From Carboxylicivirga sediminis (GTDB lineage Bacteria > Bacteroidota > Bacteroidia > Bacteroidales > Marinilabiliaceae), in contig NZ_JAGTAR010000014.1 of NCBI RefSeq assembly GCF_018156225.1, forward strand, positions 1 to 32,000: a DNA stretch of 32,000 nucleotides, read 5' to 3'. Shown one piece after another: positions 1 through 32,000 of the stretch. Positions within the stretch are counted from its first letter, which is position 1. The number at the start of each line of letters is the position of its first letter. A program made the position numbers and the translations under genes. The notes below the pieces were generated by a model. The model searched no databases and was not told the origin of the DNA. It saw only the letters and a program-made list of their open reading frames with translations.

Positions 1-238
1 AGAACGCTTACAAATAGTGAGTTTCAAGTGTATATTGACGAAAGAATAGCGGGCTATTTTGAGTCGATTACAAGAAGAAAATTGCTGTTTGTAAGTGGGA
101 TTAACAAGCTTTTAATAAATAACTGATTTACTGCTTCAAATTTTATCGCAATAGTTCACTATTCCTCTAAAATTATTCATTGTAAATCAGCTCTTTATTT
201 TAATCTGAGTTTAAAAATTTAAATCGAACTCAGGTTAA

Positions 239-562
239 TTACTTTTTAATGCGACGATAACTGGCGTAAGTATCCAGTATAGCAGTCAGAATAATAAAGA
301 TGATCCAGTAACCGCGGTGTGCTAGCATGGCCCATGCAGCCAGTAGTAATAAAACAGCACTGTATAGCATGATGGTATATACGCGTTGGTTTTCGGGCTT
401 ACCTACCATGCGGTTGTACAAGCGAATGGCTACCATAATAACCGCACCACCGGCAAAGCACCAGGCACCGTAGGTTAAGCCACTCATATGCATTAGTATT
501 CCTAAAAAAACAAGCGCCATCCCAATGTAGTAGATGACACTCAAAAACTTGTAAATATTCAT
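239..562 (-). CDS. small integral membrane protein, unknown function (107 aa)
   Basis: Uninterrupted ORF with three to four hydrophobic helices (YYIGMALVFLGILMHM, AWCFAGGAVIMVAI, LYSAVLLLLAAWAML, WIIFIILTAIL). It lies 41 nt downstream of the ftsB-like gene on the same strand, so it is probably co-transcribed. Confidence 0.55.
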   Translation of the reverse strand: MNIYKFLSVIYYIGMALVFLGILMHMSGLTYGAWCFAGGAVIMVAIRLYNRMVGKPENQRVYTIMLYSAVLLLLAAWAMLAHRGYWIIFIILTAILDTYASYRRIKK

Positions 563-603
563 GAATTTCTTGTATAATCTGGTTTAAACAGTGCAGGCAG
601 TGG

Positions 604-909
604 CTACTCTTCTTCAACAACAAAAATAACTTCGTCTTTTTTCTTCATCAGGTATTCTTCACGGGCAAACTTCTCAAGATTTTCAATGTTACTCTGCAGT
701 TCATCCATCTTGCGGTTGTTTTGCTCAATTTCGTTGATATAGTGCTGCTTTTGCTTTTCCAATTGGTTGATGCGTCGGGCAAGTCTGTAGCGATCAATCA
801 GGCTATTCTGATCAAATATGGTGATGTAAACAATAAAAGCCAGTGTAGCAAGAAAAAACTTATTGCTGATAAGTGGTTTAATGTATTTCCTGAAACTCGT
901 TTGACTCAT
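604..909 (-). CDS. ftsB: septum formation initiator family protein (FtsB/DivIC-like), 101 aa
   Basis: Short basic N-terminus, one TM helix (FFLATLAFIVYITIF), then a coiled coil ending in LEKFAREEYLMKKKDEVIFVV, which is typical of Bacteroidota FtsB/DivIC proteins. I chose ATG 909 (MSQTSF) over the track start at 954 because a perfect TAnnTTTG box sits at 928-935, inside the extension. Confidence 0.75.
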   Translation of the reverse strand: MSQTSFRKYIKPLISNKFFLATLAFIVYITIFDQNSLIDRYRLARRINQLEKQKQHYINEIEQNNRKMDELQSNIENLEKFAREEYLMKKKDEVIFVVEEE

Positions 910-927
910 TTTGCCTTGTTGTTTCTG

Positions 928-935
928 CAAATGTA
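928..935 (-). promoter_or_regulatory. Bacteroidota -7 promoter box (TACATTTG on minus strand) for the ftsB-like gene
   Basis: Plus-strand caaatgta is the reverse complement of TACATTTG, which matches TAnnTTTG. It lies 18 nt upstream of ATG 909. Confidence 0.4.
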
Positions 936-1000
936 ATGATTTAAGCAACACCATATAAAGGTGAACTGTGATTTATTCAATTGACCATTGTAAATGACAA

Positions 1001-1036
1001 CCGCCTGCCAGATCGAAATGATTTGCCGGCAGGCGG
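1001..1036 (-). terminator. possible stem-loop terminator after the 522-aa gene
   Basis: ccgcctgcc (1001-1009) pairs with ggcaggcgg (1028-1036), giving a 9-bp GC-rich stem. The loop is large (18 nt) and the T-rich tail on the minus strand is only moderate. Confidence 0.3.
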
Positions 1037-1082
1037 ATAATAACCAGAGTTCGATATTAAATTTGGTTCTCTGTTTAATAGC

Positions 1083-2651
1083 TTATTTTAAATCTATTAA
1101 TACTGTCGTGTGGATACGATTCTTTTTAAGTATTTGTGTTTTTAGCTGCACCTTTTGAAAGTCTATTTTTGATGAACTTAAAGTTGATGCATTAAAGAAC
1201 AGGAATTGAGAAGTCTTCCCGGCGAATAGCTCCGGGTAGTGTTGCTTCAATTCTGATGGACTTAATGTTCGCTCCAAATCAACTGGTGTGCTGGTTCCCA
1301 GCAGCCATGTGCTGTGACGCGTATTAAGGTAAAGAGCTTTATCGCTCCCCAGTTTCTTAGCATGGAAGGTATAAGCACCTTCCGACACTTTTTTAATAAG
1401 CTTCAGGTCGTTTTGTAGTATACTTAGCAATGTGGCACCTTTTTGCCTGTTGGGCATATGAATCGCTGCTTTAAAGTCAGGCATATCTCGGCCATTAAGG
1501 CAGCTGTCGGTTATGGCCACAAAGCCATTCCCCAAGTGTTTTGCCAGTTCATCATCAAATGCCAAAAGGGCTAAACGGGCTACTGCACGTTCTTCGCGAT
1601 CAAAATCTTTATAATCAAGATAGCTTGCCAGGTTGTTTTTGAACGAGGCCAGGTTGGCATTGTAGATGTATAGTGCTTGAGTTTTGGCCGGCAGATATTT
1701 GGCTATATGCTTATCAATTGGTTGATTGATGGGCGAAAGCGTTGCTTTATTGACCGCGATGCTGCTGGCTGCAATCTGTTGCGCATTGGCCGATAGTTTG
1801 AACCATACTTCCTCATAATGCTGCATCAAACCCGCTGTGAGTGATGAGTGCTCATAAAGTTCCGGTATTTCATTTCCAAGCACGTTGTAAACATGATAGG
1901 GGATGGCACCAGCATGCTGTGGATTGATATACAGCAAAGCACCACAATCATCAGTATTCTCATCAAATACTTTAGTAAAATCAACCTGGCGTTTGACTGG
2001 CCGGCTTATGGCGTTTTTCTCTGTTTCCAAAAGGGCCTTAAAGCTTAAGGCAGAGTTAACCGAGTCGAGTCTGTCCAGCGAATCCAGTTTAAAGGCTATG
2101 TCCTCATAACCCATGTCATATTTGACGGCGGTATGTTGTATATTTATCAGTCGATTGTATTCCTTTTTTAGCTCCCTGTCAATGGGTTCAATTTGGGCGA
2201 ATATCTTTAATTCAAAATATTCCTTGTTAAACCAAAATATGCCCTTGCGGTATTTACCGCCGTTGATGATGGCGTGCGTCGGATTCAGCTCCTCTATGGT
2301 CAGGTTGTTCTTTTTTAGAATCTCATCTACTTGATTTAATGGGAATTGTTCAAATCTTCTAAACTGCAGCGTATAATGGTTGAAAGCTCCATCTTTGTGT
2401 CCGTAGAGGCATACTTCCTTTGCAGATTGAATGAGTTCACTTTTAATGTTATAAGTAAATTCACTTAAAAACTCAGAGAGCAATTCTGACGTAAACTTGT
2501 CTTTGTTGAAGTAGGTCAAAAACATCAGGCTGTCTTTGGAGACGTTTTCATATAGTTTATGTGCCTGTTGCTGCGCGTGCAATGGCATAATGCAGCTGAT
2601 AGCCAATAGCAGACATGCCATTAGCTTCAATGTGTTTTGTTTAAAATTCAT
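1083..2651 (-). CDS. secreted protein of unknown function (522 aa)
   Basis: Long clean ORF with an N-terminal signal peptide (MNFKQNTLKLMACLLLAISCIMPLHAQQ). I recognise no catalytic or family motif. Confidence 0.7.
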   Translation of the reverse strand: MNFKQNTLKLMACLLLAISCIMPLHAQQQAHKLYENVSKDSLMFLTYFNKDKFTSELLSEFLSEFTYNIKSELIQSAKEVCLYGHKDGAFNHYTLQFRRFEQFPLNQVDEILKKNNLTIEELNPTHAIINGGKYRKGIFWFNKEYFELKIFAQIEPIDRELKKEYNRLINIQHTAVKYDMGYEDIAFKLDSLDRLDSVNSALSFKALLETEKNAISRPVKRQVDFTKVFDENTDDCGALLYINPQHAGAIPYHVYNVLGNEIPELYEHSSLTAGLMQHYEEVWFKLSANAQQIAASSIAVNKATLSPINQPIDKHIAKYLPAKTQALYIYNANLASFKNNLASYLDYKDFDREERAVARLALLAFDDELAKHLGNGFVAITDSCLNGRDMPDFKAAIHMPNRQKGATLLSILQNDLKLIKKVSEGAYTFHAKKLGSDKALYLNTRHSTWLLGTSTPVDLERTLSPSELKQHYPELFAGKTSQFLFFNASTLSSSKIDFQKVQLKTQILKKNRIHTTVLIDLK

Positions 2652-2941
2652 AATTCTTTTTTTTGGTATTAGAGAAAATATAGAATGTATTGTGACGAAT
2701 GCTCAATAGCATGCACTATTTGCTAATGAGTGTCAGGTGAGTTGTTAAGCGATATCAGCAGTTTTGATTTATATTTATGATAATAATCAGAGCATGCAAA
2801 ACTATCATTTTTTATCATAAATCAAGCGCAAAAAGGTTTGACATTGCGTACTATTCTTTTGCAGTGTTCCTTAGGAGATAATTAGAAAATAGTAATCGGT
2901 AGTATGTGGCCGGAAGAGCCTGGTGTAACTAAAGTGAGGGC

Positions 2942-2966
2942 AAAAAAAAAGCCCCGATAACGGGGC
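2942..2966 (-). terminator. rho-independent terminator of the P5C dehydrogenase gene
   Basis: On the minus strand this reads gccccg-ttat-cggggc followed by nine T. It starts 9 nt after the stop codon at 2975-2977. Confidence 0.85.
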
Positions 2967-2974
2967 TTATAGAA

Positions 2975-4603
2975 TTATTCTGCTAAGAAAGGATATTTGA
3001 AATCGTGTGGCGGAACAAAGTTTTCCTTAATGGTGCGTGGGCTTACCCAACGCATCAGGTTAATGGCCGAACCAGCCTTATCGTTTGTACCTGAACCACG
3101 AGAACCACCAAATGGCTGCTGACCTACAACGGCGCCTGTTGGCTTATCGTTGATGTAGAAGTTACCAGCTGTGTCAACCAATCGCTTGGTAGCTTTTTCA
3201 ATAATGTAACGATCCTGTGCAAAGATACAACCTGTTAATGCATAGATAGAAGTAGAGTCAAGGATATCCATTGTTTCCTCAAACTTGTTATCGTCGTATA
3301 CATAAATGGTTAATACCGGGCCGAACAACTCTTCTTCCATCGTGCGGTACTTAGGATTGGTTGTAAGTATGATAGTAGGCTCAATAAAATAACCAACCGA
3401 CTTATCATGACCACCACCCAGAATCACTTTTGCTTCATTACTTTCTTTTGCTTCGTCAATAGCACCAGCTAACAAGTCAAAAGAAGTCTCATCGATAACA
3501 GCGTTTACAAAGTTGCTGAAATCTTCAGGAGGTCCCATTTTTACTTCTGCCATCTGCTCTTTTACATAGCCAAAAATCTCTTCCCAGCGACTGGCTGGCA
3601 TATAGGCGCGAGAGGCAGCTGAACATTTCTGTCCCTGGTATTCGAAGGCTCCACGAACAATAGCAGTAGCCACCCCTTTAGCATCGCATGATTTGTGTGC
3701 CAGAATGTAATCTTTACCACCTGTTTCACCTACGATACGTGGGTATGTTTTGTATTTGGCAATGTTATCACCAATGGCTTTCCAGGTGCTTTGGAATACA
3801 CCCGTAGAACCGGTAAAGTGGAAACCTGCGAAATCAGGGTGAGAGAAAATCTCTTTAGCAGCCACAGGACCCGATGCATACACCAGGTTGATAACACCAT
3901 CAGGTACACCTGCTTCTTTGAATAACTTCATTAAGAAATAAGCCGAGTAAACAGCAGTCTTCGATGGTTTCCACACAGTAACGTTACCCATCATGGCAGG
4001 AGCTGTTTGCAGGTTGCCAGCAATAGAAGTAAAGTTAAATGGTGTGAGTGCAAATACGAAACCTTCCAAAGGACGGTACTCAACACGATCCCAGATGCCA
4101 GGCGCCGATTCAGGCTGACCAGCATAAATTTCGGTCATGTATTGTACGTTGAAGCGGAAGAAGTCAGCCAGCTCACAGGCTGAATCAATCTCGGCCTGGA
4201 ATGCATTTTTTGACTGACCTAACATGGTAGCAGCATTAATTAACTGACGGTAAGGACCGGCCAATAAATCGGCTGCTTTTAAGAAGATAGCCGCACGGTG
4301 CTCCCAGCTCAGGTTAACCCACTGCTTACGCGCTTTCAATGCTGCGTCAATCGCCATGTGTACATGAGTCTCATCTCCCTGGTGATAATGACCTAGAGTA
4401 TGGGCGATTTCGTGTGGTGGGTGAATACGTTTTGTATTACCTGTTCTGATTTCTTCACCACCAATAAACATAGGGATGTCAAGCTCTTGCGAGCGAAGCT
4501 CTTCCAACATCTTTTTTAACTCGGCGCGCTCTGGTGTGCCCGGAGCGTAGCTTTTAATCGGCTCATTAACAGCCGGCGGTACTTGAAAAATTCCTTTTGG
4601 CAT
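2975..4603 (-). CDS. pruA: L-glutamate gamma-semialdehyde (1-pyrroline-5-carboxylate) dehydrogenase, 542 aa
   Basis: Aldehyde dehydrogenase superfamily with the catalytic Cys motif EYQGQKCSAASR and the Glu motif VGETGGKD. The N-terminal FQVPPAVNEPIKSYAPGTPER...HPPHE pattern is typical of monofunctional P5CDH. I chose ATG 4603 (MPKGIF); the track extension adds 11 aa. Confidence 0.9.
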   Translation of the reverse strand: MPKGIFQVPPAVNEPIKSYAPGTPERAELKKMLEELRSQELDIPMFIGGEEIRTGNTKRIHPPHEIAHTLGHYHQGDETHVHMAIDAALKARKQWVNLSWEHRAAIFLKAADLLAGPYRQLINAATMLGQSKNAFQAEIDSACELADFFRFNVQYMTEIYAGQPESAPGIWDRVEYRPLEGFVFALTPFNFTSIAGNLQTAPAMMGNVTVWKPSKTAVYSAYFLMKLFKEAGVPDGVINLVYASGPVAAKEIFSHPDFAGFHFTGSTGVFQSTWKAIGDNIAKYKTYPRIVGETGGKDYILAHKSCDAKGVATAIVRGAFEYQGQKCSAASRAYMPASRWEEIFGYVKEQMAEVKMGPPEDFSNFVNAVIDETSFDLLAGAIDEAKESNEAKVILGGGHDKSVGYFIEPTIILTTNPKYRTMEEELFGPVLTIYVYDDNKFEETMDILDSTSIYALTGCIFAQDRYIIEKATKRLVDTAGNFYINDKPTGAVVGQQPFGGSRGSGTNDKAGSAINLMRWVSPRTIKENFVPPHDFKYPFLAE

Positions 4604-4633
4604 AGATTTTATTTTTTTGGTTGTTACAATAGT

Positions 4634-4641
4634 CAAATGTA
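4634..4641 (-). promoter_or_regulatory. Bacteroidota -7 promoter box (TACATTTG on minus strand) for pruA
   Basis: Plus-strand caaatgta is the reverse complement of TACATTTG. It lies 30 nt upstream of ATG 4603 and overlaps the track's N-terminal extension (track start 4636). Confidence 0.4.
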
Positions 4642-4959
4642 TGACCTTAAACGAATAGATTCTAATCCAAAATCATCTGAGTGAAACAAATCTATGAAAT
4701 AAAAAAGCCGATGTACATGAAATATGTCAGGGTTTGAAATGAATTTAGGTAATATTTATCAGCTTTTCTTTTAACAAGCTTACGATTTAAAGTATCATGA
4801 CAAATGCTAAGCCAGCCACCTGTATGGTCACGCAAGATTACGCTTAGTAGCAGCAAGCACTTTACTTTGGATATTTTTTAGCCTAAATTAGCTAATGCAT
4901 TAACCTGCAATCTATAAGCAATTCGTGTTTTCTGGTTTGTTAAATTTAATTCGAAAGAC

Positions 4960-6009
4960 ATGAGAAAAATGATCAAAGCTTTCACAATGCTTGCGGGCAT
5001 TGTGTTGATGACTCAGGCCTGCTCTTATATTGATAAGATTGGGGGAAAGGCCGACCTGCTTGATAGGCTCCACGAGAAACGACTTGAGGTGGGACGTGCC
5101 TTATTGGAAGTAACATCAGGTGGGGTAGATGATGTACTTCCTTATTACTCGCACGATATTGAATACCACGATCCGATTGTGGATATCTATGGAATTGAAC
5201 ACATGACCGGTTTCCTTAATCAGCTCATCGAAGATTCTTCGCCAGATTTAAGAACGATTGTTGTGGATGAAACTCTCATTGATGATATCTATTCGGCCAC
5301 ATGGATAATGGATGGCAGTTTCAACGGCATTCCCTATGAGGCTAAAGGTATTTCTATCTTTAAGTTTAAGCCTAACACTTTCCAGGTTTACTACCAGCGA
5401 GATTATTATTCTGAGGGCGACATCATGGCAACAATAGATGGTATGGATGATTTGATGGCTGTTTTCAGGGCACAGTACAGGTGCGTGGTGGATCCAACTT
5501 TTGACTGTCCGTTTCCTCCTGTAAGTGCAGTTAATCAATTAAAATCAAGCAAAAAGCTCCTAAAAGAGCAGCTGAGTGTCGGACGTCAGCTTGTAGAAAT
5601 GCATGCGGGTAACTGGACAGAGGTGCTACCTTTCCTGTCTGACAATTACGAGTATCACGATCCAATTGTCGATATTGTTGGACCAGAAACAATGACACAG
5701 TTTCTGGCACGTTTATTTGCTGGCTCATCGAACCTGTACACCATCGTTGAGGATGAAACACTGGTGGACGATATTTATATGGCAACCTGGACCATGACAG
5801 GTTCGTTTAACGGGGCCGAGTTTAGTGCTCCCGGTATGTCAATTGTTAAGTTTGTTGACGGAACAAGCGACGTTTATTACTCCAGAGACTACTACTCAGA
5901 GGGTGATATAATGCTTGGTATCCCTGAATTGGCTGAAGCAGTAATGGGTTTCCGCTACTATTACCTTTGTGCTGTAGATCCGCAGTATGATTGCCCGACG
6001 GCACCTTAG
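4960..6009 (+). CDS. lipoprotein with two tandem SnoaL/NTF2-like domains (349 aa)
   Basis: Signal peptide with a lipobox-like TQAC. Residues about 33-186 and 196-349 align with each other (shared blocks EYHDPIVDI, DETL.DDIY.ATW.M.GSFNG, YY.RDYYSEGDIM, C.VDP..DCP). The fold assignment comes from the overall pattern only. Confidence 0.7.
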   Translation: MRKMIKAFTMLAGIVLMTQACSYIDKIGGKADLLDRLHEKRLEVGRALLEVTSGGVDDVLPYYSHDIEYHDPIVDIYGIEHMTGFLNQLIEDSSPDLRTIVVDETLIDDIYSATWIMDGSFNGIPYEAKGISIFKFKPNTFQVYYQRDYYSEGDIMATIDGMDDLMAVFRAQYRCVVDPTFDCPFPPVSAVNQLKSSKKLLKEQLSVGRQLVEMHAGNWTEVLPFLSDNYEYHDPIVDIVGPETMTQFLARLFAGSSNLYTIVEDETLVDDIYMATWTMTGSFNGAEFSAPGMSIVKFVDGTSDVYYSRDYYSEGDIMLGIPELAEAVMGFRYYYLCAVDPQYDCPTAP

Positions 6010-6057
6010 TAACTGACCTTACTATTCGAAAATTATTTACTAATCAAACAGGTGATG

Positions 6058-6090
6058 AAGCTGTCCATTTTTTCTGGCAGCTTTGTTTTT
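6058..6090 (+). terminator. rho-independent terminator after the tandem-domain lipoprotein gene
   Basis: aagctgtc (6058-6065) pairs with ggcagctt (6076-6083) with one G-U wobble, followed by tgttttt. Confidence 0.6.
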
Positions 6091-6280
6091 GCATTTACTC
6101 CAAAGTGTTAATTTTCAGATAAAGTGTCAGGCTGCCACAGGCCGCTTTATTCAACTTAAGACTTAGCTGGAAATTATGCATTAGAACTAGCCGGATTTTC
6201 GATGTAAGTATCGAAAGATTGAGATAGGTAATTTTCAATTATTGTGGAAATGCTTTTAGGGTTGCCATGTCATTCAACTA

Positions 6281-7615
6281 TTATCTGAGGCTATGCTTTA
6301 TTGAGTTGGATATATTAACGCCAATCAACCGTTCGTAGTTATCACCCACACTTCTGTAGTACACATAGATGATATAATCATTCTCGGTTTGTACAAAACT
6401 ACCTTCAAATCGCTCCACTTCTGCTTTGGTATGTCCTTGCTCCAGAAAATGGTACTGGTAGTTGTAAAAACCTTGCTTCAGCAGCAGGGTTAGTTCATAC
6501 ATATGCGTATTGAAATTGTATTCCATGCGGTTGTTGGAATTCAGCTGCCAGTCGTTTAAGCCGCCTGTTACATATATGTGTCCATCTACAAAGGGGGCCT
6601 GAACCGGTAATCTGAAATGTACATATACATAATCTGCCTCAATAACCGGATCGCGGTTTTCTTTAACATCAATGTAATAACGGCCATTAAAATCTTCGCG
6701 ATAGAAATACGGTTTCCGGCCCATTAACTTATCCGGAAACAGCGTAAAGTGATAGTGGGGATCAAAAAACGAAATCTCCGAAACATGCTCAGGTGCAAAG
6801 CGGGTGCTTCTTATATCCAGCCAGCGATATTCATTGCCACCATCAAACAGGTTCTCACGATTATAGGTATAGTCCAGTTCTTCGTTGCGTATAAACAGGG
6901 GTTTCAGATTATCAATCTGGTTATCCCAGCGCCCGTTTTGCTGAAGTACTACTTTTAATTCTTCGCGTGGATTATTAATTCTGAAATTGGGATGAAGTAT
7001 GGTAAAGTTAACTTCCTGCATCGACTCCCTGAAGTTGGAGTTGGAAGTAAACTTGATGCGCGGCAAGATGCTTACCAATGATTCTGTCACATAAAACGGG
7101 CGAATCAGCACAGGTTCATCCTCCCGGCCCAATTCAAATATTTTTATGATGTAGTTGCCCGATAGCTTCAACTTGATATCCTCGTTGGGAAAATCGAGCT
7201 GGTAATGAATATAGTCAAAGGTGGTGTTAAAAGAATATTGGTAGTCATCCACCGAGTTCGGCATAAAGCCATCAATGTACTCAGTTTGCATCAGGTTTGA
7301 CTCTTCCCAGTCCGAAGTGCAATGAATAATCCTGTATTGATAGTTTTTTGATTCGTAGGCAAAATCATCAAAAGAGAGGGTAAGCTGTTCGCTGGGATAC
7401 AGGTTGATTATGGGTTGCGACATGCTCCAGCCTTTCTTATGCAACTGAACGGTACGTATGTGCGAGGCTGTTTGAACCGGATTATTGGCCATGCTGGCAG
7501 TCCAACTCAAAACACAAATAAAGATGCTGCTCAAGAAGCGCTTTAGTAATGTGAAAAATGAGCCTAAATCAGGATGTGAAGTATCTATATATTTATAGGT
7601 GTTAAAATAATCCAT
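6281..7615 (-). CDS. DUF5103-like protein (type IX secretion plug-protein family), 444 aa
   Basis: The size and the N-terminal pattern (IRTVQLHKKGW..SQPIINL...L.LSFDD......Y.Y.IIHC..DWE.S.L...EY.DGF) match my memory of the DUF5103 / T9SS plug family. I chose ATG 7615 (MDYFN) because the track start at 7759 would run across the divergent promoter and 53 nt into nqrA. Confidence 0.5.
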   Translation of the reverse strand: MDYFNTYKYIDTSHPDLGSFFTLLKRFLSSIFICVLSWTASMANNPVQTASHIRTVQLHKKGWSMSQPIINLYPSEQLTLSFDDFAYESKNYQYRIIHCTSDWEESNLMQTEYIDGFMPNSVDDYQYSFNTTFDYIHYQLDFPNEDIKLKLSGNYIIKIFELGREDEPVLIRPFYVTESLVSILPRIKFTSNSNFRESMQEVNFTILHPNFRINNPREELKVVLQQNGRWDNQIDNLKPLFIRNEELDYTYNRENLFDGGNEYRWLDIRSTRFAPEHVSEISFFDPHYHFTLFPDKLMGRKPYFYREDFNGRYYIDVKENRDPVIEADYVYVHFRLPVQAPFVDGHIYVTGGLNDWQLNSNNRMEYNFNTHMYELTLLLKQGFYNYQYHFLEQGHTKAEVERFEGSFVQTENDYIIYVYYRSVGDNYERLIGVNISNSIKHSLR

Positions 7616-7667
7616 GCCATATGCGTTTTTACAAGTGCAATATATGTGGATTAGTGATAAATTTATG

Positions 7668-7675
7668 TATTTTTG
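7668..7675 (+). promoter_or_regulatory. Bacteroidota -7 promoter box (TATTTTTG) for the nqr operon
   Basis: Exact TAnnTTTG match 31 nt upstream of the nqrA ATG at 7707. Confidence 0.45.
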
Positions 7676-7706
7676 CGCGTAAAAATAAAAAAACCGTTTT
7701 TCAAAC

Positions 7707-9056
7707 ATGTCAGAGGTAATAAAAATCAAAAAAGGTCTTGATATCCAGCTGGCCGGCAAAGCCGATAAGGTATTCGGGCAAGCTGAATTACCCGAGCTTT
7801 TTGCAGTGAAGCCTACCGATTTTCACGGTGTGGTACCAAAAATGGCTGTCAAAGTTGGGGACAAGGTGAAAGCGGGTACAGTTTTATTTTTTGACAAGTA
7901 TCGTCCGGAAATAAAATTTGTGTCTCCCGTTAGTGGAGAGTTGGCTGCGGTTAACCGTGGCGAACGCCGTAGAATCCTTGAAGTAATCGTTAAGGCTGAT
8001 GGAGCAGATGAAAAAGAGCAGTTTGGAGCTGCCAACGCTGCCGACCTTTCAAAAGAACAAGTAGTTGAGAAAATGCAAGCTGCAGGCTTATGGCCGTTTA
8101 TTCGTAAACGTCCGTATGATGTAATTGCTAATGCTGACGAAACACCTAAAGCATTCTTTATTTCAGGTTTTGACAGTGCGCCTTTAGCACCAGATATGGA
8201 CTTTGTTCTATCAGGTCAGGAGGAAGCTTTGCAAGCCGGTATCGATGTAATTAAGCGTTTGTGCGACAACGTACATGTTGGTGTACAAAATGATGCAGCT
8301 TCAAAGGTATTCAAAAACCTGAATGGGGTAACTGTTCACACCTTCAGCGGGCCACACCCTGCCGGTAACGTTGGTGTGCAAATTCACCATACCATGCCTA
8401 TAAGTAAAGGTGAGGTAGTATGGGTAGCTCAACCGCAGGAAATAATTGCCATTGGTAAGTTGTTTACCGAAGGTGTTTATGATGCCAACCGTATTGTTGT
8501 ATTGGCTGGTAGTGAAGTTGAAAAGAAGGGCTATTACCGTACCAAGTTAGGCGCCAGCATCTCTACATTAGTGAAAAACAATGTTAAAACCGACGATACA
8601 TTGCGTTATATCAGCGGTAATGTATTAACAGGTACTCAAGTTGAAGAAGATGGTTTCCTTGGAACATATCATTCACAGGTAACCGTCATTCCTGAAGGTG
8701 ATTATTACGAATTTATGGGATGGGCAATGCCTGGTTTCAATAAATTCAGTATGTCACACTCTTTCTTCAGCTGGATGTGTAAAAAGAAAGAATATCGCCT
8801 GGATGCAAATATGCACGGTGGTCTTCGTTCGTTTGTGGTATCAGGTCAGTACGATAAAGTGCTGCCAATGGATATTTTGCCAGAGTTCTTATTCAGAGCC
8901 ATATTGGTAGAAGATATCGATAAAATGGAGCAACTCGGTATTTATGAGTTAGCCGAAGAAGACATCGCTCTTTGTGAGTTTGTATGTACTTCAAAACAGC
9001 CGCTCCAAGCCACTTTGCGTAAGGGTATTGATTTAATGATTAAGGAGTTGAGTTAA
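7707..9056 (+). CDS. nqrA: Na+-translocating NADH:quinone oxidoreductase subunit A
   Basis: The 449-aa soluble subunit begins IKIKKGLDI.L.G, as NqrA proteins typically do. It is the first gene of a six-gene nqr operon in canonical order. Confidence 0.93.
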   Translation: MSEVIKIKKGLDIQLAGKADKVFGQAELPELFAVKPTDFHGVVPKMAVKVGDKVKAGTVLFFDKYRPEIKFVSPVSGELAAVNRGERRRILEVIVKADGADEKEQFGAANAADLSKEQVVEKMQAAGLWPFIRKRPYDVIANADETPKAFFISGFDSAPLAPDMDFVLSGQEEALQAGIDVIKRLCDNVHVGVQNDAASKVFKNLNGVTVHTFSGPHPAGNVGVQIHHTMPISKGEVVWVAQPQEIIAIGKLFTEGVYDANRIVVLAGSEVEKKGYYRTKLGASISTLVKNNVKTDDTLRYISGNVLTGTQVEEDGFLGTYHSQVTVIPEGDYYEFMGWAMPGFNKFSMSHSFFSWMCKKKEYRLDANMHGGLRSFVVSGQYDKVLPMDILPEFLFRAILVEDIDKMEQLGIYELAEEDIALCEFVCTSKQPLQATLRKGIDLMIKELS

Positions 9057-9057
9057 A

Positions 9058-9115
9058 TTAGTCAGTAGTCAGAAGTGAGAAGACAGAAGTGATTCGTCTA
9101 TTGCCTGCTGACTAA
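9058..9115 (+). other. intra-operon stem-loop in the nqrA-nqrB spacer
   Basis: ttagtcagtag (9058-9068) pairs with ctgctgactaa (9105-9115), 11 bp with one mismatch. It encloses a purine-rich loop carrying a duplicated agaagtga (9071-9078 and 9085-9092). Confidence 0.4.
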
Positions 9116-9136
9116 TAACTATAAAACTAATATACA

Positions 9137-10294
9137 TTGAAAGCGTTAAGAAATTTATTAGATAACATCAAACCTCACGTTCAAAAGGGCGCGAAGTTTG
9201 AAAAGTTTCATTCAACCTTCGATGCTCTTGAAACACTATTTTTTGTTCCCAATACAACGAACAAGAATGGTGTGCATGTGCGCGATGCGGTTGATTTGAA
9301 GCGTACCATGGCTATTGTCGTGAAAGCATTGATTCCGGCATTGCTATTTGGTATTTGGAACGTAGGTTATCAGCACTACCTTTCATTAGGTGTTGATGCC
9401 TCATTTTGGGCCGAAGTAGGCCATGGAGCATTAAAAGTATTACCAATTGTTGTTGTATCATATGGTGTTGGTTTGGGTATTGAATTTATGTTTGCCCAAA
9501 TCCGTGGTCACGAGGTGCAGGAAGGATTCCTGGTTTCAGGGATGCTGATTCCATTAGTGTTACCGGTTGATATCCCGTTATGGATGGTGGCTGTAGCAAC
9601 AGCCTTCTCAGTAGTGATTGGTAAAGAGGTATTTGGTGGTACAGGTATGAACATCTGGAACCCGGCTTTAGTAGCCCGTGCATTCCTGTTCTTCGCCTAT
9701 CCATCAAAAATGTCAGGTGACCTTGTTTGGATCTCTGGTTTAACCAAAGGCGAAGGTGTAGTAGATGGTTTCTCAGGTGCTACATCGTTAGGGCAGGCTG
9801 CTTCGGGTATGGCTCCAAGCCATTCAGTTGCAGAAAGCTTTTTAGGGATGATTCCTGGTTCAATTGGTGAAACATCTACGCTGGCTATCCTGATTGGTGC
9901 AGCTATTCTGATTTATACCGGCATTGGTAGCTGGAAAATTATGGTATCTACCTTTGCAGGTGGTTACCTCATGGGGCTGTTGTTCAACCTTTGGGGTGCC
10001 AATGCTCTAATGCAGGTTGATGCTATTCACCACCTGTGTTTAGGAGGATTTGCTTTTGGTGCTGTATTTATGGCAACTGATCCTGTATCAGCCACACGCA
10101 CCGAAAAAGGTAAATGGATTTACGGATTCCTGATTGGATTCCTGGCGATTATGGTACGTGTGTTTAACCCGGCTTACCCGGAAGGCGTAATGTTGGCCAT
10201 CCTGTTGATGAACACATTTGCACCACTGATTGACCACTACGTAGTACAAGGAAATATCAAACGTCGTTTAAAACGAGCTAAAGTAGCAGCCTAA
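9137..10294 (+). CDS. nqrB: Na+-NQR subunit B (TTG start)
   Basis: Polytopic membrane protein with the conserved N-terminus (FEKFHSTFDALETLFFVP...HVRDAVDLKRTM) and the FMN-attachment motif GFSGATS. The frame opens only after TAA 9128-9130, and TTG 9137 is the only plausible initiator. Confidence 0.92.
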   Translation: MKALRNLLDNIKPHVQKGAKFEKFHSTFDALETLFFVPNTTNKNGVHVRDAVDLKRTMAIVVKALIPALLFGIWNVGYQHYLSLGVDASFWAEVGHGALKVLPIVVVSYGVGLGIEFMFAQIRGHEVQEGFLVSGMLIPLVLPVDIPLWMVAVATAFSVVIGKEVFGGTGMNIWNPALVARAFLFFAYPSKMSGDLVWISGLTKGEGVVDGFSGATSLGQAASGMAPSHSVAESFLGMIPGSIGETSTLAILIGAAILIYTGIGSWKIMVSTFAGGYLMGLLFNLWGANALMQVDAIHHLCLGGFAFGAVFMATDPVSATRTEKGKWIYGFLIGFLAIMVRVFNPAYPEGVMLAILLMNTFAPLIDHYVVQGNIKRRLKRAKVAA

Positions 10295-10306
10295 ATAATT
10301 AGTAAA

Positions 10307-11005
10307 ATGGATAGACAAGGAAATACTTATACTTTTCTGTATGCATCTGTTATGGTGATTGTGGTAGCGGCTATCTTGGCCTTTTTAGCACAATCGTTAA
10401 AACCAATGCAGGATAAAAATGCGGCCGTGGCCAAAAAGATGGATATCCTGAAGTCGGTGCAGATTGAAAGTACAGCAGCTAATGCTGAAGAAAAATACAA
10501 TAAATACATTGGTGAGAATGCTTATGTGTTGGACATCAACGGTGAGAAGAAACCAGGATTGGAAGCTTTTACAGTTGATTTAGCTAAAGAAGTTAAGAAG
10601 GGCGACGATGAGCGTGCTTACCCGATTTATGAGTGTAAACTGGATAATGGACAAACGAAGTACATCATTCCGGTGAGAGGTAAAGGTCTTTGGGGACCTA
10701 TCTGGGGATATGTATCGTTGGATGATGATAAGAACACTGTGTTTGGTGCTACCTTTGGTCACAAAGGCGAAACACCTGGCTTGGGTGCTGAGATCACAAC
10801 CGATATGTTCCAGAAACCTTTTACAGGTAAGAAACTGTTTGATGAAAACGGTCAGTTTGCTTCCATTGAAGTTGTGAAGAAAGGACAGTCACAGGGCGAT
10901 CTGCATAAAGTGGATGGCATCTCTGGTGGTACTATTACCAGTGTTGGTGTTGGTACTATGTTAGAAGACTGCCTGAGTGGGTATGAAAAGTTTTTAAAGA
11001 ACTAA
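10307..11005 (+). CDS. nqrC: Na+-NQR subunit C
   Basis: N-terminal TM anchor and the covalent-FMN threonine motif DGISGGTITS near the C-terminus. Operon position is as expected. Confidence 0.93.
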   Translation: MDRQGNTYTFLYASVMVIVVAAILAFLAQSLKPMQDKNAAVAKKMDILKSVQIESTAANAEEKYNKYIGENAYVLDINGEKKPGLEAFTVDLAKEVKKGDDERAYPIYECKLDNGQTKYIIPVRGKGLWGPIWGYVSLDDDKNTVFGATFGHKGETPGLGAEITTDMFQKPFTGKKLFDENGQFASIEVVKKGQSQGDLHKVDGISGGTITSVGVGTMLEDCLSGYEKFLKN

Positions 11006-11017
11006 AATATTGTGACG

Positions 11018-11677
11018 ATGAGTAGTGAAAAAGAACCTTTGTTCTCAGCCAAGAATCTGAAGCTGATTACAACTCCTCTGGGAGCACAAAACCCCATTAC
11101 CATCCAGGTACTGGGTATCTGTTCTGCTTTGGCGGTGACAGTTAAATTGGAGCCGGCCATCGTATTGTCGATCTCTGTGATGTTTGTAACTGTATTCTCT
11201 AATCTGATTATATCGTTATTGCGTAATACCATTCCTGCACGTATCCGTATTATTGTGCAGCTGGTGGTGGTTGCATCGCTGGTAATCATTGTTGACCAGG
11301 TGTTGAAAGCCTTCGCCTATGAGGTGAGTTTGCAGCTATCGGTTTTCGTTGGTCTGATTATTACCAACTGTATCATCATGGGCCGCTTGGAAGCCTTTGC
11401 ATTGGGTAACAAGCCATGGCCATCGGTATTGGATGGTATTGGTAATGGTGCCGGATATGGTTTTATACTGATAGTAGTAGCTTTCTTCCGCGAGTTGTTA
11501 GGAACTGGTTTCCTGACATTGCCAGGATTGGGAGCTATTCAAATTGTACCTGATGTATTTTACCAATGGGGATATGCCAACAATGGCTTTATGATTTTGC
11601 CTCCAATGGCTTTGGTTGTTGTGGGTATCATCATATGGGTACAGCGTTCACGTAATAAAGATTTGATAGAATCGTAA
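11018..11677 (+). CDS. nqrD: Na+-NQR subunit D
   Basis: Hydrophobic protein of about 219 aa with NqrD/RnfE-type motifs (NPITIQVLGICSALAVT, LITNCIIMGR). I prefer ATG 11018 to the track's GTG 11012. Confidence 0.9.
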   Translation: MSSEKEPLFSAKNLKLITTPLGAQNPITIQVLGICSALAVTVKLEPAIVLSISVMFVTVFSNLIISLLRNTIPARIRIIVQLVVVASLVIIVDQVLKAFAYEVSLQLSVFVGLIITNCIIMGRLEAFALGNKPWPSVLDGIGNGAGYGFILIVVAFFRELLGTGFLTLPGLGAIQIVPDVFYQWGYANNGFMILPPMALVVVGIIIWVQRSRNKDLIES

Positions 11678-11695
11678 TTGTAAAAAAGCAGAAAA

Positions 11696-12328
11696 ATGGA
11701 TTATATAAATATATTTATCCGGTCAATCTTTATTGATAACATGGTATTCGCCTACTTCTTTGGTATGTGTTCATACCTGGCAGTATCAAAAACCGTGAAC
11801 ACCTCATTAGGACTTGGATTGGCTGTAACATTTGTACTAAGTATCACTGTGCCGGTTAACTATTTGCTTAACGACTATGTGTTGGGTGAAGGTGCTTTGG
11901 TATGGTTAGATAACCTACTAGGATTAGAAAATAAGTTTGCCACTTATGATTTAAGCTTCTTAAGCTTCATCATGTTTATCGCTGTTATTGCCTCTATGGT
12001 GCAGCTGGTTGAGATGGTTGTTGAGAAGTTTGCACCGACTCTATACTCACAACTGGGTATCTTCTTGCCGCTTATTGCTGTTAACTGTGCCATCTTAGGT
12101 GGTTCATTATTTATGCAAGAGCGCGAATATGCTAACCTGGGTGAAGCCACTGTATTCGGCGTTGGTTCGGGTATTGGTTGGTTATTAGCTATTGTTGGTA
12201 TTGCTGCTATCCGCGAGAAAATTCAATATTCTGATGTGCCTGCTCCACTGCGTGGTTTAGGTATCACTTTTATTGTAACCGGATTGATGGGTGTGGCATT
12301 TATGAGTTTCATGGGAATTCAGTTGTAA
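11696..12328 (+). CDS. nqrE: Na+-NQR subunit E
   Basis: 210-aa polytopic protein with NqrE/RnfA-type motifs ([28 protein letters not shown]). Confidence 0.93.
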
Positions 12329-12346
12329 AAAATAAAAGTATTAGAA

Positions 12347-13606
12347 ATGACATTATTAGCAATTGATAGTACAGTAATTTTTACCAGTGTGGCGATTTTC
12401 CTTTTGGTGATCCTGGCTTTGGTATCTATCTTATTGTACGCTAAGAAAAAACTGATGCCATCGGGCGAAGTAACCATCAACATCAACGATGGCGAAAAAG
12501 AGTTGGTGGTAGAGCCGGGTCAAACCTTGCTTTCGGCATTAGGTAATAATAAAATCTTCTTACCATCAGCTTGTGGTGGTGGTGGTACATGTGCTATGTG
12601 TCGCTGTCAGGTTGATAGCGGTGCAGGTTCAATTCTACCTACCGAAACTGGTTATTTTACCCGTAAAGAGCAGGCCAATAACTGGCGTTTAGCTTGTCAG
12701 GTGAAGGTAAAAGAAGACATGACCATGCAAATCCCTCAGGAAGTGATGGGTATTAAGAAGTGGGAATGTGAAGTAGTATCTAATGATGGGCAGGCTACCT
12801 TTATTAAGGAGTTTGTGGTGAAGTTACCTGAAGGTGAAATCTTAGACTTTAAATCGGGTGGTTACATCCAGATTGACGTGCCTAAGATTGATGTTGACTT
12901 CAAGGATATGGAGATTGAAGATGAGTATCGTGGTGAATGGGAGAAGTTTGGTATGTTCGATCTGAAGATGAAGAACCCCGAACCAACTTATCGCGCTTAC
13001 TCTATGGCTAACCATCCTGCCGAAGGTAACATTGTGATGTTGAACATCCGTATTGCTACACCACCATGGGACCGTGTTGCCGGTAAATTCATGAATGTTA
13101 ACCCAGGAATATGTTCTTCATTTATCTTCTCGCGTAAGCCAGGTGATAAAGTAACTGTTTCGGGTCCTTATGGTGAGTTCTTTATTAAAGAAACAGATCG
13201 TGAGATGATGTTTATTGGTGGTGGTGCAGGTATGGCACCAATGCGTTCACACATCTTCCACCTGTTCCACACCGTTAAAACGGGTCGTAAGGCTACGTTC
13301 TGGTATGGAGCTCGTTCGCGTAAAGAGATTTTCTACGAAGATCAATTCCGCGCTATCGAGAAAGAGTTCCCGAACTTTAAGTTCACAATTGCGCTTTCTG
13401 AACCTTTACCAGAGGATAACTGGGATGGCGCTACAGGCTTTATCCATCAGGTGATTCATGACGAGTATTTGAGCAAGCATGAAGAGCCAGAAGATATCGA
13501 ATACTACTTATGTGGACCTCCAATGATGAATGATGCGGTAAATAAAATGCTGTATGATTTGGGAGTGCCCGACGAGATGGTTGCCTTTGACGATTTCGGA
13601 TCATAA
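12347..13606 (+). CDS. nqrF: Na+-NQR subunit F
   Basis: N-terminal TM helix, 2Fe-2S ferredoxin motif CGGGGTCAMCRC...LACQ, FAD motif RAYSMAN and NADH motif GGGAGMAPM. Confidence 0.95.
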   Translation: MTLLAIDSTVIFTSVAIFLLVILALVSILLYAKKKLMPSGEVTININDGEKELVVEPGQTLLSALGNNKIFLPSACGGGGTCAMCRCQVDSGAGSILPTETGYFTRKEQANNWRLACQVKVKEDMTMQIPQEVMGIKKWECEVVSNDGQATFIKEFVVKLPEGEILDFKSGGYIQIDVPKIDVDFKDMEIEDEYRGEWEKFGMFDLKMKNPEPTYRAYSMANHPAEGNIVMLNIRIATPPWDRVAGKFMNVNPGICSSFIFSRKPGDKVTVSGPYGEFFIKETDREMMFIGGGAGMAPMRSHIFHLFHTVKTGRKATFWYGARSRKEIFYEDQFRAIEKEFPNFKFTIALSEPLPEDNWDGATGFIHQVIHDEYLSKHEEPEDIEYYLCGPPMMNDAVNKMLYDLGVPDEMVAFDDFGS

Positions 13607-13613
13607 ATATATA

Positions 13614-13639
13614 AAGCCCCTTAATTGGGGCTTTTTTTT
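13614..13639 (+). terminator. rho-independent terminator of the nqr operon
   Basis: aagcccc-ttaatt-ggggctt followed by a T run, starting 8 nt after the nqrF stop codon. Confidence 0.85.
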
Positions 13640-13747
13640 AGCTCTTTTCTTTACTGGATACCTGAGGGAGGTCAGTGCATAAATACGTCAGAATGGACCA
13701 TAATCGTCCATTTAAATCATTAAATTGCACACCAAATCTTAACGCGT

Positions 13748-15298
13748 ATGAAAGGTATTTGGGCGATTATTTCATTTCTGTTTTTGTGTTTATCGGTTTA
13801 TGGACAATCTCTTCAGCAAGAACTAAACCATGCCAGTAAACTGCAGGAAACCAATCCCGACAGTTGCATCCTTATTTCATACGAAATCTTTACTCAATTA
13901 AGTGATGAGCAACGTATCGAAAAGGCACATGCGTTATGGAATCTGGCCCAGGCTTATCTGTATAAGCACAAATATCATTCTGCACTGTTATATGCTTTTA
14001 AAGGCGAAGAGTTATTCGCAGAAAAGGATACGGCCATATTGCATCAAAGAATTCAAGCTACAACGGGTTGGATTTTTTATGATATTGGGAACTATAAGCA
14101 GGCTGAGCCCTATCATCAGAAAGCTCTAGATATAGCTCAGTTAAGGAATGATTTGAGCAGTGAAATTGTTTATACAAACGCATTAGGTTTAAATGCCCTC
14201 AACCTTAACCAATACCAAAAAGCATTAGGCTTGTTTCAAAAAGCTCTTTTCCTGTTATCGCGCATGGACCCTCTAAATAAATCACTGTTGGCTACGGTGC
14301 AGAACAATATGGGAGTTGTTTATGTCAGATACGAAGATTGGGGGAAAGCAGAAGAATCATTGCTTCAGGCCATTGAAAATAGTTCAGGTCATGCCTCGGC
14401 ACTTATTGAAACCTATTCTCAACTGGGCAAAGTATACTTAAGTACGCATCAATACGAAAAGTGCAAGAGCTATTTAGATGCGGCAGAGGAGCTTAGTTAT
14501 CTTACTTCCTATAGTTTTAGTCTGATCGAGTATTACCAAATCAGGTATGAATACGAGTTCATTGCAGGCAATTTAAATGCCGCCTATCGCTATCAGAACA
14601 AATACATTCAGTTGTATAAAAAGATCAATAATAACGATGCCCAGGAGGTAATGAATTACCTGATGAGTGTTCAGGATGAAAAAATAAAGCAAGACGAGCT
14701 GCTTATAAAGCAGGCGAGGGAGATTGCATTTAATCGGCAAGTACTCATAATTGTGGGTATCATTTCCACCCTTGTTATTATTATTGTGCTGTATTTAATG
14801 TTTCGGTCAAAGGCCGAGAAAGCTTTTCTCAAACAACAACTACTTAGTCAGGAACTGGAGAAAAAGGAGCAGCAACAGGCCGAATTGAGTCACAAGCTGG
14901 CCTATAAAGATGAAGCTATTGAGACGCTTGCATTGACCATATCGCAGCGAAACGATCTGGTGAAGAGTGTAGCCGAAGATGTGAATAAATCATCGTCTGA
15001 TGAGCTGAAAGCGGCCTGGAAAAAATTTCAGTTGGAGTTCGACCAGTATACTGAGTCTTCGATGCTGTCAGAGGAATACATTAAGGAATTCAAGTACCGG
15101 CTGAAGACTAAATTTCCATCCTTAACCGATAAGGATATGCAGCTGATCATTGATATTCGCAAAGATCTTACTTCAAAAGAGCTGGCTGATAAATACCATG
15201 TGGAAGTGAAGTCCATTGAGATGAGCCGCTACCGTTTGCGTAAGAAGCTACAGCTTGAAAAGGGCATTCAGCTCAAAGATTTCATCATGAAAATATAG
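13748..15298 (+). CDS. membrane-anchored one-component regulator: signal peptide, TPR sensor region, TM helix, coiled coil, C-terminal LuxR/GerE-type HTH (516 aa)
   Basis: Signal peptide MKGIWAIISFLFLCLSVYGQ. TPR-like repeats carry A..Y.....Y..A patterns. A single TM helix covers aa 331-352 (nt 14738-14803). The C-terminal LTDKDMQLIIDIRKDLTSKELADKYHVEVKSIEMSRYRLRKKL fits the GerE/LuxR HTH pattern. Confidence 0.7.
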   Translation: MKGIWAIISFLFLCLSVYGQSLQQELNHASKLQETNPDSCILISYEIFTQLSDEQRIEKAHALWNLAQAYLYKHKYHSALLYAFKGEELFAEKDTAILHQRIQATTGWIFYDIGNYKQAEPYHQKALDIAQLRNDLSSEIVYTNALGLNALNLNQYQKALGLFQKALFLLSRMDPLNKSLLATVQNNMGVVYVRYEDWGKAEESLLQAIENSSGHASALIETYSQLGKVYLSTHQYEKCKSYLDAAEELSYLTSYSFSLIEYYQIRYEYEFIAGNLNAAYRYQNKYIQLYKKINNNDAQEVMNYLMSVQDEKIKQDELLIKQAREIAFNRQVLIIVGIISTLVIIIVLYLMFRSKAEKAFLKQQLLSQELEKKEQQQAELSHKLAYKDEAIETLALTISQRNDLVKSVAEDVNKSSSDELKAAWKKFQLEFDQYTESSMLSEEYIKEFKYRLKTKFPSLTDKDMQLIIDIRKDLTSKELADKYHVEVKSIEMSRYRLRKKLQLEKGIQLKDFIMKI

Positions 15299-15515
15299 TT
15301 TTGATGTAGAGTTTTACCCCTACACAGGTTGATAAATGGCTTTAATGTGGCTTAATGTTATAATTTGTATGTTATTGTAATATAGTGTGATGTAGCTGTA
15401 GGGGCTTGAAGAACTGAATTGTATAGATTTCATAGAGGTATAATATTGGGGTTTTTGATTTTTGCTGCGCTATTTAGCAGTGTGAAAAAAGTATCAACTG
15501 ACAATTTTATCCACA

Positions 15516-17522
15516 ATGAAAAAGCTACTTTCCGTTTTTGTACTGGCACTTATTTTGGCTGCATGTCAAAAGCATCAACCCAAAGAAGTTGTTATAGATC
15601 GCAGTAACTATCCCAATGTATTAGACTTAGCCGGCACTGTTAAACTCCCGCAGGAAGATAATGTGTCATCATTTTCTGACAAGGGCACCTGGCATTCATT
15701 TAGTTTAATTGAAGACGACAAGCTCGAGATGATCGGAAGTTTTGTGGGGCCCTACCTCATGCGTCAGCAACGTAGCTTTTGGCTGAGCCCATCGCTGATA
15801 GGACTTCAGATCAAGGATGTGCAGGCGAATAAGTTTATCGATTTGAGCGCCTCTCAAAAGGTTCAAAATACATTTTATCCTGGTATACTTCAGCAATCAT
15901 TTGCCATAGGCGAACTGGAGATCAGCTTATCGCTGTTGAATACCAATGAACGCACCACCATTGTAACAGCAGATATTATCAATAATGGCGAAACGAAAGA
16001 ACTGCAATTTGGTTGGAAGGGTGAAGTATTTGCTGTGATGAATAATGGAATGAGTCAGCATGATAACAGAGTACTCATAAATATTCAGGAAGACGAAAAT
16101 GCGCAACTTGTTTTTAAAGACAGCAATATAACCTTGACTGATAGCTGTTATTCATACCTTGAGGCAGCTGTAAGCATGAAGCCAAAACAAAAAGCAACTG
16201 TTACGACTGCTTTCACTTACACCTTTAAACAGGAAGAGTTAGACCAATACGCTGCAGAAGCTCTAAAAACAATAGATAATGTTAATCCTGCTATAGAGCA
16301 AAACGAGCAGCGCTGGAACGCCTATCTAAAGACCTTACTAAAAGGATCTGACAAAGCATTGCTCGATGTGAATAAGTACGATAAACTGGCTGTAAAATCG
16401 TTGCTCACGCTGGTGCATAACTGGAGAAGTGCAGCAGGCGATATCTATCACCAGGGAATTGTACCATCCTATGCAGCTAGTTATTTTCAGGGCTTATGGG
16501 CCTGGGATTCGTGGAAGCATGCTGTTGCCATTGCTCCTTTCGAAGGTGAGCTGGCCAAGGACCAGATTCGTGCCATGTATGATTATCAAAACGAAGAGGG
16601 CATGATTGCCGACTGTTTCTTTCGTGATTTGAATATCGAAGGTATCAACTGGCGCAATACCAAAGCTCCTTTATCGGCATGGTGTATCTATGAAGTGTAT
16701 GAGCAAACACAAGATCTGGAGTTTCTTAAGGAACTATATCCTAAGTTGCTGAAGTACCATGAGTGGTGGTATATTAACCGCGACCATGACCAGAATGGAC
16801 TTTGTGAATATGGTTCAACAGATGGGACGCGTATTGCGGCAGCCTGGGAAAGTGGCATGGACAATGCCGTACGTTTTGATGATGCCATCATCATGGAGAA
16901 CAAGCCGGGGGCCTACTCACTTAATCAGGAATCGGTGGACCTGAATGCCTATCTGGCGCAAGAGAAAAGATATATTCAACAGATTGCCGGCATCCTAAAG
17001 GATGATGAAACAGCTGAAAAATATGCCCGGGAAGCAGAGCAACTGAGCAATCAGATTCAGGAGGCGATGTACTGTTCCGAAGATGGTTTCTATTACGATG
17101 TGGAGATAAAAAGCCAGGAGAAAATTCGGATACAGGGACCCGAAGGCTGGGCTCCGCTTTACAATGAAGTGGCTACACCTGAGCAGGCTCAACAAATTAA
17201 AGAAGTTATAATGGATAAGGAGCGTTTTAATACGCCAATGCCATTCCCGACTCTGAGCGCTGCACACGAAAAGTTCAATCCTGAAAAAGGTTACTGGCGT
17301 GGACCAGTATGGCTCGATCAGGCCTATTTTGCCATTGTAGGATTAAACAATTATGGCTTTGAAGCTGAAGCCCGCCAAATGGCTCAGAAGATGGTTGAAA
17401 GCGCCAACGGATTGGCATTCACACAGGAGCCAATTCGTGAAAACTATCATCCAATAACTAAGGAAGGGCTCAATGCCGAGCATTTTAGCTGGAGTGCTGC
17501 CCACATTTTGATGTTGTTCTAG
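15516..17522 (+). CDS. lipoprotein glycoside hydrolase, GH63-like (YgjK/MGH1-type alpha/alpha-6 barrel), 668 aa
   Basis: Lipobox LILAAC. Motifs recalled from GH63/clan GH-G enzymes are present: FQGLWAWDSWKHA, WESGMDNAVRFD, GYWRGPVWLDQAYF and ENYHP...AEHFSWSAA. The family call is from memory only. Confidence 0.6.
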   Translation: MKKLLSVFVLALILAACQKHQPKEVVIDRSNYPNVLDLAGTVKLPQEDNVSSFSDKGTWHSFSLIEDDKLEMIGSFVGPYLMRQQRSFWLSPSLIGLQIKDVQANKFIDLSASQKVQNTFYPGILQQSFAIGELEISLSLLNTNERTTIVTADIINNGETKELQFGWKGEVFAVMNNGMSQHDNRVLINIQEDENAQLVFKDSNITLTDSCYSYLEAAVSMKPKQKATVTTAFTYTFKQEELDQYAAEALKTIDNVNPAIEQNEQRWNAYLKTLLKGSDKALLDVNKYDKLAVKSLLTLVHNWRSAAGDIYHQGIVPSYAASYFQGLWAWDSWKHAVAIAPFEGELAKDQIRAMYDYQNEEGMIADCFFRDLNIEGINWRNTKAPLSAWCIYEVYEQTQDLEFLKELYPKLLKYHEWWYINRDHDQNGLCEYGSTDGTRIAAAWESGMDNAVRFDDAIIMENKPGAYSLNQESVDLNAYLAQEKRYIQQIAGILKDDETAEKYAREAEQLSNQIQEAMYCSEDGFYYDVEIKSQEKIRIQGPEGWAPLYNEVATPEQAQQIKEVIMDKERFNTPMPFPTLSAAHEKFNPEKGYWRGPVWLDQAYFAIVGLNNYGFEAEARQMAQKMVESANGLAFTQEPIRENYHPITKEGLNAEHFSWSAAHILMLF

Positions 17523-17546
17523 ATTATTAACAGACACAATTTTTAA

Positions 17547-20669
<3,123 letters not shown>

Positions 20670-20682
20670 GCGATTGAGATAA

Positions 20683-20949
20683 ATGGAAACCTTATTGTTT
20701 TTGTGCGGAGGAGTGCTGCTTGGTTATCTGTTCCGAAAGAGGAAAGAGCTGCGGGCAGGGGTTGAGAAAAGCATCACTGTTATGATATGGCTGCTCCTAT
20801 TGTTTTTGGGTATTGCCATTGGAGCTAATCAACAGGTAATAGAGAATATCCATGTGATTGGCACTAAAGCCATGGTGTTAACATTTGGTGGCATTGCCGG
20901 CAGCATTGCTTGTTCATATTTCGTTTATCGTAAATTTTTTAAAGCATGA
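20683..20949 (+). CDS. LysO/YbjE (DUF340) family transporter, N-terminal segment encoded as a separate 88-aa protein
   Basis: METLLFLCGGVLLGYLFRKR...WLLLLFLGIAIG aligns with the first ~90 residues of E. coli YbjE (LysO). Its stop codon overlaps the next start codon (ATGA at 20946-20949). Confidence 0.75.
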   Translation: METLLFLCGGVLLGYLFRKRKELRAGVEKSITVMIWLLLLFLGIAIGANQQVIENIHVIGTKAMVLTFGGIAGSIACSYFVYRKFFKA

Positions 20950-21539
20950 AGGGAACACTCATCACCTTGTTGTTTTTTGTTGGAGGTTGTTTTATCTCAA
21001 TCTATGGTTTGACACCGCAGGCATTGTTGGAAAATGATTTGAGTACTTATGCCTTGTATGCTCTCATGGCCTTGGTTGGTGTCAGTCTGGGCATGGACGA
21101 GTCGTCTATCAATATCCTTAAGAAGGCCAACCTGGGCTTACTGCTAGTACCCATTTCAATTGGAGTGGGGAGCATTATCGGGTCAGGACTGGCATACTTC
21201 TTAATAGCCGAATCGTTTGTCGAAGGCATGGCTGTAGGTGCAGGCTTTGGCTATTACAGTTTATCGAGTGTCATTATCTCAAGTACCTATGATACCATAC
21301 TGGGGGTGATTGCTTTACTCTCTAATATTTCCAGAGAACTGTTGTCTCTGGTCTTGGCACCTTTATTAGTGAAGGCTTTTGGCAATATGGCACCAATTGC
21401 CAGTTCAGGTGCCACCTCAATGGATACCACCTTACCGGTTATTACGCGCTATTCGGGCAAAGAGTATGCAATTATTGCTTTGTTCAGCGGCATCGTTCTA
21501 ACCGTGCTGGTGCCATTGTTAATACCGCTAATTCTATAA
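20946..21539 (+). CDS. LysO/YbjE (DUF340) family transporter, C-terminal segment (197 aa)
   Basis: GAGFGYYSLSS, SRELLSLVLAPLL, SGATSMDTTLPVI and FSGIVLTVLVPLLIP align with YbjE GFGWYSLSG, ARELIAIMLIP, GATSMDFTLPVL and HGFILSLLVPILI. Confidence 0.8.
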   Translation: MKGTLITLLFFVGGCFISIYGLTPQALLENDLSTYALYALMALVGVSLGMDESSINILKKANLGLLLVPISIGVGSIIGSGLAYFLIAESFVEGMAVGAGFGYYSLSSVIISSTYDTILGVIALLSNISRELLSLVLAPLLVKAFGNMAPIASSGATSMDTTLPVITRYSGKEYAIIALFSGIVLTVLVPLLIPLIL

Positions 21540-21705
21540 GTAAAAATCCATATTACTAAGCTAATAGATTAGTTGCAAACCAAATCTATCCCAACTAATC
21601 GATCAAATCAAATGAAAAGTAATTAGAGGCTGTCAGGCATCTGAATCAGGATGCCTTGTGCCAATATATTGCTAAATCCATTGTCGTACTAATTAATTAT
21701 TACAA

Positions 21706-24700
21706 ATGAAAAAGTTATTTATGAGGATGTCGGGTAGAAGCTTAAAAAGCTTTGTGCTGATGGCACTTTTGTTGGGCTTATCAGCAGTATCCTATGCACA
21801 ATCACTGAAAACAGTCTCGGGTACTGTAACCGATGAAACAGGTTACGGAACGCCTGGCGTAAACGTGGTTATTAAAGGAACCAGCGGGGGAACAGTGACT
21901 GATTTCGACGGGAAGTTTTCAATTACAGCATCGGAAGGTGATGTGCTCGAGTTTCGTTTTATCGGCTATTTATCTCAGGAAGTGGCGGTGACAGCTCAGA
22001 CTCAGGACTTGAGTATTCGCCTGCAACCCAATAACGAGCAACTTGATGAGGTAGTTGTGGTTGGCTACGGTGTTCAGAAAAAGAGTGATTTGTCCAGTGC
22101 CGTTTCAACTGTAAAAGCTGAAGAAGCCAATAAGATTGCTGCAGCATCACCCGGGCAGATGATTCAAGGTCGTTCGGCAGGTGTGTCGGTGGTAAACGGA
22201 GGAGCCCCAGGTTCGTCTCCTTATATCAAAATTCGTGGAATGTCGTCGTTTGGCGACGTGCAGCCATTGTATGTGATCGATGGTATTCCTGGTGGCGACC
22301 TGTCGATGATTAACCCTGATGATATTGCTTCTTTTGAAATTTTGAAGGATGGTGCTGCAGCCGCTATCTACGGTTCATTAGCAGCTAATGGTGTTATTTT
22401 GGTGACTACTAAGTCGGGAAAAAAAGACCAGCCTGCTAAAATTGACTTCAGCATGTACACAGGGGTGCAGAGTGCTACCAATAAGTTGCCGATGGCCAAT
22501 GCTGCCGAGTGGCATTCAATTATGGATCAGGCCTACACCAATTCGGTAAACGATGGCTCATTAAGCAATGACCAAAAACCTGCTTACCTGCAGCCAGGTT
22601 CGGGTTTTGACCTGAATAACTATGCCGACACCGATTGGCAGGATGAAACCATCAAAACTGGTGTTATTCAAAACTACTCGTTAGGCATCAGTGGTGGTGG
22701 AGAGTCGTCAAATTATAACTTCTCGACCAACTATTTCAACCAGGAAGGGGTTGTGATCAATACCGGAACAGAGCGTTATAACTTCCGCTTTAAGTCGATG
22801 TTTGAGAAGGGTAATCTAAAAGTGATGCCTAACATCATGTACACCCACACAGTAACTGATAACAACACCATGTGGATGGCCAATATGCAAAAGTCATCGC
22901 CACTGGTATCGGTGCGTGACGAATCAAAGGAGTCAGGTTATGGCTACCTTAACGAGTATGGCATTCGCACAGGAGCAAATCCTGTAGGTCAATCGGAACT
23001 GATCAATTCAGAAACTACAAAAGATCAGCTGCAGGCTAACCTTGGCTTGAATTACCAGTTTACTAAAAGCTTCTTTGCAGCCGGTAACCTGGGATACACC
23101 AAAACATTTTATAAGGATCGCTACTATTCACCAGCCTATGTGTTGGCGTCGGATACGCAGCGCGAAGATCCTTATTTGAAAGAGTACCGTGCCGACTGGT
23201 CGGACCTGAACTATGACTTTACCCTGAACTACATGACGACTGTTGATAAGCACAGCTTCTCGGCCATGGCTGGTATTGTTGGGTATCGCTACGACTATCA
23301 GAATGTAAGTATGGAAGTAACCGGTGGTGCCATGTTCCCCGATTTTGGGGGTCTTGAGCCATCATTTGGCGGAATGGAGTCTGGTGATTTTATCGGAACA
23401 GGCGGTTTTAGCACGGTAACACGCTTTGGCTATATGTCGCGTTTAAATTATAGCTACGACGATCGTTACCTGTTACAGGCAACTGTGCGTGTCGATGGTT
23501 CTTCGAAGTTTGGTGCCGATAACCGCTGGGGAACTTTCCCATCTGTATCAGCTGCCTGGAAAATTAATAACGAGTCGTTTTTCAACGGCTTAACCGATAT
23601 TTTCTCAGAACTGAAGCTACGTGCATCGTACGGTGTGTTAGGTCGTGAAACCACGTTAGGTGCCTATTCACGTCAGGCCCTTGTAAGCGGTGGCTGGTGG
23701 TACGTATTTAATGGTAAGCCAGTAGGTGGTAACGGTTCCTTTGAGATGGCCAACAATCAGCTGGCCTGGGAAGAGTCAAAAACCACTAACATTGGTTTAG
23801 ACTTTGGCTTGTATCAGCACAAGATTTATGGTACCATTAACTATTACCAAAACAACTCTGAGTCCTTATTGCTTGAGGAGCCTAATACACCTCCATCAAG
23901 CGGTGTGTCAGCGCCTATTGTAAACTTAGGAACTATCTCCAACAAGGGATTTGAGTTTGAGTTGGGCTATCGCGGTGCCATTGGCCAGCTTAAGTACGAC
24001 CTGAAGGGTAACTTAACTACCATCAAAAACAAGGTTGAATCATTGGGTAACAGCGAAGGCATGCTGCCTGGCGATGACATTGCATGGTCGGGTTCATACA
24101 CCTACTCTTCGGTAGGCGCAGCAGCTTCTCAGTTCTATATGTATAAAACAGGTGGCATCTTCCAGTCGCAGGAGCAGATCGATAACTATGTTGATAAAAA
24201 TGGCAATAAGATACAGCCTAATGCCCGTCCTGGTGATGTTATCTATGTGGATGTAAACGGCGACGGCATCATCGACTCAAACGATATTTCTGAAGTGGGC
24301 TCACCATTGCCAACCCTTGAATATGGTTTAAATATTGCGTTAACCTACAAAGCATTTGACTTGTCAATGTTCTTCCAGGGTGTAACCGGTAATGATATTT
24401 TAAATGTGAACCGTTACGAGCTTGAAGCAGCTAACTCGGGTTACAATATTTCTAACCGTCTGACCAATGCCTGGACACCGGATAATACCAATACCGATGT
24501 GCCACGAAATGTTATTGTTGATAACAATAACAACTACATGATGTCTGACCGCTACCTTGAAGATGGCTCGTATTTCCGTATGAAAAATATCCAGATTGGT
24601 TATACGCTGCCTCAGACTTTTGCGCAGAAGATACGAGTGGATAACCTGCGGGTGTACCTGAACGCCGATAACGTGTTTACCATTACCAACTACACAGGCT

Positions 24701-24804
24701 ATGATCCTGAAGTAATTCCGGTTAATGCGTTAACACAGGGTGTTGACCATGGTAACTACCCTATGTACAGAACATTCACAGCGGGTGTACAGATTTCATT
24801 CTAA
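21706..24804 (+). CDS. susC: SusC/RagA-family TonB-dependent outer-membrane transporter (1032 aa)
   Basis: Signal peptide, a carboxypeptidase-regulatory-like domain (VSGTVTDETGYGTPGVNVVIKG...TDFDGKFSI), plug region DEVVVVGYGVQKKSDL and a C-terminal barrel ending QISF. There is no N-terminal STN/anti-sigma signalling extension. Confidence 0.9.
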   Translation: MKKLFMRMSGRSLKSFVLMALLLGLSAVSYAQSLKTVSGTVTDETGYGTPGVNVVIKGTSGGTVTDFDGKFSITASEGDVLEFRFIGYLSQEVAVTAQTQDLSIRLQPNNEQLDEVVVVGYGVQKKSDLSSAVSTVKAEEANKIAAASPGQMIQGRSAGVSVVNGGAPGSSPYIKIRGMSSFGDVQPLYVIDGIPGGDLSMINPDDIASFEILKDGAAAAIYGSLAANGVILVTTKSGKKDQPAKIDFSMYTGVQSATNKLPMANAAEWHSIMDQAYTNSVNDGSLSNDQKPAYLQPGSGFDLNNYADTDWQDETIKTGVIQNYSLGISGGGESSNYNFSTNYFNQEGVVINTGTERYNFRFKSMFEKGNLKVMPNIMYTHTVTDNNTMWMANMQKSSPLVSVRDESKESGYGYLNEYGIRTGANPVGQSELINSETTKDQLQANLGLNYQFTKSFFAAGNLGYTKTFYKDRYYSPAYVLASDTQREDPYLKEYRADWSDLNYDFTLNYMTTVDKHSFSAMAGIVGYRYDYQNVSMEVTGGAMFPDFGGLEPSFGGMESGDFIGTGGFSTVTRFGYMSRLNYSYDDRYLLQATVRVDGSSKFGADNRWGTFPSVSAAWKINNESFFNGLTDIFSELKLRASYGVLGRETTLGAYSRQALVSGGWWYVFNGKPVGGNGSFEMANNQLAWEESKTTNIGLDFGLYQHKIYGTINYYQNNSESLLLEEPNTPPSSGVSAPIVNLGTISNKGFEFELGYRGAIGQLKYDLKGNLTTIKNKVESLGNSEGMLPGDDIAWSGSYTYSSVGAAASQFYMYKTGGIFQSQEQIDNYVDKNGNKIQPNARPGDVIYVDVNGDGIIDSNDISEVGSPLPTLEYGLNIALTYKAFDLSMFFQGVTGNDILNVNRYELEAANSGYNISNRLTNAWTPDNTNTDVPRNVIVDNNNNYMMSDRYLEDGSYFRMKNIQIGYTLPQTFAQKIRVDNLRVYLNADNVFTITNYTGYDPEVIPVNALTQGVDHGNYPMYRTFTAGVQISF

Positions 24805-24928
24805 TCATTATTTAAACTAATGGCATATGCAACAAGCAGGTAAATGCTAATAATATCGATGTACGCGTGTACGCGATTAGACTTTACCAATGAGTTCCAT
24901 TTGTCCAATGAAAGTAATATTTAAACAC

Positions 24929-26371
24929 ATGAAAAATATAGCATTATATATCATACTTTTTGCATCGTCACTGATGATGGTGTCGTGCGAAGATTACCTG
25001 ACACAGGAGTCACCCGATAAGCCAACCACCGATCAGGTTTGGGTGAGTTATGAAGCGGCCGAAAGCTATCTGGTTTCTGCCTATTCATACTTGGCACCTA
25101 CCGGATGGCGCTACCACGAGTACTATTACCTGCCTCAAAACTTCAGAGGTGATGATATGTTTCCTGAGGGAGGTACAACATCCTGGTCATATTTGGGTCG
25201 TATCGTTGGCTTTAACAACACGGCGGCTGATGGTGTGCCGGCTTATATGTGGAGAAACTGGTACAAAGGCGTAAAGCTGGCCAATGATGTGATTGCCAAT
25301 GTGCCCAATATGGATATGCTTACTCAAGAGCAGCGTGACGAACTGGTGGCTGAAGCAAAATTCCTGCGCGGCTTCTATTTCCTGAATCTGCAGATGAATT
25401 TCCACTCGATTATTATGCCGCTTGAGGTGGCCACTTCGCCTGCCGATTTGCAGATTCCTGTAACTCCGGTTGAAGGGGTATATGCACAGGTAGAAGAGGA
25501 TCTAACCTTTGCAGCCAAGCATTTGCCGGCCAGCTGGTCTGATGATAACTACGGACGTGCCACCAGCAATGCAGCTTATGCTTTTCTGGGTAAAACCTAT
25601 TTATTTGCTGAGCAATACCTGGATGCTATTGATGCATTTGCCGAAATTAAAGGGCATGATTTGGTGAGCGGAGAGGATTACCGTGGTCTTTTTGATGGCA
25701 CTAATGAACAAAACGAAGAGGTATTGTTCTCAAGAGGCTATACCGCCGACCAGATGGACATCCTATACCTTTATCATCAGCTCGGAGTAGCCATGGCGCC
25801 AGCAGAGCTAAATGGAGGATGGTTTATGGCCAGCATCTCTGATTATTTTATGAGCCAACTCGAAGATGGTGATATCCGCAAAGCAGCTACAGTATTGCAG
25901 GATGGTGAAACTTTTGATGGTGAGGTGATCCATTTTGATGATCCAGACTTTAAGATGAGCATTAAGTATGTGGAGTCGTTAAATGCCATTAGTACCAACC
26001 GTAGCGTGGTTGATTTAATACTGATGCGCTATGCCGATGTGGTATTGATGGAGGCCGAAGCATATTACGAACTGGGCAAAGATGGTGAGGCACTTGACAA
26101 GGTGAATGATATTCGCTTTAGAGCAGGCCTGGGTGATGTGAACTTGTCGGGTACCACCTTGCGCGATGAGATCAGAAAGCAGCGAATGATTGAGCTGGTG
26201 GGCGAAAACTCAAGGTACTATGATCTGGTACGCTGGGATATTGTTAAGGAACAGCTCAGCAATGCAGGTCAGCCTTTTGCTCAAAACTTTGAGACTAAAC
26301 ACAAGTTTTTCCCAATACCACTTGAAGAAGTACAGCGTAATAGCCAGGTTGAGCCTACACCTGGATTCTAA
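24929..26371 (+). CDS. susD: SusD/RagB-family nutrient-binding outer-membrane lipoprotein (480 aa)
   Basis: Lipoprotein signal MKNIALYIILFASSLMMVSC, the SusD-type helical pattern (AEAKFLRGFYFLNL, RYADVVLMEAEAYYELG) and its position directly after susC. I chose ATG 24929 rather than the track start at 24890. Confidence 0.85.
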   Translation: MKNIALYIILFASSLMMVSCEDYLTQESPDKPTTDQVWVSYEAAESYLVSAYSYLAPTGWRYHEYYYLPQNFRGDDMFPEGGTTSWSYLGRIVGFNNTAADGVPAYMWRNWYKGVKLANDVIANVPNMDMLTQEQRDELVAEAKFLRGFYFLNLQMNFHSIIMPLEVATSPADLQIPVTPVEGVYAQVEEDLTFAAKHLPASWSDDNYGRATSNAAYAFLGKTYLFAEQYLDAIDAFAEIKGHDLVSGEDYRGLFDGTNEQNEEVLFSRGYTADQMDILYLYHQLGVAMAPAELNGGWFMASISDYFMSQLEDGDIRKAATVLQDGETFDGEVIHFDDPDFKMSIKYVESLNAISTNRSVVDLILMRYADVVLMEAEAYYELGKDGEALDKVNDIRFRAGLGDVNLSGTTLRDEIRKQRMIELVGENSRYYDLVRWDIVKEQLSNAGQPFAQNFETKHKFFPIPLEEVQRNSQVEPTPGF

Positions 26372-26401
26372 TTATACAATACGCAGATAAATCTTGAATT
26401 T

Positions 26402-26434
26402 GCCCGGCACAACAAAGCGTGTGTCGGGCTTTTG
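26402..26434 (+). terminator. rho-independent terminator after susD
   Basis: gcccggcaca (26402-26411) pairs with tgtgtcgggc (26420-26429) with one G-U wobble, followed by tttt. Confidence 0.7.
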
Positions 26435-26477
26435 TATGTAAAGTATTGGAATTTACTTATGGCTTTATCACCTTTGC

Positions 26478-27488
26478 ATGGTAAAAACTATCATTATGCG
26501 ATTATTTTATATATTAAGTATTGCGTTTATCGCTATCGCCTGCCAGCCACAAAAGGAGTATATCCGGACAGAGGGGCTTATTTTTGGCACCATCTACCAC
26601 ATGACCTACGAGGCTTCGGAAGACTTATCTGACACCATTCAAAGTACCTTAAATGCCTTCGATTGGTCCATGTCTACTTATAAAGAAGAGTCGGTTATCA
26701 GTAAAATTAACCAGAATGTGTCGGATGAAACCGATGCGTACTTTCGACAGGTTTTTCACTCAGCCAAAGAAATAACTGCCGCTACCGATGGGGCCTTTGA
26801 TATGACAGTAGCTCCCCTGGTTAATCTATGGGGATTTGGTTTCTCCAAGAAAGATAGTGTTACGGAAGCTGCTATTGACTCCATCAGGCATTTTGTGGGC
26901 ATGGATATGGTGCGTCTTGAAGGAACTCGCGTGGTAAAAGATAAGCCTGAGATAATGCTCGATGGCAGTGCTATTGCCAAAGGCTTTGCGGTGGATGTTA
27001 TTGCCGATTTGCTAGAGGCACATGACGTTGTTAACTACATGGTGGAGATTGGTGGAGAAATGCGGGTGAAAGGGCATAATCCAAATGCCGTCAACTGGCG
27101 TGTGGGCATTGATAAACCCATTGACGATCCTGAAGTGCATAACCGCCAACTGCAGGAGGTGATCAGTATCACGAATATTGCATTGGCTTCGTCAGGCAAT
27201 TACCGCAATTTTTACATCAAAGGTGGTAAGAAGTATGCCCATACCATCAGCCCTTATACGGGTTACCCCGTAAGTCATAGTTTATTGGGGGTATCAGTGC
27301 TGGCAAAAGACTGCATGACAGCGGATGCCTATGCAACAGCCTTTATGGTATTGGGTTACGAAAAGAGTATAAAGATTGTGGAGGCCAATGCCGATTTAGA
27401 AGCTTATTTTATCCTGGATGACCATCAGGATGACTACACTATCAAAATGTCAGAAGGTTTTTCAAAGTTCATTATTGACAAGCCCTGA
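26478..27488 (+). CDS. apbE: FAD:protein FMN transferase (ApbE family) lipoprotein
   Basis: Lipobox IAIAC plus ApbE-type motifs AIAKGFAVD, SSGNYRNF, YAHTISPYTGYPV and DAYATAF. The alternative start ATG 26496 (MRLFY) is equally plausible. Confidence 0.85.
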   Translation: MVKTIIMRLFYILSIAFIAIACQPQKEYIRTEGLIFGTIYHMTYEASEDLSDTIQSTLNAFDWSMSTYKEESVISKINQNVSDETDAYFRQVFHSAKEITAATDGAFDMTVAPLVNLWGFGFSKKDSVTEAAIDSIRHFVGMDMVRLEGTRVVKDKPEIMLDGSAIAKGFAVDVIADLLEAHDVVNYMVEIGGEMRVKGHNPNAVNWRVGIDKPIDDPEVHNRQLQEVISITNIALASSGNYRNFYIKGGKKYAHTISPYTGYPVSHSLLGVSVLAKDCMTADAYATAFMVLGYEKSIKIVEANADLEAYFILDDHQDDYTIKMSEGFSKFIIDKP

Positions 27489-27559
27489 TTCACGGCTTAA
27501 CTTGCATCTTCAAATGAGAAAACTTACAGTATTTGTTAACCAAATAAATCAATTGACTC

Positions 27560-28705
27560 ATGAGGAAGATGGCCATTGTGTTCGGTGGACTTTTATTGGT
27601 CGCCTTGTTTAACAGTTGTGAAAAAGGAGCTGATGACTCCCCTTCAAAAACCGAATTATTAAACCTTAAAGAAGCCTTGGATGTATCGGCTCAACAAGTA
27701 GATGATGCCGTAAATGCCATTGAGCAGTCAGCAGCCTATGGCTTATTTCAGCAGGGAGCTCAGCTAAAGGAAGAAGGGGGAGGTGATGCCCCGGCTCTTA
27801 ATATTTACCTCAATGACCTAATGGGTGTTTACGCCTATGATCCGGTTGAAGATGTTGAAGATTCAGAAGGGAGTGGTAAAACCACCAGTGGGCATTGCAA
27901 ATCATATTTTAAGCGGATAGATGATAGTGAGTGGTTTGTGATACTTTTACCACACGAAAAAGTACTAAAGCCCCATGATTTGTTTGATTTCGATCCTGAG
28001 GATGTCATCACTAACAATTTTAAAATCACGACCACACAATTTTTATTTGAGGTTGATCAAAGCATGAAGGGGCACAACTACCAGCTGGCTTCCCGTTTTG
28101 ATTTGGAGGATGAATATGCCGGCGAACTTTGGGTGGAGGAAACGCGTGAGGGGTTCATTAAATCGAAAATATATTCAAAGTTTGGCTTTACCGATGAGTA
28201 TTTTATCAGCATCATGGCGCAGTTTAACGATACCATTAAACTCAGCTACAGCCTCGAGAATGCCGAACAGGAAATACTATTCAATGAAACAATGGTCTTT
28301 ATCCCATTTGATGCATCAGAGGAGCTAGCATTGCAATTCGTTTATGAGATGCTGATTGGTGATATTAAGATTGTAAGAACCTTGAATGATGAGCAGCAAA
28401 TTGTGTATGCGGTGTATAAGGGAGATGAGTTACAGGAGGATGCACTGGTGGAAGTGATTATGCCCAATGGTGAATCGTTAAGCAGCATTAACAGCCTGTT
28501 TATGCACATGAGTAAAGATATACGCATTACGTTTAATGATGAATCAGAGGTATTGCTCTCCGAATTAATCGGCGATAACCAGGAAGTCCTTTCTAATCTG
28601 TTTGAACAGATGAAAGAACTCTACCTTTCGAAAATGATTGTTGATAAACTGGCATGGCAAATCTACAGAGAACAGGATTGTGAAGTGGAAGAAAAAATGA
28701 GATAA
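27560..28705 (+). CDS. acidic lipoprotein of unknown function (381 aa)
   Basis: Clean ORF with lipoprotein signal MRKMAIVFGGLLLVALFNSC. It is very rich in D/E and I recognise no family motif. It lies 71 nt after apbE on the same strand, with no terminator between them. Confidence 0.7.
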   Translation: MRKMAIVFGGLLLVALFNSCEKGADDSPSKTELLNLKEALDVSAQQVDDAVNAIEQSAAYGLFQQGAQLKEEGGGDAPALNIYLNDLMGVYAYDPVEDVEDSEGSGKTTSGHCKSYFKRIDDSEWFVILLPHEKVLKPHDLFDFDPEDVITNNFKITTTQFLFEVDQSMKGHNYQLASRFDLEDEYAGELWVEETREGFIKSKIYSKFGFTDEYFISIMAQFNDTIKLSYSLENAEQEILFNETMVFIPFDASEELALQFVYEMLIGDIKIVRTLNDEQQIVYAVYKGDELQEDALVEVIMPNGESLSSINSLFMHMSKDIRITFNDESEVLLSELIGDNQEVLSNLFEQMKELYLSKMIVDKLAWQIYREQDCEVEEKMR

Positions 28706-28734
28706 TGGTGTGGGTTTGGGTGTGAATGTGAATG

Positions 28735-28772
28735 AAAAAAGAGGTTTTCTGTGAGTGGGAAAACCTCTTTTT
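28735..28772. terminator. bidirectional rho-independent terminator between convergent genes
   Basis: aaaaaagaggttttc-(9 nt loop)-gaaaacctcttttt. The A run on one side and the T run on the other give a U tract on either strand. Confidence 0.75.
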
Positions 28773-28808
28773 AAGCATTAACAAGTGTGCAGTGTATTTG
28801 TGACTAAG

Positions 28809-28853
28809 AGGATCGCATCTATATATGCAAGGTGTAGTTATAGATGCGATCCT
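28809..28853. repeat. perfect 15-bp inverted repeat (aggatcgcatctata / tatagatgcgatcct) with a 15-nt spacer
   Basis: Read directly: 28809-28823 is the exact reverse complement of 28839-28853. It lies 40 nt beyond the stop codon of the minus-strand membrane-protein gene and has no flanking U tract. Confidence 0.7.
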
Positions 28854-28892
28854 GTGTCATACCTATGAATATTCCAGATGCTTATGACGAGT

Positions 28893-29954
28893 TTAATCCT
28901 CCTTTATCTCTTTCTTATTTAAAAACTCCAGGTTCCATATTTTCTCGGCATTCCTGCCAATTAGCCAGAAGGTAAACCCCAGTATCAGGAAGAAGATGGT
29001 TTTATGTGTGGCATCCCAGAAATACTCGAAGAATTTGGTGTATAGATTGATGAACAAAAAGGTGATGCCAAAGCTTCGACTGGTGTAATCGTCGAATTTA
29101 AGCCCATAGGCAATGGCCGCAATGGCAAACAGGCCAAAGATAAGACCCCAACCAAATAGGCTTATCTGTTTAATTTGCTCCCACTCATCCCAATCGCCGT
29201 AATTGCCAAAGATGGACAGTATCCATAGCGCAATAAATAAATACAGCAGACCAAGTGTGTAGGTCGATTTCTGAAAAGGTCTCAGTGGCTTAAATCTGCT
29301 AAATACAAAGCTTAGAGCAGTTAATGCCAGACCAAATACCACAAAGCGCAGGGGGTAATTCATGCCCAGGTAATAGGCCCCCCAACCCGATATATAGCCG
29401 GTTTCGGTGCCAAACCAGGCACCCAGCGACAGAATGGCAAACACCCACACGAGCTTTGAGGGAAATAGCAGGCCAATGCACCCGTATACGATGGTGGCAA
29501 TCAGAAATAGGACGGAGAAATGACCATCGCCACTATCCAGCGCTTTGCCCAGGTAGGCAATAGCTGTGGCAGTAGATAGTATGCCAATCATCACAATAAA
29601 TTCGTTGCTAAACACCTTTTGGGGATGTCTCTTTTGGCGCATAAAAGCCCATAGGTAAAGCATAGAAGCAATGGCCGCAAATGACAGGCACAGCACTACA
29701 TCTGATGAGGTGAAAAAGCGCTCTATCAGCTCCATCAGCAACTCGTCGGCCACCAGAGCACTAAAAGATATGATGACGCAAACAATGGAAATCCAAAAAG
29801 AATAGATCGCCAACTTTTTCCATTCAAAGCGGCGCGTTTCCACCGAGCCGCTTAGGCTGGCCCTGGTGGCGTCATCAATTATATCTGATGCATGCCAATG
29901 CTCAATCGCCTCATTGATAACTTTTCCTTGCTTTTTGCTAACGCTTAGTTTCAT
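28893..29954 (-). CDS. polytopic membrane protein, DUF2157-like (353 aa)
   Basis: A soluble N-terminal ~45 aa (INEAIEHWHASDIIDDATRASL) is followed by about 9-10 hydrophobic helices. The family assignment is tentative and from memory. Confidence 0.65.
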   Translation of the reverse strand: MKLSVSKKQGKVINEAIEHWHASDIIDDATRASLSGSVETRRFEWKKLAIYSFWISIVCVIISFSALVADELLMELIERFFTSSDVVLCLSFAAIASMLYLWAFMRQKRHPQKVFSNEFIVMIGILSTATAIAYLGKALDSGDGHFSVLFLIATIVYGCIGLLFPSKLVWVFAILSLGAWFGTETGYISGWGAYYLGMNYPLRFVVFGLALTALSFVFSRFKPLRPFQKSTYTLGLLYLFIALWILSIFGNYGDWDEWEQIKQISLFGWGLIFGLFAIAAIAYGLKFDDYTSRSFGITFLFINLYTKFFEYFWDATHKTIFFLILGFTFWLIGRNAEKIWNLEFLNKKEIKED

Positions 29955-30541
29955 AGTGCTGGGTTTTGAGGGCGCTTAGTGGTGCCTGTTCCGCAATTTA
30001 GATGTTTTGTATTAACTTATTTCTCTCAACGAGATTTTATAGAGTATCTGATAGCTCAAACAACTTCACCGGCTTTCGCCCTTTAAAACTAACAAAAATA
30101 CCATACAATATATTAGAAACAGAAAGTGAATGGTAACATAATGAATGTGTAGTGCCATCTGAAAAGTCAATGATGCTTAGTCAGGATAAGGGCTGAGGTG
30201 GAGCTTATTTGGTAAATGACTAATTATAGCTATGTATTGCAATACTAATCTTTAAAATAAATTAGGGCTTTGTGATACTGCGGGATTTAATTCCATTGCG
30301 CAGTGCTTAGCTAAGAAGTATAGGAGTTAATGTTCGATTTTATATTCATCAGTATTTCTAATTACATAAAAAAGTATATCTTGTGTGACATTAACCATTG
30401 TTACCATACCATGAAACCCTTAACCCAAACAGCTAAACAAGCTATTTTAGCTATCGAAAAGTTCCCCGTTCGTGCCTTACAAAACTCACTATCCGTTTTA
30501 ATTCATCCAAGGTCATTTGGCCAATCCCTTCTGCTGTCAGG

Positions 30542-30750
30542 TGGCGTGGGTGAATACGCAAAGCTTCCTTTTTCAGAAAAACATGCTTTGCGTGTTTACG
30601 CAAAGATTCGTTTTTACAAAAATTAACATTTGCGGATTTACGCAAGGCTTCCTTTTTCCAAAAGATGGCCATGCGGGTTTACGCAAAGCGAATTTTTTTG
30701 CCTGGGCAGACTTTGCGTGTTTACGCAAGCATTTTTCAACCATGTAATAA
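30542..30750. repeat. five head-to-tail 41-42 bp units with a TTTACGCAA core, a CTTTGCGT-N4-ACGCAAAG palindrome and phased T/A tracts
   Basis: The TACGCAA core starts at 30555, 30597, 30639, 30680 and 30722, giving spacings of 42, 42, 41 and 42. The palindrome is perfect (8+8) in unit 2 (30586-30605) and has 6 Watson-Crick pairs in unit 5. Units 3 and 4 keep 5-bp and 4-bp cores, and the left arm of unit 1 is degenerate. T5-T7 tracts start at 30569, 30611, 30653, 30693 and 30732. Confidence 0.85.
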
Positions 30751-30782
30751 CCTTTTATCAGTATAACTTTAAAATCAATGTT

Positions 30783-31508
30783 ATGAGAAGAATAACTAAA
30801 ATTGTAAGCGATATCCGAATCGCTGAAATCGCCAATCTGGGCGACAATCTTCTGAAAGAGTTGGCCGAACTGACGCCTGAAGATGCGCATTTAAAGGCCA
30901 TACAAACAGAAGTGGAACAAAATAACAGCCGGCTGGTAATAGCCATTAACAGAGACATGGCAGAGTCGGAGTTGGAAGAGTTGGATGCACGGCGCGATAG
31001 CACCTATCGCTCATTGGCCTACCTGAATAAAGGGTACCTGCACCACCCAGATGCACCGGTGTCGGAAGCGGCAGCGCAGGTGGAGCGTATACTTGAGAAA
31101 TATGGTTTTGATATGATTAATGCCAATTACGGCGCTGAGTCTGCCTATCTCGAATCGCTTTTTAATGACATGGGCAGTATTGAGATTGCGCCTGCACTGG
31201 AGCTGTTGCCCGGCGAAATTGCCCTGCTCACAAGGTTAAAGGATGAGCAGAGTCGATTTAAAGTGGCCGAGCAGCGCTTTTATAATGCGCAATCGCAAGA
31301 CAAGCAAGCTGATAGTGCTACGCAAGTCAAGCGTGAGCTACTCAAACTCATTAACAATAAACTAGTGGTGTATTTACGCGCCATGATGCAGGTGAATCCA
31401 CAGCCATATGACGATTTGTGTGCCAAAGTTGCCTTGCTTATTGACAAAGCCAATAGCCTGGTGAAACGGCGACGTAGCACCGAAGAGCTGCAAACCAAAA
31501 GCAATTAA
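30783..31508 (+). CDS. all-helical hypothetical protein, possibly DUF6261-like (241 aa)
   Basis: The ORF from ATG 30783 (MRRITKIV) has coding-like composition. The track's upstream extension (30630-30782) is read-through of the repeat array. The general pattern (D.RRD..YR.L, ESAYLESL, LKDEQ..F) resembles Bacteroidota DUF6261 proteins as I remember them. Confidence 0.6.
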   Translation: MRRITKIVSDIRIAEIANLGDNLLKELAELTPEDAHLKAIQTEVEQNNSRLVIAINRDMAESELEELDARRDSTYRSLAYLNKGYLHHPDAPVSEAAAQVERILEKYGFDMINANYGAESAYLESLFNDMGSIEIAPALELLPGEIALLTRLKDEQSRFKVAEQRFYNAQSQDKQADSATQVKRELLKLINNKLVVYLRAMMQVNPQPYDDLCAKVALLIDKANSLVKRRRSTEELQTKSN

Positions 31509-31536
31509 ACCAAGCAATAACTGATAAGAGATTTCA

Positions 31537-31568
31537 AAGGGTGCCGTGCATGGTGCCCTTTTCCTTTC
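31537..31568 (+). terminator. stem-loop terminator after the 241-aa gene
   Basis: aagggtgcc (31537-31545) pairs with ggtgccctt (31552-31560) with two G-U wobbles and a 6-nt loop, followed by ttcctttc. Confidence 0.55.
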
Positions 31569-31682
31569 GCTGCCAGGTATGAAATAGGTTTAAAGCTGAG
31601 CAAAATAGTTACTAATGCTCTTATGAATCTGTGTTTTTATCCTGCTAATGAGGCTAATTGAAATGCTATCTAAGTGCAGGTC

Positions 31683-31925
31683 TTAGCAACTTGTTGTCTG
31701 GCTTTCGTATTCGCCATCCAGCTTAAGCGGCTTAATATTAAAGGCTTCTTTACGTGCCAGCTTATCTTGTGTAGTGGCGCAATAAATACCTTTGTCATTC
31801 AGCGCTTTGTTTCCACCAATGTGCGTATTAGGAAACTTACCATTCTTTTGCAGTAAAATCCGAATGGACATCAACACAAACACAATTCCCATCAATACAA
31901 CACTCAATAATAAAACCGGCCACAT
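31683..31925 (-). CDS. small single-pass membrane protein (80 aa), unknown function
   Basis: N-terminal TM helix (WPVLLLSVVLMGIVFVLMSI) followed by a basic, hydrophilic tail (LLQKNGKFPNTHIGGNKALNDKGIYCATTQDK). A perfect -7 box lies 23 nt upstream. Confidence 0.6.
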   Translation of the reverse strand: MWPVLLLSVVLMGIVFVLMSIRILLQKNGKFPNTHIGGNKALNDKGIYCATTQDKLARKEAFNIKPLKLDGEYESQTTSC

Positions 31926-31948
31926 AATCTATCAGTTTAAATTCGGCA

Positions 31949-31956
31949 CAAAAGTA
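31949..31956 (-). promoter_or_regulatory. Bacteroidota -7 promoter box (TACTTTTG on minus strand) for the 80-aa gene
   Basis: Plus-strand caaaagta is the reverse complement of TACTTTTG, an exact TAnnTTTG match 23 nt upstream of ATG 31925. Confidence 0.45.
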
Positions 31957-32000
31957 CTAAAATTTGCTATTAACCAAACAAACGACCTCGTTCATATGTT

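What the first reader, a model, noticed from the sequence alone, without database searches (positions are those of the whole stretch)
30542..30750. Phased 42-bp repeat array with a palindromic TTGCG/CGCAA core directly upstream of an orphan gene
Five contiguous units align as follows. U1 30542 tggcgtgggtgaaTACGCAAagcttcctttttcagaaaaaca. U2 30584 tgctttgcgtgttTACGCAAagattcgtttttacaaaaatta. U3 30626 acatttgcggattTACGCAAggcttcctttttccaaaagat. U4 30667 ggccatgcgggttTACGCAAagcgaatttttttgcctgggca. U5 30709 gactttgcgtgttTACGCAAgcatttttcaaccatgtaataa. The core recurs every 42, 42, 41 and 42 bp, which is about four helical turns, so every site and every T/A tract falls on the same face of the helix. 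Each unit holds an inverted repeat (ideal form CTTTGCGT-N4-ACGCAAAG, perfect in U2). In U1-U3 a second small palindrome follows (T5-N2-3-A4-5). The right half-site is better conserved than the left, which makes the array look iteron-like. It ends about 30 bp before ATG 30783. It is not CRISPR-like because the spacer parts of the units are also conserved. Three readings seem possible. (a) It is a cooperative operator, centromere or iteron array for a dimeric DNA-binding protein on intrinsically curved DNA. (b) It is transcribed as a series of hairpin plus U-run modules; on the minus strand the hairpin is followed within 3-4 nt by T5 in three junctions, which looks like tandem attenuators. (c) It is a copy-number-variable contingency repeat controlling the downstream gene. 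I know of no described element with this unit.
Basis: partly seen in the sequence, partly recalled or inferred. Interest (0 to 1): 0.8.

Follow-up and report, generated by a model that had tools for sequence, protein, structure and literature searches.

The report
Phased palindrome array guarding DUF6261 genes
The 42-bp repeats are real and belong to an undescribed, strongly conserved family of palindrome arrays found upstream of DUF6261 genes in two bacterial phyla; each gene copy has its own palindrome "code", which points to a private recognition system between the array and a matching factor.

Summary
Window 30542-30750 holds five units spaced 42/42/41/42 bp, each with a TTTGCG..CGCAAA palindrome. 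The downstream gene is not an orphan: it is a DUF6261 (PF19775) protein of Carboxylicivirga sediminis.

About 30 of 36 DUF6261 loci from Marinilabiliales and Ignavibacteria carry a 41-43-bp array upstream. The background is about one such array per 75-240 kb. Every lineage has a different palindrome, and dyad symmetry is kept (80.6% of mirrored positions complementary against 54.6% in shuffles).

In a relative with 76% protein identity the array is 88.6% identical. Third codon positions are 57% identical. Unit number is unchanged.

Two paralogs in one genome (83% protein identity) keep position-specific spacers, but the 4-bp core was replaced in all seven units (16% against 65% identity, p=3e-11). 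That implies a sequence-specific cognate reader.

Coding, contingency-repeat and tandem-terminator readings fail across the family.

Several features favour dsDNA operator sites over RNA hairpins, but not decisively:
- no G·U excess on either strand;
- centres that flip orientation within arrays;
- cores about one helical turn apart;
- A/T tracts at ±15-20 from the dyad.

The only co-inherited gene is DUF6261. It is a helical, acidic protein with a hypervariable N-terminal patch. It is the candidate reader, but this is unproven.

The parts
30542..30750 (+). Array of five units: U1 30542-30583 (degenerate left arm), U2 30584-30625, U3 30626-30666 (41 bp), U4 30667-30708, U5 30709-30750
   Evidence: 88.6% identical to the array of L001 over 175 nt without gaps
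30586..30605 (.). Perfect palindrome of U2, CTTTGCGT-gttt-ACGCAAAG. Equivalent palindromes lie at 30544-30563 (U1, degenerate), 30628-30647 (U3), 30669-30688 (U4) and 30711-30730 (U5)
   Evidence: covariation of mirrored positions across 66 units from 15 arrays
30564..30583 (.). Spacer type GCTTCC-TTTTT-cag-AAAAA-c, with A/T tracts centred 15-20 bp from each dyad. The same type lies at 30606-30625 and 30648-30666
   Evidence: (D2)
30732..30768 (+). Conserved proximal leader or promoter region: TTTTTCAACCATGTAA (30732-30747), also present at the same distance from the ATG in Draconibacterium orientale, and CCTTTTATCAGTATAACT (30751-30768)
30783..31508 (+). DUF6261 gene (241 aa), all-helical and acidic (pI 5.3), with a hypervariable patch at residues 8-10 flanked by conserved K6, R12 and E15
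31540..31568 (+). Intrinsic-terminator-like hairpin GGGTGCC..GGTGCCC followed by a T-run. Homology with L001 ends here, so this is the right border of the conserved module
30374..30425 (+). Conserved block upstream of the array (TTACATAAAAAAGTATATCTTGTGTGACATTAACC...ATG); function unknown (promoter or start of a leader)
30079..30153 (.). Distal conserved block at the left border of the module. It contains a perfect Bacteroidetes -7 box TATTTTTG on the minus strand (30093-30100)

Best explanation
The array is a set of five phased recognition sites for a two-fold-symmetric, sequence-specific factor that is private to this gene copy. It most likely acts on double-stranded DNA next to, or overlapping, the DUF6261 promoter.

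Each 41-43-bp unit has four parts. The first is a variable 4-bp core on each side of a 3-4-bp centre, with the two cores about 9-10 bp apart, roughly one helical turn. The second is a conserved frame, GC-w-w-T...A-w-w-GC. The third is a pair of A/T tracts 15-20 bp from the dyad. The fourth is the period itself, about four helical turns, which puts all sites on one face of the helix. Occupied sites would therefore build one bent nucleoprotein complex that sets transcription of the downstream gene, most simply by autoregulation.

The only gene inherited together with the array is DUF6261, so its product is the candidate reader. Its hypervariable N-terminal segment is the candidate specificity determinant.

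Shown: the array family exists and is linked to DUF6261; it is under purifying selection; palindrome symmetry is kept while the sequence changes; the cores are paralog-specific.

For: Linkage. TRF finds arrays of period 40-44 in 22 of 36 upstream regions (27 kb), and about 8 more are visible by eye. The same search finds 2 in 152 kb of other sequence from the same loci and 3 loci in 710 kb of unrelated metagenome DNA.

Selection. The array is 88.6% identical between relatives, against 75.9% for the coding sequence and 57% for third codon positions.

Symmetry. 80.6% of cells are paired against 54.6% in shuffles (0 of 500 shuffles reach it). The covariation score is 0.683 against 0.208. Slid controls give 33-45%.

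Specific reader. L008 and L010 are paralogs in one MAG with 83% protein identity. Their spacers are positionally conserved, but the core was replaced in all 7 units: 16% identity in the core against 65% in the scaffold, Fisher p=3e-11. Three proteins that are 75-77% identical (alignment) have three unrelated palindromes.

DNA rather than RNA. There is no wobble excess: G:T 17, A:C 27, other mismatches 65. Centres flip AAAC<->GTTT and GTTC<->GAAC within arrays. A/T tracts sit symmetrically at +-15-20 from the dyad. The flank motif AAAAAG(T)GGAGC occurs to the left of the palindrome in most lineages, and as its reverse complement GCTTCCTTTTT to the right in the window type. A -35/-10-like pair (TTGACA-N17/18-TAAATT) lies between the array and the gene in Prolixibacteraceae loci.

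DUF6261 as reader. Protein differences between close pairs with different cores are concentrated in residues 1-20: 46% in residues 1-10, against 13% in pairs that share a core. The tripeptide at 8-10 is the most variable stretch of the folded part, sitting inside a conserved motif.
Against: DUF6261 has no recognisable DNA- or RNA-binding domain, whether tested by Pfam, NCBIfam, a PDB sequence profile or Foldseek. It is acidic, with pI 4.8-5.8.

The centre between the palindrome arms varies from 1 to 9 nt among homologous systems. That is awkward for a rigid DNA-binding dimer and easy for a hairpin loop.

Array polarity relative to the gene is constant, and the left flank is purine-rich on the sense strand. 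This would also suit a transcribed leader.

In the window only about 50 bp separate the array from the ATG, and no canonical TAnnTTTG box lies on the gene strand. The promoter position is therefore unknown.

The N-terminal correlation rests on 3 pairs against 7 non-independent pairs.

Confidence: 0.4

Rival explanations
1. The array is transcribed as part of a long 5' leader, with the start near 30374-30425. Its hairpins are bound by a cognate RNA-binding protein, possibly DUF6261, in the way Cas6/Csy4 or phage coat proteins read a specific stem-loop. Binding would control stability, termination or translation of the DUF6261 mRNA.
For: Stem covariation is strong. The array always has the same polarity and lies directly upstream of the gene. 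The centre or loop length varies from 1 to 9 nt. The window units look like hairpin plus U-run. The plus strand folds at -72.4 kcal/mol, z=-4.6. A conserved block lies upstream of the array. No canonical promoter box lies between the array and the ATG in the window.
Against: There is no G·U enrichment on either strand. Loop sequences are not conserved and flip to their reverse complement. The specificity lies in Watson-Crick stem pairs, not in loops or bulges. The flank motif appears on either side as its reverse complement, which in RNA would be purine-rich in one case and pyrimidine-rich in the other. There is no Rfam match. The predicted MFE pairs units with one another rather than forming local hairpins.
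Confidence: 0.27
2. There is no specific reader. The array is a structural element, for example curved DNA, cruciform-prone DNA, a transcription insulator or terminator stack, or an mRNA-stabilising hairpin series. Its units are kept alike by concerted evolution, and its stems drift freely as long as they stay self-complementary.
For: Different lineages have unrelated palindromes in the same scaffold. Terminator-like modules occur on both strands in the window. A/T tracts recur once per unit, that is about every four helical turns.
Against: In L008/L010 the spacers are heterogeneous within each array yet positionally conserved between the paralogs, so there has been no recent homogenisation. 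The cores nevertheless changed in all units. Terminator polarity is inconsistent across lineages. Most within-array deviations are one-sided and uncompensated. The A/T-tract signal is not specially peaked at 10.5 bp.
Confidence: 0.13
3. The array is the footprint of a mobile or repetitive element (REP/BIME-like, MITE, or a satellite) that happens to lie upstream of the gene.
For: The module of about 1.5 kb sits in different gene neighbourhoods in every species. One locus has an IS200-type Y1_Tnp gene nearby.
Against: The array always has the same position and orientation relative to DUF6261 across two phyla. There is only one copy in the 32-kb window. There is no plasmid or phage match. A transposase is present in only 1 of about 40 loci.
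Confidence: 0.05
4. The repeats encode a 14-residue repeat peptide, or an upstream ORF whose translation matters. An example is the 71-aa ORF from ATG 30408, or the 101-aa gene called through the array in C. taeanensis.
For: 42 bp equals 14 codons. ORFs starting upstream of the array read into it in several Carboxylicivirga loci.
Against: Arrays with a strict 41-bp period exist (L020, L012, L023, L028, L165). In L016 all three plus-strand frames are closed in every unit. The open frames differ between loci and are as long on the minus strand, with no consistent ATG. No protein family matches.
Confidence: 0.03
5. The array is a contingency locus: the number of units changes frequently and switches the gene.
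For: Tandem repeats next to a start codon are the classic setting for this.
Against: Unit number and the odd 41-bp unit are the same in two species with 76% protein identity, and the array is 88.6% identical. The units are not identical enough for frequent slippage: TRF reports 71% matches.
Confidence: 0.02

Closest known systems
sopC centromere of plasmid F (bound by the ParB-family protein SopB)
   Same: Tandem direct repeats of almost the same length: 12 x 43 bp, each carrying a 16-bp inverted repeat that is the binding site of a dimeric protein encoded next to it (PMC3177203, abstract). Related plasmids have their own site specificity.
   Different: There is no ParA or ParB gene here, and no plasmid: the loci are chromosomal, with several paralogous modules per genome. 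The array lies upstream of the gene, not downstream. The neighbouring protein is a helical DUF6261 without an HTH domain.
Operator or centromere arrays of ribbon-helix-helix proteins (omega, ParR/parC, ParG, CopG; from my own knowledge)
   Same: Many short sites sit in phase next to the regulated promoter and are read cooperatively. Specificity is set by a few residues of an N-terminal strand. DUF6261 has an extended N-terminus with alternating conserved and hypervariable residues.
   Different: The N-terminal region shows no sequence similarity to RHH families, either by PDB profile or by Pfam. In the AF2 monomer the N-terminal segment is modelled with confidence as part of the same chain as the large helical bundle. 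The units are 42 bp long, not 7-20 bp.
CRISPR repeat arrays with Cas6-type repeat-binding proteins
   Same: Regularly spaced palindromic repeats whose stem sequence differs between systems and must match a cognate protein.
   Different: The period is 42 bp, not about 60-70 bp. The intervening parts are conserved and are not unique spacers. There are only 4-8 units, no cas genes nearby, and a fixed position upstream of one gene.
REP/BIME clusters and their RAYT transposases
   Same: Short palindromes in tandem clusters with conserved linkers. Palindrome families are specific to a cognate protein gene that they flank.
   Different: These arrays are not dispersed (one array in 32 kb). There is no RAYT gene except by chance in 1 locus. 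All units have the same orientation and a strict period.
Multi-hairpin sponge RNAs (CsrB/RsmZ type) and tandem intrinsic terminators
   Same: A series of similar stem-loops separated by short single-stranded linkers.
   Different: There is no conserved loop motif and no Rfam hit. The strand asymmetry expected of an RNA is absent. The position of the U-run is inconsistent across lineages.

Membership tests
Pfam DUF6261 (PF19775), for the downstream gene | Score above the Pfam gathering threshold | tested here: met
   62 bits against a cut-off of 27, E=8e-17. All 150 homologs carry PF19775.
ParABS / sopC-type partition site | Tandem repeats of about 43 bp, each with an inverted repeat | tested here: met
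ParABS / sopC-type partition site | Adjacent ParA ATPase and ParB (HTH) genes; located on a plasmid or near a chromosomal origin | tested here: not met
   The neighbours differ in every locus and none is ParA or ParB. There is no plasmid match for the DNA or the protein.
CRISPR array | Identical repeats separated by unique spacers of similar length; cas genes nearby | tested here: not met
   The spacer parts are conserved within arrays and between species. No cas-like ORFs lie near the array.
Any Rfam RNA family | Covariance-model score at or above the gathering threshold | tested here: not met
   0 hits at gathering threshold across the window. Only chance-level hits (E>=1) appear in 29900-30900.
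Tandem intrinsic terminators / attenuators | GC-rich hairpin directly followed by a U-run on one consistent strand in all members | tested here: not met
   This is met in the window. In Ignavibacteria-type and other arrays the gene-strand spacer is A-rich, or the U-run lies 6-14 nt away, and the strand differs.
Ribbon-helix-helix operator systems | The binding protein has an N-terminal beta-strand plus two helices detectable by profile or fold | tested here: inconclusive
   There is no sequence-profile hit to RHH proteins, and Foldseek gives no DNA-binding fold. A dimer or DNA complex could not be modelled.
REP/BIME with RAYT | Many dispersed copies per genome and a linked Y1 transposase | tested here: not met
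   There is a single array in 32 kb. Y1_Tnp is present in 1 of about 40 loci. Genome-wide copy number could not be tested.
Plasmid iterons | Direct repeats next to a rep gene, an AT-rich unwinding element and DnaA boxes | tested here: not met
   There is no rep-like gene. The units are palindromic rather than directional.
Protein-coding tandem repeat | Period a multiple of 3 and one conserved open frame | tested here: not met
   41-bp arrays exist, the frames differ between loci, and the minus strand is equally open.

The most novel reading that the evidence does not exclude
DUF6261 modules are self-contained 'private code' systems. A new, non-HTH, helical-bundle protein would read a 4-bp palindromic core through a short hypervariable N-terminal patch. 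Paralogs would be insulated from each other by re-coding every site of a conserved 42-bp scaffold. That would be a new nucleic-acid-binding fold with a simple, evolvable recognition code. The second array type seen in L034 hints that 42-bp palindrome arrays might be a general regulatory architecture of FCB-group bacteria.
Probability: 0.2. Interest if true: 0.85.

Novelty: new variant of a known kind. Interest (0 to 1): 0.68.

Why it matters
The finding gives a function-linked handle on a domain of unknown function that is spread over two phyla. The gene comes with a conserved, easily recognised cis-element whose specificity changes between paralogs.

Examples are L008/L010 and the Draconibacterium and Maribellus trio. 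Such series are ideal for working out a recognition code and for building orthogonal regulators.

Tried and rejected
- **Metagenome scan.** I scanned for TTGCGNNTTTACGCAA.
- **Viral contigs.** No relative of the protein was found.
- **RHH idea.** A profile of the N-terminal 55 residues against PDB and Pfam found nothing relevant.
- **Defence, phage and NCBIfam libraries.** Nothing was found.
- **Strand assignment from wobble pairs.** G:T 17 against A:C 27 shows no significant asymmetry.
- **Within-array compensatory changes.** Only a weak excess was seen, mostly from edge units.
- **Coding and uORF reading.** Rejected.
- **Canonical Bacteroidetes promoter boxes.** They are absent on the gene strand, so the start site could not be placed.
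- **A/T-tract harmonic analysis.** It showed no special 10.5-bp peak beyond the unit period.
- **Automatic hairpin chaining.** Searches were too noisy, so I replaced them with curated registration.
- **Covariance model.** I did not build one, because the variable cores leave too little sequence information.

Full report
**1. The observation.**
The sequence at 30542-30750 is as described. The repeat finder returns five copies spaced 42, 42, 41 and 42 bp. TRF returns a period-42 array, and it is the only one of its kind in the 32-kb window. The exact word TTTACGCAA occurs four times, all inside the array. Unit 2 holds the perfect palindrome CTTTGCGT-gttt-ACGCAAAG (30586-30605), and unit 1 is degenerate on its left side. 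No Rfam family matches, either at gathering thresholds or at E<1.

**2. The gene and the organism.**
The downstream ORF (30783-31508, 241 aa) is a DUF6261 protein: PF19775, 62 bits against a cut-off of 27. It is identical to a hypothetical protein of Carboxylicivirga sediminis. It is therefore not an orphan.
- An AlphaFold2 model built on 30 homologs is confident (pLDDT 90.7). It is entirely helical, with residues 1-12 extended.
- Foldseek finds nothing significant in PDB or BFVD.
- NCBIfam, PHROGs and PADLOC give nothing.
- The proteins are acidic, with pI 4.8-5.8, and carry a short basic C-terminal motif.
- The only paper containing 'DUF6261' is unrelated.

**3. The array is a family trait.**
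I fetched DUF6261 loci by exact-protein look-ups and by one scan of species-representative genomes (39 loci).
- They come from Marinilabiliales (Carboxylicivirga, Draconibacterium, Maribellus, Tangfeifania, Sunxiuqinia, Gaoshiqia, Geofilum and others) and from Ignavibacteria/Melioribacteraceae. There are often several paralogs per genome.
- TRF finds an array of period 40-44 (or a multiple) in 22 of 36 upstream regions, 27 kb in all.
- By eye, the same architecture is present in at least eight more loci whose spacers are too diverged for TRF: L005, L006, L008, L012, L023, L164, L166 and L022.
- The same search finds 2 such arrays in 152 kb of other sequence from the same loci and 3 loci in 710 kb of unrelated metagenome DNA.
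- The flanking genes differ in every species, so the array and the gene travel together as a module of about 1.5 kb. Between the window and L001, homology runs from about 30060 to the terminator at 31540-31568.

**4. Anatomy of the unit.**
I put 114 units from 21 arrays in register on their dyads.
- Mirrored positions 3-8 from the dyad are complementary in 68-89% of units, against 26-45% in shuffles (66% at position 7). All four Watson-Crick pair types occur at positions 3-6.
- On a gap-free alignment of 66 units, 80.6% of cells are paired, against 54.6% in shuffles (0 of 500 reach it). The covariation score is 0.683 against 0.208. Sliding the partner by 1-3 columns gives 33-45%.
- The consensus frame is GC-w-w-T-[NNNN]-centre-[N'N'N'N']-A-w-w-GC.
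- A- or T-tracts of four or more bases sit at -20..-15 and +15..+20 from the dyad. On the left they are mostly A on the gene strand (40% against 12%). On the right they are A or T about equally.
- Periods are 41-43 bp throughout. Several arrays with a 3-nt centre have a strict 41-bp period: L012, L020, L023, L028 and L165.

**5. Selection.**
The comparison is with L001, a metagenome-assembled relative with 76% protein identity.
- The array is 88.6% identical over 175 nt without gaps.
- The coding sequence is 75.9% identical, and third codon positions are 57% identical.
- The relative has the same five units, including the 41-bp one.

This rules out a fast-changing contingency repeat and shows purifying selection on stems and spacers alike.

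**6. The key result: paralog-specific cores.**
L008 and L010 lie in one MAG and encode proteins that are 83% identical.
- Their arrays align unit by unit. The spacers differ from unit to unit within each array but are conserved between the two arrays, so the whole array was duplicated and has not been homogenised since.
- Even so, the core of all seven palindromes differs: GCCC....GGGC against CAAn....nTTG.
- Identity is 16% at positions 3-6 and 65% at positions 7-21 (Fisher p=3e-11).
- Likewise, the Draconibacterium orientale, Maribellus sp. YY47 and M. sediminis proteins are about 75-77% identical (alignment). Their palindromes are CAATG-N9-CATTG, AACGTAC-tca-GTACGTT and GTGGCAAaTTGCCAC.

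Re-coding every site while the scaffold stays is what co-evolution with a sequence-specific reader predicts. It is not what drift plus unequal crossing-over predicts.

**7. DNA or RNA?**
In favour of double-stranded DNA:
- There is no wobble excess at consensus-paired positions: G:T 17, A:C 27, other mismatches 65 of 787 cells.
- Centre sequences flip to their reverse complement within one array, for example AAAC/GTTT in L005 and L008 and GTTC/GAAC in L025.
- The specificity lies in the stem base pairs, whose two 4-bp cores are centred 9-10 bp apart, the geometry of classical dimer operators.
- The flank motif AAAAAG(T)GGAGC stands on the left in most lineages, and appears as its reverse complement GCTTCCTTTTT on the right in the window type.
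- In Prolixibacteraceae loci a TTGACA-N17/18-TAAATT pair lies between the array and the gene.

In favour of RNA:
- Array polarity is constant.
- The centre length is variable.
- The window's units are terminator-like.
- The plus strand folds stably, z=-4.6, although the fold pairs units with each other.
- Canonical TAnnTTTG boxes are absent from the gene strand.

I judge DNA more likely, but the question is not settled.

**8. Who reads it?**
DUF6261 is the only gene that always accompanies the array.
- In close protein pairs with different cores, differences concentrate in residues 1-20: 46% differ in residues 1-10, against 13% in pairs that share a core. Overall the figures are 26% against 20%.
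- Across 116 homologs, residues 8-10 are the most variable stretch of the folded part, at 2.8 bits. They are embedded between conserved K6, R12 and E15.
- This fits a specificity patch, but the sample is small.
- The protein is acidic and has no known binding domain. Profile searches with the N-terminal region find no ribbon-helix-helix or other DNA-binding family.

**9. Readings that fail.**
- Coding or uORF: 41-bp arrays exist, all plus-strand frames are closed in L016, the frames differ between loci, the minus strand is equally open, and there is no consistent ATG.
- Tandem terminators: the presence, distance and strand of the U-run are inconsistent between lineages.
- Contingency repeat: see paragraph 5.
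- Known mobile element, plasmid or phage sequence: there are no matches.

**10. Comparison and verdict.**
The closest known architecture is the sopC centromere of plasmid F. It has 12 direct repeats of 43 bp, each with a 16-bp inverted repeat bound by SopB (PMC3177203). The window's element works like such a multi-site array but is not a member of that family. It has no ParA or ParB, it is not on a plasmid, it has a different neighbouring protein, and it occurs in several insulated copies per chromosome. It is an undescribed variant of the 'phased palindromic site array' kind, with an unusually clear signature of private, re-codable specificity.

Noticed in passing
L034:3425-3794: A second, unrelated 42-bp array (7.3 copies, unit TTCAAAGTTGCTTTTATCAATTGCAAATTCGTTTTTAGGCAG, with a CAATTG/TTGCAA palindrome and A/T tracts). 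It lies about 280 nt upstream of a minus-strand 85-aa Cys-rich peptide gene (2913-3170), which looks like a RiPP precursor. The 42-bp palindrome-array architecture may therefore not be exclusive to DUF6261.
   Followed up: partly
L032:2740-2907: Directly after the terminator of a Geofilum DUF6261 gene, a family-type 41-bp array begins (GTGTAGATACCTACAT + GGCTTCCCGGCAAAAAAGGAC) and runs to the contig end. It is probably the array of a tandem paralog. This gene's own upstream region shows no array.
   Followed up: partly
L001:2757-2777; L016 first unit (about 312 nt before the ATG): The first unit of some arrays carries a different palindrome from the rest. L001 unit 1 is GCTTGCCCAAACCGGCAAAGC, which resembles the L008 core. 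L016 unit 1 is CGGACaaatGTCC, which resembles the L025 core. This could mean cross-regulation between paralogs, or it could be a relic of an older code.
   Followed up: no
L002:2461-2543: A run of telomere-like heptamers (GGTTTAG/GGTTTGG, about 12 copies) lies about 460 bp upstream of the DUF6261 gene of Carboxylicivirga sp. A043. It is absent from the other loci.
   Followed up: no
window 30093-30100 (minus strand), within conserved block 30079-30153: A perfect Bacteroidetes -7 promoter box (TATTTTTG) points away from the DUF6261 gene. It is conserved in L001 although the upstream genes differ. Similar minus-strand boxes lie about 300 bp upstream of the arrays in L005 and L006. It may be an outward promoter belonging to the module.
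   Followed up: partly
window 30408-30626: An ATG at the end of a conserved block opens a 71-aa ORF that reads into the array. ORFs with the same layout exist in L001, L005/L006, L008/L010 and L017, but in different frames. I judged this a by-product of stop-free repeats.
   Followed up: yes
L015, upstream 360-110 nt before the ATG: This array has an 83-bp super-period. The same AATTTATAAATAT palindrome alternates between an A-rich spacer (GCAAGAAAAAGCAAAAAGTGGAGC) and a T/A spacer (GCTTCCTGGATTCAAAAGGA). These are the two spacer types that otherwise distinguish lineages.
   Followed up: no
L166:2480-2914: An IS200-type Y1_Tnp (PF01797) gene lies about 260 nt downstream of the Maribellus sediminis DUF6261 gene. 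It is the only transposase seen near any module.
   Followed up: no
L018, 285-153 nt before the ATG: The Tangfeifania locus has 46-bp non-palindromic repeats (CCCGGTAATCC...GGTTCAGACTTTC) where other loci have the array. It also has two GTTAATCATTTAATTAAAG-type palindromes about 41 bp apart, roughly 650 nt upstream.
   Followed up: no
window 9060-9090: A short 7-bp tandem repeat (AGTCAGA, 4.4 copies) between two ORFs, reported by TRF.
   Followed up: no
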